Shown here: in pieces, positions 1 through 64,000 of the stretch
How positions within the stretch are numbered: position 1 is the stretch's first letter
How the letters are laid out: every line of letters begins with the position of its first letter
NCBI GenBank assembly: GCA_948514155.1
Contig: CAOQYA010000002.1
Location: 24,002 to 88,001 of the forward strand
Direction: 5' to 3'
DNA: 64,000 nucleotides
Source: an uncultured Eubacteriales bacterium
GTDB lineage: Bacteria; Bacillota; Clostridia; Christensenellales; UBA1242
Translations under genes and position numbers: made by a program
The notes under the pieces: model-generated
Told to the model about the DNA's origin: nothing
The model's database searches: none
Seen by the model: only the letters and a program-made list of their open reading frames with translations

Positions 1-20
1 GTTTTTTCTGTATACCTGGA

Positions 21-43
21 CTATTATGTCATAATACACACAA
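21..43 (+). repeat. Copy 1 of dispersed motif CTATTATGTCATAATACACACAA (palindromic core TATTATG-N-CATAATA)
   Basis: Read directly. Near-identical copies at 12041-12063 (+) and 25431-25450 (-). Confidence 0.7.
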
Positions 44-161
44 CATATTGAATTTATAGGGCTTTTCTACTGTATTAATAATAGTAGGTAAAAATGCCAA
101 ATTGTTTTTTTAATCATCCTTGTTCTATTTGAACGCTATCTAGTGATAACAAAAATAGCCT

Positions 162-188
162 AAAAAAGAGGGGCAGGCCCTCTTTTTT
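162..188. terminator. Bidirectional rho-independent terminator downstream of pepC
   Basis: Stem AGAGGG (167-172) / CCCTCT (178-183) flanked by an A-run and a T-run. Confidence 0.65.
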
Positions 189-224
189 ATTGCATTGTTT
201 TCGCATACATGCAAAGCAACAAAA

Positions 225-1550
225 TTAAATGCTGTCGCTGTAGCCGTATAAAATCGATTTTTTATTATTCAGTTTTAGGATATGCTCTGGGATAAATTTT
301 TTATGTATCCAAACATTAAACACGCATTTTTCAAAGAAATTATTGTTCATAACATAGTAGCCCGAAAACCCGTTTTCATCGCCTTTGCTGTCTTCAACTT
401 TCCACCTAATTGGATGCTTGTTTTCTACATGCACGCCTCTAAAGATCATCCAGTGTCTAATAATCGAGTCAAAACAATCCATGGCTTGCTGTTTGTTTAA
501 GTCCTCAATGTTCAGTATTTCTTTGAGGCCTAATAATCTTGTGTCTAAAACCTTGTTGTCGCTGGCACGATATTTTCTGTTGTCGCACGAGAAACAAACG
601 GGTAAGCCTGACTGCAACTGTTTCACGCATAAATCAGACACCGTGTCAATAGGCAGGTTGACGAATTGAGAGTCTGCTCGGTCAATAATGTTGCACTTAT
701 ATAACTTCCTGTATTTCTTAAAAAATGGTTTGCTGGTCTGTGGCACATTCCCAAGTAAAACAAAATCGTCAAGATTGATTGAGCAAAACTTTTGATAGAA
801 CTCAATTGGCGTGATGTTTCTGAGAGTGTGTTTTTTGCCGTCTTTGGAAAAATAAGAGAAATTGAAAGTTTTTGGTGGCTGACCAAATAGGGTGCTCAGC
901 AATACGTAGTTCTCTTCCAGCATGCGATTTTTTATTTCGTAAAGTTCCCGTTTTTTTTCTTTTTTTGCTGCGATAAGTTCGTATAGGTCGCAGCGAACTT
1001 TCTGTGAAAACGCTTTTATTAAGGTTTCGGAATTAACGCTGTCTGGTGTTTCCGGCATGACCTCATAGGGAACGAGTCCATATTTTTTTATCAGTTCGCG
1101 AGCATATTCCAGTCTGCCGTTTTCTCTAACTGGGTCTTTTAGATATTCGGCTAAAAACCTATCTTTCATTTTGACGATGTCAAGATTTGTTTTGTGCTCA
1201 ATGATTGTTTGATATGTGAAATTGGACTTTTCAAGTTTGTCATAAAATGATAAGAAATTAGCAGAGAGTTCAAAGTCTTTTAAATTCATGTCGAGATTAT
1301 GAGCAACGTCATTTTTAATCAAATTCAAACATGAGAATAGCCAACATCTTAAAGACGCTCGCTGATTATAAACTTTTCCTTCTTCAAGATCAATATTGAA
1401 TTCGAATTTGTTTTCATCAAAGATTTTTTTATTAAAGCAAACATCAACAATAGGGCGAGTTTTAAAACTATTTTCAAGTTTTGTGTTCCTAACATTGTCA
1501 TATTTTTCTCTAAAATTTTCTAGTTGTGCGCTAGTAATTTCTCTTTGCAT
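225..1550 (-). CDS. pepC: Aminopeptidase C / bleomycin-hydrolase-like cysteine peptidase (C1 family)
   Basis: Active-site context QRASLRCWLFSCLN and the overall PepC-like length. Start moved to ATG 1550 (MQREITS), which follows AGGAGA. The longer track ORF has no RBS. Confidence 0.8.
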   Translation of the reverse strand: MQREITSAQLENFREKYDNVRNTKLENSFKTRPIVDVCFNKKIFDENKFEFNIDLEEGKVYNQRASLRCWLFSCLNLIKNDVAHNLDMNLKDFELSANFLSFYDKLEKSNFTYQTIIEHKTNLDIVKMKDRFLAEYLKDPVRENGRLEYARELIKKYGLVPYEVMPETPDSVNSETLIKAFSQKVRCDLYELIAAKKEKKRELYEIKNRMLEENYVLLSTLFGQPPKTFNFSYFSKDGKKHTLRNITPIEFYQKFCSINLDDFVLLGNVPQTSKPFFKKYRKLYKCNIIDRADSQFVNLPIDTVSDLCVKQLQSGLPVCFSCDNRKYRASDNKVLDTRLLGLKEILNIEDLNKQQAMDCFDSIIRHWMIFRGVHVENKHPIRWKVEDSKGDENGFSGYYVMNNNFFEKCVFNVWIHKKFIPEHILKLNNKKSILYGYSDSI

Positions 1551-1558
1551 TGTCTCTC

Positions 1559-2104
1559 CTAAGTAAACAGATTTTTTATAAAAGTGTCTCCGTCGCAAAT
1601 GTGAATGGTCGAGTTGTGTGAGGTTTTCATGAAAGGTTTAAGCTTAAGTATTCTTTGAGTGATTTTTTGACCCTCTTTTGTGGAGCAGTCCGCCATGACC
1701 TCGATGATTTTGTGTTTAATTAAAATCGTTTGCATATGCTCTTTAGTTGCATTCAACAAGTTTCTCAACGTTTTAATGTTTCTATGTTGTTTGTCGATTA
1801 CTATAACTGGGAAGTAGATGTAATTGAAATATTTGTCGCCTCTTAGCTCCAAATCTTCAACCACGATTTCGCTTTCGTTCATTTTATTAAATTTCACTTT
1901 GTTATAGATTTCTTCTTTTAAAGACAAAATGTTTATGTATGCGATAACCTCGTCGCTCTCTTTTACGACAACACAGGAATTGGGGTTTGCAATATACCAC
2001 TTGTAAGATTCTTCAGCGGGTGCAATATTCTCGATAGGGAAATATTGTCGGTCGATTTGTTCCATTTTTTCAAAATCTTTAAATTCAAGTTTCATGACAT
2101 TCAA
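1559..2104 (-). CDS. Putative GNAT-like acetyltransferase (weak)
   Basis: 181 aa with a GNAT-like size and beta/alpha pattern, but a degenerate acetyl-CoA motif. AT-rich codon usage. Confidence 0.4.
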   Translation of the reverse strand: MNVMKLEFKDFEKMEQIDRQYFPIENIAPAEESYKWYIANPNSCVVVKESDEVIAYINILSLKEEIYNKVKFNKMNESEIVVEDLELRGDKYFNYIYFPVIVIDKQHRNIKTLRNLLNATKEHMQTILIKHKIIEVMADCSTKEGQKITQRILKLKPFMKTSHNSTIHICDGDTFIKNLFT

Positions 2105-2416
2105 CCTCTTTTGCTTAGAATTTCAGCTTCGCAGAGAGTCGTGGCAAAATGCTTTAGCATTTTTGTTTGGCCGCGAAAAGGGAAATTTCAAGCGTAAAGG
2201 CGCAGATTTTTGAGTCTACTCAAAAACAAGCAAAAGCGCAGAAATTTCCTGTGGTCGGAGTGGCGGGATTTGCTCCGCTGTGAAGTTTGCGCGAAGAGGC
2301 TTGTGCGGCTATCACGCCGGGGCGGGAAAAACTTGCGCACAGGCAACTTTTTCTGCCGCCCGTTCAAATCCACGTTTTCACTTTTATAATTTTCAACTTT
2401 TGCTTAGAATTTCCCA
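2105..2416. repeat. GC-rich structured intergenic element(s) with nested direct repeats, including a 21-nt copy of the tRNA-Pro 3' end
   Basis: TGGTCGGAGTGGCGGGATTTG at 2252-2272 equals 2417-2437. CTTTTGCTTAGAATTTC at 2108-2124 equals 2397-2413. Hairpins at 2139-2176, 2181-2249 and 2207-2226. Homologous to 19863-19990 in inverted orientation. Confidence 0.7.
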
Positions 2417-2492
2417 TGGTCGGAGTGGCGGGATTTGAACCCACGGCCTCTTGGTCCCGAACCAAGCGCGCTACCAACTGCGCTACACCCCG
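2417..2492 (-). tRNA. tRNA-Pro (anticodon CGG), CCA encoded
   Basis: The reverse complement reads CGGGGTGTAGCGCAGTTGGTAGCGCGCTTGGTTCGGGACCAAGAGGCCGTGGGTTCAAATCCCGCCACTCCGACCA. The cloverleaf arms pair and the anticodon loop is TTCGGGA. Confidence 0.9.
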
Positions 2493-2515
2493 TTGTTGAA
2501 GGCATGATATGCCTT

Positions 2516-3922
2516 CTATTGCATAAATACATCTTTGTCGCCGTGTTCAAGAAAAGTTATATAATGATTTATCTCTTTTTCACTGAAAGGCGCGAAATTA
2601 TTGTAATTGCAACAAACATTAAAACCTGCTTTTTTGATTGGCGAAAGTTCATGAATGTGCCCAAACAAGTTTATGCGCCCTTTCTTACAATTAGTAGGCT
2701 TGTGAGTTAAATACACACTTTTTTTAAGCAAGGGAGAGTTTAACTCTATGCCGCCTTTGACGACGTTCTTAAAGCCTAGTGACAAAAGTTTTTGTCTGAA
2801 AAGTTCAACATCTTTGCCTGCATCGCGCTCTTCGTAGTTGCCCATGATAAGCACAATTTTTCCATTAAGTTTTTTTACGAAGTTATAGTCGCCGAAATCG
2901 CCCATGTGATAGACTGTGTCGTTTTTGCCAACAACGCCATTCCAGCGCTTGACGAGTTCATAGTCCATTTGCTCGACGCTATCAAAAGGGGTTAGGGTGA
3001 AATTTAATTTTCTTTTGGATGAAAAGTGAGTGTCTGAAATAAAGAAGATATGCGTCTTTGATGCAAGGTCCAGTGCTTCAATTTTGGAGACAAAATCAAG
3101 CCAAATCTCTGTTCGGCAATTTGTTTCATAGACATATTTTATCATTTGCTCTTGGCTTACTTTTGGCTGCTCTTTTAAAATTTCGTTTACAGGCAAAACT
3201 TTTTCTTTAAACCATTCTTTATGCAGAAGATATGCAATCGGGGCAAGGTCTTGCACAATTTTGATGCCGCGGCTAGGAATGAGAAACTGAGAATTTTTAA
3301 GTGTTTGATAGAGATATCTGCCCACTTTATTCACGCAAAGATGTGCACGGGCTTCATATATGCTGGTTACAATTTGCTTAACTGAAGAACTTGGAATGAT
3401 GGTGAAATTAACTCCGCTTTTAGCCACGATTTCAAATGCGCGCTTGTCTTTTGAGTAGTTAAAATCAGTGAATTTGTCATTAAAAATATGCTGGGTGCCT
3501 AGAAAAACCACATCCAATTTTTTTGCGATTTTTGGCTCCTTAAGAAGAGCGGAAGCAAGATTTGTAAGAGGCGCGATTGCAATAAAAGTTGTGTGCTTGT
3601 TTTTCTTGGCAATTCTGATTATTTCTTCGCTTGCCGGCGAGGATAATCCTCCTTCTGCGGGAAGAAAATCTGTGCTGCCGCGCTTGATTATGCTGAAATC
3701 TTTTTTATCAAATTTCATAAAAATGCGCTTTGCTTCCAGTTCGGCGTCTATCATTGCGTCTTTCAGTGAAAGCCTTTTAAAATTGGCAGAAAAAGGGGCA
3801 AGGCTTACAAGTTCAAGATTGATTTCAGGAGTTGATAAAACATAGGCAAGGGCGAATGCGTCGTCAACATCGTTGCAAAGGTCTGTGTCGATAATTGCAT
3901 TTATCGTGCGTTTCATATTCAA
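2516..3922 (-). CDS. Fusion protein: N-terminal inosine/uridine-preferring nucleoside hydrolase domain plus C-terminal calcineurin-like metallophosphoesterase domain
   Basis: N-terminus has DTDLCNDVDDAFALAYVL and IAPLTNLA (IUNH signatures). C-terminus has FFISDTHF, GDFGDY, GNYEE and GHIHE (metallophosphoesterase motifs). Confidence 0.75.
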   Translation of the reverse strand: MNMKRTINAIIDTDLCNDVDDAFALAYVLSTPEINLELVSLAPFSANFKRLSLKDAMIDAELEAKRIFMKFDKKDFSIIKRGSTDFLPAEGGLSSPASEEIIRIAKKNKHTTFIAIAPLTNLASALLKEPKIAKKLDVVFLGTQHIFNDKFTDFNYSKDKRAFEIVAKSGVNFTIIPSSSVKQIVTSIYEARAHLCVNKVGRYLYQTLKNSQFLIPSRGIKIVQDLAPIAYLLHKEWFKEKVLPVNEILKEQPKVSQEQMIKYVYETNCRTEIWLDFVSKIEALDLASKTHIFFISDTHFSSKRKLNFTLTPFDSVEQMDYELVKRWNGVVGKNDTVYHMGDFGDYNFVKKLNGKIVLIMGNYEERDAGKDVELFRQKLLSLGFKNVVKGGIELNSPLLKKSVYLTHKPTNCKKGRINLFGHIHELSPIKKAGFNVCCNYNNFAPFSEKEINHYITFLEHGDKDVFMQ

Positions 3923-4017
3923 GATTTTAGTCTAAAATGCAGTTGTTGTCAAATAAAATGATAAAAACCTTTGAAAAAAAATATATTTATGTTAGAATAG
4001 ACTAACATGGAGGGAAA

Positions 4018-4839
4018 ATGATAAAAATTATTGTAGACTCAACCGCTTACATCCCTAAAGAGTTTATAGAGGAAAACGATATTGCAGTGGTGCCACTGCG
4101 CGTGTTATATTTAGATAAAGAGTTTGAGGAGGGTCTCCCGGGCTCTTTTGACGAGTTTTTTGCTTCTTTCACAAAAACAAAAATCTTCCCAAAAACATCG
4201 CAGCCGTCGCCTGAGGCGTTTATCGCCGCATACAACAAGGTGATAGACGAGGGCAACGAGGCGATTGTGTTCACAATTTCTGCCTCGCTTTCGGGAACAA
4301 ACTCTGTTGCAAATCTTTCTCGCGAAAGTTGCAAAGACCCAAGTAAAATAACCGTTATGGACTCTAAGTCGACCGGCCAAAACATTTGGGGCTACTGCAT
4401 GGAAGTGATTGAAAAGGCAAAAGAAGGCTGGAGTAGGGCGCAGATTGTCGAATACATTGAAACCTTGCAAGTGAACAGCCAAATTTGTTTTGTGCCAGAT
4501 AGTCTCGATTATCTTAAGAATGGCGGACGCATTGGCAAAGTGAGTGCTGTTCTTGGCTCGCTTTTGCAAATTAAGCCAATTTTAACTTTTAAGCAGGGAA
4601 CACTGCTTTGCGCAAAGAAGGTCTTTGGCGTGGCGAAGGCAATCACAGAACTTATCACAATGATACCAAAAAATGTGAAGCGTCTTTTCGCCATTCACAT
4701 TGCGAACACTAAATATTTTGATATGCTTCATGAAAAAATGAAAGAGTCTTTCCCTGATGCAACAATATATGAGGGTGAACTTGGTCCTGTTGTGGCTGCG
4801 CATATCGGTCCGGCAATCGGAGTTTGCTATATATGTTAA
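4018..4839 (+). CDS. DegV family fatty-acid-binding protein
   Basis: MIKIIVDSTAYIP... and a DegV-like profile throughout. RBS GGAGGG lies upstream. Confidence 0.85.
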   Translation: MIKIIVDSTAYIPKEFIEENDIAVVPLRVLYLDKEFEEGLPGSFDEFFASFTKTKIFPKTSQPSPEAFIAAYNKVIDEGNEAIVFTISASLSGTNSVANLSRESCKDPSKITVMDSKSTGQNIWGYCMEVIEKAKEGWSRAQIVEYIETLQVNSQICFVPDSLDYLKNGGRIGKVSAVLGSLLQIKPILTFKQGTLLCAKKVFGVAKAITELITMIPKNVKRLFAIHIANTKYFDMLHEKMKESFPDATIYEGELGPVVAAHIGPAIGVCYIC

Positions 4840-5540
4840 GAAAACTCGCTTTAGTCGTTGGCGCGACGGGTGATATTGGAAAAGTTGTAGCCGAAAAGTT
4901 ATCACTAAATGGCTACAATCTTCTTTTATGTGGGCATGTAGGCAAATTTTCGCTAGATAACATTTGCACCGAGCATAGGGAAATGCGCTTTGATATATCT
5001 TCGCCAAAAGAAGTTGAAGAGACCTTTGACCATATCAAAGCTTCTGCTTCCCAAGTTGACCTCGTTGTTAATTGTGCCGGAATTGCGGAAAAAGAAGGGA
5101 TGCTTATCGACCGCGCGGACGAAGAGATTGAAAGGGTGATATCTGTTAATTTGAACGGAACAATCTTTGTTAACAAACATGCTCCGTCAGTTCTCAAAAA
5201 AGGCGGATGCATTATTAACATCTCCTCATTTTTGGGAGTTCAAGGCTGCAGTTGTGAAGCCGTGTATGCTGCGTCAAAAGGTGGGATAATCACTCTTACA
5301 AAGTCGCTCGCAAAAGAATATGCGCCAATGGGAATAAGAGTTAATTGCATCAGCCCGGGCTACATAAACACAAAAATGAACGCCGAGTTCTCGGAAGAGG
5401 AAAAAGCGTGGCTTGTCAAAAAAACTCCGCTCTCAAGAATGGGTGAGCCTGTCGATGTTGCAGAGGTAGTTTTGTTTCTTGCAGAGAACTCGTATATCAC
5501 AGGTGAAAATCTTGTTGTCAGCGGCGGACTGCTTATTTAG
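4824..5540 (+). CDS. SDR family oxidoreductase (FabG-like)
   Basis: Motifs VVGATGDIG (Rossmann), NISS and YAASKGG (catalytic Y-x3-K). Confidence 0.8.
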   Translation: MLYMLRKLALVVGATGDIGKVVAEKLSLNGYNLLLCGHVGKFSLDNICTEHREMRFDISSPKEVEETFDHIKASASQVDLVVNCAGIAEKEGMLIDRADEEIERVISVNLNGTIFVNKHAPSVLKKGGCIINISSFLGVQGCSCEAVYAASKGGIITLTKSLAKEYAPMGIRVNCISPGYINTKMNAEFSEEEKAWLVKKTPLSRMGEPVDVAEVVLFLAENSYITGENLVVSGGLLI

Positions 5541-5578
5541 CGAGTATTCTTTCATAAAACGCACAATATATTGGCAAA

Positions 5579-5601
5579 AGCAGCAAATTCGCTGCTTTTT
5601 T
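5579..5601 (+). terminator. Rho-independent terminator after the SDR gene
   Basis: AGCAGC-aaattc-GCTGCT followed by a T-run. Confidence 0.65.
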
Positions 5602-5711
5602 CATATATTTTTGATAATAACTTGCATTCGGCATAAAAGGCTTCTTTTCGCTAAAAGAGGCTGTTTTTTTTGATTTTACATGCTTTAAAATTGTGTGCAA
5701 GGAGGCAAAGC

Positions 5712-6020
5712 GTGAAACTTAAATCAAGAATATATAATGGCAGTTTGTATGTGCTTTTGTGTGGTGAACTTGACACCTGCTCGGCCGGTTATGTAAGAGA
5801 AGAACTGGACAAAGTCTTTGGAAGCGGCATTTTTAAGCAAGTTATCATTGACCTGTCTGAACTGCAGTTTATGGACTCGACGGGTATAGGAGTGCTTATC
5901 GGTCGATATAAAAAACTAAAGGACAGGGAAATTCCAATTTTTATCTGCAATCCGTCTTCACAAGCCGAAAAAATATTTAAATTGTCGGGGCTGTATGAAC
6001 TTATGCCCAAAATTGTTTAG
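5712..6020 (+). CDS. spoIIAA: Anti-sigma-F factor antagonist SpoIIAA (STAS domain)
   Basis: STAS motif FMDSTGIGVLIG and a position upstream of spoIIAB-sigF. GTG at 5712 follows AAGGAGG (5699-5705). Confidence 0.85.
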   Translation: MKLKSRIYNGSLYVLLCGELDTCSAGYVREELDKVFGSGIFKQVIIDLSELQFMDSTGIGVLIGRYKKLKDREIPIFICNPSSQAEKIFKLSGLYELMPKIV

Positions 6021-6028
6021 GAGGAAAA

Positions 6029-6508
6029 ATGAAAAAGAATAATGAAAATTATTTTGAAATGAAGATAAAAGCGCTGCCTGAAAATGTGCCTTTTGTGCGC
6101 TCTGCGATTGCCACTTTTGCTTTGCCGCTTGGGCCGACGCTTGACGATATTCAAGATTTAAAGACCGCTGTTTCGGAGGCATTCACGAATGCTGTTGAAC
6201 ACGCTTATCCCGAAAAGTGGGGAGATTGCGAGGTTGATATCAATGTTTCGCTTGATAAATTAACGAATAAGATTTCGGTCGTTATCGGCGACCACGGCGT
6301 GGGCATCAAAAACTTTGATAAGGCACGCGAACCCTTCTTTTCGACCGCAGATAATCTTGAGGAGCACAGCGGCATGGGCTTTACAATCATGGAGACTTTT
6401 ATGGACTCTCTCATGCTTGAGAATAACGAAAATAAAGGCGTGAAACTGACCATGACCAAAACGATTGGGAACTCTAAATCTTGCGCACAAGCCGAGCGCT
6501 CGTGTTAG
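6029..6508 (+). CDS. spoIIAB: Anti-sigma-F factor SpoIIAB (serine protein kinase)
   Basis: HATPase-like motifs EAFTNAVEHAY, DHGVGI and GMGFTIM, plus operon context. Confidence 0.9.
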   Translation: MKKNNENYFEMKIKALPENVPFVRSAIATFALPLGPTLDDIQDLKTAVSEAFTNAVEHAYPEKWGDCEVDINVSLDKLTNKISVVIGDHGVGIKNFDKAREPFFSTADNLEEHSGMGFTIMETFMDSLMLENNENKGVKLTMTKTIGNSKSCAQAERSC

Positions 6509-7224
6509 ACTCGGAAAAGGTTAGAGAGCTGGTCAAAGAGGCGCAAGCGGGCAGCGAAGAGGCAAAGAGTGCGCTGATTGCCGAAAATTCGCCGCTAATA
6601 AAAAGCATAATAAAAAGATTTCAGGGCAAAGGTCTTGAATATGACGACCTCTATCAACTTGGCTGTCTTGGCTTTGTTAAAGCCATAAAAAACTTCAATC
6701 CCGACTTTAATGTCAAGTTTTCAACATATGTTGTGCCTATGGTGATTGGAGAAATTAAACGATATATGCGTGACGACGGAGCAATCAAGGTCTCTCGCGC
6801 AATCAAAACGCTAAATCTTAAAATCAACAAATTTGTTGACTCTTATTACATGGAGAAAAAAGAAAAGCCGTCGGTGGCAGAAATTGCAAAGCATTTTTCG
6901 GTGGACGAGGGCGATGTTGTTATGGCAATGGACTCTGCGCGCATGCCAGTTTCGCTATATGCGCCGTTTGAGGAGGGCGAGAGTGACAGTCTGCTTGTGA
7001 TTGACAGGGTGGACAGCGAGCATAACGACGACAGCCTTCTCGATAAAATCACCATTCGCCAAATGCTGCGCGACCTTTCTAAACGCGACCGCACAATAAT
7101 TCTGATGCGATATTTCTACGATAAAACGCAGAGTGAAATCGCGTCGATGCTTAAAATCTCTCAAGTGCAAGTCTCCCGACTTGAAAATCGCATCCTCGAC
7201 GGCTTAAAGAAGAAACTTTCATAA
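6502..7224 (+). CDS. sigF: Sporulation sigma factor SigF
   Basis: Sigma-70 regions 2-4 (DLYQLGCLGFVKAIKNFN, the YVVPMVIGEIKRYMRD region, SQSEIASMLKISQVQVSRLE). GTG 6502 overlaps the spoIIAB stop. TTG 6481 is an alternative start. Confidence 0.9.
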   Translation: MLDSEKVRELVKEAQAGSEEAKSALIAENSPLIKSIIKRFQGKGLEYDDLYQLGCLGFVKAIKNFNPDFNVKFSTYVVPMVIGEIKRYMRDDGAIKVSRAIKTLNLKINKFVDSYYMEKKEKPSVAEIAKHFSVDEGDVVMAMDSARMPVSLYAPFEEGESDSLLVIDRVDSEHNDDSLLDKITIRQMLRDLSKRDRTIILMRYFYDKTQSEIASMLKISQVQVSRLENRILDGLKKKLS

Positions 7225-7240
7225 ACAGATAAAAAAGAAA

Positions 7241-7261
7241 AGCCCCGTGAGGGGCTTTTTC
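7241..7261. terminator. Bidirectional terminator between sigF and a convergent membrane-protein gene
   Basis: AGCCCC-gtga-GGGGCT flanked by A and T runs. Confidence 0.75.
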
Positions 7262-7269
7262 TATTCAAT

Positions 7270-7680
7270 CTAAAACACTTTAAGAAGTAGCAGTGCGGCA
7301 ATAATTGCGCCGACAAATGAGACTATCAAGATTGCGAGCGCCACCCAGCCGATTGGCTTTTTGTTGAGGCGCAGTTGATAGACGGTTGAGATAAGCGCCG
7401 ATACAAAGCCGTTGCAAAGCGCCGTGAAGGTGATAACAGCAAGCAGCACAATGAAAACCCAAGCAACTATGGCGTTAAGGCTATCGGCGTTCATTGCATT
7501 GGAGCAGGCAAAGATGCCCCAAACTGAAAGTGCAATAACAATTGCACTGAAAATGGAGGAAATGATTGACCTTACTCCGAAATAAATCGATTTTTCTTTT
7601 CTTTCTGGGTCTTTGGCGATTGTGTCATATCTAAATCTAAGATTAGCCCAAAAATTGAGCACTTTAAATATTCCTTTCAT
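7270..7680 (-). CDS. Hypothetical integral membrane protein (about 4 TM)
   Basis: Hydrophobic segments throughout. No recognisable family. Confidence 0.5.
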   Translation of the reverse strand: MKGIFKVLNFWANLRFRYDTIAKDPERKEKSIYFGVRSIISSIFSAIVIALSVWGIFACSNAMNADSLNAIVAWVFIVLLAVITFTALCNGFVSALISTVYQLRLNKKPIGWVALAILIVSFVGAIIAALLLLKVF

Positions 7681-7773
7681 ATTTTTTCTCCCTTAATTTC
7701 AGTGTAACAGAAAAATCTGATATAAACAAACGATTTTCAAAAATTAAAATGTTTGTTTTTTAAGAATATTAGC

Positions 7774-7801
7774 AAAAAAGCCCCATGCGGGCTTTTTTTT
7801 G
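7774..7801. terminator. Bidirectional terminator downstream of the lipoprotein gene
   Basis: AGCCC-catgc-GGGCT with flanking A and T runs. Confidence 0.6.
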
Positions 7802-7802
7802 T

Positions 7803-9206
7803 TTATTCTTTTATAAGTTTTTCAATCGTCTCGTTTACGTCGGCAAGAGAGGAGACTGTTTGGGTGTGGCCTTTAACTTTCTCTTCGCCGTTAGTTTCGT
7901 TGTCCGCTTGCACCGACTTAACTTTTAAATCTTTGTCCATTTTCTTATCAAGCGCTTTTGAAGGCACAATTGGCTTTTCTGTAGGGGAAAGCGTTCTGTT
8001 TTCTTTAATTGGCTTTTTGATATCGAAAATCTTGGCTGCTTGAACTTCTGTTTTATCGTGCGCCATGTTTTGAGCCTCTTTAAGAGCGTTTTCGATAGGC
8101 TCTTCCATCGTTGCTGCCGCAATTTCGGTCGGCTCCTCGATAGCGATAGGCTCTTCTTTTATCTCCGGCTCGCTCATACTATTAACGCCGTTCGACCCGC
8201 CAAAATGTCTGCCGTTTCCATAGCCTTGCACACCATTTCCATACATGCCGTTTCCAAAGTTTCTGTAAGTGTCGATGTTGGTTATTCCAGGACCATAAGT
8301 GTCGGTGTTGCGATTGGGGTTAAACACGCCATTGCCATATGCGCCGTTGTTGTAGCCGTTATAGCCCCAGCCGTTATTTGGATAGCCGTTCCGGCCGTTT
8401 GCGCCATTCATGTTGTAGCCCGGCTGCATTGCAGGCTGAGGAACTTCGGCGCTGATGTCTCCGGTTTCGCCGTCGTGGCGGTCGAGGAAATTGCCGTCGT
8501 CGTGAATATCGAGATAGTCCTTGTTCTCGTCCATAGGTTTTTTCTCGATTGGTGGCTCGATTTTGTCTTCCGCCTCATTTGGCACTTCAACTTTCTCATT
8601 AGGCGCCTCTTCTTCGTTGTCGAGTCCGTCAAGAATGCTCTGAATGTTGTTAAGGGTTGAAAGGATGTTGTTCATATAGCAGTCGCGCGCCTCCATACAG
8701 CAACTTAGACGGGTGATTTTTGCGTCGATTTCGCTGCCTTCGAAATTTGAAAGTTTGGAGATGCTGCGCACGGTGTTGCGATAGTCACTCTTTGTTTTGT
8801 TGAGATTTGTTGTGTAGCGCTGCATCGCGCTCGTCAGTTCGGAAATTGCGCGTGCGTTTTCATTTCCAAGTTTCACTCCGCCGGCGATGTCTCGCTTAAT
8901 CATTTTGACTTTTTTAAGCACAGACTGCTTGTTTGTTTCGATGTTAGACGAGATGCGCTTTGCCGACTGATATGCTCCGGAGAGTTTGGAAAGTGAGATA
9001 TTGTTTGTCACTTTTTTAGAAACATTGTCAACGGAAATGTCGCCTTCCTTAAAGGTTGTGACCGCGCTCACGGTGTTAACAACTCTGTCAAGCTGCCCCG
9101 AAAGTTTGTCAATGACCGCCGCGTCATTTGAGGTGTTGTTTCCACAGCCGGTGAGAGTGAGAATGGCTGCTAGGCTAAGGCCGATAATAAAAGGTGATTT
9201 TTTCAT
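7803..9206 (-). CDS. Putative lipoprotein with a helical N-terminal half and a Gly/Asn/Tyr-rich low-complexity region
   Basis: Start set at MKKSPFIIGLSLAAILTLTGC (lipobox LTGC) after AGGAGG. Low-complexity stretch GYNMNGANGRNGYPNNGWGYNGYNNGAYGNG... Confidence 0.6.
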   Translation of the reverse strand: MKKSPFIIGLSLAAILTLTGCGNNTSNDAAVIDKLSGQLDRVVNTVSAVTTFKEGDISVDNVSKKVTNNISLSKLSGAYQSAKRISSNIETNKQSVLKKVKMIKRDIAGGVKLGNENARAISELTSAMQRYTTNLNKTKSDYRNTVRSISKLSNFEGSEIDAKITRLSCCMEARDCYMNNILSTLNNIQSILDGLDNEEEAPNEKVEVPNEAEDKIEPPIEKKPMDENKDYLDIHDDGNFLDRHDGETGDISAEVPQPAMQPGYNMNGANGRNGYPNNGWGYNGYNNGAYGNGVFNPNRNTDTYGPGITNIDTYRNFGNGMYGNGVQGYGNGRHFGGSNGVNSMSEPEIKEEPIAIEEPTEIAAATMEEPIENALKEAQNMAHDKTEVQAAKIFDIKKPIKENRTLSPTEKPIVPSKALDKKMDKDLKVKSVQADNETNGEEKVKGHTQTVSSLADVNETIEKLIKE

Positions 9207-9247
9207 AGTTCCTCCTAAAGTAAACTTAGTTTGAGCAATAAAAGGAT

Positions 9248-9276
9248 GTTTATTCTCCTGCAATTTGGAAAAAATA
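9248..9276 (+). promoter_or_regulatory. Candidate forespore (sigma-F/G type) promoter for the spoVA operon
   Basis: GTTTA (9248-9252), a 14-nt spacer, then GGAAAAAATA (9267-9276). This resembles the GYATA / GGnnAnAnTA consensus. Inspection only. Confidence 0.35.
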
Positions 9277-9318
9277 GGGTTGTGTGAAGGCGCATTTTTC
9301 AGCCTATCAGGAGAAAAG

Positions 9319-9774
9319 ATGAACAACAATCAGCGAAACGAGGCCTACAATCAATATGTTGAAGCCAGAATTCCACGAACAAAGCCGTGGCCGTCACTTT
9401 TTAATTCCTTTTGGGTGGGCGGCGTGATTTGCCTTTTGGGGCAGGCGATTGACACACTAATTCTCTATTGGTTCCCCTCGATATCGGAGCAAAACGCTTG
9501 GGCGTGGACGCTTATTGTGCTTATTTTCCTCGCTTCCTTTTTAACAGGCGTGGGTGTGTATGACAAAATCGGCAAGTTTGCAGGCGGCGGAAGCATTGTG
9601 CCAATCACCGGCTTTTCCAACTCCATTTCTTCGCCCGCAATCGAGTTTAAGCACGAGGGCATCATATATGGCACATGCGTCAAAATGTTCACTATCGCAG
9701 GGCCGGTTATTGTTGTCGGCGTCGTCGCGAGCGTGGTGGTGGGAATAATTTATTGGATAATAGGACTTTTTTAA
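9319..9774 (+). CDS. spoVAC: Stage V sporulation protein AC
   Basis: SpoVAC-like membrane protein (PITGFSNSI...) followed by spoVAD and spoVAE. ATG 9319 follows an AGGAGA-type RBS. Confidence 0.9.
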   Translation: MNNNQRNEAYNQYVEARIPRTKPWPSLFNSFWVGGVICLLGQAIDTLILYWFPSISEQNAWAWTLIVLIFLASFLTGVGVYDKIGKFAGGGSIVPITGFSNSISSPAIEFKHEGIIYGTCVKMFTIAGPVIVVGVVASVVVGIIYWIIGLF

Positions 9775-9775
9775 A

Positions 9776-10777
9776 ATGAAGCAGACGATAGAATTTCGCA
9801 ATAGACCAAAAATAATTGGCAGCTACTCGATAGTCGGCCCCAAAGAGGGACAAGGGCCATTCGGGGAGTATTTTGACTATGTCATGAAAGACGACAGCTT
9901 CGGCGAGAAGACATATGAACTTGCCGAGCGCAAGATGTTCGAGCACGCTATCACAGGCGCAATCGAAAAGGCGGGGCTAAACACCGGCGATATCAATCTG
10001 ATGCTTGCGGGGGATTTGTTAAATCAGATTATATCCTCCTCATACACGGCGCGAGATATGAACATTCCATATCTCGGGCTTTTTGGCGCTTGCTCCACTA
10101 TGGCAGAAACTTTGGCTGTGGGCGCAACGCTTGTAAACGGCAAACATTTTCGAAATGTGATTTGCGCAACGGGCTCGCACTTTTCGACGGCCGAGAGACA
10201 GTTCCGTTTCCCTCTCGAACTTGGCAATCAGCGTGTGCCGACATCGCAATGGACGGTGACCGCCGCCGGAGCGTCGGTGCTCTCGCTGGAAGGCGAGGGT
10301 CCCGAAATAACAATGGCCACCTTTGGCAAGGTGGTCGACTTTGGCATTGTGGATGTCAACAACATGGGCGCCGCAATGGCGCCGTCCGCCGCTTCTGTTA
10401 TTCACACGCATTTTGAAGACACCGGCCGCAAGCCGACCGACTACGACCTTATCGTCACCGGCGACCTCGGCAAACTCGGGGCGGAAATCTTGGTGGATCT
10501 GCTGGAAGATAAAGGCATCAAACTGGGGCCGAGTTACAGCGACTGCGGTCACAGCTATTTCACCCGCAATCAAGACACGATGTGCGGCGCCAGCGGCTGC
10601 GGAGTTAGCGCGTCGGTGCTGAATTCCTACATTGTAAAGAAGTTGAATAAAGGCGAATACAAACGAGTACTGTTCGTGCCGACGGGTGCGCTGATGTCGA
10701 CTACTGCCTCGCAGCAGGGCGAAAGTATTCCGGGTGTCAGCCATGCAATAGTTATCGAAGCGGGAGGAAGGAAATAA
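9776..10777 (+). CDS. spoVAD: Stage V sporulation protein AD (thiolase-like fold)
   Basis: 333 aa with a SpoVAD-like sequence (GACSTMAE...). Operon context. Confidence 0.9.
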   Translation: MKQTIEFRNRPKIIGSYSIVGPKEGQGPFGEYFDYVMKDDSFGEKTYELAERKMFEHAITGAIEKAGLNTGDINLMLAGDLLNQIISSSYTARDMNIPYLGLFGACSTMAETLAVGATLVNGKHFRNVICATGSHFSTAERQFRFPLELGNQRVPTSQWTVTAAGASVLSLEGEGPEITMATFGKVVDFGIVDVNNMGAAMAPSAASVIHTHFEDTGRKPTDYDLIVTGDLGKLGAEILVDLLEDKGIKLGPSYSDCGHSYFTRNQDTMCGASGCGVSASVLNSYIVKKLNKGEYKRVLFVPTGALMSTTASQQGESIPGVSHAIVIEAGGRK

Positions 10778-11136
10778 TGGGAATTGATTTTCTTTGGGCG
10801 TTTTTAATAGGCGGCGCGATATGTATGCTCGGTCAGGTGCTGATTATAACAACAAAAATCACCTCTGCGCGCATTCTCGTCACCTTTGTGCTGATTGGTG
10901 TTGTGCTGCAAGCGTTTGGACTTTTTGAGCCAATTTCCGGCTTTGCAAAAGCAGGAGTAAATGTGCCGATTATCGGCTTTGGCGCGTCGCTTGCAAAAGG
11001 AGCAATGGGCGCGGTGAAGTCGGTTGGCCTTCTTGGCGCGTTCACCGGCGGATTGCAAGCCACAGCCGGAGGAATAGCCGCCGCCGTCGGCTTTGCCTTC
11101 CTCTTCTCGCTTATCTTCAAATCAAGGACGAAATAA
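10777..11136 (+). CDS. spoVAE: Stage V sporulation protein AE (SpoVAEB-like)
   Basis: 119-aa membrane protein resembling SpoVAC/AE, overlapping the spoVAD stop. Confidence 0.85.
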   Translation: MGIDFLWAFLIGGAICMLGQVLIITTKITSARILVTFVLIGVVLQAFGLFEPISGFAKAGVNVPIIGFGASLAKGAMGAVKSVGLLGAFTGGLQATAGGIAAAVGFAFLFSLIFKSRTK

Positions 11137-11141
11137 AAAAA

Positions 11142-11164
11142 AGTTGTCGTTTGACAACTTTTTT
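11142..11164. terminator. Bidirectional terminator between spoVAE and the XRE gene
   Basis: AGTTGTC-gttt-GACAACT with A and T runs. Confidence 0.7.
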
Positions 11165-11366
11165 AATCTTCTAAGCCCAAAATATAATCGCTTGAAACTT
11201 TATAGAATTTTGCAAGTTTTATTATCATTTCAGCATCTGGATAACTTTTGTTTCTTTCCCATAAAGAAATTGTGTCTTGCGACACGCCTAACTCTTTAGC
11301 AAGTTTTGTTTGAGATAGCCCTAACTCTTTTCTTAATTCAATCAGTCTTTTCGATATTATTTCCAT
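11163..11366 (-). CDS. XRE-family helix-turn-helix transcriptional regulator (67 aa)
   Basis: LRKELGLSQTKLAKELGVSQDTISLWERNKSYP is a classic Cro/C1 HTH. Confidence 0.85.
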   Translation of the reverse strand: MEIISKRLIELRKELGLSQTKLAKELGVSQDTISLWERNKSYPDAEMIIKLAKFYKVSSDYILGLED

Positions 11367-11425
11367 AGTTTAATTTTAAAGAAACAAGCCCATAAAAATT
11401 CAATTACGAAAAAATCGCGTATTTT

Positions 11426-11632
11426 TTACCATTTAACCCTGCCAAGAAGTTCGTCAGCCGAAACATCAAAGAGGTCGCAAAGGACAACAAGACTTTCAAG
11501 GCTAGGATGTATTTTTTCGCATTCCCACAACGACACAGTGTCCTGAGAAACAAACAAAGCATCGGCAACTTCTTGCTGTGTGAGGTTGCATTGTTTTCTG
11601 AGTTCTCTGATTTTCTTTCCAATTTCTATCAT
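11426..11632 (-). CDS. XRE-family helix-turn-helix transcriptional regulator (68 aa), paralog of the neighbour
   Basis: LRKQCNLTQQEVADALFVSQDTVSLWECEKIHP. Confidence 0.85.
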   Translation of the reverse strand: MIEIGKKIRELRKQCNLTQQEVADALFVSQDTVSLWECEKIHPSLESLVVLCDLFDVSADELLGRVKW

Positions 11633-11653
11633 GTTAAAATTTTACTAGAAACA

Positions 11654-11694
11654 TTCGTAAATTATTTGACATACGAAATATTTTCGTATAAAAT
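11654..11694 (+). promoter_or_regulatory. Divergent control region: promoter with a palindromic operator
   Basis: TTGACA (11666-11671), 17 nt, then TAAAAT (11689-11694). Palindrome TACGAAA-tat-TTTCGTA (11672-11688) fills the spacer. A third TTCGTA half-site lies at 11654-11659. Confidence 0.55.
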
Positions 11695-11711
11695 TTATTT
11701 GTGGAGGTCAC

Positions 11712-12029
11712 ATGATTTGCGAAATTGTTTTTCTTTTCTTCTATCAGCCTGATTATTATCTTCAACGCAAGGCGGTGAGAAATGAATTAAGGGCATTAAA
11801 GAATGAGTTAATCGGGCAGGGTGTAAAGTTTTTTCAGTATAGGGGAAGGCTTACACATACAAAAGAAGATATTCTATCTTGCTTTGAAACTCAGTTAAGT
11901 GAACTAGAGGCTGAAAAATTTATTGTCATTTACAGCCGAGACGAAGATTTTAAAGAGTTGTATAAATTTGGTCGAGATATTGTTGGATATAAAATAAGAG
12001 AAGCAACGGTTGAAAATTATCCGATGTAA
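11712..12029 (+). CDS. Hypothetical protein (105 aa), divergent from the XRE pair
   Basis: ORF with GGAGGT upstream. No recognisable family. Confidence 0.4.
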   Translation: MICEIVFLFFYQPDYYLQRKAVRNELRALKNELIGQGVKFFQYRGRLTHTKEDILSCFETQLSELEAEKFIVIYSRDEDFKELYKFGRDIVGYKIREATVENYPM

Positions 12030-12031
12030 AT

Positions 12032-12066
12032 ATCTTGTGTCTATTATGTCATAAAACACACAAGAT
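12032..12066 (+). repeat. Copy 2 of the dispersed motif, embedded in a 9-bp-stem hairpin
   Basis: ATCTTGTGT (12032-12040) pairs with ACACAAGAT (12058-12066). The motif CTATTATGTCATAAAACACACAA is at 12041-12063. Confidence 0.7.
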
Positions 12067-12234
12067 GTAGACTAAAATTTAAAATAGCCTTGGTTTTTTG
12101 ATGTTGGCTTGTCCGGCTGCGTCGTAGGTTTTTTATGATAATGGCTATGTTCTAAAATCAAGCATCTTACATGTTATCTTACATGTTTTTAATATTTGTT
12201 CAACAAAAGCGGGGACTGAGCATATAAATTTAAT

Positions 12235-12885
12235 ATGAAAAAAGCCAAGAACAAAAGATTAGGCCTCAAAGCTAAGGCTCTCGTTTGTCTTGGCGTTCTT
12301 TTTTTGATTTTTATTGCTGCATTTTTGCATTTGACTTTGATTGTGGGACCGCTGGTGGTGGAAGTCTCGCATGCACAAGTCGACTCCGTTGCCACAACTG
12401 CCATTAGTGACGCAATCTACAAGGTGATGCTCGAGCAAAATTATAAATATGACGACTTTATCGAAATTAAATATAACAATTCGGGAGATGTTTCCTCGAT
12501 TGCGGCAAAGTCGATTGAGCTTAACAAATTTGCGCGTGAACTTTCCACTGAGGCGCAGATTGAACTTGACTCTATCACAGAACTTGGCATCAATGTTCCG
12601 CTTGGCACTTTCACCGGAATAAATGCGCTTTCCGGCGTCGGCCCAAAAGTTAAAGTTAGAATTATGCCTATCGGCTCGGTGATAACTTCTTTCAGTTCCT
12701 CTTTCACATCAAGCGGCATAAACCAAACAAAGCATGCGCTGTATATCGATGTTAACATCACAATCAGTGTTATTCTTCCGCTCACCACAAAGCATATAGA
12801 CTTTATTACGCAAGTGCTTATTTGCGAGAATATTATCGTTGGCAAAGTGCCAGAAATTTATCTTAATGGCAATTTGTTTGGCTGA
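12235..12885 (+). CDS. yunB: Sporulation protein YunB
   Basis: N-terminal TM segment, then a YunB-like core (VPLGTFTG...GPKVKVRIMPIGSV...GINQTKHALYIDV...IVGKVPEIYLN). Confidence 0.7.
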   Translation: MKKAKNKRLGLKAKALVCLGVLFLIFIAAFLHLTLIVGPLVVEVSHAQVDSVATTAISDAIYKVMLEQNYKYDDFIEIKYNNSGDVSSIAAKSIELNKFARELSTEAQIELDSITELGINVPLGTFTGINALSGVGPKVKVRIMPIGSVITSFSSSFTSSGINQTKHALYIDVNITISVILPLTTKHIDFITQVLICENIIVGKVPEIYLNGNLFG

Positions 12886-13723
12886 AAAACTCTAGAAAAT
12901 CAGCGGGAATGGGGGCGGTGATTGCCAGTTTTTCCTTGTTTGCCAAGACGATATCCGCTTTCCAAGCATGCAGCATGGTGCGCGGCGCACCGCCGCTGCC
13001 GTAGACGCTGTCGCCCACAAGCGGGTGTCCGATTGAAGCAAGATGCACTCGAATTTGATGTGTGCGCCCTTGCTCGAGAGAGATTTCAAGTAAACTCTTA
13101 TCTTCTTTTCTTTCAAGAACTTTAACAAAAGTCTTCGCGCTCTTTCCGTTTTCTGAAAGAGTGCGTTTTCTTTCGTTTATTCCGTCTTTTTGATCTGTTG
13201 AAATAGACGCGTCAATGCAAAATTCGTTTTTTTCGATTGTGTCTTCGCAAATGGCAAGATATGTCTTTTTAAAAGTGGTCATGCCGGCAGCATATTGATT
13301 TTTTGCAATAATCACAATGCCCGATGTTTCCTTGTCAAGTCTGCCAAGCGCGCGAAAGACAAAGTTTTCGTTTTTAACATATTTAACAATCGCGCCCGCC
13401 AAGTTTTCTGAAAAATGGCTGCGAGAGGGAATTGTCGCCAGTCCCGACGGCTTGTTGACAACTAAAATATCTTCATTCTCGAACAAGATTTCGAGCGGGG
13501 TGTCGCACGGCTCCACCTTTGTTGCCACTTGGTCGCGAAAAAATATTTCTACAATGTCGTTGTTTTTCACTAGGCTGCGCATGTTTGCCGGCGCGCCATT
13601 TATTTTCATTGCGTCCTTGTCTTTTCGCAGCGAAGAAATCAGGCTTTCGGAAAAGCCTTCGTCCTTTAAGAGGAAATATAGTTTTGTATAGTCCTTTTTT
13701 GGCAATAAAGTTAAATGTTTCAC
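12863..13723 (-). CDS. RluA-family 23S rRNA/tRNA pseudouridine synthase (RluD-like)
   Basis: Motifs HRLDKETSG-like (GRLDKETSGIV) and HQIRVHLASIGHPLVGD. Start uncertain: GTG 13723 was chosen because the longer ORF runs into the pheS leader region. Confidence 0.8.
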   Translation of the reverse strand: MKHLTLLPKKDYTKLYFLLKDEGFSESLISSLRKDKDAMKINGAPANMRSLVKNNDIVEIFFRDQVATKVEPCDTPLEILFENEDILVVNKPSGLATIPSRSHFSENLAGAIVKYVKNENFVFRALGRLDKETSGIVIIAKNQYAAGMTTFKKTYLAICEDTIEKNEFCIDASISTDQKDGINERKRTLSENGKSAKTFVKVLERKEDKSLLEISLEQGRTHQIRVHLASIGHPLVGDSVYGSGGAPRTMLHAWKADIVLANKEKLAITAPIPADFLEFFSQTNCH

Positions 13724-13825
13724 GCAAAAAGTATAGCATATCGTTTGACAAAAAGAAAAGAAATGTGCTAGAATTTTTATAGTTTTAAAAAGCAATGACG
13801 AAAGAACATGGCCGAGTGTTTGCAA

Positions 13826-14026
13826 ATTCAGAGAGGTTTAGGTTGGTGCGATAAACTGTTGCAATTTCGGTGAATTCACTTTCCGAGCTGTCCGGCTGAA
13901 AATTTAAGTAGGCTGGGTCGGGTGCGACCGTGATATCGCAACTTGAGGGCGCAACAAAAAGCGCTGAAATTAGGTGGTAACGTGAAAGAGAACTCTTTCG
14001 CCCTAATGTGGCGGGGGAGTTTTTTT
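13826..14026 (+). promoter_or_regulatory. T-box leader (tRNA-Phe-responsive) with terminator/antiterminator, upstream of pheS
   Basis: T-box sequence AAATTAGGTGGTAACGTG (13967-13984). Terminator CTCTTTCGCC-ctaatgt-GGCGGGGGAG plus a T-run (13993-14026). UUC triplets are present in the upstream stem region. Confidence 0.8.
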
Positions 14027-14039
14027 AAAAGGAGAGAGC

Positions 14040-15059
14040 ATGATAGAAAAATTGCAGAAAATTAAAGAAAATGCGAGTGCTGAACTTTCGGGTGTTTCCG
14101 ATAAGGCGACGCTTGCCGCTTACAAGGTTAAATTTCTGGGCAAGCAGGGTGCTTTGACCGAAGTTTTGAGGGGGATGCGCGAAGTTTCGCCGGAGGACAG
14201 GCCTAAAGTTGGCGCACTTGTCAACGAAATTCGCGATGCAATCGAAAGTGCTGTTGCGGCAAAAGAAAGGGAGTTTGAAAGGGCAGAACTTGAAAAAGAA
14301 CTTGCAAGTTCTTTCATTGACATTTCGGAGCCTTCAAAAGGTCATGAAAAGGGCGCTCTGCATCCTCTTTCTCGCGTTTATGAAACTCTGATTGACGCTT
14401 GTGTGAACATCGGCTTTAAAGTTGTTGACGGACCAGAGGTGGAACTTGATTATTACAACTTTGAAGCGCTCAATGTGCCAAAAAATCACCCGGCGAGGGA
14501 TATGCAAGACACTTTCTTTATCTCCGACAATCTCCTTCTTCGCTCGCAGACATCTTCTGTGCAGGCGCGTGCAATGAAGTCGCTCACTCCGCCGTTTAAG
14601 ATAATTTCACCCGGTCGAGTTTACAGAAATGATAGCGACGCCACACACTCGCCGGTTTTTCACCAAATGGAAGGGCTTGTTGTGGACGAAAATGTGTCTA
14701 TGGCCGACCTTAAGAGCATGCTGACTTCGCTGATGCGCAAAACTTTTGGCGAAAACACTGAGCTTCGCTTCCGTCCGTCCTTCTTCCCATTCACCGAGCC
14801 GTCTGTCGAGGTTGATGTAACTTGCCCAACTTGCCACGGCGAGGGCTGCCGCATTTGCAAGGGAACCGGCTTCTTGGAACTGCTCGGAGCGGGAATTGTC
14901 AACCCAAAAGTGCTTGAAATGGGCGGAATAGACAGCAAGAAATATCGCGGCTTTGCTTTCGGCTTTGGAGTTGACCGTGTGGCAATGGTCAAAGACGGAA
15001 TAGGCGATATCCGCTCGATGTTTAGAAATGATATTCGTTTCTTAAAACAAATGAAATAG
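14040..15059 (+). CDS. pheS: Phenylalanyl-tRNA synthetase alpha subunit
   Basis: Class II aaRS motifs (FRPSFFPFTEPS, GFAFGFGVDR). Confidence 0.95.
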   Translation: MIEKLQKIKENASAELSGVSDKATLAAYKVKFLGKQGALTEVLRGMREVSPEDRPKVGALVNEIRDAIESAVAAKEREFERAELEKELASSFIDISEPSKGHEKGALHPLSRVYETLIDACVNIGFKVVDGPEVELDYYNFEALNVPKNHPARDMQDTFFISDNLLLRSQTSSVQARAMKSLTPPFKIISPGRVYRNDSDATHSPVFHQMEGLVVDENVSMADLKSMLTSLMRKTFGENTELRFRPSFFPFTEPSVEVDVTCPTCHGEGCRICKGTGFLELLGAGIVNPKVLEMGGIDSKKYRGFAFGFGVDRVAMVKDGIGDIRSMFRNDIRFLKQMK

Positions 15060-15142
15060 TATTCTGTTATTAAATTATAACAAAATAGACTTTAAAAAAT
15101 GCTATTATGTTATATAAGCATAATTAAATTCGAGGAGAAAAT

Positions 15143-17530
15143 ATGAAAGTAACATATAAATGGCTGAAAGATTTTGTGGATATTGAAGACTCTGCGCAAA
15201 TCTTGGCTGAAAAATTGACAAGTGCTGGCTTTGAGGTGGAAGAACTTATCTATCAAAACGAGCATCTTCATGATGTTAAGGTGGGAAAGATTGTCAAAAT
15301 CGAAAAACATCCCGCAGCTGACAAGTTGCAGGTGTGCAAGGTTGATTTGGGCGGCGAGTTTGTTCAGATTATAACCTCGGCAACAAACATCTTTGAGGGT
15401 GCGGTTGTGCCAGTGTCTTTGCCGGGCGCTGACCTTGTTAATGGCGTTAAAATTCAAAAATCTAAACTTCGCGGCGTGGATAGCGACGGAATGTTCTGCT
15501 CGGGTGAAGAACTTGGCATTGACGATAGTTATGTCGAAGGAGCGTCGGTGAACGGCATTCTCATTTTGCCGGAAAATTTCACGCTTGGCGAGAATATTGA
15601 TGTAGCACTCGGACTCGACGATGTTATTTTAGATATCGGCATCACTCCAAACAGGCCGGATTGCATGAGTGTGATTGGAATTGCGCGTGAGGTGTGTGCT
15701 ATTTATGGTAAAAAGTTCAAAGAGCCAAGCCTTGATTATTCTACATCGCAAGATAAAGTGACTGACTATATTTCAGTCGAGCGCAAATCGGATGCTTGCC
15801 CAAGATATATGGCGGCAGTCGTTAAAAATGTTAAAATTGCAAAATCGCCGGACTTTATCAGAAGAAGGCTGTTTGCCGTTGGCATTAAATCTATCAGCAC
15901 AATTGTCGATTTAACAAACTATGTGCTAATCGAAATGGGACAGCCGATGCATGCCTTTGATAAGAAAATGATTGAGGGGGATAAGATTGTCATTCGTCAG
16001 GCTAATGAGGGTGAAAGGCTGGAAGTTTTAAATCATAACGCCTATTCACTAAGCCCAAGCGACCTTGTGATTGCGGACGCTAAAAAAGCGATGGTAATAG
16101 CCGGAGTTATCGGTGGAATGGGATCTTGCATCACAGACGAGACCAAAGACACTGTTATTGAGTCGGCGGTTTTTGACCTTAAATCAATTCGCCTCACAAG
16201 CAAGAAAATTGGCGTGAGAACGGACTCTTCTGCACGCTACGAAAAGGGCGTGTATTTCTCCGGCGCCGAAAATGGAATTAAGAGATTTTTGCATTTTGTG
16301 AGCGCGCTTAAACTTGGCGATATTTGCCGGGGGCTTATCGACGAGCATCTGCCTGCGCCAAAAGCGCGAGTTGCCATATGCGAAGTTAAAGAAATTGACG
16401 ATATTTTAGGCGTGAAAATTCCTGAAAAAGAGATGTCGCGCATTTTGAATGGTCTTGGAATTGAAACAACAATCGAGGGTGGAAAAATTACTGCTCTTGT
16501 TCCGCCATATCGCGAGGATATCGAAAACGCATATGACCTTGCTGAGGAAATAATCAGAATTTATGGCTACGATGTTTACGATAAATCGGAAACCAAACTT
16601 TTTGAAAATTCCACGGTCACAGAGGGTGGTTTAGACCCAAGAACGGCGCTTGAGCGCAAACTTAAAAACTCGCTGATGCACAATGGCTTTTTTGAGGCAC
16701 TTAATTTTTCCATTTGTCCGCCGGACATCTGCGAAAAACTTAACATCAGTGATAATCGCCGCTTTATGGTGAGAATTGCAAACCCTATAAGCGAGGAAGT
16801 TGCATGTCTACGCAGCGCAATGGCGCACTCGCTGCTTTCAAATGTGGCATATAACGAAAGCGTGGGCAACAAGAATATAAATCTTTTTGAGGCGGGAAGA
16901 ACTTATCAGCCTAAGTCTCTGCCAATGGCTGAACTTCCAGTTGAAACAAATTATATTGCGCTTGTTTCCACTGAAATGGACTTTGCAGAATTTAAGGCGT
17001 GCGTGCTTGCTATGCTTGCCGAGACTGGGCTTAAATATAAACTTGTCCGCTCGAAGGAGGGATATCTGCATCCTGGTATTTCGGCTGATATTGTTGACGA
17101 CGAGGGAGAAGTTTATGGAAGTTTTGGTCGCATTCACCCGATTGTTGCAAAGAACTATGATATCTCCAAAAACACCTGCTATGGCGAGGTGAATGTTGAT
17201 AAAATTCTGCCTTTTGCCGAGAAGAAATTTAATGTTAAGCCAGTTTCCAAGTTCCCAATCGTGGAAAGAGATTTGGCTGTTGTTGTTAAAGAAGAAATCT
17301 CTAATGGCGACCTTATGGCAGCAATTAAATCGGCTTGCGGCAAACTTTTCTATGAGGTGAGACTATTTGATATCTATAGAAGTGCTTCGCTTGGCCAAGG
17401 GGTAAAAAGCATGGCATATAACATCAAACTTTCGGACGAAAACAAAACGCTTACAGACGAAGAAGTGACCGATGTTATGGCAAGAGTGCTCAAAGCGCTC
17501 AAGTTTAGATATGGGGCAAGTTTAAGGTGA
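15143..17530 (+). CDS. pheT: Phenylalanyl-tRNA synthetase beta subunit
   Basis: 795 aa with a tRNA-binding N-terminal domain (MKVTYKWLKDFV) and B3/4, B5 and FDX-ACB-like regions. Confidence 0.95.
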   Translation: MKVTYKWLKDFVDIEDSAQILAEKLTSAGFEVEELIYQNEHLHDVKVGKIVKIEKHPAADKLQVCKVDLGGEFVQIITSATNIFEGAVVPVSLPGADLVNGVKIQKSKLRGVDSDGMFCSGEELGIDDSYVEGASVNGILILPENFTLGENIDVALGLDDVILDIGITPNRPDCMSVIGIAREVCAIYGKKFKEPSLDYSTSQDKVTDYISVERKSDACPRYMAAVVKNVKIAKSPDFIRRRLFAVGIKSISTIVDLTNYVLIEMGQPMHAFDKKMIEGDKIVIRQANEGERLEVLNHNAYSLSPSDLVIADAKKAMVIAGVIGGMGSCITDETKDTVIESAVFDLKSIRLTSKKIGVRTDSSARYEKGVYFSGAENGIKRFLHFVSALKLGDICRGLIDEHLPAPKARVAICEVKEIDDILGVKIPEKEMSRILNGLGIETTIEGGKITALVPPYREDIENAYDLAEEIIRIYGYDVYDKSETKLFENSTVTEGGLDPRTALERKLKNSLMHNGFFEALNFSICPPDICEKLNISDNRRFMVRIANPISEEVACLRSAMAHSLLSNVAYNESVGNKNINLFEAGRTYQPKSLPMAELPVETNYIALVSTEMDFAEFKACVLAMLAETGLKYKLVRSKEGYLHPGISADIVDDEGEVYGSFGRIHPIVAKNYDISKNTCYGEVNVDKILPFAEKKFNVKPVSKFPIVERDLAVVVKEEISNGDLMAAIKSACGKLFYEVRLFDIYRSASLGQGVKSMAYNIKLSDENKTLTDEEVTDVMARVLKALKFRYGASLR

Positions 17531-18645
17531 TTTATTTAGATAACGCGGCGACAACGCCACTAAGTGAAAATGCGGCAAAAGAGTTTGTGAAATATTCCTG
17601 CTCTGACTTTTTTAACCCTTCCGCCACATATGTGCAAGCGGTGGAGATAAAAAATAAACTTTCTGAGGTGAGAGAAAACTTGAAAAACCTTCTCGGCGCG
17701 AGAAAGGGTGATATTGTTTTTACCGGCGGGGCGACCGAAGCCAATAATCTTGCAATTCTAGGCAGTGCGCGCGAGGGAAAGTGGGAATATATTTTCTCGG
17801 CAGGCGAACATGCGTCGGTGATAGAACTTGCCCATGCGCTCGAAAAAGAGGGCAAGACCATTTCAATTATTCCGCTGCAAAAGACGGGAGAAATTGACTA
17901 TGTAGCACTTGAAAAAGCGCTCACTCCAAAGACGAGACTTGTTAGCGTGATGTTTGTCAATAATGTTACTGGCGCGATAAACGATATTGCAAGAGTTTCG
18001 AGAATAATGAGGAAGAAGTCGCCGACTGCGCTTTTGCATGTGGACGGCGTGCAAGCGTTTGGAAAACTTGAATTCTCGCTTGATAGACTGGATGTTGACC
18101 TTTTCTCGATAAGTGCGCACAAGTTCCATGGCCCGAAAGGTGTTGGCGCGCTGTATGTGAAAAATAAGGCGGCGCTTAAAAATATCGTTTTTGGAGGTGG
18201 GCAGGAGTTTGGTGTTCGCTCGGGAACGGAGAATGTTGCCGGCATTATGGCAATGAACGAGGCGGCAAATGAAATGAAGCCGCGACAGAATTTTGAAAAA
18301 GTGTCAAATCTTAAAGGTATCTTCATGAAAGAACTTGAAAGCGTGAAGGGAATTCGTTTTGTGGGCGAAAACACTTCGCCTTACATCTTGTTAATGATAT
18401 TTTCGGGCATTAACGGTGAAACACTTGTTAGAGTGCTGGAAAATGAGGTTGTTGTCGGTCGCGGCAGTGCTTGCTCTTCTAAAAAATCGGGTAATCATGT
18501 GCTGGAGGCTATGGGGATAAGACTGGAAGATATTAAAGGTGCAGTTCGGGCGAGTTTTGACCCGATGCAGGCAGAAGAAGAAATTTTAAAAGCGGCAAGA
18601 ATAATAAAAGAGCGTTATCTTGAGCTGCTTGAGAGGTTAAAATGA
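17527..18645 (+). CDS. Cysteine desulfurase (NifS/IscS family, class V aminotransferase)
   Basis: PLP lysine context SISAHKFHGPKGVG and C-terminal GSACSS. Overlaps the pheT stop and precedes thiI. Confidence 0.85.
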   Translation: MIYLDNAATTPLSENAAKEFVKYSCSDFFNPSATYVQAVEIKNKLSEVRENLKNLLGARKGDIVFTGGATEANNLAILGSAREGKWEYIFSAGEHASVIELAHALEKEGKTISIIPLQKTGEIDYVALEKALTPKTRLVSVMFVNNVTGAINDIARVSRIMRKKSPTALLHVDGVQAFGKLEFSLDRLDVDLFSISAHKFHGPKGVGALYVKNKAALKNIVFGGGQEFGVRSGTENVAGIMAMNEAANEMKPRQNFEKVSNLKGIFMKELESVKGIRFVGENTSPYILLMIFSGINGETLVRVLENEVVVGRGSACSSKKSGNHVLEAMGIRLEDIKGAVRASFDPMQAEEEILKAARIIKERYLELLERLK

Positions 18646-19796
18646 AAAAAATTGTTTTGCTTAGGCTTGGAGAACTTTTCCTAAAAGGCGAGAACAGATA
18701 TGTTTTTGAAAATGTGCTTTTAACAAATATTCGCCGCAAATTGTCGGGGTTGAATTTCAAAATCGAGCGCACTCAAGGAAGGGTGCTTGTCACGAGTTTT
18801 GATAATGAAGACGAAATTGTTGAAAGGCTTTCAAAAGTTTTTGGGCTGACTTCTTTAAGCGTTGCTGACGAAGTTGAGGCAAGTGTGGAGGCGCTTGAAA
18901 AATACTTTGAAAAATATACAGATGTTGTTGGCGCGTTTAAAGTTGATGTTAATCGCGCGGACAAGCGTTTTCCTGTGACTTCAATGGAAATGGCGGCGAG
19001 ACTTGGTGGCGTTATTTTAGATAATAACAAAGACGCGTTTGTTGAACTATATAGGCCTCAACATATATATAAGGTTGATATTCGCCAGAACGGAAAGGCA
19101 TATGTTTTTGATAAGGTCATAAAAGGCCAAGGCGGGCTGCCGCTCGGGACATCGGGAAGAGCGCTGCTGCTTCTTTCTGGCGGAATTGATAGTCCGGTGG
19201 CCGGCTATATTATGGCAAAGCGAGGGCTTAAACTTGAGGCGCTGCATTTTCACAGTTACCCATACACTTCGCCGGAGGCAAAGCAAAAGGTGCTGACGCT
19301 TGCAAAAAAACTGACGCCATATGTTGACGAAATAAAAGTGCATTGCATTTCTTTTACGAAAGTTCAAGAGACAATTCATGCTAACTGCTCGCCGGAGTTT
19401 ATGATAACAATTATGCGCCGCATTATGATGCGCATTGCTGAGAGGCTTTGCCTTACAAATAATCTTGGTGCAATTGTCACCGGTGAAAGTTTGGGGCAAG
19501 TTGCAAGCCAGACAATGCAAAGTATGACTGTCACTGAGAATGTGGTGGAGAGTTTGCCTGTGTTTAGACCTTGCATAGGAATGGACAAAGAAGATATTGT
19601 TAAGATTGCGAAGGAAATTGACACTTTTGAGACTTCCATTTTGCCATATGAAGACTGCTGCACTGTATTCTTGCCAAAGAACCCAGTAATCAAGCCAAAA
19701 CTTGCAAAAGCCGAGCAGGAGGAAAGGAATCTCGATATTGAAGCGCTTATCGCAGAGGCAATGGCAGGCGAGGAGGTTGTTGATATTAAATTTTAA
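18642..19796 (+). CDS. thiI: tRNA uracil 4-sulfurtransferase ThiI
   Basis: THUMP-like N-terminus and PP-loop LLLSGGIDSPVA. Confidence 0.9.
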   Translation: MKKIVLLRLGELFLKGENRYVFENVLLTNIRRKLSGLNFKIERTQGRVLVTSFDNEDEIVERLSKVFGLTSLSVADEVEASVEALEKYFEKYTDVVGAFKVDVNRADKRFPVTSMEMAARLGGVILDNNKDAFVELYRPQHIYKVDIRQNGKAYVFDKVIKGQGGLPLGTSGRALLLLSGGIDSPVAGYIMAKRGLKLEALHFHSYPYTSPEAKQKVLTLAKKLTPYVDEIKVHCISFTKVQETIHANCSPEFMITIMRRIMMRIAERLCLTNNLGAIVTGESLGQVASQTMQSMTVTENVVESLPVFRPCIGMDKEDIVKIAKEIDTFETSILPYEDCCTVFLPKNPVIKPKLAKAEQEERNLDIEALIAEAMAGEEVVDIKF

Positions 19797-19810
19797 TCTT
19801 TAATTGTTAA

Positions 19811-19835
19811 GCCGCAAATTCTTGCGGCTTTTTTT
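19811..19835 (+). terminator. Rho-independent terminator of the pheST-nifS-thiI unit
   Basis: GCCGCAA-attc-TTGCGGC followed by T7. Confidence 0.8.
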
Positions 19836-19990
19836 GCGCCAAAAATTTTTTTTGGCGCGCTGGGCGAACATGAACTTGTTGCTTGTTTTCGAAGGGGCTC
19901 GAAAAGCTGCGCGCGGGCAGTTCATGTTCGCCTACTCGCGGCCAAACGAAAATCGCCACGCGATTTTGCCGCGGCTCTCGTGCGAAGAGG
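19836..19990 (+). repeat. GC-rich hairpin-dense intergenic element (type 1)
   Basis: Hairpins at 19836-19858. A 13-bp inverted repeat at 19863-19875/19920-19932 encloses 19886-19905. A further hairpin spans 19937-19973. Block-wise homologous to 2131-2250 on the opposite strand. Confidence 0.7.
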
Positions 19991-20119
19991 GGCGATGTTT
20001 TTAATATCAAAATTTTTGGCACATTCTCTTTATTTTGGGTTGGGTGAGTGCTATCATTAAATCTGCGCCGAAATTAGGCTTATGCATACTCGTTTATATT
20101 TATAAAAACGAAATTTATA

Positions 20120-20251
20120 ATTTTGCATAAACCTAAATTGTTATAAAAATTCGGTGAATAAATATTCAAAAAACACTTGCATAAATATAAATTATGTTGT
20201 ATAATAATCGAAACTCGACTTATAAATATAAATTTATAAATATTCAAAAAC
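20120..20251 (+). promoter_or_regulatory. argR control region: sigma-A-type promoter with ARG-box-like operators
   Basis: Perfect ARG-box core TGAATAAATATTCA (20155-20168). TTGCAT (20177-20182), 17 nt, then TATAAT (20200-20205). Partial boxes occur around 20175-20194 and 20231-20251. Confidence 0.6.
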
Positions 20252-20299
20252 GCTACATCCCTTTATTTTAAAGGAGAATAGCCGCTGAGGAGGAAGAGC

Positions 20300-20752
20300 A
20301 TGGCACGCAGTGCAAGACAATCGAAAATCTTGGAACTTATCTCCACAAAGGAGATTGAAACGCAGGACGAACTTGCTAGAGAACTTCGCAATGCAAATTT
20401 CGAGATAACTCAAGCCACTATTTCAAGAGACATCAAAGAACTTGGCCTGACCAAGATTTTAACTTCTTCGGGCAAATATAAGTATGCGATTGTTGGCTCG
20501 GACGAGCAGCAGATTTCGAATAAATACATAACAATCTTCCGCGAGGCAGTGATTTCTGTTAAGGCGGTGCTTAACATTGCGGTTGTTAAAACACTTAAGA
20601 GCATGGCCGGCGGCGTTTGCGGCTTTATCGATAAACTAAATCTCACAAACCTTGTTGGCGTTGTTAATGGTGACGACACGGTGATGTTAATCTTCCCAAC
20701 AGCCGGCTCTGCTTCAGATGCTGTGCAAGCACTTAGCGAAATGCTGAGTTAA
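20300..20752 (+). CDS. argR: Arginine repressor ArgR/AhrC
   Basis: RQSKILELI...TQATISRDIKELGL winged-helix and a C-terminal oligomerisation domain. Synteny with recN. Confidence 0.9.
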   Translation: MARSARQSKILELISTKEIETQDELARELRNANFEITQATISRDIKELGLTKILTSSGKYKYAIVGSDEQQISNKYITIFREAVISVKAVLNIAVVKTLKSMAGGVCGFIDKLNLTNLVGVVNGDDTVMLIFPTAGSASDAVQALSEMLS

Positions 20753-20760
20753 GGTGGAAA

Positions 20761-22416
20761 ATGCTTAGAACTCTTTCGATAAAAAATCTTGCCCTTATTA
20801 AGAGTCAAGAAATTGAGTTTGACAAGGGGCTGAATATTATTTTGGGAGAAACGGGCGCAGGAAAAAGCTTAATCTTTGACGCTCTCTTTTTTGTTTTGTC
20901 GATTAGGACGGATAAATCGCTTCTGAGAACTGGAGAAGAGACTATGCGTGTTGACGCTGAATTTTCTCCGCTTTCGGAAGAGGTGAAAAATCTTCTTAAA
21001 GAACTTGAACTTGAAGATGACGAACTTATCATATCTCGCATTCTTCATTCTGACGGGCGCACTTCCACAAAACTTAACGGCTCGCCGTGCCCACAGGCAG
21101 TTGTTAAAAAACTTGGAGCCATGCTTGTTGATAGCCTAATGCAGCATGAGAGTGTTGACATTTTAAAAAGCAAAAATCACCTTTCATATCTTGACAAGTT
21201 CTGTAGGTTGGAAGGAGAAAAGGAAGAGCTGGGCGTCAAACTTTGCGATTTGAAAGAACTTAGAGCCCGTGTTAGCGCGCTTGGCGGAAGCGAAGAGGAG
21301 CGCGAAAGGCGCAAGGATATTTTGCTGTATCAAATCTCTGAAATTGAAAAGGCTGAGATTAAACTTGGCGAAGATGAAGAACTGGAAAATAAGATTAAAC
21401 TGCTTGAAAGCAGCGAGCAGATTGCTGAAGCGTTAGGTGAAAGTTCGCTTCTTCTTGACGGCGGCAACGGGGTGATTAGAAATCTTGCTGTGTGTGAGAG
21501 GCTGCTTTCCAAACTATCGAATATAGGCGAACTTGACACTCTTGCTGAGCGCATGATAAGCGCACGAATTGAACTTGATGATATTGCTTCTGAAATTAAA
21601 GAGTTTCTTGCAAACGCTGAAGCCGACCCAATCGAACTTGAGCGCCTTAATGAGCGCAAGGAAAAAATCAAAAGTCTGAAGCGCAAATTTGGCGGCTCGA
21701 TAGAGGCTGTGCTTGAAAGTCTGCAAAACATGAGAAATGAATATGACGAGTTGTGCGACAGTGGCGATAAACTTGCCAAACTTCAAAAACAGATTGAAAA
21801 GTGCAATGGCGAGATTATTAGCGTCTGCTCGAAAATTCGCTTAAAGCGCGAAGAGGGCGCAAAACTTGTGAAATCTGGGCTTGAAAGAGAACTTTCCGAC
21901 CTTGGCATGAAAGGTGTTAGATTTGAAGTGAACTTTGCTTCGAAAACGCCAAGTGCGGACGGCGCGGATGAAGTTAGTTTCGTTTTCTCTGCAAATAAGG
22001 GGCAAGAACTTAAAGACCTTTCCAAAACTGCCTCTGGCGGTGAAAGCAGCAGAATTATGCTGGCCATGAAAAACATGTTTGCTAGGCCGGACGACCAAAA
22101 GACGATGATTTTTGACGAAATTGACAGCGGAATAAGCGGCGAAGTTGGCAACATGATGGCAATCAAACTTCAAAGCATTTCCGCTCGCGACCAAGTGATT
22201 GCAATCACGCATCTTCCGCAAGTTGCAAGCGCTGGCGATCGCTTCATAAAAGCGGAAAAATATGTTGAAGGCGGAAGCACATTCAGCAAGGCAACGCCTA
22301 TTTGCGGCGATGAGATAATAAAAGAAATCGCGCATATGATTGGCGGCAAAGATTTAACAAGTGTTATGCTTGAAAACGCCCACCAACTTTACAATCGCGG
22401 CAGAAGAGACGCATAA
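20761..22416 (+). CDS. recN: DNA repair protein RecN
   Basis: Walker A GETGAGKS, long coiled coil, and C-terminal signature ASGGESSRIMLA with FDEIDSGISG. Confidence 0.95.
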   Translation: MLRTLSIKNLALIKSQEIEFDKGLNIILGETGAGKSLIFDALFFVLSIRTDKSLLRTGEETMRVDAEFSPLSEEVKNLLKELELEDDELIISRILHSDGRTSTKLNGSPCPQAVVKKLGAMLVDSLMQHESVDILKSKNHLSYLDKFCRLEGEKEELGVKLCDLKELRARVSALGGSEEERERRKDILLYQISEIEKAEIKLGEDEELENKIKLLESSEQIAEALGESSLLLDGGNGVIRNLAVCERLLSKLSNIGELDTLAERMISARIELDDIASEIKEFLANAEADPIELERLNERKEKIKSLKRKFGGSIEAVLESLQNMRNEYDELCDSGDKLAKLQKQIEKCNGEIISVCSKIRLKREEGAKLVKSGLERELSDLGMKGVRFEVNFASKTPSADGADEVSFVFSANKGQELKDLSKTASGGESSRIMLAMKNMFARPDDQKTMIFDEIDSGISGEVGNMMAIKLQSISARDQVIAITHLPQVASAGDRFIKAEKYVEGGSTFSKATPICGDEIIKEIAHMIGGKDLTSVMLENAHQLYNRGRRDA

Positions 22417-22433
22417 TTTTGGCAATATGAAAG

Positions 22434-22462
22434 AAACTATTTCCTAGCGAAATAGTTTTTTT
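22434..22462 (+). terminator. Rho-independent terminator after recN
   Basis: AAACTATTTC-ctagc-GAAATAGTTT followed by a T-run. Confidence 0.75.
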
Positions 22463-22473
22463 ATGGAGGGAAA

Positions 22474-23688
22474 ATGAAGCGTAAAGTTATGTGGGTCGCG
22501 GGGCTATCGCTTACAATAGTGATGTTGATTATCGGCAACATTGGCTTTAAACAAATTTTCTCGCTTCCGGAGGGCTTTCTGGCCACATATGACGAGATTG
22601 AGAGTGCGAACAACAATCGCATTTTTGGTTCCTTAGTTTCCGCCCAGATGCAGCGCTCCTCCCAAGAGGCGGCCACTAATTCGCCGTCTGAAGGAACAAT
22701 CGTGTTCAAACTTTTCGGCTTTATTCCAATCAGAAAAATGAGCGTTATCTGTTCGAATGAAGACGAAGTATATGTTGGAGGCGTGCCGATTGGACTCTCC
22801 ATTTCAACTTCTGGTGCAATTGTCATAAACGAAAAAATGGTGGAAACAGAGGAAGGCTTTAAAGACACTCATAAAAGCGAAAGATTTCGTGAGGGCGACC
22901 TTGTGACCGCTGTTAACGGGGTGAAAGTTTCCTCTTTAGACGAGCTGTGCGAAGTGATTGAAAGTAGCGAAAATGAAAACTTCGAAATAACTTACAAGAG
23001 AAAAAATAAACTCCACAAAGCCATTATTAAAGGCGAGAGGGATGTCGCGACGGGTAAATTCAAGTTGGGTCTTTGGGTGCGCGACGATGTTTCCGGTGTT
23101 GGCACGCTGACATATGTCAATAAAGAAACTTCCGCTTTTGCAGCATTGGGACATGCGATTACAGATAATGACAATAGTGTAGATGTTTTTCAAGGCAAGG
23201 TCTATGATGCGCGGCTGCTTGGAATTGATAAAGGTGAAAAGAATGACCCGGGGCAACTGAGATGCATGTTCTTAACGACCGACGATGTTAAGGGTGAAAT
23301 CTACAAAAACACCAAGTATGGAATATTTGGAAAACTCACAGATAAAGAGGGGCTCGTTGACCAAAATCGACTGCTAAAACTTGGCGGCAGGCTTTCTGTT
23401 AGCCCGGGAAAGGCATATATTGTTTCAAGTGTAAGTGGCATTCGTGAGGAATACGAGATTGAGATTATAAAAGCCTCTTATCAGGCTAAGGCGGACGACA
23501 AAAGCATGGTCTTTCGTGTGAAAGACAAGCGGCTGCTAGAACTAACTGGCGGCATAGTGCAGGGAATGAGCGGCAGCCCAATAATTCAGAATGGAAAACT
23601 TGTTGGCGCGGTTACGCATGTGTTTATGTCCGACCCGACCAAAGGCTATGGAGTCTATTCTGATTGGATGGTCGCAAATGAAGCGTAG
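22474..23688 (+). CDS. spoIVB: SpoIVB peptidase (S55 family, PDZ plus serine protease)
   Basis: GMSGSPIIQNGKLVGAVTHV and GTLTYVN...FAALGH. Synteny argR-recN-spoIVB. Confidence 0.9.
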   Translation: MKRKVMWVAGLSLTIVMLIIGNIGFKQIFSLPEGFLATYDEIESANNNRIFGSLVSAQMQRSSQEAATNSPSEGTIVFKLFGFIPIRKMSVICSNEDEVYVGGVPIGLSISTSGAIVINEKMVETEEGFKDTHKSERFREGDLVTAVNGVKVSSLDELCEVIESSENENFEITYKRKNKLHKAIIKGERDVATGKFKLGLWVRDDVSGVGTLTYVNKETSAFAALGHAITDNDNSVDVFQGKVYDARLLGIDKGEKNDPGQLRCMFLTTDDVKGEIYKNTKYGIFGKLTDKEGLVDQNRLLKLGGRLSVSPGKAYIVSSVSGIREEYEIEIIKASYQAKADDKSMVFRVKDKRLLELTGGIVQGMSGSPIIQNGKLVGAVTHVFMSDPTKGYGVYSDWMVANEA

Positions 23689-23690
23689 TG

Positions 23691-23716
23691 GAAGTTCGAA
23701 AATTCGAACTTCTTTT
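23691..23716 (+). terminator. Terminator after spoIVB
   Basis: GAAGTTCGA...TCGAACTTC followed by TTTT. Confidence 0.7.
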
Positions 23717-23771
23717 GCGTTGACTTTGTTATTCGGGTGTGATATTATAACTTCAAGTGTGGAGGCCTATT

Positions 23772-24242
23772 GTGTATATAGAAGAGAATATAAACAGAGT
23801 TAAAGCGGAAATTGAAAATTTAAACTGCATTGTTTATGAAAAAGACGACTTACTTACAAACTCAAAAGTTGTTGCAAAAATGTCCGGTGGCGAAAAAATT
23901 TTGTTGGATGATAAAGCATATTCTGATACTGAAATATTGTTAAAGGAAACAAATCATGTATTGCAAATTTGGCAAGAAAGATTATCTGATGAGCCTGCGT
24001 TATGGGGCGGGCTTGGGATGCTCTCTGAAACTGTTATAAACCTTCAAAAGTTAAAAAGATTTGAAAGTGAAGATGCTGATTTTTGTGCTAAATTTTTTGA
24101 TGGCTCTTGTCAAAAAATATGCGAATGTGTGGACAGCAATCGTGCTAAATATTATGCCGACAATATGAACGAAGAACTTCTTAAACAAGGTTTTTTTGCT
24201 GAGCAAAAAACGATGCTTGAAGATTTGGCGGCGAAACATTAA
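23772..24242 (+). CDS. Hypothetical protein (about 156 aa)
   Basis: ORF with GGAGG 6 nt upstream of GTG 23772 (track start 23757). No recognisable family. Confidence 0.45.
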   Translation: MYIEENINRVKAEIENLNCIVYEKDDLLTNSKVVAKMSGGEKILLDDKAYSDTEILLKETNHVLQIWQERLSDEPALWGGLGMLSETVINLQKLKRFESEDADFCAKFFDGSCQKICECVDSNRAKYYADNMNEELLKQGFFAEQKTMLEDLAAKH

Positions 24243-24253
24243 AAAACAAAAAA

Positions 24254-24281
24254 AGAGGTCTGATTGAAAAGCCTCTTTTTT
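24254..24281. terminator. Probable bidirectional terminator between convergent genes
   Basis: AGAGG...CCTCT stem with A and T runs. The loop is long, so this is weak. Confidence 0.45.
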
Positions 24282-24346
24282 CGTCTAATGTGAAGCATAT
24301 CTCCTTCACAAGTTTAATATGTGCAGAAGTTAAAGTTTTATTCACA

Positions 24347-25375
24347 TTAGTTTATTTTAATTTTTGTTGCCACATCCTTTCGCATATCTTCGCTGATTGC
24401 TGCATAATGCTTCTTTGTGGTGTTGACGTCGCGGTGACCAAGAACGTCGGCAACGATGTAAATGTCCTTTGTTTCACGATACAAGTTAGTGCCAAATGTG
24501 CTGCGCAGTTTGTGCGGAGAAATTTTTTTGAGGGGAGTTGCTTCTCTGGCAAATTTCTTAACAAGATTTTCAACTGCTCGAGTTGATATGCGTTTCTTTT
24601 GAAGGCTGACAAACATGGCATGCTCAATTTCGTCAAGACCAAGTGTTGCCCGCTTTTTAAGCCAGATTTTAAGCGCATCGGCAACTTCTTCGGAAAAATA
24701 TAGCACTGTTTGATTTCCGCCTTTTCGCGTGACTTTAAAGGCATTTTGTGAAAAGTCGAAATCTTCGATATTCAGGCCGATACACTCGGAAATACGAATG
24801 CCGGTGCCAAGAAAAAGGGTGACAAGGGCGTTGTCGCGTTCTTTTGTGTTTTCATTGTAAGCTTTTTGGCGCTTCGAAAATGTGTTATTCGCAGAAACGG
24901 CGTCAATCATTCTGGAAACTTCGTCGGGCTCAAGGCGAATAATCTCTTTGTTGTGCAGTTTTGGAGTCTGAACTTTGCTCGCCACATTTGAAGAGATAAG
25001 GTCGTGATTGAAAAGATATTTGAAAAGGCTGCGCACAGCTGCGAGCTTTCTTGCTTTGCCGCGTTCGCCATTTTTAATGATTTTCCCTTCCATTTCATAG
25101 TAGGAAAGGTGGGAAAGAAATTGTTCAATTATGTTCGATTTTAGACCGCTAAGGTCATTAAGCGAGATTTCGCTCTTTTTTTTGTGTAAGTTTTCCGCTA
25201 AAAAGTCAAAAAAGATATTAAGGTCCATTGCGTAGTTGAGCCTTGTAAGCGAAGAGGAGTTGTTTTCAATGCCGATAAAGAAGTCATAGCAAAAATCCGG
25301 CAGTTCTGCGGTGCGCTGCCTTATCTTCCTCTGATTTGTTAAATCTCTTTTTTCAAAGTAGGAAAGCGTTTTCAT
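24347..25375 (-). CDS. Tyrosine site-specific recombinase (Xer/phage-integrase family)
   Basis: Catalytic region LRSTFGTNLY...ADVLGHRDVNTTKKHY (R..H-x-x-R..Y) and an N-terminal SAM-like core-binding domain. Start is either ATG 25375 (leaderless relative to the candidate promoter) or ATG 25393. Confidence 0.85.
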   Translation of the reverse strand: MKTLSYFEKRDLTNQRKIRQRTAELPDFCYDFFIGIENNSSSLTRLNYAMDLNIFFDFLAENLHKKKSEISLNDLSGLKSNIIEQFLSHLSYYEMEGKIIKNGERGKARKLAAVRSLFKYLFNHDLISSNVASKVQTPKLHNKEIIRLEPDEVSRMIDAVSANNTFSKRQKAYNENTKERDNALVTLFLGTGIRISECIGLNIEDFDFSQNAFKVTRKGGNQTVLYFSEEVADALKIWLKKRATLGLDEIEHAMFVSLQKKRISTRAVENLVKKFAREATPLKKISPHKLRSTFGTNLYRETKDIYIVADVLGHRDVNTTKKHYAAISEDMRKDVATKIKIN

Positions 25376-25381
25376 GCTCTT

Positions 25382-25410
25382 ATTATACAACATCCACTAG
25401 TTTTTGTAAA
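25382..25410 (-). promoter_or_regulatory. Candidate sigma-A promoter of the recombinase gene (leaderless arrangement)
   Basis: On the minus strand: TTTACA (25410-25405), 17 nt, TATAAT (25387-25382), 6 nt, then ATG 25375. Confidence 0.5.
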
Positions 25411-25430
25411 ATGATTTAATATACAAGATA

Positions 25431-25450
25431 TTGTGTGTATTATGACATAA
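25431..25450 (-). repeat. Copy 3 of the dispersed motif (TTATGTCATAATACACACAA), inverted relative to copies 1 and 2
   Basis: The plus strand reads TTGTGTGTATTATGACATAA. It lies about 20 bp upstream of the recombinase -35 box. Confidence 0.7.
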
Positions 25451-25563
25451 CACTTAGTATTATGTTTAAAAAAATTGTAAATGTATCTCACTTATTTGAC
25501 ATATTTTTTCAATTGTTTTAAACTTTAGTTTAAAGATATAAATTATGGAGGCAAGAAGAAAAA

Positions 25564-26850
25564 ATGATTGATATCAATGTGCTTAGAAACAGCCCGGAAC
25601 TTGTGAAGGAGAATATTAAACGCAAGTTTCAAGACAAAAAACTTCCACTCGTTGACGAAGTTATCGAACTTGACAAGAAAAACAGGCTTTTGAAGAAAGA
25701 GGGCGACGAGCGTAGGAGTAAGAGAAATTCGCTTAGCAGCCAAATCGGGCTTCTTATGCGTGAAGGCAAGAAGGCAGAAGCAGAAGAAATCAAGAAGGAT
25801 GTTTCGGCTAACAATCAAAGAATTGTTGAAATTGAGAAAGAGGAAGAGGAAATTTCTGCTCGCATTAAGCAAATAATGATGACAATTCCTAACTTTGTTG
25901 CGGCTGATGTGCCAGTTGGCAAAGATGACAGCGAAAATGTGCAACTTGAAACATTTCTAGAGGCAAAAGAAAAGCCTTTTGATGTGCCTTATCACACTGA
26001 TATTCTTGAAAAACTGGGCGGAATTGACCTTGACAGCGCCCGCAGAACAAGCGGACAAGGCTTCTATTATCTGACCGGTGACATCGCACGACTGCACTCG
26101 GCGGTGCTGACATATGCACGAGATTTTATGATTGACCGCGGCTTCACATATGTTATTCCGCCTTACATGATAAGGTCTGATGTGGTTAGCGGAGTTATGT
26201 CATTCGACGAAATGGACAACATGATGTATAAAATCGAAGGCGAAGACCTTTATCTTATTGGCACAAGTGAACATTCCATGATTGGCAAGTTCATGAACAC
26301 TATCATTGACGAGAACAAACTTCCGCTCACGCTGACAAGTTATTCGCCTTGCTTTAGAAAAGAAAAGGGCGCACACGGCATTGAAGAGCGCGGAATTTAC
26401 AGAATTCACCAGTTTGAAAAACAAGAAATGATTGTGATTTGCAAGCCAGAAGAGAGCGAATATTGGTATAATCAACTTTGGAAAAACACCGTGGACTTCT
26501 TTGTTTCCATGGAAATTCCTGTCAGAACGCTCGCTTGCTGCACGGGCGACCTTGCAGACCTTAAATACAAGAGCCTCGATGTTGAGGCTTGGAGCCCAAG
26601 ACAGAAGAAATATTTCGAAGTTGGCTCTTGCTCAAATCTCACAGACGCTCAGGCGCGCCGCCTTGGAATTAGATTTAAAACAGCGCAGGGCAATGTTTAT
26701 GCGCACACTTTAAACAACACTGTTGTTGCGCCGCCAAGAATGCTTATTGCGTTTATCGAAAATCACCTTAACGCAGACGGCAGCATATATATTCCGCCAG
26801 TTTTAAGACCATATATGGGCGGGAAAGATAAGATTGAGGTTAAAAACTAA
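25564..26850 (+). CDS. serS: Seryl-tRNA synthetase
   Basis: N-terminal coiled-coil arm and class II motifs (FRKEKGAHG, the RIHQFEKQE region, GSCSNLTDAQARR). Confidence 0.95.
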   Translation: MIDINVLRNSPELVKENIKRKFQDKKLPLVDEVIELDKKNRLLKKEGDERRSKRNSLSSQIGLLMREGKKAEAEEIKKDVSANNQRIVEIEKEEEEISARIKQIMMTIPNFVAADVPVGKDDSENVQLETFLEAKEKPFDVPYHTDILEKLGGIDLDSARRTSGQGFYYLTGDIARLHSAVLTYARDFMIDRGFTYVIPPYMIRSDVVSGVMSFDEMDNMMYKIEGEDLYLIGTSEHSMIGKFMNTIIDENKLPLTLTSYSPCFRKEKGAHGIEERGIYRIHQFEKQEMIVICKPEESEYWYNQLWKNTVDFFVSMEIPVRTLACCTGDLADLKYKSLDVEAWSPRQKKYFEVGSCSNLTDAQARRLGIRFKTAQGNVYAHTLNNTVVAPPRMLIAFIENHLNADGSIYIPPVLRPYMGGKDKIEVKN

Positions 26851-26886
26851 CTCGCAAAGCGGATATGTGAATTAAATGGAGGAAAA

Positions 26887-27849
26887 ATGAAAGGAATTTC
26901 AAAGAAACTTATCGAAGCAATCGCCAAAAGTGAAAATGAACAGTTCGCTGAAGAGACCGAAAAAAAGGTTGCTGCGCTTGTTTCGCTTGCTGTTGAAGAC
27001 CTTTCAAAAACGGTGCCATTTATCAGCGTGCAGAATTGTTTGTTGCAGCCTGTGAACGAAACTTTTAACGGCGCAATAACTCCTGACAGTGAATTTATCT
27101 ATTTTCTTGGCTTTGAAAGCCCTCAAATTGAACTTAACTGCGTTCAATACAACGACGGCTGGAAGAAGTTTAAAGAAAGGCTTATCTACGCTTGGAACGC
27201 CTCAAAACGCAAAAAGAAAAAGAAAAGAAGGAAAAAAGGCGAGCCTCAAGAACTTGCCGTGACTGCATATGAATATCAGGATGCGGGAAAATACAATCTG
27301 GGCGCACTCAAGGAAGATTTGCAAAAAGCGTTTGTTAAAAATTTAACTACAACAAGCATTGTTTACAATCAAGAGCGCTATCTTCGAGTTATCGGTCGAG
27401 ACGAATTCGGCTCGAAGACGCAGATTTACATTTATCCATGCATTATGGACGGCAACGATTTCAAATTTTTCATAAGCCGCAAAAAAGGCTTTTACACAAT
27501 AAACTTTGAAAATCGAGTGAAGTTCCTAAATGAAAAAATGGAGAAAGTGGGTGAGAATTTCCTTTCAATGATTAAAATCTTAAACACCATGTTCAGAAAC
27601 ACGCGCAACAGTTCAATTCCAAATCAGATTTTTATTGAAAGTTTGTTATATAACACTCCGGACGAATTGTTTGAAGGCAGCGACATTTACGAGGTGTTTA
27701 TAAAAATCGTGAATTTCCTTAACATGACTGATGTCAGCCAGTTTAAAAGTATTTTGAATGCAGACATGAAGATATCAGAGGATAAGGCAACAAAATCAAA
27801 TCAAATTGCATTCGTTAAATTCTTAGGTTCTTTGAATGAAATAAATTAG
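26887..27849 (+). CDS. Hypothetical protein with an internal poly-Lys/Arg tract
   Basis: 320 aa with tract SKRKKKKKRRKKGE. The C-terminal IFIESLLYNTPDELF segment is reminiscent of nucleotidyltransferase-fold helper domains, but no clear GS/DxD motif is present. Confidence 0.45.
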   Translation: MKGISKKLIEAIAKSENEQFAEETEKKVAALVSLAVEDLSKTVPFISVQNCLLQPVNETFNGAITPDSEFIYFLGFESPQIELNCVQYNDGWKKFKERLIYAWNASKRKKKKKRRKKGEPQELAVTAYEYQDAGKYNLGALKEDLQKAFVKNLTTTSIVYNQERYLRVIGRDEFGSKTQIYIYPCIMDGNDFKFFISRKKGFYTINFENRVKFLNEKMEKVGENFLSMIKILNTMFRNTRNSSIPNQIFIESLLYNTPDELFEGSDIYEVFIKIVNFLNMTDVSQFKSILNADMKISEDKATKSNQIAFVKFLGSLNEIN

Positions 27850-27919
27850 TTTGTTTCGCTAATCAAATTTAAAAAAAGACATGTTTCATAATACCGGAAA
27901 AAACTTTTATTGAAAAATT

Positions 27920-27965
27920 GAGAGATATTGTAGTTATATAAAAATAACATAATATCTCTCTTTTT
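27920..27965 (+). terminator. Rho-independent terminator after the 320-aa ORF
   Basis: GAGAGATATT (27920-27929) pairs with AATATCTCTC (27951-27960), followed by T5. Confidence 0.7.
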
Positions 27966-27981
27966 CAGAGTATTATATCAC

Positions 27982-28017
27982 TATCTATGCGCAAAACCTG
28001 TCTTTTGCGCATAGATA
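27982..28017. promoter_or_regulatory. Perfect 15-bp-arm palindrome (operator or hairpin) upstream of the PadR-like gene
   Basis: TATCTATGCGCAAAA-cctgtc-TTTTGCGCATAGATA. Confidence 0.5.
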
Positions 28018-28036
28018 CGCGTGTTTTAAAAATTGT

Positions 28037-28097
28037 TATTATGTCTTCATAATACCCCCTAATTTGTTTGACATCGCCTACTCTAATGAGATATAAT
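28037..28097 (+). promoter_or_regulatory. Promoter of the PadR-like gene, preceded by a degenerate copy of the dispersed palindromic motif
   Basis: TATTATG-tctt-CATAATA (28037-28054). TTGACA (28068-28073), 18 nt, then TATAAT (28092-28097). Confidence 0.55.
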
Positions 28098-28117
28098 GCC
28101 TATAGAGGGTGAAAAAT

Positions 28118-29752
28118 ATGGAAGTTTTAGCAAAGGGGCAACTCTCATACATGATACTCTCCTGCCTTAGCGACAGAGACATGTATGGCCTTGAACTTAT
28201 AGATGAAATTAAAGCGCGTTACGGAAGAGAAATTAAACTTCCGAGTTTATATTCTAACATTAACAGAATGAAGGAACTTAAATACATATCTTCATATCTG
28301 AAAGAAAGCACAAAAGGCCCCAAATGCTCATATTCGAGTATCACCGAGGCCGGACGCAAAGAACTGGAAGAACTTGAAAAAGAGTTTAGTGGAATAAGTT
28401 TCTCTCAGCCAGAGTCTAAAAAAGAAGTGGAGCCGGAAGTTGACGATTTTACGAGAGCGCTCTTTGGCGCATATATTCCTCCTGCGTCCCCTATTGAAGA
28501 GGAAAACCCTAGCGACGATTATAACGACTATTTCTCTTTTTCAGACAATGAAGAAGAGGCTAAGCAAGAAGCGCAGGAAGAAAAGGCGCCTAGTTTTGTT
28601 ATGCAAGAAAAAATTGCTGTTGACCAGATTGAACGAGAAGAAAATTCTGTTGAAATAAAAGTTCAGCAACCTCAAGAGGCTGAACTTGACTCTGCACGCG
28701 AAGAGCAGTCGCAAGAAGCCCAGCAATACAATCAGAAAGTATATGCCGCGGCAAAAGATTTTTCTAAGAACAAAAACAAGCGTTCATATTCTGAAAATCA
28801 GATTGAACTTGCTCTTTCTACCTCTCCTGCTCGCTCAGAAGAAGTTGTAAAGCAAGATTTGACAGAACTTAAGTCGGCACTCCTCTCCTCCCGTCAAGGC
28901 CATTATGAAGAAATAAAAGTGCCAGAGCCAAAGCAGACGCTGGTCACAATTGACGAGGCTTCGAAGGAGACTTTGCCTGCTGCTGCGCCTGAAACTACTC
29001 CTATCAAAGAGGAAACACGCGAGGACGACGGCAGATTTATCACTGATAGACTTTCAGAGGACGCCATTCCAAAGCCAAAGCGCATTGACCCGCCAAGACT
29101 TAACATCTTAGTTCAAAATTATGATAGAAAACTGCCAGCGCCGAAGCGAAATGTGGCAGTTGACCCAACTTGCAGTGATGTTAAGGCAAAACTTGAAAGC
29201 CTCTATGCCAAGGCAGAGGTCAAGAAAGAGCCTGTTTATGAGGTTAACGACTTTGAGAACTATGACGACCTTAAAAGATATTTTGCTTCGCAAGAAGTTG
29301 AATTTAAAGTGTATGAAAAAATGGCGAAGCGACCAAAGCATAACACAAACTTCCTTAAACTTTGCATCAGCCTTGCAATGCTTGGCATTGTGGGGGTTGG
29401 CAGCGCGATAATGTATCTCATTTTCAGCCTTTGCGGCCTGACAAGTGCGGCAACAAACTTTGTTTATTATCTCTTCCCTATCATTGCGGCCGTGTTTGCA
29501 CTGTATAATTTCTATAACTATAAAACAACTCAAAGTAAAGTTCCAACTAAGATATGGCATCCGGCGATTGTTTGGAGTATGTTTGCCTGCCTGATTGCGA
29601 TTATCTTCCTTCTTAACTATGTTTGTGGCATGCCGTTTAATGAAATTAACTCCTATTTCTCGACAATCTTAGTTCCGGTGTTTGCAGCCGGCTGCGCGAC
29701 GATTGGAATTTACTACATTCAAATTTTCGCATATAAAAAATGGTGGAAATAG
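28118..29752 (+). CDS. Membrane-anchored PadR-like transcriptional regulator: N-terminal wHTH, long acidic linker, C-terminal about 4 TM
   Basis: N-terminus LSYMILSCLSDRDMYGLELIDEIKARYG...LPSLYSNINRMKELKYI is PadR-like. About 270 aa are E/Q/K/P-rich. The C-terminus has four hydrophobic helices. Confidence 0.6.
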   Translation: MEVLAKGQLSYMILSCLSDRDMYGLELIDEIKARYGREIKLPSLYSNINRMKELKYISSYLKESTKGPKCSYSSITEAGRKELEELEKEFSGISFSQPESKKEVEPEVDDFTRALFGAYIPPASPIEEENPSDDYNDYFSFSDNEEEAKQEAQEEKAPSFVMQEKIAVDQIEREENSVEIKVQQPQEAELDSAREEQSQEAQQYNQKVYAAAKDFSKNKNKRSYSENQIELALSTSPARSEEVVKQDLTELKSALLSSRQGHYEEIKVPEPKQTLVTIDEASKETLPAAAPETTPIKEETREDDGRFITDRLSEDAIPKPKRIDPPRLNILVQNYDRKLPAPKRNVAVDPTCSDVKAKLESLYAKAEVKKEPVYEVNDFENYDDLKRYFASQEVEFKVYEKMAKRPKHNTNFLKLCISLAMLGIVGVGSAIMYLIFSLCGLTSAATNFVYYLFPIIAAVFALYNFYNYKTTQSKVPTKIWHPAIVWSMFACLIAIIFLLNYVCGMPFNEINSYFSTILVPVFAAGCATIGIYYIQIFAYKKWWK

Positions 29753-29794
29753 AGCTGTGGGGGCAATCAACTCACTTAACAAGGAAAAAACTGA

Positions 29795-30286
29795 ATGAGA
29801 AATCTAATCATTGTAGATATGCAAAAAGGACAAATGAGAGAAGGAAATTCTTCCCTCATTTCTTCTATTAACAAATATTTAAATGAAAACAAGTTTGAAA
29901 ATGTTTTTTATACGCGCTATTTCAATCACGAAGAAAGTTTGTTCTACTCTGTTTTGGAATATAAACAAATGCTTAGTGAAGACGAAATTGATATTTGTGT
30001 TGATAGTGTTGAAGATAGTTTTATATTCCCAAAAGAAACATATTCCCTCGCAAAAGAGCAGATTGCATATTTAAAAAACATGGGACTTAAAGAAATGTAT
30101 CTATGCGGCACAGATATAGACGCTTGCATTCTAGCCATTGCATTTCAACTTTTTGATAACGGCATTCGGCCCTACTTTATTTGGCCGCTATGTGCAACGA
30201 AGAATAAAGACAAATCAATAAAAGAAGCAATCAAGCCGCTGTTTCGTCGAAACTTTGGAGAAGATTGCATTGTAGAAAAAATTTAA
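29795..30286 (+). CDS. Isochorismatase-family (cysteine hydrolase) protein
   Basis: LIIVDMQKG and LCGTDIDACILAIAFQLFDNG. Confidence 0.65.
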   Translation: MRNLIIVDMQKGQMREGNSSLISSINKYLNENKFENVFYTRYFNHEESLFYSVLEYKQMLSEDEIDICVDSVEDSFIFPKETYSLAKEQIAYLKNMGLKEMYLCGTDIDACILAIAFQLFDNGIRPYFIWPLCATKNKDKSIKEAIKPLFRRNFGEDCIVEKI

Positions 30287-30380
30287 AATAATGTGTGAAT
30301 AATAGCGCTGAAACTGCACATGATACTAATAGGTCGTGAAAACCGCGGCCATAAATAAAGAGGAAAACGAACCGCTGTTT

Positions 30381-31109
30381 TTAACATTTGACCGTGTTAT
30401 CAACTACATCATTTTCGTTTTCTTCTTTTTTTATAAATTGGCTAAGGTAGTCGTCCCATTCAGGCGTATTCACCTCTATAAAATACTGCCTTAAAAAATT
30501 AACAACGAAGTCATGTCTAATCTTTGCTTCCATTTTGCCAGGTTGTGTCAACATAATATATTTTAATCTAAGGATTTTTTCGAATAAGTGGCAAACAACA
30601 CTTTCTGAACAAGGCCTATTATAAGTGGTTGGGTTTATATCTTCTAATGGCCATGCATCCCTGTTAAAAAAAGGTTTGTCGTGTTTGCTGCAATATTTTA
30701 ATGTTCGAAGTATTCCGTTAGCACCTATTGATTCACACATATCTGCGTCCGAAACAATTTGGCCTTCGATAGAACTAGGGCGACAACCTTTTAAATATTT
30801 TGAATACCCTATTTTAGAAATTTCATTTAGTATTAAATTTTTTGATGTGTTATTGATTTCAATTTGACTTAATATATTATGTGCATTTGTTTGTTGATTT
30901 TGATTTTTAATGCCAAACAATTTGTAGTCATCTACATCATGTAAAAGCGCGATTGCTACGACGAGGCTTTTGTTGCACTTTTCCTCTTTTGCAAATTTAA
31001 GAGATAATGCCATGACATTTTTTATATGTTCCATATCATGACCAGAATTGTCGTTACTTAAAATTTCTGAAACTAATCTTTCGATTTTTGCTAAATCAAT
31101 ATTTTCCAT
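30381..31109 (-). CDS. HD-domain phosphohydrolase
   Basis: HDMEHIKNV...ALLHDVDD (H...HD...D). Confidence 0.7.
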   Translation of the reverse strand: MENIDLAKIERLVSEILSNDNSGHDMEHIKNVMALSLKFAKEEKCNKSLVVAIALLHDVDDYKLFGIKNQNQQTNAHNILSQIEINNTSKNLILNEISKIGYSKYLKGCRPSSIEGQIVSDADMCESIGANGILRTLKYCSKHDKPFFNRDAWPLEDINPTTYNRPCSESVVCHLFEKILRLKYIMLTQPGKMEAKIRHDFVVNFLRQYFIEVNTPEWDDYLSQFIKKEENENDVVDNTVKC

Positions 31110-31145
31110 ATAGAGAGTATAGCATAAACTAACTATTTTTCATAC

Positions 31146-31739
31146 TCAAATACTGTCTCGTTTTGATTTTTTCTTTATCAACCTCACAACCAGTTCGTAA
31201 ATCGCAAACAGTGCGAGCAGACCTACTGAAATATAGAGAATAACAAGTTCACTGCCGGCAAAAAGCAGGCAAACGCCGAGAATAATGCTGCAGGAAATTA
31301 AACTGCCTATCGCGATTGCGACAAGGCTTTGCCAGATTTTGAGATTTGTGCAGCCGGCGACCACGCTCCCCGACCAAACTCCCGTCATTGGCAGCGGAAT
31401 TGCAACGAAGCCGCACAGTAGCGCAAGCTTCTTGAAAGTGGATTTTTGAGTTGAAAGTTTGTTTACCTTATTCATATATCGCTCTTGCACAAAGCCGGTG
31501 AAAAATCGGTTTTTTATTTTCCGTGTTGCCAAAACAACTGGCAGCGCCGGCAAAACGCTGCCGACAAAGGCGCAAATGAGCGCCAAATATGGCGGAAGTG
31601 TGTTATTTTCAAGCAGGCTGACGCTTAGCGCAAATGGCAGTGCAATTCTTCCCTCTAGTGTGGGAATAAGGGAAATTAAAATCACCGCCAGCCAGATATT
31701 ATCAGCGAAAAATTCTGCAAAACTCTCGAGCATAAGCAC
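31146..31739 (-). CDS. Small membrane protein (COG2426-like putative small multidrug export protein)
   Basis: About 5 TM, with EGRIALPFAL and IPLPMTGVWSGSVVA motifs recalled from that family. Confidence 0.45.
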   Translation of the reverse strand: MLMLESFAEFFADNIWLAVILISLIPTLEGRIALPFALSVSLLENNTLPPYLALICAFVGSVLPALPVVLATRKIKNRFFTGFVQERYMNKVNKLSTQKSTFKKLALLCGFVAIPLPMTGVWSGSVVAGCTNLKIWQSLVAIAIGSLISCSIILGVCLLFAGSELVILYISVGLLALFAIYELVVRLIKKKSKRDSI

Positions 31740-31915
31740 CTCTTTTTAACTCTTTAGAGTATGTTTATTCGACATGTTTTGCAAATATGCGCACGAAAAA
31801 CGAGCACAGTGATGACGTCGTGCTTTTAAAAAATTGTAAATCGAAGTATAAATTTAAGATTGAATAATTTTATTAAGTTTTAGTATTTCTCTTTTATTTT
31901 TCTATGTTTTTCGCG

Positions 31916-32770
31916 TTATTTTAAGTTTAGCATATAAAGATTTCTTAAAAAGCCGTTTGCAACTTTTTGTTCATTCACAAATTTTAGCCCAACTTTTTCA
32001 AGTGTTTTGCAACTTCCAATATTGTCGGGATGAGCCATAGAAATAAGATAGTCGAACCCTCGCTCTTTTGCAATGTTAAGTTCCAATTTTTGTAATGTTG
32101 TAGTAATCCCAAGCCCTCTATATTCTGGTAAGACAAGATTTCCTCCTAGTTCTGCAACTTTAATATTTGGCTTCAATCCAAAATCTTTTTTAAAATCCGC
32201 AAGCATATTTTGAGAAACATATAATTGTGCCATTCCTACAAGCTTATCTCCGTCATATGCTCCGTATAATGGGGCATAGTTTTCTTCGTCAAACATACTC
32301 TCATATTCCCACTTTTCATATGGAATAAAATATGCAGGATTTTCTAAATTGTTTAAGACAGTATCAATCAAATCAAACAGTTGTTTGCTATCCTTTTTTG
32401 GAATTTTTTTATATATCAATGAAATTGTGTTGTTGTTTTCGCCTTGTGAAGACGACCATGCAGGATTGCACATGGGCACAAAAACTCCTTTGGTGTTGGC
32501 GTCCCAATAATACCATCTGTTTTTTTCTATGAAAACAGCATCATCTTCTTTCAAATCGTATGCACCATCTTTAAAAATTATCCTGCCCGTTCCGTTTTTG
32601 CAGTATATCATCTCGTCTACTTTAGTATTTCTATACCAGCCACTAAGCGGATGCCTACCTGTTATTTCAACAACTGCGCAATCAATATTTTTTAGGCCAA
32701 ATGGATATTCATAACCTTTACATGTTTTTGTTTCCCATTTTTCTCTTTGTTCACTTTTTACAATTTTCAT
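31916..32770 (-). CDS. Cupin-domain / GNAT acetyltransferase fusion protein
   Basis: N-terminus is cupin-like (EITGRHP...DEMIYCKNGTGRIIF). C-terminus is GNAT (LVLPEYRGLGITTTLQ...). ATG 32770 follows GAGGT. Confidence 0.6.
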   Translation of the reverse strand: MKIVKSEQREKWETKTCKGYEYPFGLKNIDCAVVEITGRHPLSGWYRNTKVDEMIYCKNGTGRIIFKDGAYDLKEDDAVFIEKNRWYYWDANTKGVFVPMCNPAWSSSQGENNNTISLIYKKIPKKDSKQLFDLIDTVLNNLENPAYFIPYEKWEYESMFDEENYAPLYGAYDGDKLVGMAQLYVSQNMLADFKKDFGLKPNIKVAELGGNLVLPEYRGLGITTTLQKLELNIAKERGFDYLISMAHPDNIGSCKTLEKVGLKFVNEQKVANGFLRNLYMLNLK

Positions 32771-32915
32771 ATAGTACCTCACTTGTATTATAGCAAATTA
32801 TATGTTGTTTTGCAAATCAATAACAAAAAAATGAACTTAATAATGAACTTAATATAATTAAGTCCATTTTATAATGCTTAAGTTTAAAATTCAAAAAGGC
32901 ATCTCTGCTCCCCAG

Positions 32916-34502
32916 CTATTTCGCCGTTTCTACAAAGCGGTTTTCGCGGATAACATTAACTTTGATTTGTCCAGGATACTGCATTTCATCTTCTACGCGC
33001 TTTGCAATTTCTTTTGCAAGGAACATTGCGTCGTTGTCCGAAATCTCGTCTGGCTTAACGATAATTCGCACCTCTCTTCCAGCTTGCAGAGCATAGGCTT
33101 TGTCAACACCCTTGAAACTGTTAGAGATTTCTTCAAGTTGTTGCAGACGCTTGATGTATGCGTCAAAACTTTCTCTTCTCGCGCCTGGGCGGCTGGAAGA
33201 AATTGCGTCTGAAATTTGAACGATAATTGCTTCCACTGATTTGAATTCCACATTAAAATGGTGGGCTTCGATACAATGAATAACTGCCGGATTTTCTTTG
33301 TATTTGGTTGCAAGGTCAACACCAATTTGAACATGGGTGCCCTCAATTTCGTGGTCGAGCGCTTTTCCAAGGTCGTGGAGAAGTCCGCCGCGTTTTGCGA
33401 TAACTGGATCTGCGCCAAGCTCTGTTGCAATTTGACCAGCAAGAATTGCTGTCTCGATTGAGTGCTTAAGTGCGTTTTGACCATAACTTGTTCTGAATTT
33501 AAGTCGGCCCAAGATTTTAACAATCTCCGGATGAAGGTTGAAAATGCCAACTTCTTCGCAAGCCTTTTCGCCGGCTTCTTTGATTGCCTTATCTACTTCT
33601 TTGGTCATCTTCTCAACAATTTCTTCAATTCTTGTTGGGTGAATTCTTCCGTCAACAACAAGCTTTTCAAGGCTGAGCCTTGCGATTTCTCTTCTAATTG
33701 GGTCAAATGACGAAACTGTGATGCTTTCCGGAGTGTCGTCAACGATAAGTTCAACGCCGGTCGCGCTCTCGATTGCGCGGATGTTTCTTCCCTCACGGCC
33801 GATAATTCTTCCCTTCATTTCGTCAGTTGGAAGTGGAACAACAGAAACTGTCATTTCTGTGGAAAGGTCGGTCGCGCATTTTTGGATAGCCGAAGCCACG
33901 ATGTTTCTTGCACGCTTGTCGCCCTCTTCCTTAGCCTCGTCTTCAATTCTCTTGATGATTTGGCCTGCCTCTTTCTTGGCATCTTCTGTCATCGAAGAAA
34001 CAAGATTTGCTTTTGCTTCCTGTTTGCTCATGCCGCTAATCTTTTCGAGGCTAGCAAGCATGTCCTCTTTGATTTTTTCTTGCTCTTCAAGTTGTGCAGT
34101 TAATTTTTGTTTGGTCTCATCTATGCGTTTTTTCTCGCTTTCGATTTGCTCACTCTTACGGTCAAGAGAAAGTTCTTTATTTTCAATAAATTTCTCTCTC
34201 TCGGTCAGCCTTTCTTCCGATTTCTGAATTTCATTGCGACGCTCTTTTAATTCGCTTTCAACATCGTCACGATATTTGTGGCTGGCCTCTTTGGCCTCTA
34301 GCGAAGCCTCCTTTTTAATGGTCTTTGCTTCTGCATATGCCTCCTCGATAATGCGAACAGCGTTCGACTTACTTTTACCGAGTTTTTTTGTTGCAATTAA
34401 GATATATAATCCCATTCCGCCGCCAATTCCGACAACGAAACATACGAGTGCAATTACAACGGCAATCGCAGGAGCAATAGCACCGATTATGCTTATGCTC
34501 AT
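32916..34502 (-). CDS. rny: Ribonuclease Y
   Basis: N-terminal TM, coiled coil, KH domain (GRIIGREGRNIR) and HD domain (LLHDLGK). ATG 34502 follows AAGGAG. Confidence 0.95.
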   Translation of the reverse strand: MSISIIGAIAPAIAVVIALVCFVVGIGGGMGLYILIATKKLGKSKSNAVRIIEEAYAEAKTIKKEASLEAKEASHKYRDDVESELKERRNEIQKSEERLTEREKFIENKELSLDRKSEQIESEKKRIDETKQKLTAQLEEQEKIKEDMLASLEKISGMSKQEAKANLVSSMTEDAKKEAGQIIKRIEDEAKEEGDKRARNIVASAIQKCATDLSTEMTVSVVPLPTDEMKGRIIGREGRNIRAIESATGVELIVDDTPESITVSSFDPIRREIARLSLEKLVVDGRIHPTRIEEIVEKMTKEVDKAIKEAGEKACEEVGIFNLHPEIVKILGRLKFRTSYGQNALKHSIETAILAGQIATELGADPVIAKRGGLLHDLGKALDHEIEGTHVQIGVDLATKYKENPAVIHCIEAHHFNVEFKSVEAIIVQISDAISSSRPGARRESFDAYIKRLQQLEEISNSFKGVDKAYALQAGREVRIIVKPDEISDNDAMFLAKEIAKRVEDEMQYPGQIKVNVIRENRFVETAK

Positions 34503-34605
34503 ACTTTTGCTCCTTTTAAAATAATTTGATAGTCGGTTATTCCGCCCTACCTCCAAATTATACCCCATATTCTAAACTAAAGTCAAATGATTTTGTGAAA
34601 GGAGA

Positions 34606-34629
34606 AAATAAAAAAGTGGCTGGGCCACT
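34606..34629 (-). terminator. Terminator after the 329-aa hypothetical gene
   Basis: On the minus strand: AGTGGC-cca-GCCACT followed by a T-run. Confidence 0.7.
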
Positions 34630-34634
34630 TAGAT

Positions 34635-35624
34635 TTATCTGTCAAATGAGGTGCTACCAGGTTTTTTGGTAAGCGAAATTTGCCAGTCGGAGTCCGCAAT
34701 ATCAAAATTGATTGATTTTCCATACTCCATATAGGTTGAGTATTTCTTAAGGCTTTCAGAAATGGCTTCAATATTTGGCTCTATTTCATTGCTGAATGCT
34801 TCTCTCTCCGTTTTGATAAATTGCCCTGGATTTTTAAAAGAGATTTCATCACAATTATAAAGAAGGTTAGATTCAAATTGATTTGTCAAATAGTGGCCTA
34901 ACTCTGTTACGCTCAAATTTCCAGTATATTTTTTACTATCTAGGTAAAGTCCACCAAGAATTATATCGCGAGTTATAGCGAAGTTAAGTTTACTGTCTGC
35001 AAGCCAAACAACTGGTTCCTCTTTAACCCAGTAGCTTTTGCCATATTCCGTTTGTTCTCCGTTAGAAAGTACTGCATTATGATTTGACAAGCATTCAATA
35101 TTAACATAAGTGTTTCCCTTATATGAGAAATGTACGAAAAATCTAGGGTCGTAAAATTGAAAAGTCTCTCTGTTTTGAACGTCGACACTGTCGAATTCAT
35201 AAGCGCCATCTACAATTTCAAGATCATTTTCCCTTTCTGAAAGTTCCTTAGCGATTTCTGGTTCAGCCAGATTTGTTATAAAATTGCCGAGAGTGAAAGT
35301 ATAAACGCCGTTTTTGATTGGTGCTGGGTTTGGAAGATAATCAAGCGATTTAAATTTGATTACAGGTCGTATTCCTGGAACCCTACTTTTAATTGAAAAA
35401 TAACATGCTTCTCCGTTGTTTCCAATGCATACAGTACTCGATTGCGATTTATAAGAAATTGAGCCTGTTCTATATACACAACCTTTATCGTTGTTATTAT
35501 CTAGGGTTCCTACACCTAAGATTTTTGCTGTGTCCGTGGCTTGTGCGCTTGAGCCAAAAAGTTTGTATATTTTAGACTCATATATTTGCCCCATAGTCGG
35601 CAAAGAAAGACTAAAAAATTTCAT
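34635..35624 (-). CDS. Hypothetical protein (N-terminal region resembles DUF6273-type domains)
   Basis: 329 aa. The ...NGEACYFSIKSRVPGIRPVIKF pattern was recalled from memory only. AT-rich relative to the flanking rny and tgt. Confidence 0.4.
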   Translation of the reverse strand: MKFFSLSLPTMGQIYESKIYKLFGSSAQATDTAKILGVGTLDNNNDKGCVYRTGSISYKSQSSTVCIGNNGEACYFSIKSRVPGIRPVIKFKSLDYLPNPAPIKNGVYTFTLGNFITNLAEPEIAKELSERENDLEIVDGAYEFDSVDVQNRETFQFYDPRFFVHFSYKGNTYVNIECLSNHNAVLSNGEQTEYGKSYWVKEEPVVWLADSKLNFAITRDIILGGLYLDSKKYTGNLSVTELGHYLTNQFESNLLYNCDEISFKNPGQFIKTEREAFSNEIEPNIEAISESLKKYSTYMEYGKSINFDIADSDWQISLTKKPGSTSFDR

Positions 35625-35682
35625 TCCTATCTCCTTATGAGATTATATTATCAAAGAGCTGGGTGTTTGTCAATATCTGTTT

Positions 35683-36795
35683 TTAATAGACAAAGTTTTT
35701 TAGGAAGTTATCTTTAAACTCTGGGAAGCGGTCTTCGAGGATCGCTTGGCGGCAATCGGCTGCAAGATGAGTGAGAAAATGCAGATTGTGAATGGAAATA
35801 AGTGTTGCGCCAAGCATTTCGCCGGCGTTCATAAGATGGCGAATGTAAGAGCGCGTGTAATGACGGCAAGCATAGCAATCGCAACCCTCTTCGATTGGGC
35901 GGAAATCTTCCTTATACTTAGCATTTTTTACAACAAGTTTTCCCTCTTTAACGAAAGCTGTGCCGTTTCGCGCAATACGTGTTGGCAGTACGCAGTCCAT
36001 CATGTCAATTCCTCTTGCAAAGCCTTCAACGAGGCAGTCCGGAGAGCCTACACCCATAAGATAGCGTGGCTGGTCGTGTGGGAGAACTGGATGAAGCGTT
36101 TCGAGAATGTCGTACATAACGCTCTTTTCCTCGCCAACAGAAAGTCCGCCGATCGCAATACCGCATTTTGCATATGGAATGCAATCTTTGACACATTTTA
36201 GACGAAGATCTTTGAATACATTCCCTTGAACAATCGGGAAAAGCATTTGCTTAGGGTTCTTTTGATGCTCAAAACATCTTTCGAGCCATATTTTTGTTAG
36301 TCGTTTTGCTTCAACTGCTTCTGCATAAGATGCGCCTGCCTCTGAACAAACGTCAAGTTGCATAACAATATCTGAACCAAGTGCATTTTGAATATCAATG
36401 CATTTTTCAGGCGACATAAATCTTCTCTCTCCGTTTAGGTGTGAAGAAAATTCTACGCCTTCGTCAGTCAACTTGCGAAGTTTGGAAAGCGAAAACACCT
36501 GAAATCCGCCGCTGTCAGTTAGAATTGGTTTATCCCAGTGTATGAATTTATGAAGTCCACCCGCTTTTTTAACAATTTCTTCACCCGGTCGCAAATGTAA
36601 GTGATAGGTGTTTGAGAGAATGATTTGTGCGCCGAGTTCATTTAGCATTTCTGGCGTCACTCCTTTAACAGTTGCTTGTGTTCCAACCGGCATAAAAACA
36701 GGAGTTAAAATGTCGCCGTGCGGCGTGTGGAAAATTCCAGCGCGCGCGCCAGTTTTAGGACATTCTTTGATAAGTTCAAAACTAAATTCTTTCAT
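35683..36795 (-). CDS. tgt: Queuine tRNA-ribosyltransferase (tRNA-guanine transglycosylase)
   Basis: TPVFMPVGT, TDSGGFQVFS, Zn site CDCYAC...H. ATG 36795 follows GAGGT. Confidence 0.95.
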   Translation of the reverse strand: MKEFSFELIKECPKTGARAGIFHTPHGDILTPVFMPVGTQATVKGVTPEMLNELGAQIILSNTYHLHLRPGEEIVKKAGGLHKFIHWDKPILTDSGGFQVFSLSKLRKLTDEGVEFSSHLNGERRFMSPEKCIDIQNALGSDIVMQLDVCSEAGASYAEAVEAKRLTKIWLERCFEHQKNPKQMLFPIVQGNVFKDLRLKCVKDCIPYAKCGIAIGGLSVGEEKSVMYDILETLHPVLPHDQPRYLMGVGSPDCLVEGFARGIDMMDCVLPTRIARNGTAFVKEGKLVVKNAKYKEDFRPIEEGCDCYACRHYTRSYIRHLMNAGEMLGATLISIHNLHFLTHLAADCRQAILEDRFPEFKDNFLKNFVY

Positions 36796-36847
36796 AATAC
36801 CTCTATATCTAGTATGTTTTATTTCGTAATAGCCCACCTATATTGAT

Positions 36848-37873
36848 TTACTTGAAAAGACAAGCGTCGCCGAAACTAAAGAAGCGATATTTTTCTTTCA
36901 CTGCTGTTTCATACACTCGCATTGTCTCGTCCCTGCCGATAAATGCTGAAACAAGCATAATTAGTGTGCTTTCCGGCAAATGGAAGTTTGTTATAAGGCA
37001 GTCAACGGCTTTAAATTTATAGCCAGGATAGATAAAAATTTTTGTTTCCTCTTTCATTGGCATAAATTTACCGTCTTTGCAGCTGCTTTCAAGCACCCTA
37101 ACGCTTGTTGTTCCGACTGCAATAATTCTTCTTCCCTCCGATTTTGCCTTATTTAATATTTCGGCATTCTCTTTGCTCATTTCAAAGAACTCGGAGTGCA
37201 TATCGTGCTTTAAGATGTTATCTTCTTTCACAGGTCTAAACGTGCCAAGGCCAACGTGAAGCACTACTTCAACGATTTGCACACCCATTTTTTTAATTTT
37301 GTCTAGAAGCTCTGGCGTGAAATGCAATCCGGCTGTTGGTGCGGCACTTGAGCCCTCTATTTTAGAGTAAACCGTTTGATAGCGTTCATTATCTTTGAGT
37401 TTTTCTTTGATGTATGGCGGAAGCGGCATATTTCCAACTTCGCTAAGGCGGTGCTCGAACACACCCTCAAACTCGAATTCAACATCCACAAGCCCGTACT
37501 CGCCTATCTTTCTTATGAAGCACCTCAGATGCTCGCTGAATGTGACTTTATCGCCTACTTTCAACCTTTTTGTTGGACGGGCAATGCACTGCCAGTTTTT
37601 TAGGTCTAATCGTTTTTGCAATAAAATCTCAATCTTTGCGCCTGTGTCCTTATAGCCAAAGAGCCTTGCAGGAAGCACGCGTGAGTTGTTGATAACAAGC
37701 ACATCACCTTTTTTGAGATAGTCTGTTATGTCGTGAAAAACCTTATGCTCAATCTTTCCGCTTTCTTTATCGTATACAAGCAGCCGGCTGGAGTCGCGCG
37801 GCTCAAGCGGAGTTTGGGCAATAAGTTCTTCAGGCAAATCATAATAATAAGTTTTTTTATCAAGTAAGTCCAA
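36848..37873 (-). CDS. queA: S-adenosylmethionine:tRNA ribosyltransferase-isomerase
   Basis: YYDLPEELIAQTPLEPRDSSRLLV, AAPTAGLHFT, GTTSVR. Confidence 0.95.
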   Translation of the reverse strand: MDLLDKKTYYYDLPEELIAQTPLEPRDSSRLLVYDKESGKIEHKVFHDITDYLKKGDVLVINNSRVLPARLFGYKDTGAKIEILLQKRLDLKNWQCIARPTKRLKVGDKVTFSEHLRCFIRKIGEYGLVDVEFEFEGVFEHRLSEVGNMPLPPYIKEKLKDNERYQTVYSKIEGSSAAPTAGLHFTPELLDKIKKMGVQIVEVVLHVGLGTFRPVKEDNILKHDMHSEFFEMSKENAEILNKAKSEGRRIIAVGTTSVRVLESSCKDGKFMPMKEETKIFIYPGYKFKAVDCLITNFHLPESTLIMLVSAFIGRDETMRVYETAVKEKYRFFSFGDACLFK

Positions 37874-37895
37874 GTCTTTAACCTTTTAATTTTTC

Positions 37896-37921
37896 TAAAA
37901 GACCCTTGGCTGTGCTCAGGG
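37896..37921 (-). terminator. Probable terminator after ruvB
   Basis: On the minus strand: CCCTGAG-cacag-CCAAGGG (one mismatch), then TCTTTT. A second GC hairpin, ACCCGC/GCGGGT, lies at 37924-37937. Confidence 0.5.
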
Positions 37922-38000
37922 TGACCCGCACGCGGGTTACTTTGGGAAAGTGTCTAGTTACAGACGAAGTCTGCTGAGCTTTAACGAAGAATCTTTTGCA

Positions 38001-39002
38001 TTATTTATTTTGCCCCTGCAAGCCGAGATGTTCGTAGGCCGGAAGCATGGCAACGCGGCCGCGGGGTGTGCGGGAGATAAAGCCAAGTTGAAGAAGATAC
38101 GGTTCGTAAACGTCCTCGATTGTGGATGCATCTTCACTTATGGTTGCAGCAAGAGTTTCCAAGCCAACGGGACCGCCCCCAAATTTGTTTATAATTGAGT
38201 GCAGAATTTTTCTGTCGATGAAGTCGAGGCCAAGGTCGTCGATTTCCATGATGTCGAGTGTTTTATCGGCAATTTGTTTAGTGATTGTTCCACTGCCCTG
38301 CACTTCTGCGTAATCGCGAACGCGTTTCAAAAGTCTGTTTGCAATTCGAGGTGTGCCGCGCGAGCGTTTTGCAATTTCGCGGCTGGCCTCGTCTTCGATT
38401 GCAATATTCAAAATTTTGGCCGAGCGATTAATGATAATTTGCAGTTCCTCCACTGTGTAGAGTTCCAGTCTGCAAATAACTCCAAATCTGTCGCGAAGAG
38501 GATTTGTCAGCATGCCGGCTCTTGTTGTCGCGCCAATGAGAGTGAATGGCTGAATTTTAAGACGCATATTTTTAGCGGACGGGCCCTTGCCGACGATAAA
38601 GTCGAGCGCGAAGTCTTCCATTGCGGGATAGAGAATTTCCTCCACGGTTTTGTGGAGTCTGTGAATTTCGTCGATAAAGAGAACATCATTTTCGTTAAGG
38701 TTTGTGAGAATTGCCGCAAGGTCTGCCGCATGCTCAATTGCCGGGCCGGATGTCACTTTAAGTTGCGAGCCAAGTTCGTTTGCAATAATGTGCGAGAGAG
38801 TGGTTTTTCCAAGCCCCGGCGGCCCATACAAGAGCACATGGTCGAGGCTTTCCTTTCTTGATTTAGCCGCTTGAATGTAGACCGAAAGGCTTTCTTTGAT
38901 TTTGCTCTGCCCCACATATTCGTCTATCGAGGTTGGACGAAGCGAGTTTTCGATTTCCGCATCGGTCAGGTTTTTGGTGCTTGTTATAAATCTGTCTTCC
39001 AT
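38001..39002 (-). CDS. ruvB: Holliday junction DNA helicase RuvB
   Basis: Walker [16 protein letters not shown] and sensor motifs. Confidence 0.97.
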
Positions 39003-39595
39003 TAACTTCTATACCCCCTAAGCGATTTTGAAATGATTTCTTCCGCAGTTGAATTGGCAGTTGCGTTCGATTTTGCCAGCAGATATGCCTCGTTCTTGTT
39101 TATGCCGAGCGCAATAAGTGTTTCGGTGGCAAGCGAAACGGCATCTTCGTTATATTCAAACGTTGCCGCACTTTCACTCGGTGCAAGGCCAAGCATCGAG
39201 ACCTTATCTTTAAGTTCCAGGCATAGCCTTTCAGCCGTCTTTTTGCCAAGGCCTTTGATTGAGCTTAACATCCTAAGGTCTTCGTTAATGATTGCTTTAA
39301 TAAGTTCCGAAAGCGGCAGCCCTGAAAGAATGCCGATTGCAACTTTGGGGCCGATGCCCGAAACTTGAGTGAGTTTCAAAAACATTTCCTTCTCTTCTTT
39401 TGTGGTGAAGCCAAATAGCGACACGCCGTCCTCGCGCACCGACATGTAAGTGAGCAGTTTAACTCTCTCACCTTCTGCCGGAAGCGAGATAAAACTTGAG
39501 TGCGAAATGCCAAGTTCATAGCCCACGCCGTTCACATCGAGCGACACCATGTTTTCGCTTTTCTCTTCTATTATTCCAACTAAAAATGAAATCAT
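39002..39595 (-). CDS. ruvA: Holliday junction branch-migration protein RuvA
   Basis: MISFLVG...VNGVGYEL and HhH motifs ([17 protein letters not shown]). Confidence 0.95.
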
Positions 39596-39604
39596 ATCTT
39601 CTCC

Positions 39605-40093
39605 TTAAAGTTTGTTGGTGTTAAGCATTGGACTTGTTTGCGCGTGAGTGAGTGCCACAGCGAGCGCGTCGGCCGCGTCGTCCGGTTTTGGAATGGCGCT
39701 AAGGCCAAGTATATTTTTAACCATAAACTGAATTTGAGCCTTTTCTGCCCTGCCATGTCCGGTGAGTGCTTGCTTGATTTGCATAGGCGTGTATTCAAAA
39801 ATGTTGCCGCAATATTTTTGCGCCGCAAGCAAAATTACTCCCCTCGCTTCAGCGACAGGAATAACAGTTTTCTGATTTTTGAAATAGAAGAGTTCTTCAA
39901 TAGCAACGGCGTCTGGCTTGTATGTTTCGAAAAGTTCTCTTAAAGCAATTTCGATGTTTGAAAGCCTCACCGCAATGCTATCTTCTTTGGGCGTTGTGAT
40001 AACGCCATAATCAACAACTTGGCGCGCTGCATTTGTGTCGATAATTCCATAGCCGATTATCGCATAACCTGGGTCAATTCCTAAAATTTTCAT
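39605..40093 (-). CDS. ruvC: Crossover junction endodeoxyribonuclease RuvC
   Basis: MKILGIDPGYAIIGYG..., RNase H-like fold, DAADALAVAL. Confidence 0.95.
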   Translation of the reverse strand: MKILGIDPGYAIIGYGIIDTNAARQVVDYGVITTPKEDSIAVRLSNIEIALRELFETYKPDAVAIEELFYFKNQKTVIPVAEARGVILLAAQKYCGNIFEYTPMQIKQALTGHGRAEKAQIQFMVKNILGLSAIPKPDDAADALAVALTHAQTSPMLNTNKL

Positions 40094-40214
40094 GTTTTAA
40101 TTGTAATGTTTTGCAAGAATTTTGTCAAATGAAAACGAGGTGTCAAAAAAAGTTGTTGCGCATTGACAAGTTCTTGATTTTGTGCTAAAATTTACCTAAA
40201 TTAGGGAGTGATAA

Positions 40215-40700
40215 ATGAACAAACAAGAATTTTTGGAAATGCTAGAAAAAGTTAAAATTAGAGAAGGCTTATTAAAAAATGTAGAAAATGCTCAGGCAGT
40301 GCTGAGCAATGCTCAAATGAACCTTAGCGTGGAGATGCACAGAGCCGCTGGAGCGAGATTTAAAACATGTCAACTAAAGGAAAAACTTGCAAAACAAAAA
40401 AGGCCTATTACTCAAAAACAAATAGGTGAACTCATAGCCTGGCAAGAACTTTCTAAAATTGAAACAGACAAAGAAATTGATTTGTGTTTTGCGGAAAACG
40501 ACCTTGTCAAAGCAAAAGAAGAACTTGAGATTTTTGAGCAGGAAGAATTACTCTCCTGTTATGAAGTTGTTGACAAAACTGAAGAAGAGCATTCAAGCGA
40601 AATCACCCCTATCGAAGAAATGGTGAAAGAGGCCGACTGGAACGAAGAAAAGAAAATTGTTAGTATAAAAAAATCTTTTGAAACATTTTTTATCGATTAA
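40215..40700 (+). CDS. Hypothetical acidic coiled-coil protein (161 aa)
   Basis: ORF with GGGAG upstream. No recognisable family. Confidence 0.4.
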   Translation: MNKQEFLEMLEKVKIREGLLKNVENAQAVLSNAQMNLSVEMHRAAGARFKTCQLKEKLAKQKRPITQKQIGELIAWQELSKIETDKEIDLCFAENDLVKAKEELEIFEQEELLSCYEVVDKTEEEHSSEITPIEEMVKEADWNEEKKIVSIKKSFETFFID

Positions 40701-40725
40701 AAAAACGCGTTTGGCGCGTTTTTTT
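40699..40725. terminator. Bidirectional terminator shared by two convergent orphan genes
   Basis: AACGCG-tttgg-CGCGTT with A and T runs. Confidence 0.7.
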
Positions 40726-41113
40726 AATGAAGATATTCCAAACTTTGAACATTGAAAGAGGAAGTTTTTGGAGTTGTTTTCTCTATGTCTGCGTTTAAGA
40801 CAGACATTTCCACATCTGCCAAGTATTTTTTATCAAGCCTATTGAATTGTGCCAGTTCATGAATTTGGCTAACAGCGCTGCATATGCTCAGCACAAAAGT
40901 TTGGCCGCTAAGTTTGTATATATAATCGTTTGAAAACACCTCGTCGCTTGTCACAAGCCTAAAAGTTCGCGCTTGCGGCGATATCGAGATGTTTCGTTTT
41001 AGTTCTATGGCAAAGTGTCTTTCTGGAAGTTCTTGATATGAAACTACTCCGTCCTCGTGCTTAGTTTTTTTCGCTAGTGTAACAATGTAAAGGTCGTTAG
41101 TTTTATAGTTCAT
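40724..41113 (-). CDS. Hypothetical protein (129 aa)
   Basis: ORF immediately downstream of yebC. No recognisable family. Confidence 0.4.
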   Translation of the reverse strand: MNYKTNDLYIVTLAKKTKHEDGVVSYQELPERHFAIELKRNISISPQARTFRLVTSDEVFSNDYIYKLSGQTFVLSICSAVSQIHELAQFNRLDKKYLADVEMSVLNADIEKTTPKTSSFNVQSLEYLH

Positions 41114-41122
41114 ATTCTCCTC

Positions 41123-41863
41123 TTATTCTTCGGCCTCTTCTGGAAGATTTACATTGTGATAAACCTCTTGCACATCGTCGAGGTCTTCCAAAATGCCGAG
41201 CATTTTTGTGAATGTTGCCAGCTTTTGTTCGTCGAGGTCTACATACATGTCCGGCACGAGGCTAACCTCGCTCATGACAACATGATAGCCCGCGTTTTCG
41301 AGAGCGCTCTTTACGCTTTCAGTCTCGTTTGGCTCTGCGATAACTTCAATTTCGTCGTCCTGTTCAATCACATCTTTTGCTCCCGCTTCTAGGGCGTCAA
41401 GCATAAGTGCGTCGCTATCAAGCCCCTCCTCGCGTGGGATAATGATAATTCCCTTTCTCTGGAAAAGATAACTAACGCAGCCCGAAGAGCCAAGTGCTCC
41501 GCCGTGCTTATCAAAAGCATGACGAACATCGCCTGCCGTTCTGTTTTTGTTATCAGTTAAGCAGTCGACAATAACTGCCGAGCCGCCCACGCCATAGCCT
41601 TCATACACGATAGACTCATAGTTAACGCTTCCCAGTTCTCCCGACGCTTTCTTGATACTTCTATCTATGTTGTCGTTTGGCATATTGTTCTGCTTTGCTT
41701 TTGCAACAACAGCGCGAAGTGCTGAGTTAGAGTTAACGTCAGGGCCGCCGAGCTTGACTGCAACAGCGATTTCCCTGCCTATTTTTGTGAATATCTTGCT
41801 TCTTGCAGCGTCGGCTTTGCCTTTCGTTGCTTGAATATTGTGCCATTTTGAGTGACCAGACAT
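41123..41863 (-). CDS. yebC: YebC/PmpR family DNA-binding transcriptional regulator
   Basis: [27 protein letters not shown]... is the canonical YebC N-terminus. Confidence 0.95.
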
Positions 41864-41869
41864 AAAAAC

Positions 41870-42215
41870 CTCCTTGAATTCGCGAAGGACACCAAATTTT
41901 TTAACGCGGACACGCCTAAAGGCTGGCCGCTAAAATTCGGATTTCCCTCGCGGGCTCCCTTCCGCATCACTCGCCGCACCTCGGGTGCTTGCGTCGTGAT
42001 AGATGGGCTAGTCTAACTACGCTCGAAAAGTAAACTTTTCGGCTTTTTGGCCGGGCGAAGCCCTTCCACCAAAAAGTTAGACATACGCTAGATTGGAATT
42101 AGAACTCTCTGCCCTTCCTTCCAAAACCAACTTTTGCGTTTTTTAATTTTAAACTTTTGGTCGGGCACAGCCCTTCCCCTCCAAAACTGGATTTCGCAGA
42201 TTATTGTTAAGAAAG
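41870..42215 (-). repeat. GC-rich structured intergenic element (type 2, long form) abutting the yebC RBS
   Basis: Shared blocks with 56875-57065: TTAACGCGGRCACG, CCGCTA, TTCCCTC, GGGC-NNN-GCCC hairpin units (42044-42075, 42155-42186, half unit 42111-42126) and CTGGATKTCGCA. Confidence 0.7.
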
Positions 42216-42284
42216 TCCGCGATGCTTTCTAATACACTGTCTATTTTATACTGTTTTGTTGAGATTTCAAAGTGATTAGCATGT

Positions 42285-43007
42285 TTAAAGCTTAGTTCTT
42301 CCCAACAAACTCATTACGATAGACCCGCTCACCGCTGCATTCAGGCTTTCAATGCCTTCGTGCATAGGAATTGTTAGCGCAATTTTGGAAATCGCTGTGA
42401 TTTCGTCGCTCACTCCTTGGCCCTCGCTGCCCACAACAATTCCAAGCGGCGTTTTAGGCTTAAATTCGAACACATTTTCGCCTCGCATATCGGTGATTGC
42501 GAGAGTTAAGCCCTCTTTTTTTGCCATTTCGATAAACTCGGAGCGCGAAAGATTGAAAACAGGAATGTTGAACACTGCTCCGGCAGTGCTTCGCACAAGT
42601 TTCGAGTTTGTTTGGCTTACTCCATCTAATATAAACACGCTTTCCATTCCAAAAGCAAGTGCACTTCGAATGAGTGTTCCCGCGTTGCCGGGGTCTTGAA
42701 TTCCGTCAAGCACAAGAAAGTTCCCTTTAGGAATTTCCACAACATGTTGTGTGTATTCTAACATAACAACCACTCCCCGCGGTGTTTTAACATCGGAAAG
42801 CGACTGAATGATATCGAGCGAAGTTAAATATTTTTCGCACTCAACTTCGGGAAGCAGTTCTTCTTTTGTGGCAAGAGCGACAATGGGCCTTGCGCCTTGA
42901 GCGACGGCGTCATTAATGATTTTTTGGTTATCTAAAAAAAGCAAAAAATTGTTTTCTCTTTTTTGCTTTTTAAGTTTTTTAACAAGTTCTCCACTTGCCT
43001 TATTCAC
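42285..43007 (-). CDS. TrmH/SpoU-family RNA 2'-O-methyltransferase
   Basis: SpoU methylase motifs (LDGIQDPGNAGTLIRSA, GSEGQGVS, ESLNAAVS). Confidence 0.85.
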   Translation of the reverse strand: MNKASGELVKKLKKQKRENNFLLFLDNQKIINDAVAQGARPIVALATKEELLPEVECEKYLTSLDIIQSLSDVKTPRGVVVMLEYTQHVVEIPKGNFLVLDGIQDPGNAGTLIRSALAFGMESVFILDGVSQTNSKLVRSTAGAVFNIPVFNLSRSEFIEMAKKEGLTLAITDMRGENVFEFKPKTPLGIVVGSEGQGVSDEITAISKIALTIPMHEGIESLNAAVSGSIVMSLLGRTKL

Positions 43008-43351
43008 TAGGCTTTAACCTCTGCAACAAGTGCTTTGAATGCTTCTGGGTCACGAACAGCGATGTCTGCAAGCACCTTTCTGTTAAGGTCGATGTTTTTA
43101 GACTTAAGTCCGGCAATAAATCTCGAATATGAGATATCGTTAAGGCGGCAAGCCGCGTTAATTCTTGTGATCCAAAGAGCGCGGAAGTCTCTTTTCTTTT
43201 GTTTGCGGCCGATGTAAGCATACATTCCGCTCTTCATAACCTGCTCGCGTGCAGTTCTGTAGAGTTTAGATTTTGCTCCACGATAGCCTTTTGCAGATTT
43301 AAGTATTTTTCTACGCTTTTTAACAGCGTTAACAGTTCTTTTAATTCTCAT
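43007..43351 (-). CDS. rplT: 50S ribosomal protein L20
   Basis: [18 protein letters not shown]...[11 protein letters not shown]. Confidence 0.97.
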
Positions 43352-43363
43352 TTTGCGCTCCTT

Positions 43364-43561
43364 TTACTTTGCACCAAGAAGAGACTTGATGTTGTCAGAG
43401 TTCTTTCCTGCAATGTATGAACCCTTTCTAAGTTTTCTTTTTCTTGCTTGTGATTTGTTGGTCAAGAAGTGACCTTTTGTTGGGCGTGCATATTTAACTT
43501 TGCCAGTTGCAGTGAGTTTAAATCTTTTCTTTGCGCCACTATGTGTTTTTTGTTTTGGCAT
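43364..43561 (-). CDS. rpmI: 50S ribosomal protein L35
   Basis: MPKQKTHSGAKKRFKLTATGKVK... Confidence 0.97.
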   Translation of the reverse strand: MPKQKTHSGAKKRFKLTATGKVKYARPTKGHFLTNKSQARKRKLRKGSYIAGKNSDNIKSLLGAK

Positions 43562-43579
43562 ATTTTTTCTCCTTTTCTG

Positions 43580-44092
43580 TTATGCTTTTTTTGGATTTAC
43601 AACGACGATTATGTTTCGTCCGTTAACTTCCGGCTCTTTATCTGTTGTGCCGGCATCTTCGAGTTTAGAAACGAAGTTTTTAACAACTTCTATGCATGTT
43701 TTGGCATAGGCTTGTTGCCTTCCCCTCATTCTAAGTGAAACCTTAACTTTGTTGCCTTCTGAAAGAAATTTCTTGGCGTTTGTTATGCGATAAGCAATGT
43801 CGTGGTCGCTGATTGTCATTGAAAGTTGAATTTCTTTAACTTCAATAATCTTTTGATTGCGCTTGAGTTCTTTTTCTTTCTTGATTGCATCGAACTTATA
43901 TTTGCCGTAGTCCATAAGTTTGCACACGGCCGGCTTTGAAGAGCCGTTCATAAGCACCAGGTCAAGATTTTTTTGTTCCGCCACGCTAAGCGCTTTTGAA
44001 AGTGACATCACTCCAAGTTGCTCGCCAGCGTCGCCTATCAGCCTCACCTCGTCAGCAGAAATTTGATCGTTGATTAAAAGTTCCTTAAAAAT
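43580..44092 (-). CDS. infC: Translation initiation factor IF-3, with a non-canonical ATT start
   Basis: The track ORF starts internally at GTG 44047. The in-frame upstream reading IFKELLINDQISADEVRLIG begins at ATT 44092, 9 nt after AAGGAG. An AUU start is the known IF3 autoregulatory feature. Confidence 0.85.
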   Translation of the reverse strand: MFKELLINDQISADEVRLIGDAGEQLGVMSLSKALSVAEQKNLDLVLMNGSSKPAVCKLMDYGKYKFDAIKKEKELKRNQKIIEVKEIQLSMTISDHDIAYRITNAKKFLSEGNKVKVSLRMRGRQQAYAKTCIEVVKNFVSKLEDAGTTDKEPEVNGRNIIVVVNPKKA

Positions 44093-44099
44093 GGTCGTT

Positions 44100-44257
44100 G
44101 TCTCCTTTTATAAAAAATTTGGTGAAAGACAAATTGCTTCCACCAAAAAACTTATTTTATTTTGATATAAAGTTTTTTAACACGGCCTAAATCCTAGCGT
44201 TTGACCGGTGAGAAGTGGAAACTTCTGCTTTCGATGTGTTAATATTAGCACACTTTT
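44100..44257 (-). promoter_or_regulatory. infC-rpmI-rplT leader with attenuator hairpin (L20-leader-like)
   Basis: On the minus strand: TTGGTGGAAG-caatttgt-CTTTCACCAA (44119-44146) followed by a T-run, just before the infC RBS. Upstream hairpin AGAAGT-ttcc-ACTTCT. Confidence 0.5.
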
Positions 44258-44860
44258 TTACTTCTTGTCAACTGTTTTTTCAGATTTTTTGCGTTTATAG
44301 AAAAATATTTTATCAAGAATTTTCCCCAGCCTTAATATCAGCCTGTCGGCATTTTTGATTGCCCTGCCTTTCATGAGCGCTTTAAAGAGAATGGTCAGCC
44401 CCGCAATCAACGAACTTACAAGCGTGGAGATAATAATCACAACACTTGGCTGAGAGATGTTTTGTGAGATTGAAAGAATAACACATGCCCCACCCGCGCC
44501 CGACAAAATGCCGCAGATGTCACCCACAACATCGGCACAAAAGGAGCAGACTTTTTCGGAATTTTTTTTGAGCCTTAAAGCCACCTCGCTCCCGGGCTCT
44601 CCCTTTTCGACGGCGCGCTTAAAAAAGTCTTCGTCCGCGCTGGTGACCGCGATGCCTATCATGTCGAACACGACGCTTAGAAAGATAAAGAGTGCAATCA
44701 TTGCGCAGGCCATTATCGCGCCAAGCGAAGAGAGCACGCTGTGGCTGAGAAGTGAAAAAAGCGAAGAGAGACAAATAGAAACAATGAACATCTTAAATGC
44801 CCATCGATAATGCCTAATCTCCACCGCGCTCGCCTTAACCTTGTCCTTTTTACGCTTCAT
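44258..44860 (-). CDS. Hypothetical membrane protein
   Basis: 200 aa, about 4 TM, basic termini. Family not recognised with confidence. Confidence 0.45.
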   Translation of the reverse strand: MKRKKDKVKASAVEIRHYRWAFKMFIVSICLSSLFSLLSHSVLSSLGAIMACAMIALFIFLSVVFDMIGIAVTSADEDFFKRAVEKGEPGSEVALRLKKNSEKVCSFCADVVGDICGILSGAGGACVILSISQNISQPSVVIIISTLVSSLIAGLTILFKALMKGRAIKNADRLILRLGKILDKIFFYKRKKSEKTVDKK

Positions 44861-44924
44861 AGAAGTAGTATATTTTTAAAGTTGAGATTATATGAAAAAA
44901 CCCCGCGGGTGCTGGGGGCTATTC

Positions 44925-45533
44925 CTACCTGTGCAACATCTCGTTTTCGCGCGGGTTGACCGCTAAGTCATTGTCCATTTGGTTTACAGCTTGAAGTTGC
45001 GCCTCAGTAGGTTTTTCTAATGGAGGCAATGTTTCAATTTGCTCTTCTTTTGGCGATTGCTCAGTCTGTTTTTTAAGTTCATTATTTCCAAGTGATAATA
45101 CACGGACAAGACCTAACTCACCTACTACAACTAAAGCAAGGGCAATCAGTGCTTTCTCGGCGTTGCTTTCAGCCTGATTATACAGCGCGGTCAGTTCTGC
45201 ACTATTTTTTTTCATTAAATCTAAAGCGTGCTCATTGCTGTTTGCATATTTTAAGTTGTTTTTATATTCTATTTGCTTTTTATTAAAAAACTCTTGGTCG
45301 GTGTTGATATTAAAATCATATTTTGAGAACTCTTCTTCTATCGATTTAATTTCGCTCTCTATCTGAGTTTTATACATGTCTGTGCTTTTGAAAGTGGTTA
45401 AAGTTTTGTGAGAACTAGAATAATATTTAATCGTAAGTCCTAGTGGCGTTGCGATACTTGCTAGCACAAAGCCAATACTCGCAAGTCTAAAAACAGATTT
45501 TACTTTTAATCGTGTGTTTTGCTTATTCTTCAT
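44925..45533 (-). CDS. Hypothetical membrane-anchored protein
   Basis: 202 aa, two hydrophobic segments, AT-rich. Confidence 0.4.
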   Translation of the reverse strand: MKNKQNTRLKVKSVFRLASIGFVLASIATPLGLTIKYYSSSHKTLTTFKSTDMYKTQIESEIKSIEEEFSKYDFNINTDQEFFNKKQIEYKNNLKYANSNEHALDLMKKNSAELTALYNQAESNAEKALIALALVVVGELGLVRVLSLGNNELKKQTEQSPKEEQIETLPPLEKPTEAQLQAVNQMDNDLAVNPRENEMLHR

Positions 45534-45597
45534 AATATCCCTTTAATTAGATTTATTGTATCAAAAAAAGGGCTTGCTGTCAAGACCTTTTTCTTCT

Positions 45598-47298
45598 CTA
45601 ATACACAATAAGTTCGTCGAGTTTCTTTGAGAGGTTTTGCTCCGAGACGAAGATTTTTTCGCCGGTGGCGCGAATGGTGATTTCAAGCGTGCCGTTTTCA
45701 AGCGTTTTTGGACTGATAACAATGCGCACTGGAATGCCCATAAGTTCGCTGTCTGTAAGTTTAAGACCGGCGGACGCATTTCTATCGTCATACAAAACCT
45801 CAAAGTTTTCGGCAACAAGTTTTTTATACAACTTCTCAGCCGCTTCTCTCACCTTCTCGTCGTCCATTCTGAGTGGGCAAAGATAGATGTGCCATGGCGC
45901 AACGCTCATAGGCCAAACAAGGCCTTTCTCGTCCGAATTCTCTTCCGCAATTGCGGCGATATTTCTGCCAATGCCAATGCCATAGCAGCCCATGATTGGA
46001 TTGAAGAGATTTCCGTCCTTGTCGTGCACCTGCATGCCCATAGACTTTGTGTATTTTGTTCCAAGCTGGAAGATATTGCCGATTTCAATTCCCTTTTTAA
46101 CGAGAAGTTTTGCGCCGCACTTAGGGCAACGCTCGCCTTCTGAAACTTTGGAGATGTCAACAAATTTTTCCGGCTTAACATCGCGCGAGATTGACACGCC
46201 TTGATAGTGGAAGCCTTCTTTGTTTGCTCCGGTCACGAAACTTTCTAAGCCCTCGAGCGATTTGTCAAAATAGATTTCTGCGCCCTCAACACTGAGGTCC
46301 ACGCAGCCGATATTGCCTTTAACAAGGCCGCTGTCTTCGAGATTTTTGATTGCAATGTCGCCGCCAACGAGGAGTTTGAGTTTTGCTTCGTTAACCTCCT
46401 TGTCGCCTCTAAGGAAAGCAATCACAACCCGTTTCTCGTCGCCGATAACAGCATAGCAGACCGCCTTGCAAACTTGAGAAGGCTTTTTATTGAGATTGGA
46501 GCAAACTTCGTCAATAGACTTTGCCTCGCCGGTGAAAACTTCTTGTTTTACTCCGAAGATGTGGTCGTTTTCGTCCATAACTGATGTTGCAACATCGATG
46601 TTGGAAGCCGTGTCGCAGTCTGGGCAGATTATGATTGTGTCCTCGCCTATTTCAGTAAGAAGTTGGAACTCGTCGGCAACCTTGCCCCCCATCATTCCGC
46701 CGTCCGAATGCACAGCAATAACCTTCTTCAGCCCCATGCGGCGATAGATTTTAAAATATGCGTCATAGAGTTTTTTATAATACTCTTCCAAATCTTCTTG
46801 CGTTTCATGGAAGGAATATGCGTCTTTCATAAGAAACTCGCGCACGCGAATAAGTCCCGCTCTTGGACGGGCTTCGTCGCGCACCTTGGTCTGAATTTGA
46901 TAAATCATAAATGGCAGCTGGTCATAACTCTTAATTGTGTCCATGGCTGCATGCACAGACGCCTCTTCGTGGGTCATGCCGATAACAAGGTCGTGACCGC
47001 CCCTGTCTTTAAAGCGCATCATCTCTTGTCCGATTGAAGAATATCTTCCGCTCATGTCCCAAAGTTCGCGAGGCATAACAACCGGGAAAAGACACTCCTG
47101 TCCGCCTACTGCGTCCATTTCTTCGCGAATGATTGCTTGAATTTTTTTGCTAATTCGCTCAGCCGGAGGAAGAAGTGTGAAAATTCCGCCGCCCACTTGT
47201 TTTATGTAGCCCGCGCGCGAAAGGAAGATGTGACTTTTTGCTGTTGCGTCTGCTGGAGGATTTTTAAATCTTTCCCCCAAAAGTTTACTCATTCTCAT
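45598..47298 (-). CDS. proS: Prolyl-tRNA synthetase (bacterial type with INS editing domain)
   Basis: Class II motifs (FRDEARPRAGLIRVREF, GCYGIGIGR) and a C-terminal anticodon-binding domain. Confidence 0.95.
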   Translation of the reverse strand: MRMSKLLGERFKNPPADATAKSHIFLSRAGYIKQVGGGIFTLLPPAERISKKIQAIIREEMDAVGGQECLFPVVMPRELWDMSGRYSSIGQEMMRFKDRGGHDLVIGMTHEEASVHAAMDTIKSYDQLPFMIYQIQTKVRDEARPRAGLIRVREFLMKDAYSFHETQEDLEEYYKKLYDAYFKIYRRMGLKKVIAVHSDGGMMGGKVADEFQLLTEIGEDTIIICPDCDTASNIDVATSVMDENDHIFGVKQEVFTGEAKSIDEVCSNLNKKPSQVCKAVCYAVIGDEKRVVIAFLRGDKEVNEAKLKLLVGGDIAIKNLEDSGLVKGNIGCVDLSVEGAEIYFDKSLEGLESFVTGANKEGFHYQGVSISRDVKPEKFVDISKVSEGERCPKCGAKLLVKKGIEIGNIFQLGTKYTKSMGMQVHDKDGNLFNPIMGCYGIGIGRNIAAIAEENSDEKGLVWPMSVAPWHIYLCPLRMDDEKVREAAEKLYKKLVAENFEVLYDDRNASAGLKLTDSELMGIPVRIVISPKTLENGTLEITIRATGEKIFVSEQNLSKKLDELIVY

Positions 47299-47500
47299 TG
47301 CATTCCTCCATTTTAAGTTGGGACAATTCTTGCTTGATTTGCTTAACTTTGCCCTTTGTCTCTTTCACGAGGCCATAGCAGAATTTGATAAGTTTCATTC
47401 CCTCTTCAAACAGCCCCGAGGCCTCTGCAAGCGGCACAGTTTCGCTTGAAAGCCTATCAACAATTTCGGTCAGTTTTTTTATCGCCTCTTCATATGTCAT
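47285..47500 (-). CDS. xseB: Exodeoxyribonuclease VII small subunit
   Basis: MTYEEAIKKLTEIVDRLSSETVPLAEASGLFEEG... Confidence 0.9.
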   Translation of the reverse strand: MTYEEAIKKLTEIVDRLSSETVPLAEASGLFEEGMKLIKFCYGLVKETKGKVKQIKQELSQLKMEECNENE

Positions 47501-48618
47501 GATTTCACCTCTTTTGCCTCGGCAAGCACAGAGCCGTCGTGGAACTTGATTTCTATCTCAGATTTTAACACAATATTTTGAGCCTTGTCAACAACTTTGC
47601 CCCCTTGCTCGATGCGGGCATAGCCGCGTTTTAAAATGTCGAGTGGATTAAGTTTCGAAAGCGAATTTTCAATCAGCCCAAGCTGATAGTCTTTTTCCGT
47701 GAAGAAACTTGTTGTCAAATTTTCAAGTCTGTTTTCCGCCCTTTCAAGCGGCGAAATTTTGGAAGCGATAAATCTGTTAAGTTCGCTCTCGAACGCGCCT
47801 TCAAGGTGCTTTAACGCGCTCACGCGCTCGCCTTTATTCTTTGTTAGAAGTTCGGCCGCGGCTGACGGCGTTGGCGCGCGCATATCGGAAACAAAATCGA
47901 TAATGGTAAAATCTGTTTCATGGCCGACCGCGCTCATTAAAAACTTCTCGCATGCGGCAGCCGCGCGAGCAACAACTTCGGTGTTATATGCTGCGAGGTC
48001 TTCGAGCGAGCCTCCGCCTCTTGCCACAACTATAACATCAATCTCGTCGAAAGTTGATAGAAGATTTATCGCTTTAGCAATTTCCACTTCTGCGCCATTT
48101 CCTTGCACCTTCACCGGAAAGAGCGCGATGTTTATGCTTGGGTCGCGGCGGGTGGCGACATTTATTATGTCATGAATAACTGCGCCCTCTTTAGAGGTTA
48201 TCACGCCGATTGTTTTGATGTTTTCGGGCATTGGCTTTTTGCGAGACTCGTCGAACAGGCCCTCGCTTTCGAGTTTTTCTTTCATGAAAAGAAACTGCTT
48301 GAACAAATCGCCCTGCCCCGATTTTTCCACTTTTTGAACATTGAAAGATAGCCTTCCGCCCTTGGAATAATAGTTTGGCGAGCCGGTGACGATAATCTCG
48401 TCCCCTTCTTTAATATCCTTCATTGCAAAAGGAATAAAGGTGACGCAAGAAATCATGCCGCCCTCGTCCTTAAGCGAGAAATAGGTGGCGTTCCTTGCGC
48501 TTGACAAGCCAAAAACTTCCCCAACAATTTTTATATTGTGGAGAAGCTCTTCAGCGTCAAATATCTGTTTGATGTAGCCGTTATATTGCGAAACGGTTAT
48601 CGCTTCAAGCATTTTCAC
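47497..48618 (-). CDS. xseA: Exodeoxyribonuclease VII large subunit
   Basis: OB-fold N-terminus and ARGGGSLEDL motif. Overlaps xseB. Confidence 0.9.
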   Translation of the reverse strand: MKMLEAITVSQYNGYIKQIFDAEELLHNIKIVGEVFGLSSARNATYFSLKDEGGMISCVTFIPFAMKDIKEGDEIIVTGSPNYYSKGGRLSFNVQKVEKSGQGDLFKQFLFMKEKLESEGLFDESRKKPMPENIKTIGVITSKEGAVIHDIINVATRRDPSINIALFPVKVQGNGAEVEIAKAINLLSTFDEIDVIVVARGGGSLEDLAAYNTEVVARAAAACEKFLMSAVGHETDFTIIDFVSDMRAPTPSAAAELLTKNKGERVSALKHLEGAFESELNRFIASKISPLERAENRLENLTTSFFTEKDYQLGLIENSLSKLNPLDILKRGYARIEQGGKVVDKAQNIVLKSEIEIKFHDGSVLAEAKEVKS

Positions 48619-48994
48619 TTCCTTTTTTGATTGCGCTGGAAAGCACCCCGTTCAAAAACTTAGGGCTGTCTTCCGACGAATAGACTTTCGCCATTTCCAC
48701 CACTTCATTGATAACAATGGGCGCAGGCGTTTTAATATAGTCGATTTCGGCGATTGCGACAGAAAGAAGAGCGAGGTCGATTTTATGAACTCTGTCGAGG
48801 CTGTAGCCGACCAAAATGCCCTCTATCTTTTTTTCAATATCTTCTCTATGTAAAGAGTATGCCGAGAAGATTTCTTCGGCAAAGGCTCTGTCTTTATCTT
48901 TAATTTGCTCCCACATCTCGTCGTCGCAAGGGCTGGAGTTAAAAAGCCTCTCGAAAGCGAGCGAGAATGCAAGCACTCGTGCGTCTCTTCTCAT
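48605..48994 (-). CDS. nusB: Transcription antitermination factor NusB
   Basis: MRRDARVLAFSLAFE... and INEVVEMAKVYS. Confidence 0.9.
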   Translation of the reverse strand: MRRDARVLAFSLAFERLFNSSPCDDEMWEQIKDKDRAFAEEIFSAYSLHREDIEKKIEGILVGYSLDRVHKIDLALLSVAIAEIDYIKTPAPIVINEVVEMAKVYSSEDSPKFLNGVLSSAIKKGSENA

Positions 48995-48995
48995 T

Positions 48996-49373
48996 TTACA
49001 TTCCTGTGTCTATGCGATTGCAGATTACATTCATGATGTGAACGCTGATGTTGGATGTTTTCATTTCCACCATGCCGGAGAGGTTGTTTTTGATGTTCTC
49101 CTGAATTCTGTATGCAAGATCGGGAGCGGCTTCGCCGATATACACATCCACATACACATCAATTTTCAGTGCGCCATTAGCGTCGAAATGGATGCACACC
49201 CCTTCATAGTCCTGTTTAGATAAAATTTTCTTATGCCAAGGCAGGTTAGCGTTCGAAAGCCTTGCCACACCTTTGATTTCTTTGGTGGCAAGGCTGACGA
49301 TTGAATATAAAATGCTTTTGTCGCAAGTGATTTTTCCGTCTTCACTGTATAATTTTGTGTCTGCCATATTCAC
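48996..49373 (-). CDS. Asp23/Gls24-family envelope stress protein
   Basis: IVSLATKEIKGVA..., size, and a position upstream of nusB as in Bacillus yqhY. Confidence 0.8.
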   Translation of the reverse strand: MNMADTKLYSEDGKITCDKSILYSIVSLATKEIKGVARLSNANLPWHKKILSKQDYEGVCIHFDANGALKIDVYVDVYIGEAAPDLAYRIQENIKNNLSGMVEMKTSNISVHIMNVICNRIDTGM

Positions 49374-49427
49374 TCCTAATTTAAGTTATATATATTAAAT
49401 ATAGCACACTTTTATCTTTTTTAACAA

Positions 49428-49898
49428 CTATTCAACAGGAATTATTTTAATATTTTTAAGTTCTGTGCCAAGTTGCTCTTGAATTATTGCAACAACTTGT
49501 GCAACTTCGTTTTCTGTGAGAACTGCTGCGTCTACAAGCACATTCACATTTGCTGTTGACATGGTGATAACGCAGTCCTTAAAGCCAAGGCCTTTAACCA
49601 GCCCTTCAACAACAAGTTCTTTGTCCATTTGTGCGATAAGATTTATTCTTGCCTGGTCGGCGTTCTTGATTGCTTCTTCTGATGATGACGGACTTTCAAC
49701 TATCGCTTGATAGTAAAGAAGTTCTTGGTCGCGTCTTGCTTCCCTGTCTTGACGATAGGAAGCAAAGTAACTTGCGGTTGTTGTTTGAGTTGGAACATTG
49801 TCTTTCACAGAATTGTTGAGAGCCACATTCAGATAACCTGTCACGCCCAACAGCACCACCATGACCGCAAGAATAATGATTTTTGTTCTCTTTTTCAT
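49428..49898 (-). CDS. spoIIIAH: Stage III sporulation protein AH
   Basis: N-terminal TM, SpoIIIAH-like C-terminus, last gene of the operon. ATG 49898 lies 7 nt after AAGGAG. Confidence 0.8.
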   Translation of the reverse strand: MKKRTKIIILAVMVVLLGVTGYLNVALNNSVKDNVPTQTTTASYFASYRQDREARRDQELLYYQAIVESPSSSEEAIKNADQARINLIAQMDKELVVEGLVKGLGFKDCVITMSTANVNVLVDAAVLTENEVAQVVAIIQEQLGTELKNIKIIPVE

Positions 49899-49911
49899 TT
49901 TCATTCTCCTT

Positions 49912-50442
49912 TTATGCACCTGTTAATATCAAAATATCTTCATTTGCAATGTCGACCACAGTTTGTATGGCTGTGACGAGGTTGAGCCTCACCGAAATGT
50001 TGTCTGCTCCACTCGCCGACACCAGCACGCCCTTAATTTCGGGATATATCTCCTTCACAAGCACAGGTTTGCCCGAGACGAGGATAATGCTGCTTGTCGT
50101 TGTTGAGCCGGACGAGTTTTCTTTGACCGTCTCTTCGGTGGCGTAGACATATTCAAAGCCGCTGCCGAGAGTGACCAGCACACTCACATTGCCAGCACCC
50201 TTGACTTGGCTGAGAATGCCCTCAAGCTTGTCCTCCAAGCCTTTGGCGTAAGCCTCGGCGTCAGAGGCTGATATTGATGTGTCGGTCTCTTTTTGCGGGC
50301 TTTTCGCCGGAGTGCGAATGAAAAGGAAATAGCATAATATCAACATTCCTATAACTAGGATGGCCAGTCCTATTTGTAGTTTTCGATTTTCCTTTATGCT
50401 TCGCCCAAGATTTTTAAGCTTGTCCAAAAACTCACCTTTCAA
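49912..50442 (-). CDS. spoIIIAG: Stage III sporulation protein AG
   Basis: TM segment plus the conserved C-terminal GVLVSASGADN... Probable TTG start at 50442 after GGAGGTG. Confidence 0.8.
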   Translation of the reverse strand: MKGEFLDKLKNLGRSIKENRKLQIGLAILVIGMLILCYFLFIRTPAKSPQKETDTSISASDAEAYAKGLEDKLEGILSQVKGAGNVSVLVTLGSGFEYVYATEETVKENSSGSTTTSSIILVSGKPVLVKEIYPEIKGVLVSASGADNISVRLNLVTAIQTVVDIANEDILILTGA

Positions 50443-50932
50443 AATGCACCTCCGACGCCTCGACTTTTGCATGAGCAATCACTATCTCTAGTATTTCGTG
50501 CTCGATGTCTAAAATATCTTTATGTTTGGCATTCTCTGTTATGACTAAATTCCTTAGTTCGACATATATCGCATTAATCTTAAAGTTTGTGGAGAAGTTT
50601 TCGGCTGAAACTGACACTTCAACATTATTGTAACCACTTTTTTTTATGTCGAGTGAAATGCCCTCTTGTATCGCTTTCGTCTTATATACATTCATTTGAT
50701 AGATGTAGTCTTCTTGGAGCGTGTAGTTATCTGATATGGAAATGTCGGAAAAGGAGAAGTTTTTGCCAATTAGGCCAGGGAGCGGCGCGATTATAACAAG
50801 CACAACAATGAATGAAAATATGCTGCGAATATATTTGTTAAGTTGACCTTCCGGCAGCATCAGTTCCACAATGACCGATAGGCTGATTATGCCGGCGATT
50901 GAAAGTATCCACGCAGAAACAGAGCCAAACAT
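50432..50932 (-). CDS. spoIIIAF: Stage III sporulation protein AF
   Basis: Two N-terminal TM segments (WILSIAGIISLSVIVELMLPEG) and operon position. Confidence 0.8.
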   Translation of the reverse strand: MFGSVSAWILSIAGIISLSVIVELMLPEGQLNKYIRSIFSFIVVLVIIAPLPGLIGKNFSFSDISISDNYTLQEDYIYQMNVYKTKAIQEGISLDIKKSGYNNVEVSVSAENFSTNFKINAIYVELRNLVITENAKHKDILDIEHEILEIVIAHAKVEASEVHFER

Positions 50933-50973
50933 CTTTTCGTCCTCCTTTTTTGTTAATTAGATTTTTCTTGAAC

Positions 50974-51100
50974 GGGGCGACGCAATCGGCGCGCGCGTAG
51001 CGCGCGCCCCCGCCCTCGGGCGCCAAGCGCAAAAAGTATTTTTGCGAGCCGCCCGAGGGCTGTAAATTTCGCCTCCGGCGAAATTTGCTTGCGTCGCCCC
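50974..51100. repeat. GC-rich perfect four-way-junction (cloverleaf-like) palindromic element between spoIIIAE and spoIIIAF
   Basis: Outer 12-bp stem 50974-50985/51089-51100. Arms: 50988-51008 (9 bp); 51012-51022/51050-51060 (11 bp) enclosing 51028-51046 (8 bp); and 51064-51086 (10 bp). All pairs are Watson-Crick. Confidence 0.8.
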
Positions 51101-51120
51101 ACTTGTCCTTGCCCCGAGTG

Positions 51121-52329
51121 CTATAGGATGTTCGCACTGCACATCACAAGCCCAGTTAAAATCACATACATGAACGACACAGCCACAATCATGGAAATAA
51201 GCATAGTCATGTTTTTGGAAAGAGTGCTCACAAACGAGGCAATCTTTCCGTCGCCTAGCGGCTCGATAATTCCCGCCATAAGTTTAAGCGCAAGCATGAA
51301 GATAATCAGTTCTATCACCGGTGCGATAATCGTTCCTGCAAGCAGCAGCATTCCGCACGCGCCGACAGCGTTCTTGATAAGGCTTGACGAAGCCAGCACA
51401 ATATATAATCCGTCTGAGATATAGGACCCGACAATAGGCACATAACTCTTAATTGCAAACTTGGCCGTTTTTATCGAAAGCCCGTCAATCGAGCCGGCTG
51501 CAATTCCTTGAATGGATGCAAAGCCGATAAACACAGTAAACACAAGCCCAATCACCCACTTGAACATTGAGTTGATAAAGGAAATAAATTTGTCAAGTTT
51601 GACATTGTTGGAAAGATTGCTCACAAGTGACAAGACTGTGGAAATAAGAAACAGCGGCATAAGAAAGATTGTAAAAATGTTGATAATAAGGCTGGCAAGA
51701 AGAGCCATTGCCGTCTGATAGACAGACACGGACACGCTGCCACCGACCGCAGTCAGCATTGTTAAGAGAATTGGAAACACGGCATCCATTTGAGCCTTGA
51801 TTGAGCCAATCGTCGAAGTTGTGACCGATATCATGCGCATTATCACCGAGAAAATGAGAATGACCACCACTCCATATGTGACAAAGTGAATAATTGAGCC
51901 CATCGACTTGTTTCCGAAGTTGGGCTTCAAGTTCTGCATCATTCCCCCTAGAATTGCAACGGCAATAACGGTGGCAATAATCGGCAAAAATGAAAGCAGA
52001 TTATCAAATATGAGATTGAGCAGCGCCTGCCAAATGGAAGTTGAGTCATTTGCAAAATCGCCGCTTATTATCGAGGCCAATTTTTCAAGAAAACTCTTGC
52101 CCTGAAAAAGGTCGGCCGCATTTCCGGAATTATTTAAAATGTCTTCAAGGTCGGAAAGGTCGAGGTCGCCAAGTTGGTCACCAACGGCATCGTCAAGTTT
52201 GTCTGAAAGGTCCTCTTCTGCACTTGCCGCAAAACAAATTTGTGGCAGCGTATAGTTTGCCGCTAAAATGGGAGACAGGCAGATTAGCAGCATAAAGATT
52301 GATAAAACAAGAACTTTTAACTTTCTCAT
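51121..52329 (-). CDS. spoIIIAE: Stage III sporulation protein AE
   Basis: 402 aa polytopic membrane protein with signal peptide. SpoIIIAE-like. Confidence 0.9.
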   Translation of the reverse strand: MRKLKVLVLSIFMLLICLSPILAANYTLPQICFAASAEEDLSDKLDDAVGDQLGDLDLSDLEDILNNSGNAADLFQGKSFLEKLASIISGDFANDSTSIWQALLNLIFDNLLSFLPIIATVIAVAILGGMMQNLKPNFGNKSMGSIIHFVTYGVVVILIFSVIMRMISVTTSTIGSIKAQMDAVFPILLTMLTAVGGSVSVSVYQTAMALLASLIINIFTIFLMPLFLISTVLSLVSNLSNNVKLDKFISFINSMFKWVIGLVFTVFIGFASIQGIAAGSIDGLSIKTAKFAIKSYVPIVGSYISDGLYIVLASSSLIKNAVGACGMLLLAGTIIAPVIELIIFMLALKLMAGIIEPLGDGKIASFVSTLSKNMTMLISMIVAVSFMYVILTGLVMCSANIL

Positions 52330-52718
52330 GTCGGCAAGAGTTCCATAACAATGTTAAGAATGCTTGTCACGATAGGCAGCGACATGACAAGAATTATTAT
52401 CTTGCCGCCAAGGAGGATTTTGTCTCCCAGTCCCCCATTTCCCGTGTCGGCGCAAAGGCTGGCGGTGAATTCGGTCAGATATCCCACTCCAATTATCTTA
52501 AACACGACGGCAATAAGATTTCCATTTAGCCCCGTCTTGTTTGCAAGCGAGCCCACAAGAGAAAGCACGCCGGAAATCGAAGACAGCACCATGATTAAAA
52601 TCACAATGCCGCCCACCATGGAAATAATCATGGCAAAATCACTGCGCACCGGTTTAACAATCAGTGCGGCGATGCAGGTTATCAGCCCTATTCCCATGAT
52701 TTTGAAGATTAGTTCCAT
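52326..52718 (-). CDS. spoIIIAD: Stage III sporulation protein AD
   Basis: 130 aa, 4 TM, MELIFKIMGIGLIT... Confidence 0.9.
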   Translation of the reverse strand: MELIFKIMGIGLITCIAALIVKPVRSDFAMIISMVGGIVILIMVLSSISGVLSLVGSLANKTGLNGNLIAVVFKIIGVGYLTEFTASLCADTGNGGLGDKILLGGKIIILVMSLPIVTSILNIVMELLPT

Positions 52719-52736
52719 GCTCTCTCCCTACTCTAT

Positions 52737-52937
52737 CTACAGCCCAAAGTCGAACATTTTTTGAATGGTGCCGAACAGGTCGCCAATCAGCGACAGCACC
52801 ATAACGATAACGATTATCAGCCCTGCAAGTGTGGCAAATGTGCCAATTTCTTCCTTTCCGGTCTGTTTAAGAATTTGTGTGACGACGGCGGTAAGCAGTC
52901 CGATTGCTGCAATTTTAAAAATTATTTCCACTCCCAT
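52737..52937 (-). CDS. spoIIIAC: Stage III sporulation protein AC
   Basis: 66 aa, 2 TM, IFKIAAIGLLTAVVTQILKQTGKEE. Confidence 0.9.
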   Translation of the reverse strand: MGVEIIFKIAAIGLLTAVVTQILKQTGKEEIGTFATLAGLIIVIVMVLSLIGDLFGTIQKMFDFGL

Positions 52938-52947
52938 AGCCCCCTCC

Positions 52948-53442
52948 TTAAATTAAAATCACAATGGCAAAGAGCCCAGCGATAATTCCCAGTTTGAAGC
53001 ATAGAGAGCCATATTTTTTGTTTTCTGCCGCGCATTTAGAAAGGCTGTCGTCGAAGCGCTTTAGAAAGTTTTGAATTTCTTTGGTCTGCCCCAGCACATC
53101 GCTGCGTCCCAGACTTTTGAAAAACAAAAACACCATTTCCTTCTCTTCGCTTTTAAGAAGCGGACAGTTTTTGAAAAGTTTTTCCTCGCTAAGTTCCTCA
53201 GTTCCTTCCAAATAACTGAGAAAGTTCTTATCAAGCCCAAACAAACTTTTCTTTGTCTTTTCGTCCATGCCCTCAATAAGTTTTTTCAGCCGCTCGCGTG
53301 AAAAGTTGATTTCAACATCCAGTTTCTGTGCAAAGAGGATAAGCGCCGAATAGAACTGCACTCGGCGTTTATATTTGATTGAAAAAACATATCCAACTGT
53401 CACGCACGCAATGAATAGCGCTGCCAAAATAATCCATTTCAT
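52948..53442 (-). CDS. spoIIIAB: Stage III sporulation protein AB
   Basis: 164 aa, N- and C-terminal TM segments, operon position. Confidence 0.85.
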   Translation of the reverse strand: MKWIILAALFIACVTVGYVFSIKYKRRVQFYSALILFAQKLDVEINFSRERLKKLIEGMDEKTKKSLFGLDKNFLSYLEGTEELSEEKLFKNCPLLKSEEKEMVFLFFKSLGRSDVLGQTKEIQNFLKRFDDSLSKCAAENKKYGSLCFKLGIIAGLFAIVILI

Positions 53443-53443
53443 A

Positions 53444-54346
53444 TCACCACCTCATAAGTCTTGAAAAGTTTTCGTCATAAATTCCTTCAAGTGTGCCCGG
53501 CCCTTCGCGCATCGAAAGCACAACATATCGGGAAAACACTTTTTCGTCGATAAGTTCCCTAAACGCCGCTTTTTTAAGGAAACTCTCGATGCTGTCAGAG
53601 TGAGTTGAAGCAATTATTCTAACACCCGAATTGCAGGCGAACTTTACCGCTTCCACATCCTCCCATTCGCTTAATTCGTCGGTGACGATTATGTTCGGAG
53701 CAAGCGAGCGGATGCCGTTTTCAAAGCCGATTTTCTTGGAGGCAAAACTGATAATGTCGCTAAAATTACCTAGACCTTTTCCGATGTTCAGTTCGCCTCT
53801 CTCGTCAAGCACAAGCACATTGAAAGCAAGATTTCTCTCCGAAAGTTGGCAGACAAAATCTCTTAAAAATGTGGTCTTGCCTGCGCCCGGCGGCGAGATT
53901 ATCAGCGTGCTGTAAACGCCGTCCTCTTTCACGATGCTGGAATATGCTTTCAGCGAGCAGTTTTTCACCTCGTGAGGAATTCGGATGTTGACCGAGGAAA
54001 AGCCAGTCATAGTTTTAACTTGTCCCGCCTCTTCAATCATGTTGCCGCCAATGCCGATGCGGATGCCGTTTGGAGTGGCGATGTAGCCCTTTTTGATTTG
54101 CTCGTTGACAGAATAGATGGAGCATTCGCTCGCGCGGAAGATAATCTCTTCAATCATTGACGCGGTGGCATATATTGCGCCCGAAAGATTGCGGGATTTT
54201 CCCTCGTCATTAAGAAAAAACTTCTGCCCCATGCAAGAGAGAAGCACCGGCTTATCGGCGCGCAGTCTAATTTCGTTAAGCGCCCCAAAGCCCACCCTGT
54301 TTTTGATTGGAAGAAAGATTTTATCGGGCAATATTCCCTCAAGCAT
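53444..54346 (-). CDS. spoIIIAA: Stage III sporulation protein AA (AAA-type ATPase)
   Basis: Walker A ISPPGAGKTTFLRD, Walker B VLVLDE. Confidence 0.9.
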   Translation of the reverse strand: MLEGILPDKIFLPIKNRVGFGALNEIRLRADKPVLLSCMGQKFFLNDEGKSRNLSGAIYATASMIEEIIFRASECSIYSVNEQIKKGYIATPNGIRIGIGGNMIEEAGQVKTMTGFSSVNIRIPHEVKNCSLKAYSSIVKEDGVYSTLIISPPGAGKTTFLRDFVCQLSERNLAFNVLVLDERGELNIGKGLGNFSDIISFASKKIGFENGIRSLAPNIIVTDELSEWEDVEAVKFACNSGVRIIASTHSDSIESFLKKAAFRELIDEKVFSRYVVLSMREGPGTLEGIYDENFSRLMRW

Positions 54347-54441
54347 AGCCGCCTCCTTAGCAAAATATATGCCCTGGCTTTATTTGCGCATGAGAAGAAA
54401 AAGGAGGAATTATGCCGATAAAAAAAGTGGCGGCTGCCACT

Positions 54442-55314
54442 TCATATGGAAACAACATTTTCTAATATTGTGCTTTTAGAAAAATTCTCCATGTCCAAAT
54501 ATTGATCAAATGATATGTTGCTATTGACTGTGGAAGGTGTGTTTAAAATGTTGAAGTCGCCTTTATAGTTTTCTATAGAAATTCTTCCAAAAACTTTTTC
54601 AAGCGGACAGTCTTGACAAATATGCTGCGAAATTAAATCGCCAACAACAAATCTCACACCCTTGCAATTTCCATTGTATTTTCCCACTTGCAGTTCGCTT
54701 GTCCTGCAGCCTAAATGCTCTGCTAACAGCGGCTTCAGCATCGGCTCAGATAAGAGTTCACGCTTGGCAGCCGGATAGTAAATCGTCTTAACATTTTCAA
54801 GGTCATTTCTTCCTTCAAAAAGCAGGTCATATCCGTTATATGAAAGATCATCAATCAGTTTTTGTGGCGAGATTTCTGCATATCGCTTTTGCTGGAATAA
54901 TGCTTTGGTTTGCCTCAAACTTTCAAGCCATTCAACTTGTTTTTTCCAGTTGGCAGATTTGTAAAGTTGAGAGTTATTATCGAAGAACTCTTTTGCAACA
55001 TCAAAGAATGCGCTTTCAATGTTTTGCTCCTTGCCGTCCGATAAGCCTCTAAAGCCGCAAAGCGCTCCAACGCCGCTGCAGTGGCCGACAATCTTCAACT
55101 GATTAAAGTTGTCAACAAAAATAAACACAACATTTGCATTTAGTAAGTCCTCGACCATTGCCATTTTGTTAAGGCATATGTAAGTGTTTTTTGTGTATGA
55201 AAAAAGCCTTGCGCAGTTCTCTTCAAAATGAAGAGGTTCAAGTTCTTTGGACGCAAAACTGAGCCAGCGACCTTTTCCAAAAGTGTTTAAATTTTCTAAT
55301 TCAATTTTAAACAT
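54442..55314 (-). CDS. Hypothetical protein (about 290 aa), possibly translated from a leaderless mRNA
   Basis: ORF between efp and spoIIIAA with no recognisable family. ATG 55314 lies 7 nt after a consensus -10. Confidence 0.45.
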   Translation of the reverse strand: MFKIELENLNTFGKGRWLSFASKELEPLHFEENCARLFSYTKNTYICLNKMAMVEDLLNANVVFIFVDNFNQLKIVGHCSGVGALCGFRGLSDGKEQNIESAFFDVAKEFFDNNSQLYKSANWKKQVEWLESLRQTKALFQQKRYAEISPQKLIDDLSYNGYDLLFEGRNDLENVKTIYYPAAKRELLSEPMLKPLLAEHLGCRTSELQVGKYNGNCKGVRFVVGDLISQHICQDCPLEKVFGRISIENYKGDFNILNTPSTVNSNISFDQYLDMENFSKSTILENVVSI

Positions 55315-55321
55315 GGCTTTC

Positions 55322-55350
55322 ATTATATCACTCTTGCGCCGCATTTGCAA
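55322..55350 (-). promoter_or_regulatory. Near-consensus sigma-A promoter
   Basis: On the minus strand: TTGCAA (55350-55345), 17 nt, then TATAAT (55327-55322). Confidence 0.55.
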
Positions 55351-55363
55351 GATGTAAAACAAA

Positions 55364-55395
55364 AAAAGGCGGCAAGTTTGCCGTCCGATTTTTTA
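55364..55395 (-). terminator. Rho-independent terminator after efp
   Basis: On the minus strand: GGACGGCAA-ac-TTGCCGCC followed by T7. Confidence 0.75.
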
Positions 55396-55398
55396 AAC

Positions 55399-55956
55399 TT
55401 ATGCTCTACTCATGTAAGAGCCGTCGCGGGTGTCAATTCTCACGCGCTCGCCTTGGCTGATAAAAAGTGGAACATTGATAACATATCCCGTCTCAAGTTT
55501 AGCCGGCTTTGTGGCAGCCTTTGAAGTGTCGCCCTGCACTGCCGGCTCGCAGTCAACAATTTCAAGTTCAACAAATGTTGGAGGATAAACTGAAAATGGA
55601 GTTCCTTTGTAGAAATACATTGTTGCGTTCATGTTCTCCACCATAAACTTAAGCGCTTCCTCAACAGCGTCATAGTTAAGTGGAATTTGCTCGTATGTTT
55701 CTGCGTCCATGAAGTAGTAAAGTTCGCCGTCGCTGTAAAGATAGGTCATTTCCTTTTTCTCGATAACTGCAACTTGGAATTTATCGGAAGGGTTAAAAGT
55801 GAGTTCCTTCACTTGACCTGTCATAACATTTTTGATTTTTGCTCTCACGAATGGTGAGCCTTTGCCCGGCTTAACATGCAAAAAGTCGATAACAGTGTAA
55901 ACTGCACCGTCCATTTCAAAAGTTGTGCCTTTTCTAAATTCTCCAGCTGTAATCAT
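55399..55956 (-). CDS. efp: Elongation factor P
   Basis: [17 protein letters not shown]...[16 protein letters not shown]. Confidence 0.97.
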
Positions 55957-56000
55957 GTATAGTCTCCTTAAAATAATTTTACTTTGCTATTCTAGCACAA

Positions 56001-56867
56001 TTATTGCGTCTTAGCAAGCAATTTTTTGTAAATTCTTTTCATTTCTGCGGCGTCTTTTGCCATATGCCCTGCCGACTCCGAAATTATTCGCGGATGCAGG
56101 TCAAGTTCGACAAGAGCCTCGGCAAGCGGCTGAAAGTTTGGGCCATAGATTTCGTCGTCAAAATTCAGGTGGCGAATTTCGCCTTTCTCGCCAAATTGAA
56201 TTTTGGAAAAGTGGATGTGTGCGATGTTTGTTTTCTCATAGCCGATAACATCAATCGAGCGCTGCAGAATTTTCTTGAAATCGTCCTTAGTTTTCAGCGA
56301 GCCCTGAGTGAGCGCGTTGATGTGTCCAAAATCGAAGGTCGGAATAAGGTGGGCGTTGCCGGCGCAGATTTCAAGCACTTCTTCATATGTGCCAATTTGC
56401 ATCTGCTTGCCCATTGTCTCAGGGCAGAGATAAATTCCCTCCAAAAGCCCTTCACTATCAAGTGCGTTCACAAGTTCTGAAATGCGCTCCTTTGCGATTT
56501 TGAAGGCATCGCTCCTTTCGGCTTTGCCGCAGGAAGCCGGGTGAAAGACCAGCCTGTCAGCCCCAAAAGCCCTCAAAAATTTAATGCCCGTCGTGATGTA
56601 GCCCCTGGTTTTTCCCAGCAGCACTTCGTCAGGCGAGGCAAAATTGATAAAATATGGCGCGTGCAGAGAAAGCGCAATGCCTTCCTCCTTAAACGCATCG
56701 CCAATCTTTCTTGCAGTCTCAGTTGGCATGATGTAGCCGCGGCCGAAAGAATATTCGAATGCGTCAAGCCCCCTTGCCTTCAGCCATTTAGGGGCCTGCA
56801 AGGTTGTTTTGTTGCCTTCAGCATGAAAACTTTCGCTGTTGCCCGCAGGGCCGAAAAGTGTTTGCAT
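56001..56867 (-). CDS. TIM-barrel protein of the endonuclease IV / xylose-isomerase-like superfamily
   Basis: LHAPYFINFASPD, FHPAS, CPETMG, FDFGH (metal-ligand pattern of the Nfo-like family). ATG 56867 follows AGGAGG. Confidence 0.55.
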   Translation of the reverse strand: MQTLFGPAGNSESFHAEGNKTTLQAPKWLKARGLDAFEYSFGRGYIMPTETARKIGDAFKEEGIALSLHAPYFINFASPDEVLLGKTRGYITTGIKFLRAFGADRLVFHPASCGKAERSDAFKIAKERISELVNALDSEGLLEGIYLCPETMGKQMQIGTYEEVLEICAGNAHLIPTFDFGHINALTQGSLKTKDDFKKILQRSIDVIGYEKTNIAHIHFSKIQFGEKGEIRHLNFDDEIYGPNFQPLAEALVELDLHPRIISESAGHMAKDAAEMKRIYKKLLAKTQ

Positions 56868-56874
56868 AATTCCT

Positions 56875-57065
56875 CCTGGGGAGGCACCGACCTCGTTTAA
56901 CGCGGGCACGGTGCTTTGCTAACCTAACCGCTACTCGGTCGGTTCCCTCCCAATCTCCCTCCACTGGCGGGGCTCACCCAGCTTTCCCTCAAGCAAATTC
57001 ATGAATGAATTTCTTTCGGTTGTCGCTGGGCAAAGCCCTTCCCCGACAAAGCTGGATGTCGCATA
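56875..57065 (-). repeat. GC-rich structured intergenic element (type 2, short form) abutting the RBS of the TIM-barrel gene
   Basis: Same blocks as 41870-42215: TTAACGCGGGCACG 56897-56910, CCGCTA 56928-56933, TTCCCTC 56943-56949, hairpin unit 57020-57049, CTGGATGTCGCA 57052-57063. Confidence 0.7.
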
Positions 57066-57078
57066 TTTTAATCAATAT

Positions 57079-57918
57079 TTAATTTAGCCTTATTTCGAGT
57101 TTGAGTTTGCCCTCTCTTGCGTCCGCCAAGCCAAGAAAGGTGCTGCCAAAAAGATTATATCGTCCGTCTTTTAACTTGCATGGCAAAATCTGACCATTCA
57201 AAATTCTTATTTCATTTTCCTTCGAAACTTCCACTTTTTCAAAACTAAAAAGGTCTTCGGGCGCAATAACGCTGAATTTGCCTGCCTTCACATCTTCAAG
57301 CGAGAATGCATCTTTAAGTTTAAAATCTCCACATTTTGTGCGTATTATATCATAACACACGCCACATGTTGATAAACTCGCCGCAAGATCGCGACAGAGC
57401 GCACGAATATATGTGCCCGACGAACACGCAACTTTGAAAACAAAGAGGTTTTTTTCTTTCTCTTCGATAAGTTCAAAATTGTATATTTCAATTTCTTTAG
57501 GATTGAGAGTTGGCTCTTTCCCCTCCCGAGCAAGTTCATATGCTTTTTTTCCATTTATCTTTTTTGCTGAATAAGCCGGCGGCATCTGACTAAGCTTGCC
57601 TAAAAAGGTTGGCAAAATTTTTAAAATGTCTTCTTTTGATATTTTTTTATCGTCAGTTCTTGTTATTTGCCCTTCAAGGTCGAAAGTGTCGCGCTCCTCG
57701 CCGAACTTAAAGGTTGTGATGTATTCTTTATTCTTATTAAGATAAATGTCAAACAGCTTTGTGCAAGAGCCGAGCGCTATTGGCAGCAAGCCCTCCGCTT
57801 CAACATCCAGCGTGCCAAGGTGGCCGGCTTTGCTTGCGCCCGCCGCCCTCTTCACGATATTGACAGCAGTGTTGGAAGAAAGACGACGAGGTTTATTTAA
57901 AAGAACAATTCCGGTCAT
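57079..57918 (-). CDS. truB: tRNA pseudouridine(55) synthase TruB
   Basis: GIVLLNKP...SSN...KAGHLGTLD (catalytic Asp context). Confidence 0.9.
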   Translation of the reverse strand: MTGIVLLNKPRRLSSNTAVNIVKRAAGASKAGHLGTLDVEAEGLLPIALGSCTKLFDIYLNKNKEYITTFKFGEERDTFDLEGQITRTDDKKISKEDILKILPTFLGKLSQMPPAYSAKKINGKKAYELAREGKEPTLNPKEIEIYNFELIEEKEKNLFVFKVACSSGTYIRALCRDLAASLSTCGVCYDIIRTKCGDFKLKDAFSLEDVKAGKFSVIAPEDLFSFEKVEVSKENEIRILNGQILPCKLKDGRYNLFGSTFLGLADAREGKLKLEIRLN

Positions 57919-58886
57919 TATTTTAACTCCCTAATCGCTTTGAGCACAAGTTGTTTAACTTGTTTTTCGCTGCCCTTTAAGTTTCTGCAAGCGGCCGCTT
58001 GAACATGCCCGCCCCCGCCAAAGTGCGCTGCTATTTTTGAAACATCATAGCCTTGCCTGCATCTAAACGAGCAAGAAAAAGTGTGTGGCTCTTGCTGCTT
58101 GATAAGGCAGGAAATGTTTACTCCGTCAATTGACAGAAGTTTGTTGGAAAGGCCTTCAGTGGTGTAGTTATCCATTCCCGCTTGCTTAAAATCTCGGGCA
58201 TTGAGCGAAGAGATAATGATATCGTCGCAGATTTCCAGTTTTTCAATCATGCGGCCTTGCAGTTTAAACATTGATAAAGATTGTGATTTAAGTAAAACAT
58301 TGTTGGCCTCAACGGTGTCTGCCCCGCATTCGATAAGTTTAATTGCATTTTTGAAAGTGTCTGCATTAACCGAGTCGATTGTAAAGGCTGCGCTATCTGT
58401 AAGCAGCCCGCCATACAGGATTTTGGCCTCAGTTTTGTCTGGCTTTTTGCCCATAAATTCGATAAACTCCAAAATCACCTCACAAGCCGAAGTGTATGGA
58501 AGAGTCAGTTCAAGTTTTGCGTCATTGAAAATGCCTGGGTGGTGGTCAAGCCTCATTGTGTTTGGGTGGTTTTTAAAAGCGGAGCAATATTTGCCCAGTC
58601 TTGCGGCTGTGGAGTTGTCCACCATGATTAACAGGTCGTAGTTTTCGGAAATAATTTCATTTTTTATTTTATCGGTCTCAAAAAATCGAGCGTCTGAACT
58701 TGTGATTTTGCTATCGAGAAAATAATCGACCTTTTTGCCCTGTCTTTCAAGAAAATGCCCAAGTCCAAACATGGAGCCAAGTCCGTCCGGGTCGTGGTTT
58801 ATATGACTAAAAATCGCAATTGTTTTTGCGGCTTTAATCTTGTCTGAAATTTTTTGAAACTTAGTCGTTTTCTGGGTCGCTGTCAT
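57918..58886 (-). CDS. nrnA: DHH/DHHA1 phosphoesterase (NrnA-like oligoribonuclease / pAp phosphatase)
   Basis: Motifs HINHDPDGLGS, DHH-like (LDHHP) and GGGGH. Confidence 0.85.
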   Translation of the reverse strand: MTATQKTTKFQKISDKIKAAKTIAIFSHINHDPDGLGSMFGLGHFLERQGKKVDYFLDSKITSSDARFFETDKIKNEIISENYDLLIMVDNSTAARLGKYCSAFKNHPNTMRLDHHPGIFNDAKLELTLPYTSACEVILEFIEFMGKKPDKTEAKILYGGLLTDSAAFTIDSVNADTFKNAIKLIECGADTVEANNVLLKSQSLSMFKLQGRMIEKLEICDDIIISSLNARDFKQAGMDNYTTEGLSNKLLSIDGVNISCLIKQQEPHTFSCSFRCRQGYDVSKIAAHFGGGGHVQAAACRNLKGSEKQVKQLVLKAIRELK

Positions 58887-59256
58887 TTTCTGTATCCTCT
58901 TGAGGTGGAATGTCCAGCCCTTTTAAAATTTCTTCCACTCTGATTGCATTTTGCATGTTTTTGTCAAACGCAAAATCGAGTTTTGGCATATGCGGCAGGT
59001 CGAGTTTTTCAGCAAGTTTTGCCTTGATAAAGCCCTCGGACCTTTTCAGCACCTTCATAACTTCGGGTGCACGCGAGTAGTCGCCATCGGTTAGCGCGAT
59101 TTTGACTTTTGCATATCTGAAGTCTGGCGCAACTTTAACATCATTAACGCCAACAAAGGCGTCGATGCGAGGGTCGTTCATTTCAAACGCCACAATCTCT
59201 TGCAGCGCTTTTTGGAGTTTTGCATTTGCTCTGTCTATTCTGTTTGACATTTTCAC
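58861..59256 (-). CDS. rbfA: Ribosome-binding factor A
   Basis: RIDRANAKLQKALQEIV..., KH-like fold size, position after infB. Confidence 0.9.
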   Translation of the reverse strand: MKMSNRIDRANAKLQKALQEIVAFEMNDPRIDAFVGVNDVKVAPDFRYAKVKIALTDGDYSRAPEVMKVLKRSEGFIKAKLAEKLDLPHMPKLDFAFDKNMQNAIRVEEILKGLDIPPQEDTENDSDPEND

Positions 59257-61763
59257 CCCCTATTGATTGGAACGCTGATATAGAATTCGATTATATCGCC
59301 CTCTTTAAAGTCAAGGTTGTCGTGCAGTTTAATTCCGCACTCATAACCTTTAACAACTTCTGCTTTCTCGTCCTTGAGAATTTTGAGGCTTTCAACGGTC
59401 GTTGCTCCAATCTCTTCTTCGCCGCGTTTAACTTTGGCGATGCAGTTTCTGGTGGCTTTGCCGTCTTTCATCATGCAGCCTGCAACTTTTCCGGCTGTGG
59501 AGAGTTTGAAGACCATGCGAATTTCAGCGTTTCCGATATATTGCTCTTCATATTTAATCGAAAGCATGCCGCTGATTGCACGAGTGATGTCGTCAACAAC
59601 TTCATATATGATTTTATATTCCTTAATCTCCACCTTTTCTCTGTCAGCAAGAATTTTTGCCTTGCCGCCCGCTTTAAGGTTGAAGGAAATAATAACTGCC
59701 TTTGTTGTTTCAGCAAGCACAACATCGCTTTCGGTGACAGGCCCTGCTGCAGCATGAACAACATTGACCTTTGCCTCCTCGTTCGAAATTGGCGTGAGTG
59801 TGGAAACAAGCGCTTCCACTGAGCCTTGAGTGTCGGCTTTAATGATAACATTAAGATTTTTGAGTGTCCCCTCGTGAACTCTGTCCATGAAGCCGTCAAG
59901 GCTGACGCCAGAGGTCTTAAGCGCTTTTTCTTTCTTGATTTTGTCAATTCTCTCTTCGATAACCTGTTTCGAAAGGCTTTCGCTCACGGCATAGAACTCG
60001 TCGCCCGAAGAAGGAACTTCATAGAAGCCGAGAACTGAAATTGGAGTTGACGGCGCTGCCGATTTAACAGGTTTTCCGTGCTCGTCGAACATAGCTTTAA
60101 CTTTTCCATAGGTTATGCCGGCAAGGAAACTGTCGCCCACCTTAAGTGTTCCGTTTTGAACGAGAACTGTGGCAACAGGTCCGCGATTTTTGTCAAGTTC
60201 CGCTTCCAAAATAACGCCGGTCGCGGTGCGGTCCGGGTTGGCTTTAAGTTCTTCCATGTCCGCAACAAGAAGTATCATAGACTTAAGTTCGTCCATGCCA
60301 AGTCCGGTCTTAGCCGAAACAGGCACAACAACGGTGTTTCCGCCCCACTCTTCAGGCAGCACATCGTGCTCGGCAAGTTGCTGTTTAACGCGGTCGATAT
60401 TCGCTTCCGGTTTGTCGATTTTGTTGATAGCAACAATCATAGGCACGCCGGCCGCTTTAATGTGATTGATAGCCTCAATGGTCTGTGGCATGATGCCGTC
60501 GTCTGCGGCAACAACAAGAATTGCGATATCGGTCGCTTTCGCCCCCCGCGCGCGCATCTGAGTGAATGCCGCGTGACCAGGAGTGTCGATAAAGGTTATT
60601 TTTTCATTGTTGAAAACAATTTGATATGCGCCGATTTTCTGAGTGATGCCACCCGCTTCGCTTGCAACAACATTGCTCTTTCTAAACGCATCGAGAAGTG
60701 ATGTTTTTCCGTGGTCGACATGGCCCATAACTGTAACAACTGGAGGACGCTTCCTGAGATTTTTCTCGTCGTCTTCGTGGCTTATGTCAATAAGTTTTTC
60801 TTCCATGGTCTTATCAAGCTTAAGTTCCAAGGTTATTCCAAACTCGCTGCACACAAGTTCAGCGGTGTCGAAATCGATGTTTGAGTTGATTGTTGCCATA
60901 ATGCCAAGTATCATAAGTTTTTTAACAATTTCAACAACAGCCTTGCCCGTCTTTTCGCTGAGTTCTTTAACAGAAATTTCTTTCGACGAAAGAACAACAT
61001 GTGTGATTTTTGGCGCGATAATTGTATCTTGCTTTTTCTTATTCTTGTTTGCAAGTTTTCTTGAGCCCATGGTGGTCTCTTCAAAGCCGTCCTCGCTCAT
61101 TGTGATTATGCTGCGGCGATTGTCAAGCCCTTTCTTAGGTGTTGGGCGTGCTTTTTCCTCCACAATGTTTTTCTTTGGCGATTTGTTCTTATTGCCAAAG
61201 TTTCTTTCCGGCTGCGCAATGATAGGCTCCGGCTCATTACCCGCGAAAGAGCGGAAGTTGTTAACTTTTGTGGAAACAAAGTTTGTTTTATTCTGACTAA
61301 AGCCCGGCCTGTTGTTGTTTGCAAAAGGCGGCTTTCTATTAGGGTCAAAATTAGATTGTCTGTTGTTATTAAATGGCCTCTGCCCATTGTTTGGGCGTTG
61401 CTGTTGAAAGTTCGTGCCATTTGTTCTTCTGAAATCTTGATTTGCTTTTCCGGTTGCGCCAATTTGATTTTGGTCAAATCTGCGGAAGTTGTTTTGTGGC
61501 TGTGAAGGAGAATTTGGACGAGAAAAACTCTCCGGCTTCTTGTTTTGTGAAGTCGGCGCTGCAGCGGCAGCCTCTTTTTTCTCCTCTTCCTGCTTCAATC
61601 TGGCCGCCGCAATCTCGGCTGCTTTTTTTGCAGTTTGCATATTGCGTGCCAGTTCGTCGAGTTGAGTCTTGAGCGCTCTAATCTCACGAAGTTGCTCGAG
61701 AATGCTTCCCTCTTTTTGCAGATTATGAATTGTTTTAAGATTGTTAAGTCCTGGGTTTGCCAA
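59253..61763 (-). CDS. infB: Translation initiation factor IF-2 (TTG start)
   Basis: G domain [26 protein letters not shown]-rich N-terminal region. AAGGAG lies 6 nt upstream of the TTG. Confidence 0.97.
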
Positions 61764-61780
61764 ATTTTTCTCCTTACTAT

Positions 61781-62062
61781 CTAATCAAGATATTTTTTTA
61801 TTTCTTCGCTTAGTCCTTTGTTTTTAATTCCGATAAGTTTATATGTTTTTTGATTGAGCGTGCCAAGCCCTTCAACCTCTCTGCCCTCAATTCCCTTTTC
61901 TACAAGGCGGTCATATATCTTTCGGCTGCTCTTGCCGGCAAGGGTGTCGATAAGCACAAGATAGAGTTTCTTGTCATAGCCCGAAAGTTTGTCGCTGCCT
62001 TCGATAACATATCCTGCTTGCAGTGCAATGCCAATATATGATGCAAGTTTATCTTTTTGCAT
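61781..62062 (-). CDS. ylxQ: L7Ae-family RNA-binding protein YlxQ
   Basis: 93 aa, L7Ae-like, canonical position between ylxR and infB. Confidence 0.8.
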   Translation of the reverse strand: MQKDKLASYIGIALQAGYVIEGSDKLSGYDKKLYLVLIDTLAGKSSRKIYDRLVEKGIEGREVEGLGTLNQKTYKLIGIKNKGLSEEIKKYLD

Positions 62063-62309
62063 GCTCCCTTAACTCCTCATAGATTTGTTCGGGCACGGCG
62101 CACTTAAACGCACGATTAAGCCCTTTAGCTTTCTGCAGATTTTTAAGGCACTGTTCATTCTTGCAAATGTAGGCGCCGCGGCCGGCAAGTTTTCCGGTCT
62201 CGTCCACAAAGAACTGTCCCTCTTTATTTTTCACCACGCGAACAAGTTCTTTCTTGTCGAACATCTCTCGGCAAACGATGCACATTCGCTTTGGGCTGGG
62301 CTTATTCAT
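62049..62309 (-). CDS. ylxR: YlxR (DUF448) RNA-binding protein
   Basis: RMCIVCREMFDKKELVRVV...GRGAYIC. ATG 62309 overlaps the nusA stop. Confidence 0.85.
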   Translation of the reverse strand: MNKPSPKRMCIVCREMFDKKELVRVVKNKEGQFFVDETGKLAGRGAYICKNEQCLKNLQKAKGLNRAFKCAVPEQIYEELREHAKR

Positions 62310-63459
62310 TTTCCTCTCCCGAAATTTCTTCGAGGTCGTCAAAACTTGCAAATGACTCTTCGTCCTCAAGTTCGGTCAGTTCATATTCAGGCTCTTTAGG
62401 CGCCTCTTCAATTGGCTTTCCAAGAGACGACTCTGGCTTAACTTCAATCTTCCAGCCTGTAAGTCTTGCAGCAAGACGAACATTTTGTCCGCTCTTGCCG
62501 ATCGCAAGTGAAAGTTTGTCGTCTGGCACAATAACGCGAGATGCGTTAAGACTTTCGTTGGTCTCCACGCTGAGCACTTTTGCTGGGCTAAGTGAGCGAG
62601 CGATGTATTCAAGTGGGTCTTCGCTGTAAAGAATGAGGTCAATCTTCTCGCCATTGAGTTCGGAGACGATTGTGTTAATTCTTATTCCGTGATTTCCTAC
62701 GCACGCGCCGATTGGGTCGATGTTCGGCTTCTCGGTGTAAACTGCAACTTTGGAGCGATTGCCCGGGTCACGCGAGATGTTTTTGATAATCACATCGCCG
62801 CTTGCGATTTCAGGAATTTCAAGTTCGAAAACTTTTCTAACAAAGCCAATATTGCTTCTTGTCACCTGAATTTGCGGGCCGCGGAAGGAGTCTTTAATCT
62901 TTTTCACATAAACTTTAATTCTCTGCCCTATTTCGTATTTCTCGCCGGGAATTTGGTCGGTTGGAAGCATGATGCCTTCAACATGCGATCCGGAAATCTG
63001 AACATACACTGTGCCATTGTCAATTCTGCGAACAATGGTGGTGAGAAGTTCGTCCTCTTTCTCGGAGATTTCAGAAACTGCCATATCGCGCTCGAGTTCT
63101 TTAAGGCGCTGCATAACAACCTGCTTTGCTGTCTGTGCGGCAATGCGGCCGAAATCTTTAGTCGACTCCTCGGTCACAACTTCGTCGCCAAGTTTATAAG
63201 ACTTCTTGATAAGTCTAGCCTCTGCAAGAGAGATTTCTTTATCCGGGTCGGTCACTTCGTCAACGATTGTCTTAAAAGAATAAATTCTAATCGTGTTTTT
63301 CTCTGGGCTGAGTTTAACGCTTGCCGATTTAGCCTCGCCATACATTTTCTTGTATGCGGATGTGAGAGCAAATTCGAGCGCTTCAATAAATTTCTCCTTA
63401 TCAATTTTCTTTTCTGTTTCCAAGTCTTCAAGTGCTTGGAAGAAGTCTTTATTTATCAT
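62302..63459 (-). CDS. nusA: Transcription termination/antitermination factor NusA
   Basis: S1 and KH domains (GACVGNHGIRINTIVSELNGEKIDL), acidic C-terminus. Confidence 0.97.
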   Translation of the reverse strand: MINKDFFQALEDLETEKKIDKEKFIEALEFALTSAYKKMYGEAKSASVKLSPEKNTIRIYSFKTIVDEVTDPDKEISLAEARLIKKSYKLGDEVVTEESTKDFGRIAAQTAKQVVMQRLKELERDMAVSEISEKEDELLTTIVRRIDNGTVYVQISGSHVEGIMLPTDQIPGEKYEIGQRIKVYVKKIKDSFRGPQIQVTRSNIGFVRKVFELEIPEIASGDVIIKNISRDPGNRSKVAVYTEKPNIDPIGACVGNHGIRINTIVSELNGEKIDLILYSEDPLEYIARSLSPAKVLSVETNESLNASRVIVPDDKLSLAIGKSGQNVRLAARLTGWKIEVKPESSLGKPIEEAPKEPEYELTELEDEESFASFDDLEEISGEENE

Positions 63460-63470
63460 TTTTTTCTCCT

Positions 63471-63929
63471 TTAAAATTTGATTACTGGCACAATGTGTGC
63501 AATTTTGTTTCTTTGAAGTTTGATGCTGCCCTTTTCGGTCTCGATTTCAATTTCGTCCTCCGAATAGGCTTTTAACAGACCTTTGAAATTCTTTTTTCCG
63601 TCAAGTTTTTGAAAAAGTGTGATTTCAATTTCGCCATTAAGATTGCGCTTGAAATCGCGCTCCGTCTTAAGCGGCCTGTCAATTCCCGGAGAAGAGACGG
63701 ACAGAATGTAAGGCTTGTCGTCTGTTGGGTTAATTTCGTCTAAGATTGGGTCGATAATCTTGTGAATTTTCTCGCAGTCTTCAATCGTCACGCCATTGTC
63801 GCAGTCGATAGTGAACACAAGGTTCATGCCGGTGCTTTCCTTTTGATAGGAAACTTCCAAAAGTTCGTATCCTTCATTTTCGATAACCCCGCGAAGTTTT
63901 TCCTCGCAGATTTCTTTGACCTTAGCCAT
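63471..63929 (-). CDS. rimP: Ribosome maturation factor RimP
   Basis: 152 aa, SSPGIDRPL motif, upstream of nusA. Confidence 0.9.
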   Translation of the reverse strand: MAKVKEICEEKLRGVIENEGYELLEVSYQKESTGMNLVFTIDCDNGVTIEDCEKIHKIIDPILDEINPTDDKPYILSVSSPGIDRPLKTERDFKRNLNGEIEITLFQKLDGKKNFKGLLKAYSEDEIEIETEKGSIKLQRNKIAHIVPVIKF

Positions 63930-64000
63930 TTATCCTCCTTCTACAAAGAAAGTGAGCAATCGCTTGCTCACTCCCCGCATCTTCTAGTCATTTTGAGTAT

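Follow-up and report, generated by a model that had tools for sequence, protein, structure and literature searches.

Why does the 3′ end of a tRNA-Pro gene recur, in direct orientation, inside the GC-rich DNA that separates the gene from its downstream neighbor? The original prediction for the 64,000 nt stretch analyzed here (referred to as the window) recognized in this duplication the classic footprint of an integrase, and proposed either a decayed integrative element or mobile GC-rich DNA with long target duplications. Short tRNA-end repeats are routinely taken as proof of an integrase event and are used to delimit genomic islands. Here, a similar footprint surrounds a gene-less 124 nt insert, and a comparable long duplication was found at a non-tRNA site of the same genome. 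The proteins closest to those encoded in the window were from gut MAGs, and the relatives were labeled uncultured Clostridia, Christensenella sp., Candidatus Onthoplasma, and Candidatus Caccovivens.

Repeats and blocks in the tRNA-Pro spacer

The genes around the spacer were all located on the minus strand. The features of the locus, listed in the direction of the tRNA strand, were as follows.

2516-3922, minus strand: gene for a nucleoside hydrolase/phosphoesterase fusion
2417-2492, minus strand: tRNA-Pro(CGG), intact, with encoded CCA (ARAGORN; Rfam tRNA model at 2420-2492, 69.8 bits)
2417-2437, minus strand: Y, the tRNA-end repeat copy inside the tRNA (...CAAATCCCGCCACTCCGACCA)
within 2105-2416: the 312 nt spacer between tRNA-Pro and the 178-aa gene
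2355-2416, minus strand: tRNA trailer, which includes X, is common to the related contig L025, and ends with GTGGATTTGAACGGGCGG on the tRNA strand
2397-2413, minus strand: X, the proximal 17 nt flank repeat (GAAATTCTAAGCAAAAG on the tRNA strand)
2362-2371: 10 nt inverted T-loop copy (GTTCAAATCC on the plus strand; on the tRNA strand GGATTTGAAC, complementary to the T loop)
2273-2354: E2core, an 82 nt GC-rich block with two hairpins (from folds)
2252-2272, minus strand: Y′, which repeats the final 21 nt of tRNA-Pro exactly (repeat search)
2125-2251: E1, a 127 nt structured element nested in the distal repeat copy, with a homologue at 19854-19988 on the opposite strand
2108-2124, minus strand: X′, the distal 17 nt flank repeat (repeat search)
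2095-2093, minus strand: ATG of the 178-aa gene, function not assigned
beyond the 178-aa gene, minus strand: C1 peptidase gene

Five independent MAG contigs were 100% identical over 510 nt including the repeat region, and a Logan contig from another sample (L024) covered the entire spacer with four nucleotide differences. Because six independent assemblies agreed in this way, the arrangement was considered real and not an assembly artefact. Short-read Logan contigs of the species and its sister species (L006-L010, L039, L045, L011, and L024) broke within tRNA-Pro at approximately 2448-2460, probably as a consequence of the tRNA sequence being common to other genomes or genes in the same samples. 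Since these contigs ended inside the tRNA, the tRNA locus of the sister species was not readable. The spacer (2105-2416) contained only spurious ORFs of ≤70 aa, none of which gave a Pfam match at E≤1, and the GC-rich blocks had no match in Rfam 15 (gathering threshold; E≤10 for the spacer).

The last 21 nt of tRNA-Pro (TGGTCGGAGTGGCGGGATTTG) occurred exactly twice in the 64 kb, at 2252-2272 and 2417-2437, and no match was obtained in 100 shuffles even when three mismatches were allowed. Together with part of the flank, the repeat extended to 30 nt at 93% identity (2243-2272 versus 2408-2437). The 17 nt flank repeat (CTTTTGCTTAGAATTTC) was exact at 2108-2124 and 2397-2413, where 0.11 occurrences were expected by chance, so that both direct repeats of the original prediction were confirmed. 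On the tRNA strand, the order of the parts was Y, TGG, X, an AT-rich stretch ending with GTGGATTTGAACGGGCGG, E2core, Y′, CAG-GAAATTTC plus the rest of E1, X′, and AGG-TTGAATGTC-ATG. When E1 was taken out, Y′-CAG-X′ matched Y-TGG-X at 39 of 41 positions in the window and at 43 of 45 in L024, in which Y′ measures 25 nt (GGTTCAAATCC); thus, a direct repeat of 41 nt (45 nt in that one strain) flanks 124 nt. After the end of the tRNA, the repeats differ in a region of 3 nt, and identity then resumes for 17/17 nt in the non-tRNA flank, indicating that local DNA was copied. A simple tandem duplication of 165 nt was rejected, as its units are not colinear: X opens one of them but is found close to the end of the second.

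The distal flank repeat X′ abuts and forms part of the Shine-Dalgarno sequence of the 178-aa gene (AAGAGG, 2105-2110). Because the palindrome GAAATTTC occurs four times (2118, 2182, 2241, and 2408), several direct and inverted repeats are nested within the locus. The T loop and the region of 2362-2371 form inverted repeat I2 (17 nt, 82% complementary), and in folds of the L024 sequence the inverted T-loop copy pairs with the T-loop part of Y′, closing E2 as a two-hairpin domain.

Related genomes and a second copy of E1

In the related contig L025, a hydrolase gene (77% identical, without the C-terminal domain) is accompanied by the same tRNA-Pro(CGG) and a similar trailer, TGGGAAATTTCAGAATTTCAAAGAACAATAAAAGTGTGAACGTGGATTTGAACGGGCGG. 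The tRNA is followed there by TGGGAAATT...ATAAAAGTGTGAACGTGGATTTGAACGGGCGG, similarity to the window ends right after GGGCGG, and an unrelated terminator and a convergent collagen-like gene lie downstream of the trailer. The 10 nt inverted T-loop copy is also present in L025, and E2core is absent from it. Because L025 has only the tRNA and the trailer, E2core, Y′, and E1 are peculiar to the lineage of the window, and the trailer with its inverted T-loop copy is older. Within the window X and X′ are identical, yet the X part of L025 is very different from them; this speaks for a duplication younger than the split of the two lineages, or for copies kept alike by gene conversion. An AG/TT strain difference at the edge of Y′ (L024) fits both a young duplication and gene conversion.

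The hydrolase of the window (2516-3922) is a 466-aa fusion of IU_nuc_hydro and metallophosphoesterase, and that of L025 (592-1464) comprises 290 aa without the second domain; the tRNA comes directly after the gene in both. The hydrolase stop codon and the tRNA are separated by a hairpin (window 2493-2515, AAGGCATATCATGCCTT; L025 1472-1494, AAGGCTTCTTATAGCCTT) that keeps its position and stem and differs in its loop.

Two more distant contigs, L029 and L031, carry the hydrolase gene, tRNA-Pro(CGG), and an AT-rich spacer with a promoter, followed by a cluster of six tRNA genes, and contain no GC-rich block. Homologues of the 178-aa gene were located in 11 other genomes; tRNA-Pro was upstream in none of them, and the leader was not conserved. 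Since the downstream gene or the gene order differs in every relative found, the search for an empty site yielded no clean one for the tRNA locus, whereas it succeeded at a second locus, B, described below.

The tRNA cluster of L031 (4920-5110) has extra DNA relative to L029, in the order tRNA-Phe positions 2-35, a 105 nt GC-rich hairpin insert, 21 nt of T arm, an inverted 15 nt T-arm copy, and an intact tRNA-Phe. Segments of tRNA-Met and tRNA-Thr likewise recur as inverted 15-16 nt copies next to the respective genes (4440-4454 and 5367-5382), and these copies are absent in L029. The L031 insert shares only a 19 nt hairpin with E1 (p<0.001) and, as the common sequence is limited to this hairpin, it was rejected as a member of the E1 family. 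Partial direct and inverted tRNA copies with hairpin-rich inserts are thus not unique to the window. The L031 pattern fits either hairpin-seeking insertion or template switching during replication (PMC8794818, PMC8604942).

As to the GC-rich sequence itself, the original prediction placed it at four other loci. One of these stood, for the E1 half only: 2126-2249 (plus strand) is homologous to 19854-19988 (minus strand), as detected by BLAST, with 78-87% column identity in alignments. The GC-rich regions near 42.0, 51.0, and 57.0 kb proved to be different sequences. The E1-B homology was recovered by nhmmer with E values of 1e-31 to 1e-34 (1.7e-31 for E1), and the covariance-model scores of the family were 128 (128.5 for E1) and 164 bits. 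The features at the second locus were as follows.

19859-19997: B, the second E1-family copy, between the thiI terminator and the argR promoter, an insertion relative to contig L034
19829-19858, plus strand: perfectly palindromic left target copy of B (GCGCCAAAAA-TTT-TTTTTGGCGC), aligned to the single-copy site of L034 (inverted repeat I4)
19998-20022, plus strand: right target copy of B, TTTTTAATATCAAAATTTTTGGCAC, from the alignment to L034

Contig L034, from the same sample as the sister-species contig L011, is 82% identical to the window at the DNA level. B is absent from it, and its thiI-argR spacer is 159 nt shorter. The empty site in L034 reads GCGGC-TTTTTTTATGCAAAATTTTTGGCAC-ATT, with TTTTTTTATGCAAAATTTTTGGCAC in single copy, whereas this sequence is present on both sides of B in the window; correspondingly, positions 7414-7433 of L034 were aligned by BLAST to both 19831-19850 and 19998-20017. 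The 25 nt target stretch reads TTTTTTT-GCGCCAAAAATTTTTTTTGGCGC on the left and TTTTTAATATCAAAATTTTTGGCAC on the right. B is therefore flanked by a duplication of approximately 25 nt of AT-rich palindromic target, and another element copy with duplicated target, which had been named as a check of the mobile-DNA option, was thereby found. B is also present in strain L035 (96% nucleotide identity), so that presence and absence differ at orthologous sites, L034 versus the window and L035. Although the comparison has no outgroup, a gain of B by insertion would be a simpler reading than its loss in L034, because a homologous copy lies at an unrelated locus.

Between the window and L035, B shows 5 differences in 139 nt, which is about the background rate (4% overall), and all five are at unpaired positions of B. 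Dinucleotide changes in hairpin loops lengthen stems at 19893-94 (in B) and at 19847-48 (in the left target copy, which is now a perfect palindrome). E1 and B fold into the same helices despite sequence change. Each of the 19 pairs that could be aligned is retained, one change being compensatory and two one-sided; this comparison involves two independent sequences only, and a count of one compensatory change was also reached in 150 of 500 shuffles. One long stem is wholly different in sequence and paired in both copies (GGGAAATTTC/GAAATTTCC versus GGCGAACATGAAC/GTTCATGTTCGCC). Taken from two independent sequences, this pattern is suggestive of selection on the structure of E1 and does not amount to statistical proof. 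The idea that E1 encodes a bridge or guide RNA was discarded, as the conserved hairpin does not vary with the target.

Searches for the E1 family with nhmmer and the covariance model covered 205 kb and returned the members E1 (A), B, and the L035 copy of B; no further copy was detected across the window, 20 kb of DNA next to it (L059 and L061), and approximately 120 kb from relatives. In 84 kb of this genome, E1 is thus represented by two dispersed copies and E2core by one, no second E2core copy being detected there. E2core gave no match in BLAST, viral-contig, phage, and plasmid searches, and the spacer block as a whole had no BLAST match to known phages and plasmids. Scans of IMG/VR with E1, E2core, trailer, and junction patterns returned 0 matches, as did two JGI metagenome scans (one with the junction pattern and one with the E1 core). 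No clear terminal inverted repeats were recognized in E1, the inverted repeat around B being the palindromic target itself, and no candidate mobilizing enzyme was found near the elements.

Origin of the tRNA-end copy

The reading that we tentatively prefer, with a confidence a little short of even, is that the tRNA-end copy is a by-product of the insertion of gene-less GC-rich DNA with long local duplications, and not a functional RNA. Two gene-less, hairpin-rich pieces of GC-rich DNA would have been inserted downstream of tRNA-Pro in the window lineage. The first event would have set 124 nt between two copies of a local stretch of 41-45 nt, spanning the tRNA from the T loop through CCA and up to 20 nt beyond the gene. 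Because the stretch was duplicated and not replaced, the tRNA would have stayed intact, and the displaced Y′ and X′ would have come to lie next to the 178-aa gene. In the second event, E1 would have entered the displaced copy directly after CCA; on the tRNA strand, the CCA that terminates Y′ is immediately adjacent to the start of E1. The reverse order would require a repeat of non-contiguous pieces, so the two-step order would be the simplest. Candidate mechanisms are a staggered break with fill-in or copy-in during replication or repair, and the unfilled tRNA site would read tRNA-TGG-GAAATTCTAAGCAAAAG-AGGTTGAATGTCATG, with nothing between. We infer that the process at the tRNA locus was the same as that at B, and both the event order and the molecular mechanism are proposed on the same footing.

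Insertion is supported by the homology of E1 to B, which is oppositely oriented and located elsewhere in the genome, and by L025, which has the tRNA and the trailer without E2core, Y′, and E1. The block-free spacers of L029 and L031, the tRNA copies beside a hairpin insert in L031, the lack of Pfam-matching ORFs, Rfam matches, and gene-strand promoters or terminators in the block, and the different shape of a phage attachment fragment for this tRNA (below) agree with it. The filled B site and its empty counterpart in L034 likewise lend direct support to the second option of the original prediction, mobile GC-rich DNA with long target duplications; its first option, a decayed integrase element, was neither proven nor excluded. 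Counting against insertion, L025 shares the AT-rich trailer, which is part of the 124 nt "insert"; the trailer is then older than the duplication, or an element was formerly present here in L025 too. The lengths of the duplications also vary (7-8 or 0 nt for E1 at the tRNA, approximately 25 nt for B, and 41-45 nt for the E2 event), which is not what one transposase would ordinarily produce. The missing clean empty site at the tRNA locus, the single copy of E2core and two copies of E1 in 84 kb, the lack of clear terminal inverted repeats and of a candidate enzyme nearby, and the comparison of B without an outgroup weigh on the same side.

A decayed integrative element would account for the locus in another way, which we regard as a live but considerably less likely rival. 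A tyrosine integrase would have acted at the T loop, the tRNA 3′ end brought by the element would have restored the gene, the original end would be Y′, and an internal deletion would have left approximately 124 nt, into which E1 was later inserted. Williams is said to have named the T loop, in 2002, as one of the usual regions of integrase crossover, and the repeat does begin in this loop. The defining footprint of an island combines an intact tRNA with a directly oriented, displaced 3′ fragment (Islander, PMC4383910), and it is found here at 2417-2492 and 2252-2272, a short distance downstream as in tRNA-integrated islands and prophages. The best argument for such an element is that the trailer is kept in L025 with different DNA next to it, as would be expected of a shared element end with variable cargo; the inverted T-loop copy within the trailer is also in its favor.

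Phages provide a further point for this explanation, since they use exactly this tRNA. The 21-mer was present in ten IMG/VR contigs. Viral contig L057 (7207-7282) ends with a full tRNA identical to tRNA-Pro(CGG) of the window, and viral contig L051 (4269-4320) contains a 52 nt fragment identical to its 3′ 52 nt, which extends from the anticodon stem to CCA and no further; a tyrosine integrase gene (4453-5631) is located 132 nt upstream of the fragment. Judging from these sequences, phages of related hosts use tRNA-Pro(CGG) as an attachment site. Y′ differs from the L051 attachment fragment, however, in its shorter length, in its start within the T loop, in the identity that continues beyond it into non-tRNA flank, and in the lack of any integrase or cargo nearby. 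The spacer contains neither an integrase gene nor any coding remnant; the nearest gene of the Phage_integrase family is about 22 kb away (24347-25393, annotated via the same gene in L035). Identity is not confined to the tRNA from loop to 3′ end: the repeat reaches 20 nt beyond the gene, and the 17/17 nt match outside the tRNA is neither needed nor predicted by integrase recombination. Moreover, only 124 nt lie between the repeats, unlike in islands and prophages, the block had no match in viral, phage, and plasmid searches, and a gene-less insert with a long duplication occurs at the non-tRNA site B of the same genome. A different kind of integrase may nevertheless have acted, with almost all of the element deleted afterwards.

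An error of replication or repair without any mobile element is, in our estimate, a live rival of the same, low probability. The direct and inverted copies and the GC-rich hairpins would have been built next to the hairpin-rich tRNA gene by template switching or by copying at microhomologies; hairpins are known to arise and persist through template switching (PMC8794818, PMC8604942). The inverted T-loop copy between the direct repeats agrees with this explanation, as do the 15-16 nt inverted copies of tRNA-Met, tRNA-Phe, and tRNA-Thr segments and the duplicated, interrupted tRNA-Phe in L031. Strain differences are, in addition, often stem-lengthening dinucleotide changes in loops (AG/TT in Y′, 19847-48, and 19893-94), and the palindrome in the left target copy of B is now perfect. 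However, the presence of a 110 nt block at two loci 17 kb apart and in opposite orientations is left unexplained, the source of E2core is unaccounted for, and the inverted T-loop copy is older than the duplication, as L025 has the first without the second.

A bolder version of insertion, to which we give a similarly low probability, is a previously undescribed mobile DNA of uncultured gut Clostridia: small, gene-less, multi-hairpin, and GC-rich, it would land by stable hairpins (the T arm or 3′ end of a tRNA, or a terminator) at AT-rich palindromes and copy target stretches of considerable and variable length (approximately 25-45 nt), unlike classical transposases and integrases. Replication-coupled copy-in or synthesis primed from a nucleic-acid 3′ end would be the candidates for its mode of movement. 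A primer-binding site at 2252-2272, the plus strand of which complements the tRNA 3′ end, was rejected as a separate reading, since X′ after E1 indicates a DNA-level copy of the gene and its flank; it survives only within the undescribed-mobile-DNA reading.

A functional RNA appears very improbable. The spacer would be co-transcribed with the tRNA, and the tRNA-end copy and hairpins would regulate the 178-aa gene, act as a decoy, or provide a tRNA-like processing signal. As neither a promoter nor a terminator was predicted on the gene strand of the spacer, its co-transcription with the tRNA and the 178-aa gene is probable; furthermore, Y′ was able to form a T-arm-like hairpin in folds, the E1 helices are kept between copies, and X′ is part of the ribosome-binding site of the 178-aa gene. 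Against this, the Rfam tRNA model gave no second match even at E≤10, the region before Y′ resembled the 5′ part and 5′ flank of the tRNA only at chance level (p=0.32-0.60), and the folds were not tRNA-like and were mildly more stable than shuffles (z of -1.1 to -2.9). The block is also missing in relatives with the same tRNA, and B evolves at about the background rate. These results point to the spacer block being passenger DNA tolerated in a transcribed spacer. A tRNA pseudogene or tandem tRNA duplicate was rejected: a possible acceptor strand (CGGCGTG) lies at a suitable distance, but the 5′ alignment was at chance level (p=0.32; p=0.41-0.60), no tRNA-model match was obtained, and the fold was not tRNA-like.

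Known systems and other GC-rich elements

Small structured repeats with which the insertions can be compared include bcr1 of the Bacillus cereus group, the pneumococcal BOX, RUP, and SPRITE elements (PMC3049150), and the Correia and ERIC elements (PMC3184786). Like bacterial MITEs and structured repeats, the E1-family elements fall within 120-170 nt, are gene-less, intergenic, and strongly folded, and show stem-keeping differences, presence or absence between close relatives, and target duplication at their flanks. Unlike MITEs, they have no convincing terminal inverted repeats, number two copies in 84 kb, and are associated with long duplications of unequal length (approximately 25 and 41-45 nt), where those of MITEs have a fixed 2-10 bp; no autonomous insertion sequence related to the family was seen. 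Long direct repeats of variable length are known from the IS1634/IS4 group, whose members are kilobase-sized and encode a transposase. The resemblance to this group lies in the long, variable target duplications; no comparable kilobase transposase element is present in the window.

GC-rich palindromic DNA in AT-rich spacers is also typical of REP/BIME sequences and of the GC clusters of yeast mitochondria, REPs being about 35 nt long and present in hundreds of copies. The window resembles them in having GC-rich palindromes in AT-rich spacers and also within operons (element C, in spoIIIA), but its blocks are multi-hairpin domains of 80-150 nt in one to three copies. Hairpins arising from template switching and quasipalindrome correction (PMC8794818, PMC8604942) are similar with respect to stem-perfecting multi-nucleotide changes, inverted copies nearby, and the palindromic left target of B; template switching acts locally, however, and alone moves no 110 nt block to a second locus. 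The E1/B elements thus fall with the small structured interspersed repeats and are set apart from them by unusually long and unequal target duplications. If the pattern were genome-wide, it would represent an unusual family of small structured inserts in poorly known gut Clostridia and would urge caution against island calls made from tRNA fragments alone; the present evidence comprises a two-copy family with one documented filled and empty site.

Element C (50974-51100) is located inside the spoIIIA operon, between spoIIIAE and spoIIIAF. It comprises 127 nt of up to 82% GC and is multi-hairpin, with three internal hairpins closed by a perfect 12-bp stem (GGGGCGACGCAA/TTGCGTCGCCCC). It is unrelated in sequence to E1 and E2core and had no Rfam match. 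A hairpin motif of a "D" family, TTTTGG-N-CGGGC-NNA-GCCCTTCC-N-CCAAAA, occurs in three copies (42041-42075, 42150-42200, and 57010-57065) in two GC-rich intergenic regions, yebC-spoU and truB-AP endonuclease. The match between D2 and D3 had a z of 17.7, the motif has a REP-like look, and larger GC-rich stretches adjoin the copies (41870-42040 and 56905-57000).

A strain-variable segment lies between the spoVA genes and yunB (window 11137-12163 versus L035 1981-3522); from the ORF reading, it seems to hold putative small HTH-type genes in the window and contains a Fic-domain gene in L035. A match to the L20 leader upstream of the infC/rpmI/rplT region (44105-44236, minus strand) was below threshold (37.7 bits, E=8e-4), and a T-box leader upstream of pheS (13786-14008, plus strand) scored 107 bits, above threshold.

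Follow-up and report, generated by a model that had tools for sequence, protein, structure and literature searches.

What is the GC-rich, hairpin-dense block that lies between thiI and argR in this uncultured Eubacteriales bacterium? The block (19836-19990) was singled out in an earlier note, made from the letters alone, as a four-part element with a homologue at 2131-2250. The window analyzed here is the whole stretch of 64,000 nucleotides to which all positions refer. Neighboring genes in the window include spoVA, yunB (sporulation), pheST behind a T-box, an iscS-like gene, thiI, argR and recN, and a contig of the MAG GCA_949103525.1 is identical to the window. The two copies of the element, called type 1, are referred to below as e1 (downstream of thiI) and e2 (near tRNA-Pro).

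All hairpins that had been described at the two loci were recovered in the sequence (Table 1). The proposed homology was also borne out by blastn, in which 19879-19987 of the plus strand matches 2233-2127 of the minus strand with 71.6% identity over 109 nt (E 1.1e-8). The two copies have three helices in common (P1, P2 and P3), each made of different sequence, and the pairwise alignment keeps single-stranded words between the helices (TTGCTTGTTTT, CTGCGC, TCGCGGCCAAAC.AAAAT, ATTTTGCC and TGCGAAG). When folded as RNA, e1 has a minimum free energy of -91.3 kcal/mol compared to -69.5 +/- 4.7 kcal/mol for dinucleotide shuffles (z -4.7), and the fold of e2 exceeds its shuffles more weakly (z -2.3). 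The sense-strand model scores the two copies at 98-105 bits and the antisense strand at no more than 10 bits. The copies are about 18 kb apart on opposite strands. A covariance search with filters off found no other copy in the window, where everything else scored at most 13 bits. A coding role for the 66-aa and 71-aa open reading frames across e1 was considered and rejected; the frames are not conserved because the indels between copies are not multiples of three.

Table 1. Coordinates of the two type-1 copies and of the features that adjoin them in the window.
Feature	Position	Strand	Sequence or basis
tRNA-Pro(cgg), intact gene	2417-2492		
21-nt duplicate of the tRNA-Pro 3' end (T-loop to CCA)	2252..2272	-	exact repeat of 2419-2439
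e2 (subtype B type-1 element)	2131..2257	-	covariance model 105.5 bits; sequence; fold
e2 P1	2249-2241 with 2189-2181	-	GGAAATTTC/GAAATTTCC
e2 P2	2226-2219 with 2214-2207	-	TTTTTGAG/CTCAAAAA
e2 P3	2176-2170 with 2145-2139	-	encloses AAAATGC/GCATTTT
e2 tail	reaches 2125	-	CTCTCTGCGAAGCT
17-nt word after e2	2108..2124	-	sense GAAATTCTAAGCAAAAG
thiI intrinsic terminator (9-bp stem + T run)	19809..19835	+	terminator scan; insertion just 3' of the terminator
Left flank-word copy	19840..19858	+	CAAAAATTTTTTTTGGCGC; with GCGC 19836-19839 it forms hairpin (i), GCGCCAAAAA/TTTTTGGCGC at 19836-19858
e1 (subtype A type-1 element)	19855..19982	+	covariance model R1 98.4 bits, E 1e-20; fold; covariation
e1 P1	19862-19875 with 19920-19933	+	GGCGAACATGAAC/GTTCATGTTCGCC = 19863-19875/19920-19932
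e1 P2	19886-19892 with 19899-19905	+	TTTTCGA/TCGAAAA
e1 P3	19936-19942 with 19968-19974	+	CGCGGC/GCCGCG at 19937-19973
e1 conserved unpaired CAAACG, within P3	19943-19948	+	
e1 P3 inner hairpin	19949-19967	+	AAAATCGC-cac-GCGATTTT
e1 3' tail of the inserted block	19975..20007	+	CTCTCGTGCGAAGAG GGGGCGATGTT TTTAATAT
Right flank-word copy	20008..20022	+	CAAAATTTTTGGCAC; the L107 empty site has the identical word once

How far does the family extend beyond the window? A scan for TCGCGGCCAAACNAAAAT in one genome per species gave 78 loci, where about 70 matches are expected by chance (our estimate for 17 specified bases in 596 Gb, both strands), and most of these loci are scattered singletons. Fifteen of the matches, at 14 loci, belong to five MAGs of uncultured Clostridia/Firmicutes, and seven of the 14 loci are in one of them, BRZ_CQ bin56. 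Of the metagenome contigs, 23 matched a more specific P3 pattern, and family members are present in 14 of these. The collection of further copies that the earlier note had recommended was completed with a covariance model (R1) built from 24 copies. It yielded 33 strong copies (each E < 1e-10), namely e1, e2 and 31 elsewhere, and the 31 come exclusively from uncultured Clostridia/Firmicutes MAGs or metagenome contigs. The host is a clade of uncultured, spore-forming gut Clostridia. The P3 pattern had no match in the viral contigs scanned, and blastn of a consensus-like copy (L081 2934-3069) had none in plasmid and phage collections; a phage or plasmid origin is therefore unsupported. The earlier note had recognized no Rfam family, and this was upheld: at the gathering threshold of Rfam 15, the window and 14 related loci matched tRNA and T-box alone, and in permissive scans of e1, e2 and the L081 array, no match exceeded 28 bits and none lay on the element proper.

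The unit is 125-135 nt long and is composed of P1, which encloses the hairpin P2, followed by P3. P1 lies inside the unit and encloses no more than its first two-thirds. It consists of 7-14 bp and is hypervariable: nine or more unrelated sequences occur (among them GGGCGAACATGAAC, GGGCGAATTGCAAC, AGAAAATTTC, GCAAAAAAAC, GTGGCGAAAAC, GGGCAAAAAC and ACAAAAATTA), each with its matching complement. Inside P1 are GCTTGTTTT, the hairpin P2 and GCTGCGC. P2 is usually TTTTCGnn/nnCGAAAA, with CAAATTGC/GCAATTTG and GCTTGC/GCAAGC as variants. The arms of P3, TCGCGGC/GCCGCGA, enclose CAAACG, which is unpaired and invariant, and an inner AAAATCGC/GCGATTTT hairpin whose loop is free. Units bear short tails and are often in tandem or combined with other repeat modules.

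The fold is kept by compensatory substitutions, as had been claimed from the two window copies. In the 33-copy alignment, which was fitted to the covariance model, standard pairs occupy 95.9% of 922 cells, compared to 78.2 +/- 0.8% with partners shuffled and 34-54% with partners slid by 1-3 columns. Double-sided changes are present in 24 of the 29 pairs, and such pairs occur in every helix; RNAalifold on a structure-blind MAFFT alignment finds double changes in 17 of 29. The three helices are under selection on one strand. The non-Watson-Crick cells (G-U 23, A-C 7) favor folding of the sense strand, but they come partly from related copies and are not independent events. Compensatory change alone is compatible with RNA and single-stranded DNA folding alike, and quasi-palindrome correction at the DNA level can be another source of matched stem changes.

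The thiI-argR spacer shows how a single copy comes and goes. The synteny is kept in relatives whose ThiI is 97, 92, 89, 79 and 78% identical, and the thiI terminator is kept in relatives with and without the element. On one side of e1 is this terminator (19809-19830 plus the T run) and on the other the promoter region of argR, which is conserved. Upstream of e1, its own strand has no promoter-like site; given this and the strength of the terminator, e1 is reachable by read-through only. The element is present in the window, in L105 (ThiI 97%) and in L114 (89%; the contig ends 20 nt into P1), and cleanly absent from L107 (92%), L108 (79%) and L110 (78%). The family is multi-copy, and single copies are gained or lost between close relatives. 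The window and L105 have four differences in or beside e1 (one in the linker before P1, two in the P2 loop, one at the P1-P3 junction) and none at paired bases.

The flanks of this insertion were compared across three states. The order is terminator-ATG-CAAAATTTTTGGCAC-ATTGTC at the empty site, terminator-ATTT-CAAAAATTTGGCAC-TTC-element in L114 and terminator-GCGC-CAAAAATTTTTTTTGGCGC-GCT-element-tail-CAAAATTTTTGGCAC-ATTCTC in the window. From this comparison a 15-nt flank word brackets the insert, the L114 equivalent of its left copy being CAAAAATTTGGCAC, directly 5' of the element. The two flank words of the window are weakly alike by themselves (9 exact bases in common; 110 of 2000 random pairs score as high), and the duplication therefore rests on the three-way comparison. 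Judged from these sequences, hairpin (i), the first of the four parts originally described, is probably the left flank-word copy, diverged from CAAAATTTTTGGCAC and reshaped into a perfect palindrome. It has no counterpart in the 31 other copies and is outside the repeat family, so that three of the four parts stand as the element and this one is flanking sequence. At the 3' side of the inserted block, the e1 tail is found in the window and L105 and is missing from the empty-site L107; its CTC(T)C(G)TGCGAAG is common to e2 in the pairwise alignment. Within the tail, GGGGCGATGTT is similar to a P1 start, as if the next unit had been truncated.

Flanking direct repeats are of unequal length, about 15 nt at e1 and about 9 nt at e2 (GGAAATT(T)CT). 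For most other copies, tandem arrays aside, no flanking repeats of at least 9 nt were found, and those found elsewhere are mostly tandem-array periodicity or neighboring REP-like modules. A general target-site duplication of fixed length was considered and is unsupported, most copies being without a flanking repeat.

On the minus strand, 33 nt separate e2 from the start codon of a 178-aa gene downstream. The duplicate of the tRNA-Pro 3' end is 2 nt before its P1 in the sense direction, which places e2 in the usual spot of the family, flush with a CCA end. A longer pseudo-tRNA at this position was rejected, the alignment score beyond the exact 21-nt 3' end being equal to the shuffle mean. The word that follows e2, GAAATTCTAAGCAAAAG, occurs again at 2397-2413, directly after the intact tRNA-Pro and without e2, as a paralogous empty site. 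A filled/empty pair is found inside the window in this way, with CCA-TGG-GAAATTCTAAGCAAAAG at the intact tRNA-Pro and CCA-CA-e2-GAAATTCTAAGCAAAAG at the duplicated tRNA end. In addition, GAAATTCTAAG follows family copies in L030 and, diverged, in L091, where a tRNA-Pro(cgg) has a flush family copy with a tail similar to that of e2. From the L091 arrangement, e2 seems to have adjoined tRNA-Pro directly until the 144-nt insert X (2273-2416) came between them. The att-like duplication of tRNA-Pro brackets the unrelated insert X, not e2, and tRNA-end duplications of similar kind are present in related genomes. Homologues of the 178-aa protein downstream of e2 are 64-69% identical and are found in unrelated accessory-gene contexts without tRNA-Pro; they are thus uninformative on orthologous loci of e2.

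Recent spread is seen in other members of the family. Copies from unrelated loci of bin56 match each other at 93-96% identity. Between genomes, a copy that follows a tRNA-Arg in bin56 and one that follows a protein gene in bin21, at non-orthologous sites, are 97.7% identical, compared to 84-87% for orthologous genes of the two genomes. Tandem arrays include four units after tRNA-Gly in L091 and two units after tRNA-Arg in L062, and partial units occur as well; tandem duplication and recombination between units clearly happen. In L081, L079 and L068, the last P3 has been remodeled to a canonical terminator, GCGCG followed by seven T. In the composite islands of bin56, the unit is a tile among several other repeated modules, and in another lineage REP-like GTCATTCTGAG..CGAAGAATC repeats lie beside copies (L087, L090, L094 and L103). 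Contig ends fall inside copies in L002, L114, L030, L101 and L092, as expected of assembly-breaking repeats.

Where are the copies placed relative to genes? They are on the 3' side of transcription units, directly behind the CCA end of a tRNA, a stop codon or a terminator. Nine copies begin 0-3 nt after CCA: seven behind intact tRNAs (Arg-acg three times, Leu-tag, Gly-ccc, Pro-cgg and Gln-ttg), one behind a contig-cut tRNA, and e2 behind the tRNA-Pro fragment. Other subtype B copies lie 11-15 nt after a stop codon, yet are preceded by ...ACC(T/C)A, and the 5' flank of subtype B is always CCA, CCTA or CCCA. In subtype A, the bin56 type has CTC at this flank and e1 has GCT. Some copies not behind tRNAs (L045, L057 and L098) carry longer tRNA-like 5' extensions, GCGGAGACAACCTA. 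On the other side, some copies are 33-75 nt before the next start codon (e2 and L009).

The family is co-oriented with the flanking tRNA or gene at 24 of 26 sites, some of which are orthologous, with about 19 independent; the exceptions are L094 (duplicate L102) and L090 10298-10433. The earlier note had seen both window copies in the direction of local transcription, and e1 (+) and e2 (-) do each follow their local genes. In 21 of 23 loci, the G-rich (leading) strand is at the same time the sense strand. Two copies, e2 and L064, are the only ones to follow their genes against the skew, and L094 and L090 10298-10433 oppose both. Gene direction and GC skew coincide almost everywhere, and transcriptional and replicational causes are therefore confounded. 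Within the window, both copies are left of the flip in gene orientation and GC skew (about 30.3 kb), and their opposite strands on the same side of the flip weakly favor transcription.

Several known classes of repeats and sites invite comparison. Like REP/BIME elements of Enterobacteria and Pseudomonas, the family consists of GC-rich intergenic hairpin repeats on the 3' side of genes, forms mosaics with other modules, and has stems that differ by compensatory changes; both have been proposed as mRNA 3' stabilizers or attenuators that are mobilized in trans. In contrast, the family unit is about 130 nt with three helices and a REP is a palindrome of 20-40 nt. The REP signature (5' GTAG plus one palindrome) is absent from the family alignments by eye, and no RAYT or recurrent gene was seen adjoining copies in 8-kb pieces of host MAGs. 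Further differences from REP/BIME are the single orientation of nearly all copies, their position flush against tRNA CCA ends and the clostridial host. Together with RUP and SPRITE, the BOX elements (boxA-boxB-boxC) of S. pneumoniae are, like the family, small modular interspersed repeats of Firmicutes; BOX and the family are both tandem-expandable, highly base-paired if transcribed and thought to affect co-transcribed genes. The likeness to BOX is architectural only. Nothing similar to the family was found in the Rfam, plasmid and phage searches. Pneumococcal repeats have a strand bias of about 60% and are enriched between convergent genes (PMC3049150), whereas the family has the co-orientation described above and is tRNA-linked. 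BOX has terminal inverted repeats similar to ISSpn2, and none were found for the family.

The resemblance to mobile elements and recombination sites is similarly partial. MITEs (Correia/NEMIS, ERIC and bcr1) are small, intergenic, strongly structured and polymorphic in insertion between strains, as is the family. However, the inserted block begins with GCTGGGCGAAC... and ends with ...GATGTTTTTAATAT, which do not form inverted repeats, the flank repeats are long and unequal with no fixed short target-site duplication, and the internal helices covary, which a double-stranded-DNA transposase would not need. Palindrome-associated elements of IS200/IS605 have unpaired conserved bases in their hairpins, a strong strand bias and a constant short 5' flank word, all of which recall the family (CCA in subtype B, CTC in bin56-type subtype A). 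Unlike them, the family has neither matched left-end and right-end hairpins nor a nearby TnpA gene, e1 has a flank duplication, and the two copies in the window go with transcription, not with a single direction of replication. The attC sites of integrons, such as the Vibrio cholerae repeats, keep their fold while their sequence is free, fold in a strand-specific way, and have conserved extrahelical bases and arrays in one orientation, as in the family. However, an attC is one bulged stem, and the family has three helices and arrays without cassette ORFs, beside tRNA genes and terminators. The attC R''/R' consensus (RYYYAAC/GTTRRRY, at the stem base) is absent from the family alignments. Many P1 arms do have AAC as their last bases and GTT as the first bases of the return arm, but these lie at the inner end of the stem, preceded by bases unlike RYYY, and subtype B is without the AAC/GTT pattern altogether. 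Integrons are rare in Clostridia. As for intrinsic terminators, the terminator scan did not call P3 of e1 or e2, and gave one weak terminator-like call in the e1 tail (19975-19991, a 5-bp stem followed by GCGATGTTTT).

Type 1 is best read as a previously undescribed family of REP/BIME- or BOX-like small structured interspersed repeats. The kind is well known; the family, its host clade, its near-complete orientation lock and its tRNA-flush placement are new to Rfam and the searched literature. The earlier view of a folded RNA or single-stranded DNA under selection is supported by the covariation, but the object is a gain/loss-polymorphic, multi-copy repeat of this known kind, without a named family, and not an RNA gene present in one copy.

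What keeps the copies in place and in one orientation? The preferred reading, to which a probability of about 0.55 is given, is that the copies are transcribed in tRNA trailers, read-through or intercistronic RNA, where they would serve as 3' structures, and that sense insertions alone persist. The three helices may act as a barrier to 3' exonucleases, as a processing site or as a partial terminator, and the last unit of several arrays is itself a canonical terminator. At such sites only sense insertions would be tolerated or favored, as has been proposed for REP/BIME and BOX (PMC3049150). Against this reading are the position of e1 behind a strong terminator and the confounding of orientation with replication strand. 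The main rival explanation looks to DNA. In it, an HUH/Y1 transposase encoded elsewhere would move the unit, a non-autonomous element of the REP/RAYT or IS200/IS605 (PATE) type, in single-stranded form; the hairpins and the conserved bulge would be transposase substrates and the orientation would come from transposition on the lagging-strand template, any effect on RNA being incidental. Free stem sequence around a kept structure with one invariant unpaired word, CAAACG, is what substrates of structure-specific DNA enzymes look like, and the bias toward the G-rich strand, the fixed flank words (CCA/CCTA/CCCA or CTC) expected of a target word, the gain/loss polymorphism and the recent bursts all agree with it. 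This explanation is nevertheless doubtful, with odds well short of even: a transposase gene was seen beside none of the copies, no longer element has the same ends, a similar pair of subterminal hairpins and the REP signature are missing, e1 and e2 point in opposite directions with their local genes on one side of the skew flip, and the 15-nt word is apparently duplicated around the thiI copy, where IS200/IS605 insertion makes no duplication.

The link to tRNA genes can be explained in other ways. In a distinctly unlikely one, a SINE-like element was born in tRNA 3' trailers and spread through an RNA intermediate, or the unit is a processed tRNA-linked sRNA with a dedicated protein partner that reads the CAAACG bulge of P3. 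Loosely fitting observations are that units begin with CCA, that some have the tRNA-like GCGGAGACAACCTA extensions, that flanking duplications are unequal, that insertion occurs after T runs, that the sense-strand fold includes G-U pairs, and that conservation between species exceeds that of coding genes. A little less credible still is a role in an integrative system that targets tRNA genes, as a recombination site or arm, either an integrase att arm or an attC-like folded site. The copies do abut tRNA 3' ends, e2 is beside the att-like tRNA-Pro duplication, which has parallels in related genomes, and conserved structure with variable sequence and an unpaired word is similar to attC. However, no direct repeat of the tRNA 3' end was found beyond the flush type-1 copies, and the one in the window brackets insert X, not e2; at least five tRNA species have the same element, which also occurs behind protein genes and terminators; arrays of up to four units have no genes between them; and the R''/R' consensus is missing. 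A stand-alone small RNA gene, or a riboswitch-like leader for the downstream gene, would account for the strongly conserved fold and for the copies shortly before start codons (e2 and L009), but is very improbable, given the lack of a promoter-like site upstream of e1, the unrelated downstream genes (argR, the 178-aa protein and others), the dispensability of the thiI-argR copy in close relatives, and tandem arrays and high copy number unlike one regulator per gene. Finally, a chance GC-rich patch with fortuitous hairpins could appeal to the modest excess of e2, taken alone, over its shuffles; it is refuted by the e1-e2 match and by 33 homologous copies with covarying pairs, and deserves practically no credence.

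Why does a further family of small repeats matter? REP, BOX and Correia-type repeats shape operon expression, genome rearrangement and assembly quality. The characterized families come nearly all from cultured Proteobacteria, streptococci and neisseriae. For annotators of MAGs, the covariance model is useful in masking a contig-breaking repeat that spawns spurious ORFs. Are such repeats selected as RNA? The clean covariation, the orientation lock and the starts at tRNA CCA ends make this family a tractable case for the question. Should processing or mobility be behind the tRNA link, tRNA transcription units would be seeding mobile RNA structures by a new route.

The spacer between thiI and argR, which carries window copy e1 of the type-1 element (an interspersed repeat with helices P1 to P3), was found to hold a second kind of repeat in a relative. 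At this site in locus L108 (4880-5090), the spacer is occupied by a short REP-like repeat, GTCATTCTGAGgnnnnnGCGAAGAATCTC and its variants in both orientations, that is distinct from the type-1 element. As both repeats are found in the thiI-argR spacer, it is therefore a hot spot for unrelated repeats. REP-like repeats of the GTCATTCTGAGgnnnnnGCGAAGAATCTC type also flank type-1 copies in another lineage (L087, L090, L094 and L103). In relatives, the 15-nt flank word that brackets the e1 insert forms an imperfect palindrome (ATTTCAAAAATTTGGCAC, ATGCAAAATTTTTGGCAC; window 19836-19858 versus L114 1863-1882); the window and L105 carry it as a perfect palindrome of 10 bp. In the latter two, the word looks as if quasi-palindrome template switching had corrected it. 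A longer variant module was observed in another related locus, L074 (4278-4680), sharing its TCGCGGCCAGACG start and GCC..CTGCCATCCGAAGC end with P3 of the type-1 element. This module has an insert of about 150 nt where the inner hairpin of P3 would be, and it is present as a tandem duplicate with 93% identity.

The region upstream of argR (window 20060-20300) is near-invariant across relatives with a ThiI identity of only 78%. Repeated words of the TGCATAAA/TGAATAAATATTCA type in this region resemble ARG boxes, suggesting autoregulation of argR.

In this clade of uncultured gut Clostridia, several tRNA genes have a direct repeat of their own 3' end lying 130-165 nt downstream. Every insert between tRNA and duplicate contains a T-arm-like word in inverted orientation: GGATTTGAAC, GGATTCGAACC or GTCGAACC. 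These sequences look like miniature att-flanked inserts at tRNA genes. No homologue of the window insert (2273-2416) was found among the fetched related loci.

Coordinates of tRNA duplications and other window genes
Feature	Location	Strand or score	Remarks
tRNA and downstream 3'-end duplicate	window 2252-2492		tRNA-Pro; 21 nt duplicated, T-loop start
tRNA and downstream 3'-end duplicate	L009 5536-5804		
tRNA and downstream 3'-end duplicate	L073 4975-5230		
tRNA and downstream 3'-end duplicate	L092 4080-4336		
tRNA and downstream 3'-end duplicate	L097 68-300		
T-box leader	window 13786-14008	107 bits	upstream of pheS/pheT
Phage-integrase-family gene	window 24347-25393	-	directly upstream of serS
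Gene with weak CD-NTase C-terminal match	window 26887-27849	+	directly downstream of serS; followed by PadR-domain protein

The phage-integrase-family gene, the gene with the weak CD-NTase match and the PadR-domain protein around serS may form a small island. Gene orientation and GC skew switch together at about window position 30300, with plus-strand genes and positive skew to the left and minus-strand genes and negative skew to the right. Such a switch is characteristic of a replication terminus or some other point of convergence.

Follow-up and report, generated by a model that had tools for sequence, protein, structure and literature searches.

A modular G-rich element with predicted RNA structure lies between stop codons and Shine-Dalgarno sequences ahead of yebC and an AP_endonuc_2-efp gene pair in an uncultured clostridial bacterium

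We analyzed a 64,000-nt stretch of DNA (the window) from an uncultured Eubacteriales bacterium. The intergenic gap between trmH and yebC spans 421 nt (41864-42284) and carries copy 1 of a GC-rich element. A second copy precedes a gene of the AP_endonuc_2 family. The genes at the yebC locus and the second copy are located as follows.

42285-43007, minus strand: SpoU/TrmH methylase gene (trmH)
41123-41863, minus strand: yebC
56867-57063, minus strand: copy 2 of the element, between truB and the AP_endonuc_2-family gene

The efp gene begins 44 nt after the AP_endonuc_2 gene and is the second gene downstream of copy 2. Both copies are on the minus strand, and each ends at the Shine-Dalgarno (SD) sequence of the next gene. 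The initial annotation had described a trmH-yebC gap of about 420 nt and an element sharing ordered blocks, helices and hairpin units with the second locus. All of its blocks, helices and coordinates proved exact when we re-checked them, and the features it listed for the gap all lie inside it. They include the copy 1 helix CCAAATTTT/AAAATTCGG (41892-41900/41932-41940), the copy 2 helix ACCGACC/GGTCGGT (56886-56892/56937-56943), hairpin units at 42044-42075, 42155-42186 and 57020-57049, and a half unit at 42111-42126.

We searched the window for additional copies. A covariance model of the 3' domain (R1), run with filters off across the 64 kb, gave 99.3 bits for copy 2 and 82.3 bits for copy 1; the next-best match reached 11.8 bits. 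The motif GGAAGGGC-NNN-GCCC occurred with zero mismatches only at 42053, 42163 and 57028. Allowing up to two mismatches gave 10 matches, compared with 2.35 expected, and none of 100 shuffles produced 10 or more. Exact matches to CGTGYCCGCGTTAA were confined to the two element loci, and CTGGATKTCGCA was present at 42187-42198 and 57052-57063. A short-word BLAST of the window found no further element copy. The covariance scores and exact block matches indicate that the window contains exactly two copies.

Read as gene-sense RNA (window minus strand), the element consists of a 5' block, one or more hairpin units, a CCGAAA(G) hairpin, a variable hairpin and a 3' domain of ~90 nt, in that order. 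The 5' block has the consensus UGCGAMAUCCAG. Each element has one to three tandem hairpin units. In a unit, a variable outer stem leads through an internal loop, purine-rich on its 5' side (GGGGAA or GGAA), to an inner GGGC-NNN-GCCC stem. Copy 2 has one unit; copy 1 has two intact units and one degenerate unit. One or two variable hairpins separate the units from the 3' domain. Four helices (P1-P4) form the 3' domain, in which P3 is GCGG/CCGC, P4 is variable, and the conserved joints are GGGAA, UAGCGG, CGUGYC, CCGCGUUAA and GGUG. The 3' strand of P1 is C-rich and stops 0-6 nt short of the SD. Copy 1 has the following features.

42243..42270, minus strand: promoter-like TTGAAA-16-TAAAAT (10/12 consensus matches; a consensus match only)
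42187..42198, minus strand: 5' block UGCGAAAUCCAG, with its counterpart block at 57052-57063
42155..42186, minus strand: hairpin unit 1, UUUUGG-AGGGGAA-GGGC-UGU-GCCC-GA-CCAAAA
42094..42126, minus strand: degenerate hairpin unit 2, with the outer stem UUGGAA/UUCCAA retained and the inner GCCC half gone
42011..42082, minus strand: stem GUCUAAC/GUUAGAC, in the minimum-free-energy and centroid folds
41966..42010, minus strand: variable middle hairpin (AUCAC.../...GUGAU, GCACC-CGA-GGUGC), then GGAAGGGAG (predicted fold only)
41879..41965, minus strand: 3' domain (covariance model R1, 82.3 bits)
41869-41875, minus strand: SD AAGGAGG, with the yebC start codon at 41861-41863

The candidate promoter at 42243..42270 would give yebC a leader of ~370 nt. 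The CGAAA of the 5' block can alternatively pair with UUUUG of unit 1, which places UCCAG in the loop. This alternative stem covaries, reading CGACA/UGUCG in copy 2 and CGAUA/UGUCG in the sister-lineage sequence L029. Hairpin unit 2 is intact in contigs L001 and L041 (GGGCUGUGCCC and GGGCUUUGCCC). The stem at 42011..42082 surrounds unit 3 (42044-42075) and a CCGAAAAG-UUUA-CUUUUCG hairpin (42022-42042). Within the 3' domain of copy 1, P1 pairs GCGAGGGA (41944-51) with UCCUUCGC (41882-89), P2 is CCGAAUUU/AAAUUUGG, P3 is GCGG/CCGC and P4 is GCCU/AGGC; the variable joint reads CGUGUC. Copy 2 is simpler and has these features.

57052..57063, minus strand: 5' block UGCGACAUCCAG, 15 nt past the truB stop codon
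57020..57050, minus strand: single hairpin unit, UUUGUCG-GGGAA-GGGC-UUU-GCCC-AG-CGACAA
56955..57019, minus strand: CCGAAAG hairpin (GAAAUUCAU/AUGAAUUU), then a small GCCCCGCC-AGU-GGAGGG hairpin
56875..56964, minus strand: 3' domain (R1, 99.3 bits)
56872-56877, minus strand: SD AGGAGG, with the AP_endonuc_2 start codon at 56865-56867

The helices of the copy 2 3' domain are GGGAGG/CCUCCC (P1), ACCGACC/GGUCGGU (P2), GCGG/CCGC (P3) and GGU/ACC (P4). The outer stem of its hairpin unit covaries with L001 and L041. The CCGAAAG hairpin shows a compensatory change from U-A to C-G in L001 and L041, and a second one, identified by eye, in L029.

We used alignments of the element to evaluate the predicted structure and its strand. 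The 3'-domain alignment contained seven model matches, corresponding to six distinct sequences. Standard pairs filled 91.3% of its cells, compared with 40-50% when the pairing partners were slid by 1-3 columns. Eight of the 21 pairs were altered on both sides, and none of 500 shuffles reached the observed covariation score. An alignment of copy-2-type sequences contributed five further compensatory pairs, located in the hairpin-unit outer stem, the CCGAAAG hairpin and P2. Predicted folds of the sense strand hold 2-11 G·U pairs, and G·U is also among the pair types of the covarying helices. In all five variants the sense strand folds 3.9-19.5 kcal/mol better than its complement. Because G·U pairs would become C·A mismatches on the other strand, these fold predictions, together with the stability of the sense strand, indicate that the functional molecule is most likely the G-rich, gene-sense RNA. 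These results bear out the earlier proposal of a structured RNA with covarying helices. The predicted structure and its strand specificity are supportive rather than conclusive, since only about six distinct sequences contribute and the structure was derived from those same sequences.

The initial annotation also proposed that a block near the 3' end pairs with the SD. Complementary partners are present in both copies (UCCUU/AAGGA in copy 1 and CCUCC/GGAGG in copy 2). The C-rich anti-SD strand doubles as the 3' strand of P1 (GCGAGGGA/UCCUUCGC in copy 1 and GGGAGG/CCUCCC in copy 2), and the longer P1 helix wins over anti-SD:SD pairing in thermodynamic predictions. P1 was predicted to form, with most SD nucleotides unpaired at probabilities of 0.6-1.0, in four of five variants, L039 being the exception. 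The centroid fold of L001 contained the anti-SD:SD hairpin in place of P1. In some variants the two states differ little in energy, and a switch would be compatible with this. The proposed complementarity stands, but the SD-occluded state is not the predicted default, since P1 holds the C-rich strand. We rejected an RNA thermometer or a simple SD-sequestering hairpin because most of the SD is predicted to be unpaired in these four variants (L039 excepted).

We compared copy 2 with the equivalent site in the sister lineage L029, in which the AP_endonuc_2 protein is 85% identical. Identities between the window and L029 were as follows.

Copy 2 element: 93.9% nucleotide identity
truB tail: 71.7% nucleotide identity
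AP_endonuc_2 CDS: 80.7% nucleotide identity
efp CDS: 89.9% nucleotide identity
Four-fold degenerate sites in AP_endonuc_2: 56.6% identity
Four-fold degenerate sites in efp: 65.9% identity

Sliding windows revealed an island of 88-98% identity that coincides with the element. The differences between the two sequences are few, and several are compensatory or create G·U pairs. Conservation across ~200 nt could arise from purifying selection or from very recent exchange. We consider selection more parsimonious because the immediate flanks of the element have diverged. At the yebC locus, L042 (YebC 89% identical) has sequence of the L001/copy-2 type in the 39 nt that immediately precede the start codon. 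The element was found only in the window species and close sister-lineage sequences, plus one homologue in another organism (L033). These comparisons show that the element is strongly constrained and lineage-restricted.

Related genomes that lack the element reveal how it is positioned. Relatives with 85-86% identical YebC retain the gene order infC-rpmI-rplT-trmH-yebC-ruvCAB. Their trmH-yebC gap is 10 nt in two cases and consists of 139 nt of unrelated AT-rich sequence in the third. In relatives with 75-77% identical AP_endonuc_2, the truB TAA directly precedes AGGAGG and there is no element. The 3'-domain model had no match in ~130 kb from relatives. The short gaps in syntenic congeners indicate that the element was inserted exactly between a stop codon and an SD. 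On this comparison of gene neighborhoods, the element in the window lineage is an insertion and not an ancient conserved leader. The idea of a conserved yebC leader was thus contradicted, as the element is missing from both loci in syntenic congeners whose YebC is 85-86% identical. Its absence from the closest congeners also implies that these genes do not need it. We compared filled and empty sites by eye and saw no terminal inverted repeats or target-site duplications at the TAA-AGGAGG insertion junctions. A MITE was rejected on these grounds.

The element varies within the window species. Contigs that encode identical YebC proteins bear two very different yebC leaders. The leader is 421 nt in the window type, 433 nt in L039 and L040, and 354 nt in the L001/L041 type. 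The two allele types are alike in their 5' part up to the GGGC of hairpin unit 2 and differ from there on, which suggests recombination within hairpin units. The 3' 170 nt of the L001/L041 leader are ~87% identical to copy 2 of the window, not to copy 1. Five of ten contigs start inside the element.

We scanned sequence collections for exact matches to the element pattern. A metagenome collection yielded one true match (L033, 33% GC) and four chance matches. The scan of a genome collection returned two chance matches only, with a pattern so strict that it missed even the window species. Three scans of viral contigs also gave chance matches only, and a BLAST of copy 2 against plasmids and phages found no match. 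The L033 copy scores 91.5 bits and includes a hairpin unit and a hairpin with UCCAG in its loop. It runs toward the stop codon of rpsG, in convergent orientation, and is followed by neither a gene nor an SD. It is preceded by 2.2 tandem 245-nt repeats (L033 509-1037, plus strand), downstream of rpsG. TTGACT-17-TAAACT is present in each 245-nt unit, along with a degenerate form of the 3' core of the element. In this degenerate core at the repeat ends, P3 is GCUG/CAGC, a compensatory change relative to GCGG/CCGC. In the relative L038, fusA directly follows rpsG and there is no element. Random orientation relative to genes had been named as evidence against a leader. The L033 homologue does run against its flanking genes with no gene downstream, at this one locus. 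In the window lineage, both copies and every allele point in the direction of the genes and have their 3' ends at an SD.

These features raise the possibility that the element is a selfish or neutral interspersed repeat of the BOX/REP/MITE type, which spreads and recombines at the DNA level and is tolerated between cistrons without a dedicated regulatory role. Such a repeat could insert precisely between a stop codon and an SD, vary from one to three tandem units and from 354 to 421 and 433 nt among strains, exchange alleles at a junction within a hairpin unit, leave five of ten contigs starting inside it, and occur at L033 in inverted orientation next to tandem 245-nt repeats. The genome also contains other GC-rich palindromic insertions between cistrons, for example in the spoIIIAE-spoIIIAF gap (188 versus 12 nt). 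We nevertheless consider this explanation somewhat unlikely. The element is 93.9% identical across lineages in which neutral sites are ~60% identical, and its strand-asymmetric G·U pairing points to constraint at the RNA level. The insertion junctions show no terminal inverted repeats or target duplications, only two copies occur in 64 kb, and none was found in ~130 kb of relatives. The exact-pattern scans and BLAST of genome, viral, plasmid and phage collections likewise gave no further copies, the genome pattern being too strict.

REPs are imperfect palindromes of 20-40 nt that usually occur as inverted pairs and are linked to RAYT transposases. We rejected a REP/BIME assignment because the units described here are direct tandem repeats with a GGAAGGGC-NNN-GCCC core, not inverted palindrome pairs with GTAG-type heads, and they are joined to a large non-palindromic domain. 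The initial annotation had offered a REP/MITE-like element as its alternative. The variable module number, the alleles swapped within one species, the contig breaks inside the element and the orientation of the L033 homologue support that suggestion in part, but MITE ends and REP/BIME palindromes are lacking. The element does resemble REP/BIME and ERIC sequences as a structured insertion between cistrons, a type of insertion that alters mRNA stability or downstream expression (PMC3049150 and general background on these repeats).

The closest parallel in organization is the BOX element of Streptococcus pneumoniae, which combines boxA, a variable number of boxB modules and boxC, is predicted to form stable RNA stem-loops, and can affect downstream genes (PMC3049150). 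Both are composites in which fixed end modules surround a variable number of self-folding tandem internal modules (one to three here). Both vary in length among strains, occupy intergenic, co-transcribed positions and are predicted to form stable stem-loops. The element differs from BOX in having no sequence similarity to it, no terminal inverted repeat seen between its end modules, and two copies in the 64 kb window. It also stands out as GC-rich against an AT-rich genome, has flanks that are far less conserved between species than it is, and is tied to an SD at its 3' end.

Other repeat-like sequences were observed in the window, and the first of these is unrelated in sequence to the yebC-leader element.

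50933-51120, minus sense: GC-rich nested palindromes (GC 0.59 overall, up to 0.72) that fill the spoIIIAE-spoIIIAF gap, with the outer pair GGGGCGACGCAA...TTGCGTCGCCCC around three inner hairpins; the gap is 188 nt in the window versus 12 nt in the relative L031
19836-19995, plus strand: GC-rich multi-hairpin block (GCGCCAAAAA/TTTTTTGGCGC, GGCGAACATGAAC/GTTCATGTTCGCC and others), just past a terminator-like hairpin within a 503-nt intergenic region
2100-2492, minus strand: region in which the tRNA at 2420-2492 has its 3' end (AAATCCCGCCACTCCGACCA) duplicated at ~2250-2275 and GAAATTCTAAGCAAAAG recurs twice

The tRNA-end duplication at 2100-2492 looks like an att-type arrangement left by integration at the tRNA gene.

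We also considered whether the element is a small RNA, free-standing or processed, with a function in trans, for example as a G-rich sponge for a C-rich sRNA, CsrA or the 16S anti-SD, with its position next to an SD being incidental. A -10-like hexamer lies 1-2 nt 5' of the 5' block (TAAAAT at 1 nt in copy 2, TATAAT in L029 and AATAAT in copy 1). The promoter-like TTGACT-17-TAAACT of each L033 repeat unit, at a locus with no downstream gene, and the many SD-like GGA and GGGAA motifs in the element would also suit such an RNA. The GGA motifs may, as CsrA sites, be trivial in a sequence so rich in G. Three observations make a small RNA improbable: the sense strand has no terminator-like site after the element, the element in the window lineage always runs into an SD and start codon, and the promoter calls are weak, with none found for copy 2.

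We compared the element to known structured RNAs. A search of Rfam 15 with both window copies and the L033 copy matched no family at the gathering score or at E<=10 beyond noise matches to miRNA, snoRNA and lncRNA models at E of 0.04 or more. The T-box model does recover a true T-box in the window, listed here as a separate observation.

13786-14008, plus strand: T-box leader (107 bits versus a gathering score of 93)

A T-box-like or PyrR-like site within the element was rejected, as only short resemblances (AUCCAG, UGGUG) and no model match were found. A K-turn in the hairpin unit was rejected because the internal loop has a variable 3' side (GA, AG, GG, GU). Like translational riboswitches and protein-binding leaders, the element has a C-rich strand that can pair with either an SD-like upstream strand (P1) or the SD, and it combines conserved junction nucleotides with covarying stems. 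These shared features could describe a metabolite-sensing riboswitch with a translational expression platform. We regard a riboswitch as very improbable. Unlike those leaders, the element matches no Rfam family, is not conserved across the genus and has a variable number of modules. It is present in few lineages and absent from congeners, its downstream genes have no common metabolic theme, and repeated modules of variable number with swapped alleles are atypical for aptamers.

The genes that follow the element include two linked to stalling at proline stretches: proteins of the YebC family and EF-P each act to relieve it (PMC11990639, PMC12234827), and YebC binds RNA (PMC12234827). The element might be a dedicated regulator of polyproline-stall rescue factors that controls yebC and the efp operon jointly, for instance as an rRNA or tRNA mimic to which YebC, EF-P or the ribosome would bind. 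One copy lies ahead of yebC and the other ahead of AP_endonuc_2-efp, and sister-lineage sequences carry the element at each locus (AP_endonuc_2-efp in L029 and yebC in L042, on two separate short contigs). The L033 copy also adjoins translation genes (rpsL-rpsG). Against this explanation, efp is separated from the element by one gene, congeners that lack the element express the same genes, and the L033 copy regulates no downstream gene. The window is also packed with translation genes, so the adjacency of element and gene may be due to chance. Genes for prolyl-tRNA synthetase (proS), EF-P and YebC lie within 15 kb on one strand (44925-47298 and 55399-55956, minus). Clustering of this kind in a region dense in translation genes weakens any functional inference drawn from adjacency alone. 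There is no conserved upstream ORF with proline codons, and we rejected a leader peptide or polyproline upstream ORF because three-frame translations of three variants have no common ORF. Taken together, we judge joint, dedicated control of these factors to be quite improbable.

The explanation that we favor, with a probability of roughly 0.4, is that the element belongs to a previously undescribed family of structured RNAs, modular and rich in G, that influence the cistron downstream of them in cis and evolve in a BOX-like manner. The element would be transcribed with its flanking genes (window minus strand), one copy having been inserted precisely between the stop codon of trmH and the SD of yebC, and the second placed between the truB stop codon and the SD of the AP_endonuc_2-efp pair. 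In the predicted ground state, P1 would hold the anti-SD-like strand and leave most of the SD open behind a stable structured leader. If P1 were opened, the C-rich strand could fold onto the SD and lower initiation. Some factor could open P1 by binding either the G-rich, SD-like strand or the conserved joints. The element may thus tune translation, and probably 5' stability, of yebC and AP_endonuc_2-efp, and the likely mechanism would be competition between P1 and anti-SD:SD pairing, probably with an added 5' stabilizing effect. During evolution, modules would be gained and lost and alleles replaced by recombination within hairpin units, while a relative of the element would occupy another context in another organism (L033). 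The absence of the element from congeners, the orientation of the L033 copy, the two alleles in one species and the small number of distinct sequences (about six) all count against this explanation. The cis-regulatory leader RNA suggested in the initial annotation is retained here in part: the element is structured, co-oriented with genes, constrained and ends at the SD, but it is not conserved before the orthologous genes in congeners. A bolder version of the favored explanation, which we regard as a long shot, holds that the element represents a cis-regulatory RNA of a new class, linking YebC and EF-P expression to the state of the translation machinery, perhaps by way of G-rich, SD-like modules that bind YebC, EF-P or the 30S anti-SD, and that it has spread between loci as a mobile RNA module. 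The portions of the YebC and EF-P literature available to us describe no such control of yebC or efp expression.

If the favored explanation is correct, it would represent a further family among the few bacterial elements that combine repeat-like behavior with selection at the RNA level. Although modular and recombining among strains, the element differs little from species to species. It would also clearly exemplify how selection fixed a structured sequence after its insertion between a stop codon and an SD. For annotation, the element identifies a site at which assemblies recurrently break and a gap in Rfam coverage of uncultured Firmicutes. For the biology of gut Clostridia, it may offer a lead on how expression of yebC and efp is tuned.

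Follow-up and report, generated by a model that had tools for sequence, protein, structure and literature searches.

A lineage-restricted, constrained four-way-junction palindrome between spoIIIAE and spoIIIAF in uncultured Clostridia

The spoIIIA operon and the palindrome in its AE-AF spacer

The stretch of DNA analysed here, 64 kb in length and hereafter called the window, carries a spoIIIA operon of eight genes, all on the minus strand, with efp upstream and asp23, nusB and xseA downstream. AA to AG were assigned by NCBIfam matches and AH via Pfam. The source species is uncultured and is represented by MAGs and metagenome assemblies only (e.g. GCA_949103525.1). The genes are as follows.

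53444-54346, minus strand: spoIIIAA (NCBIfam)
52948-53442, minus strand: spoIIIAB (NCBIfam)
52737-52937, minus strand: spoIIIAC (NCBIfam)
52326-52718, minus strand: spoIIIAD (NCBIfam)
51121-52329, minus strand: spoIIIAE, 402 aa (TIGR02829, E 5e-65)
50432-50932, minus strand: spoIIIAF, 166 aa (TIGR02896, E 3e-12)
about 49912-50442, minus strand: spoIIIAG (NCBIfam)
49428-49919, minus strand: spoIIIAH (Pfam)

The stop codon of spoIIIAE is a TAG (51121-51123) at the position of the stop in relatives, and the N-terminus of SpoIIIAF can be aligned with those of relatives. Between the two genes lies a spacer of 188 nt (50933-51120). The other spoIIIA junctions are tight in the gene calls (+1, +10, +18, -4, -11 and +13 nt); the original prediction counted seven of them, but eight genes form seven junctions, so there are six others. 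In sense order, the spacer consists of a 20-nt left flank, a 127-nt core and a 41-nt right flank, which bears out the predicted spacer and G+C-rich core. The element thus starts 20 nt past the spoIIIAE stop codon and ends 41 nt ahead of the spoIIIAF start.

51101-51120, minus strand: left flank CACTCGGGGCAAGGACAAGT (sense), unpaired, from the spoIIIAE stop to the closing stem
50974-51100, minus strand: core, a compound palindrome with a four-way junction (folding and complementarity)
50974-50985 with 51089-51100, minus strand: closing stem P1, 12 bp, fully complementary
51064-51073 with 51077-51086, minus strand: arm 1, 10 bp, AAATTTCGCC-GGA-GGCGAAATTT (sense), fully complementary
51012-51022 with 51050-51060, minus strand: arm 2 outer stem, 11 bp, fully complementary
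51028-51035 with 51039-51046, minus strand: arm 2 inner A5/T5 hairpin (51028-51046), 8-9 bp, fully complementary
50988-50996 with 51000-51008, minus strand: arm 3, 9 bp, GGCGCGCGC-TAC-GCGCGCGCC, fully complementary
50933-50973, minus strand: right flank GTTCAAGAAAAATCTAATTAACAAAAAAGGAGGACGAAAAG, 41 nt, carrying the spoIIIAF Shine-Dalgarno sequence

The 12-bp closing stem and the three arms are all present as originally described, and every one of these stems is fully complementary. The description of the whole fold as free of any mismatch was too strong, since the pairing of arm 2 is interrupted by an asymmetric 3 x 5 internal loop and the linkers at the junction stay single-stranded. Exactly this four-way junction is the minimum-free-energy fold on either strand. 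As RNA, the 188-nt spacer folds with -95.1 kcal/mol in the sense direction (z -7.3) and -97.5 kcal/mol in the antisense direction (z -8.0), and 0 of 200 shuffles were equally stable in either case; the core accounts for about -70 kcal/mol or more. As DNA, the 127-nt core folds with -61.2 kcal/mol (z -10.6). The prediction that the fold is equally possible on either strand is in line with these values. The G+C content of the core is 66-82%, with the 82% peak in 60-nt windows, versus 42% for the window. With correction for G+C content, the element is the top folding outlier of the 64 kb, alongside an AT-rich hairpin pair at about 27900. The palindrome is therefore real and well beyond chance.

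In the sense-strand fold, GGAC of the left flank can pair with a conserved GUUC 3' of the closing stem. The right flank runs from a conserved GTTCAA through a variable A/U-rich stretch to AAGGAGG, 6 nt ahead of the spoIIIAF ATG.

A scan of the whole window against Rfam 15 at gathering thresholds gave no match at the element, and the best hit in an E-value scan of the region reached E 0.043 and 24 bits, versus a gathering score of 80. ARAGORN found no tRNA or tmRNA, and Tandem Repeats Finder no tandem repeats. A terminator scan returned 0 terminator-like sites, and no U-run follows the closing stem on either strand; past it, the sense strand runs GUUCAAGAAAAAUC and the antisense strand ACUUGUCCUUGCC. 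At the element, neither strand has a convincing sigma-70-like promoter. The high G+C content is what leaves all three sense frames open. The open reading frames across the palindrome are artefacts, as predicted: they have no family matches, and no reading frame survives the indels of 31 and 11 nt between variants. Read-through of the spoIIIAE TAG was also considered and rejected, since the resulting tails would be unrelated between lineages.

Occupied and empty junctions, and the search for other copies

Ten contigs of the same species from a first look-up with SpoIIIAF were read, and eight of them have an identical spacer. One contig (L007) differs by a single SNP, in an internal loop, and a further contig (L010) starts within the element, to which an Illumina adapter is fused. 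Short-read assemblies break at the element, and several MAG contigs end within the palindrome.

The junctions of relatives were gathered by a homologue look-up with SpoIIIAE and SpoIIIAF. Identities to the window, spacer lengths and the state of the junction are given below.

L226, L017-L019: 99% AE identity, spacer 188 nt, element present with few changes
L011: 92% AE identity, spacer 157 nt, element present
L015: 90% AE identity, spacer 177 nt, element present
L223: 92% AF identity, spacer 177 nt, element present
L016: 86% AE identity, spacer 50 nt, element absent
L012, L013: 83% AE identity, spacer 12 nt, element absent
L014: 81% AE identity, spacer 10 nt, element absent
L227: 79% AE identity, spacer 12 nt, element absent
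L228: 71% AE identity, spacer 10 nt, element absent

Seven sequence variants from at least three lineages carry the element at the same junction, and every contig of these lineages retains it. In the six palindrome-free relatives (71-86% SpoIIIAE identity), the spacer measures 10-12 nt in five cases and 50 nt in one. The comparison of this junction in related genomes, which the original prediction had put forward, thus gave presence of a shared palindrome in the carriers and its absence, with a short spacer, in the six others. A covariance model built from the variants matches the carriers at the AE-AF junction alone and gives no match on the non-carriers. The 10-12-nt spacers hold just the stop codon, AAGGAGG and ATG. 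The 50-nt spacer of L016 shares a portion of the right flank (TCAAATTAA...AAAAGG). These junctions support the view that the element is an insertion relative to an ancestral tight AE-AF junction, and the likely history, as read from the spacers, is an expansion from 10-12 nt to about 50 nt followed by insertion of the palindrome.

The original prediction took this insertion to be young. The relatives' spacers of 10-12 and 50 nt agree with an insertion, but its supposed youth does not hold: L011, L015 and L223 agree with the window at only 49-60% of fourfold-degenerate sites (L017 at 87-88%), and since the carriers share the element despite near-saturated synonymous divergence, the insertion is old. 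The 60 nt of spoIIIAE adjoining the element are 100% identical to those of L011, and identity peaks as high as this are also present at other places in the operon. A recent recombination tract was considered as the cause of the conservation and rejected, since the element is more diverged than its coding flanks, which also makes a recent transfer of the element unlikely.

No second copy was found within the window by blastn (word size 7) or by an unfiltered covariance-model scan, in which the next best hit scored 13.5 bits. Among the GTDB representatives (185,579 species), an exact-pattern scan with arm 1 gave 107 matches, 0 of them with the rest of the element; they are isolated hairpins in unrelated taxa, and the source species is apparently not represented there with this locus. 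In JGI metagenomes, 0 of 96 matches to the closing-stem pattern are this element. REP-like units in L199 and L221 were rejected as chance, since their identity extends just 3 nt past the 11 nt required by the pattern. A pattern scan of IMG/VR and blastn searches of PLSDB plasmids and INPHARED phages gave no match. The element is thus single-copy in everything searched, which for the source genome means the 64 kb of the window.

Compared with the empty sites, no direct repeat flanks the insertion, and neither terminal nor target-site duplications were found. No transposase or RAYT lies nearby; the neighbours are spoIIIA, asp23, nusB and xseA. The original prediction also saw a style shared with other GC-rich elements of the window. 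The other hairpins there are terminators and unrelated palindromes, which have no sequence or covariance-model similarity to the element. A repeat family with CGCAAAA...TTTTGCG was rejected as well: the motif has one more occurrence, at 27990, and GCGCAAAA is not enriched.

Selection on base pairing

With the seven distinct variants placed in structural register, 345 pair cells over 52 pairs were counted. Pairing is retained in 97.4% of the cells; 335 of the 345 are Watson-Crick, and one is a marginal G.U. Six pairs have changed on both sides, in four of the five helices.

P1: A:U to G:C
P2 (arm 1): C:G to G:C, the loop-closing pair, in L011, L015 and L223
P3 (arm 2 outer stem): C:G to U:A, and G:C to C:G
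Arm 2 inner hairpin: A:U to G:C, and A:U to C:G

All of the double changes fall between the same two groups and are therefore counted as six events and no more. Three of the six are of the transversion type, for which no G.U intermediate is possible. In the closing stem, one whole base pair has been deleted on both strands between lineages. No fixed uncompensated one-sided stem change was seen among the seven variants. Two one-sided stem mutations, in L017 and L015, are recent polymorphisms, which give A.C in the sense RNA and G.U on the antisense strand. The covariation score was matched by 0 of 500 shuffles, and when the 3' partners were slid by 1-3 columns as a control, pairing fell to 29-56%.

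The stem of arm 3 is unchanged in all seven variants, while its loop varies among TAC, TGC and TCC. Stem identity to the window is 88% in L011 and 84% in L223, versus 62% and 61%, respectively, for loops and junctions, which is about neutral. The left flank is identical at 20 of 20 positions in L011 and at 17 of 20 in L015 and L223, a level of conservation equal to that of the stems, and all variants have the same 20 nt from stop to stem. In the right flank, the middle has diverged with indels, and GTTCAA and the Shine-Dalgarno sequence are retained, the latter 26-28 nt clear of the closing stem across the variants. Across these variants, selection keeps the pairing and not the loop or junction sequence, indicating purifying selection on an old, constrained structure. 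Loops and junctions this close to neutral speak against an RNA that binds a ligand or acts as a catalyst, and fit a generic, very stable structure.

In arm 2, the inner hairpin is deleted in L011. An RNase III substrate was rejected for this arm because the long coaxial stack is not conserved, with just 11 bp there in L011. In L017-L019 (99% AE identity, three independent samples), the inner-hairpin loop reads GTA in place of TAC, an exact inversion, and this change is one DNA inversion event rather than three point mutations. In a further contig, L224, the 5' half of the element is present as its reverse complement and joined, via the closing-stem repeat, to the 3' flank. This join is either a real interior flip or a library or assembly chimera at an 11-nt inverted repeat.

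Possible roles of the element

By analogy with known operon structures, we tentatively favour a protective or processing RNA structure that would uncouple AA-AE from AF-AH in the operon mRNA, a reading that we consider quite possible but short of probable. We infer that the element is transcribed with the operon and acts on mRNA decay or processing. It combines a stable structure between two cistrons (spoIIIAE and spoIIIAF, -95.1 kcal/mol), lacking a terminator U-tract, with conservation of structure over sequence among relatives (six double changes, 97.4% paired). The polycistronic spoIIIA mRNA would form a very stable branched structure at the AE-AF spacer, and this structure would be a barrier to 3'-to-5' exonucleases, stabilising the AA-AE part of the transcript. 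It may also signal endonucleolytic cleavage in the A/U-rich single-stranded stretch just downstream. The AA-AE and AF-AH segments would then have separate fates through selective RNA processing and stabilisation, and translational coupling of AF to AE would be replaced by independent initiation. Since the insertion replaces the ancestral 10-12-nt arrangement of stop, Shine-Dalgarno and start, AF would be translated from its own free Shine-Dalgarno sequence. The fixed 20-nt distance from the stop, together with this free Shine-Dalgarno sequence, suggests that both cistrons are translatable with the structure folded; given the ribosome footprint, 20 nt should let a terminating ribosome leave the closing stem unmelted.

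Protective 3' structures are known to reshape operon stoichiometry (Dar & Sorek 2018, PMC5927463), and the same paper cites the malE-malF REP of E. coli and the stem-loop, or decay terminator, of the Rhodobacter puf operon as intercistronic protective structures. The element resembles these in being stable, G+C-rich, placed between cistrons, free of a terminator tail and kept in relatives, and by analogy it would be expected to stop 3' exonucleases. In contrast, the malE-malF and puf structures consist of one hairpin or a pair, and REPs form multi-copy families, whereas the element is a single-copy four-way junction with at least 50 Watson-Crick pairs. In the cip-cel operon of Ruminiclostridium cellulolyticum, G+C-rich intergenic stem-loops set the stoichiometry; the transcript is cleaved immediately 3' of them, and the ends left by processing are stabilised by the hairpins (PMC10311766). 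The element shares with cip-cel the class Clostridia, G+C-rich stems in operon spacers followed by a single-stranded A/U-rich stretch, and a proposed role in subunit stoichiometry. However, the cip-cel stem-loops are simple, lie at six spacers, are associated with cleavage and have no sequence similarity to the element, which is one branched structure in one spacer. Unlike all of these systems, it lies in a sporulation operon of Clostridia and is known from sequence alone.

The distal part of spoIIIA is expressed apart from the proximal part in other species. In B. subtilis, an internal sigma-E promoter lies before spoIIIAG (Guillot & Moran 2007, as cited in PMC4605598), and in C. difficile an internal sigma-E promoter of spoIIIA likewise lies before spoIIIAG (PMC3789822). 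The proposed separation of AF-AH would be analogous, but the known partition is a promoter ahead of AG and not AF, and the element has no promoter-like sequence.

Several observations sit uneasily with a barrier in the RNA. Some G.U pairs would normally be tolerated if the constraint were on the RNA alone, but the pairing is nearly all Watson-Crick, the one-sided mutations of L017 and L015 are A.C in the sense RNA and G.U in the antisense, and half of the double changes are of the transversion type. A simple exonuclease barrier gives no reason for the strong conservation of the unpaired left flank, and the loss of the inner hairpin of arm 2 in L011 implies that the whole structure is not required. 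Quasipalindrome correction by template switching is established (Ripley's model), and the element could be a functionless, self-maintaining DNA palindrome that arose by template switching or fold-back, is kept by intrastrand quasipalindrome correction and is tolerated since the stop codon and the Shine-Dalgarno sequence stay free. Such a palindrome would account for Watson-Crick pairing throughout and on both strands, the exact inversion of the loop in three independent samples, the inverted half-element of L224, the transversion-type changes and the missing hairpin of L011. Nevertheless, correction preserves complementarity and not sequence across species, and the stems are 84-88% identical versus 49-60% at neutral sites. 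The unpaired left flank (17-20 of 20 identical) and the retention of the element in every contig of at least three lineages despite the bacterial deletion bias also speak against it, and the L224 join could be a chimera. We consider this reading rather unlikely. The same conservation of stems above the level of fourfold sites, together with the compensated stem changes, is at odds with the neutrality entertained in the original prediction.

The left flank also raises the question of regulation at the DNA level. It holds AAGGACAAGT, which matches 8 of the 10 positions of the idealised B. subtilis SpoIIID site TAGGACAAGC (given in PMC11180830). The core GGACAAG is intact (51102-51108, minus strand), and all variants have GGACAAG or GGACAAC. 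In B. subtilis, spoIIIA is a direct target of repression by SpoIIID (PMC517825); SpoIIID also represses the operon of C. difficile, where putative boxes precede AA and AG (PMC3789822). A SpoIIID-type box, perhaps with cruciform extrusion, through which a mother-cell regulator would block or modulate transcription into AF-AH, would draw on this repression, on the conserved 8-of-10 match and on a two-strand symmetry that fits a DNA-level constraint. GGACAAG is moreover over-represented, with 13 occurrences in the window versus 5.0 +/- 2.3 expected, five of them in the spoIIIA region. However, the copies in the operon are all on the sense strand and mostly within coding sequence, which points to an effect of codons or of the RNA, and the degenerate consensus WWRRACARNY is not enriched in the window (59 observed versus 58 expected). 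The match is also post hoc, and we know of no SpoIIID motif determined for this clade. SpoIIID binds its 10-bp site as a monomer and needs no 127-bp palindrome for it. We therefore treat the GGACAAG match as a lead only and judge a SpoIIID-type site here decidedly unlikely. In the wider form of this reading, the two-strand constraint would act on the DNA, and an occasionally flipping cruciform palindrome with a SpoIIID-type box, not a plain RNA hairpin, would be a developmental switch or roadblock splitting the halves of the operon in the mother cell. Such a cruciform switch would fit the exclusive Watson-Crick pairing, the loop inversion, the L224 half-element and the GGACAAG flank, which a simple RNA barrier leaves unexplained; we give the switch little chance all the same.

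The element is a compact palindromic insertion in a non-coding spacer, richer in G+C than its host, as REP/BIME, MITE, ERIC and RUP elements are, and a discrete insertion with a perfect 12-bp inverted repeat in a 42% G+C genome would suit a non-autonomous MITE-, REP/BIME- or PATE-like element that landed in the spacer. Those families are defined by many dispersed copies, whereas the collections searched (window, GTDB, JGI, IMG/VR, plasmids and phages) hold no second copy, although the search of the source genome covered the 64-kb window only. The target-site duplication and partner transposase that mark REP/BIME- and MITE-type elements are both absent, as is a nearby RAYT, and the element is orthologous and vertically inherited at one locus. 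A mobile origin is thus very unlikely, and the neutral mobile insertion offered by the original prediction, with its expectation of further copies, finds no counterpart in the window or the collections scanned. A nascent hairpin of this stability could pause RNA polymerase, and the antisense strand folds equally well, which would suit an intra-operon terminator, attenuator or pause site, or an independent or antisense small-RNA gene. With no U-run or convincing promoter on either strand, 0 terminator-like sites, no Rfam family (24 bits at best versus a gathering score of 80) and loops and junctions that are not conserved, this seems most improbable.

The element is thus a single-locus, lineage-restricted, constrained four-way junction, and intercistronic structured elements are already known as a class. 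The scope of the finding is one locus in uncultured bacteria, seen only through their sequences. The locus is nonetheless an unusually clean case, since the empty site, a possible 50-nt intermediate and several diverged occupied sites are all known, and the series shows the birth of an intercistronic structure and its later retention through compensatory changes. With its all-Watson-Crick pairing and inverted loop, the locus also offers a natural test of whether selection acts on the RNA or a palindrome is maintained at the DNA level. The subunits of the SpoIIIA-SpoIIQ channel are needed in very different amounts. If the protective or processing RNA structure that we favour is real, the operon of this channel would have gained a post-transcriptional control point in one Clostridial lineage, through the insertion of one structured module into an otherwise 10-12-nt spacer.

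Structured elements elsewhere in the window

At the Rfam gathering threshold, the only matches in the whole window were a T-box leader and a tRNA gene. The intergenic regions at 19797-20300 and 27915-28017 carry perfect hairpins.

2420-2492, minus strand: tRNA gene (Rfam)
13786-14008, plus strand: T-box leader (Rfam, 107 bits)
19797-20300: 500-nt intergenic region 3' of the plus-strand ORF 18642-19796, with three consecutive perfect hairpins
19809-19830: hairpin 1 of this region, terminator-like and followed by a T-run
19836-19858: hairpin 2, GCGCCAAAAA/TTTTTGGCGC
19863-19876 paired with 19919-19932: hairpin 3, a compound palindrome closed by a perfect 14-bp stem
27915-28017: two adjoining perfect hairpins in an AT-rich spacer flanked by ORFs 26887-27849 and 28109-29752, with a 15-bp stem, TATCTATGCGCAAAA/TTTTGCGCATAGATA, in the second hairpin

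The region at 19797-20300 has a folding z of -4.7 and does not resemble the spoIIIA element in sequence. Its hairpin 3 (19863-19932) is a second compound palindrome, besides that element. The hairpin pair at 27915-28017, with a folding z of -7.1, is the other top folding outlier in the window.

Among the JGI soil metagenome contigs matching the closing-stem pattern of the element (L127-L222), about half of the matches belong to an abundant family of long hairpin repeats, approximately 100-125 nt in length (for example, L164 3625-3742), with the layout GGGCGGCGCAAGCGCCCCCACC...CCCGCCCCTAC-loop-GTAGGGGCGGG...GGTGGGGGCGCTTGCGCCGCCC. The hosts of this family are unrelated soil organisms. REP-like GGGGCGACGCAAGCCCC units are present in L199 and L221.

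Contig ends and an inverted half at the palindrome

Several contigs from MAGs or metagenomes terminate at the element or within it, as seen at the starts of L006, L008, L010, L224, and L225, and short-read assemblies were evidently broken by the palindrome. In L010 (GCA_949050755.1), positions 1-22 at the contig start are the Illumina adapter CTACACGACGCTCTTCCGATCT, fused within the closing stem; this adapter contamination in a public MAG was evidently left by the palindrome.

The 724-nt contig L224 begins (1-51) with the 5' half of the element of the carrier L223 as an exact reverse complement, followed by the closing-stem repeat and the normal 3' flank, and the covariance model built from element variants (R1) gave a minus-strand match of 41 bits. 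L224 represents either a true, population-level inversion of the palindrome interior or a chimera.

The spoIIIA region in carriers and relatives

The spoIIIA region of element carriers (window 49428-54800, minus strand; L011 and L017) contains 5-6 copies of GGACAAG, the B. subtilis SpoIIID-site core, all on the sense strand; that of non-carrier relatives contains 0-2. One copy lies just within spoIIIAG:

50418-50427: GGACAAG copy, TTGGACAAGC

This copy is close to the position of an internal promoter in other species.

In the relative L016 (86% AE identity), the spoIIIAE-spoIIIAF spacer is 50 nt long (L016 1893-1942) and lacks the palindrome, and its 3' part (TCAAATTAAT..AAAAGG) is similar to the right flank of the element. 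This spacer may be an intermediate between the 10-12-nt and 157-188-nt junctions.
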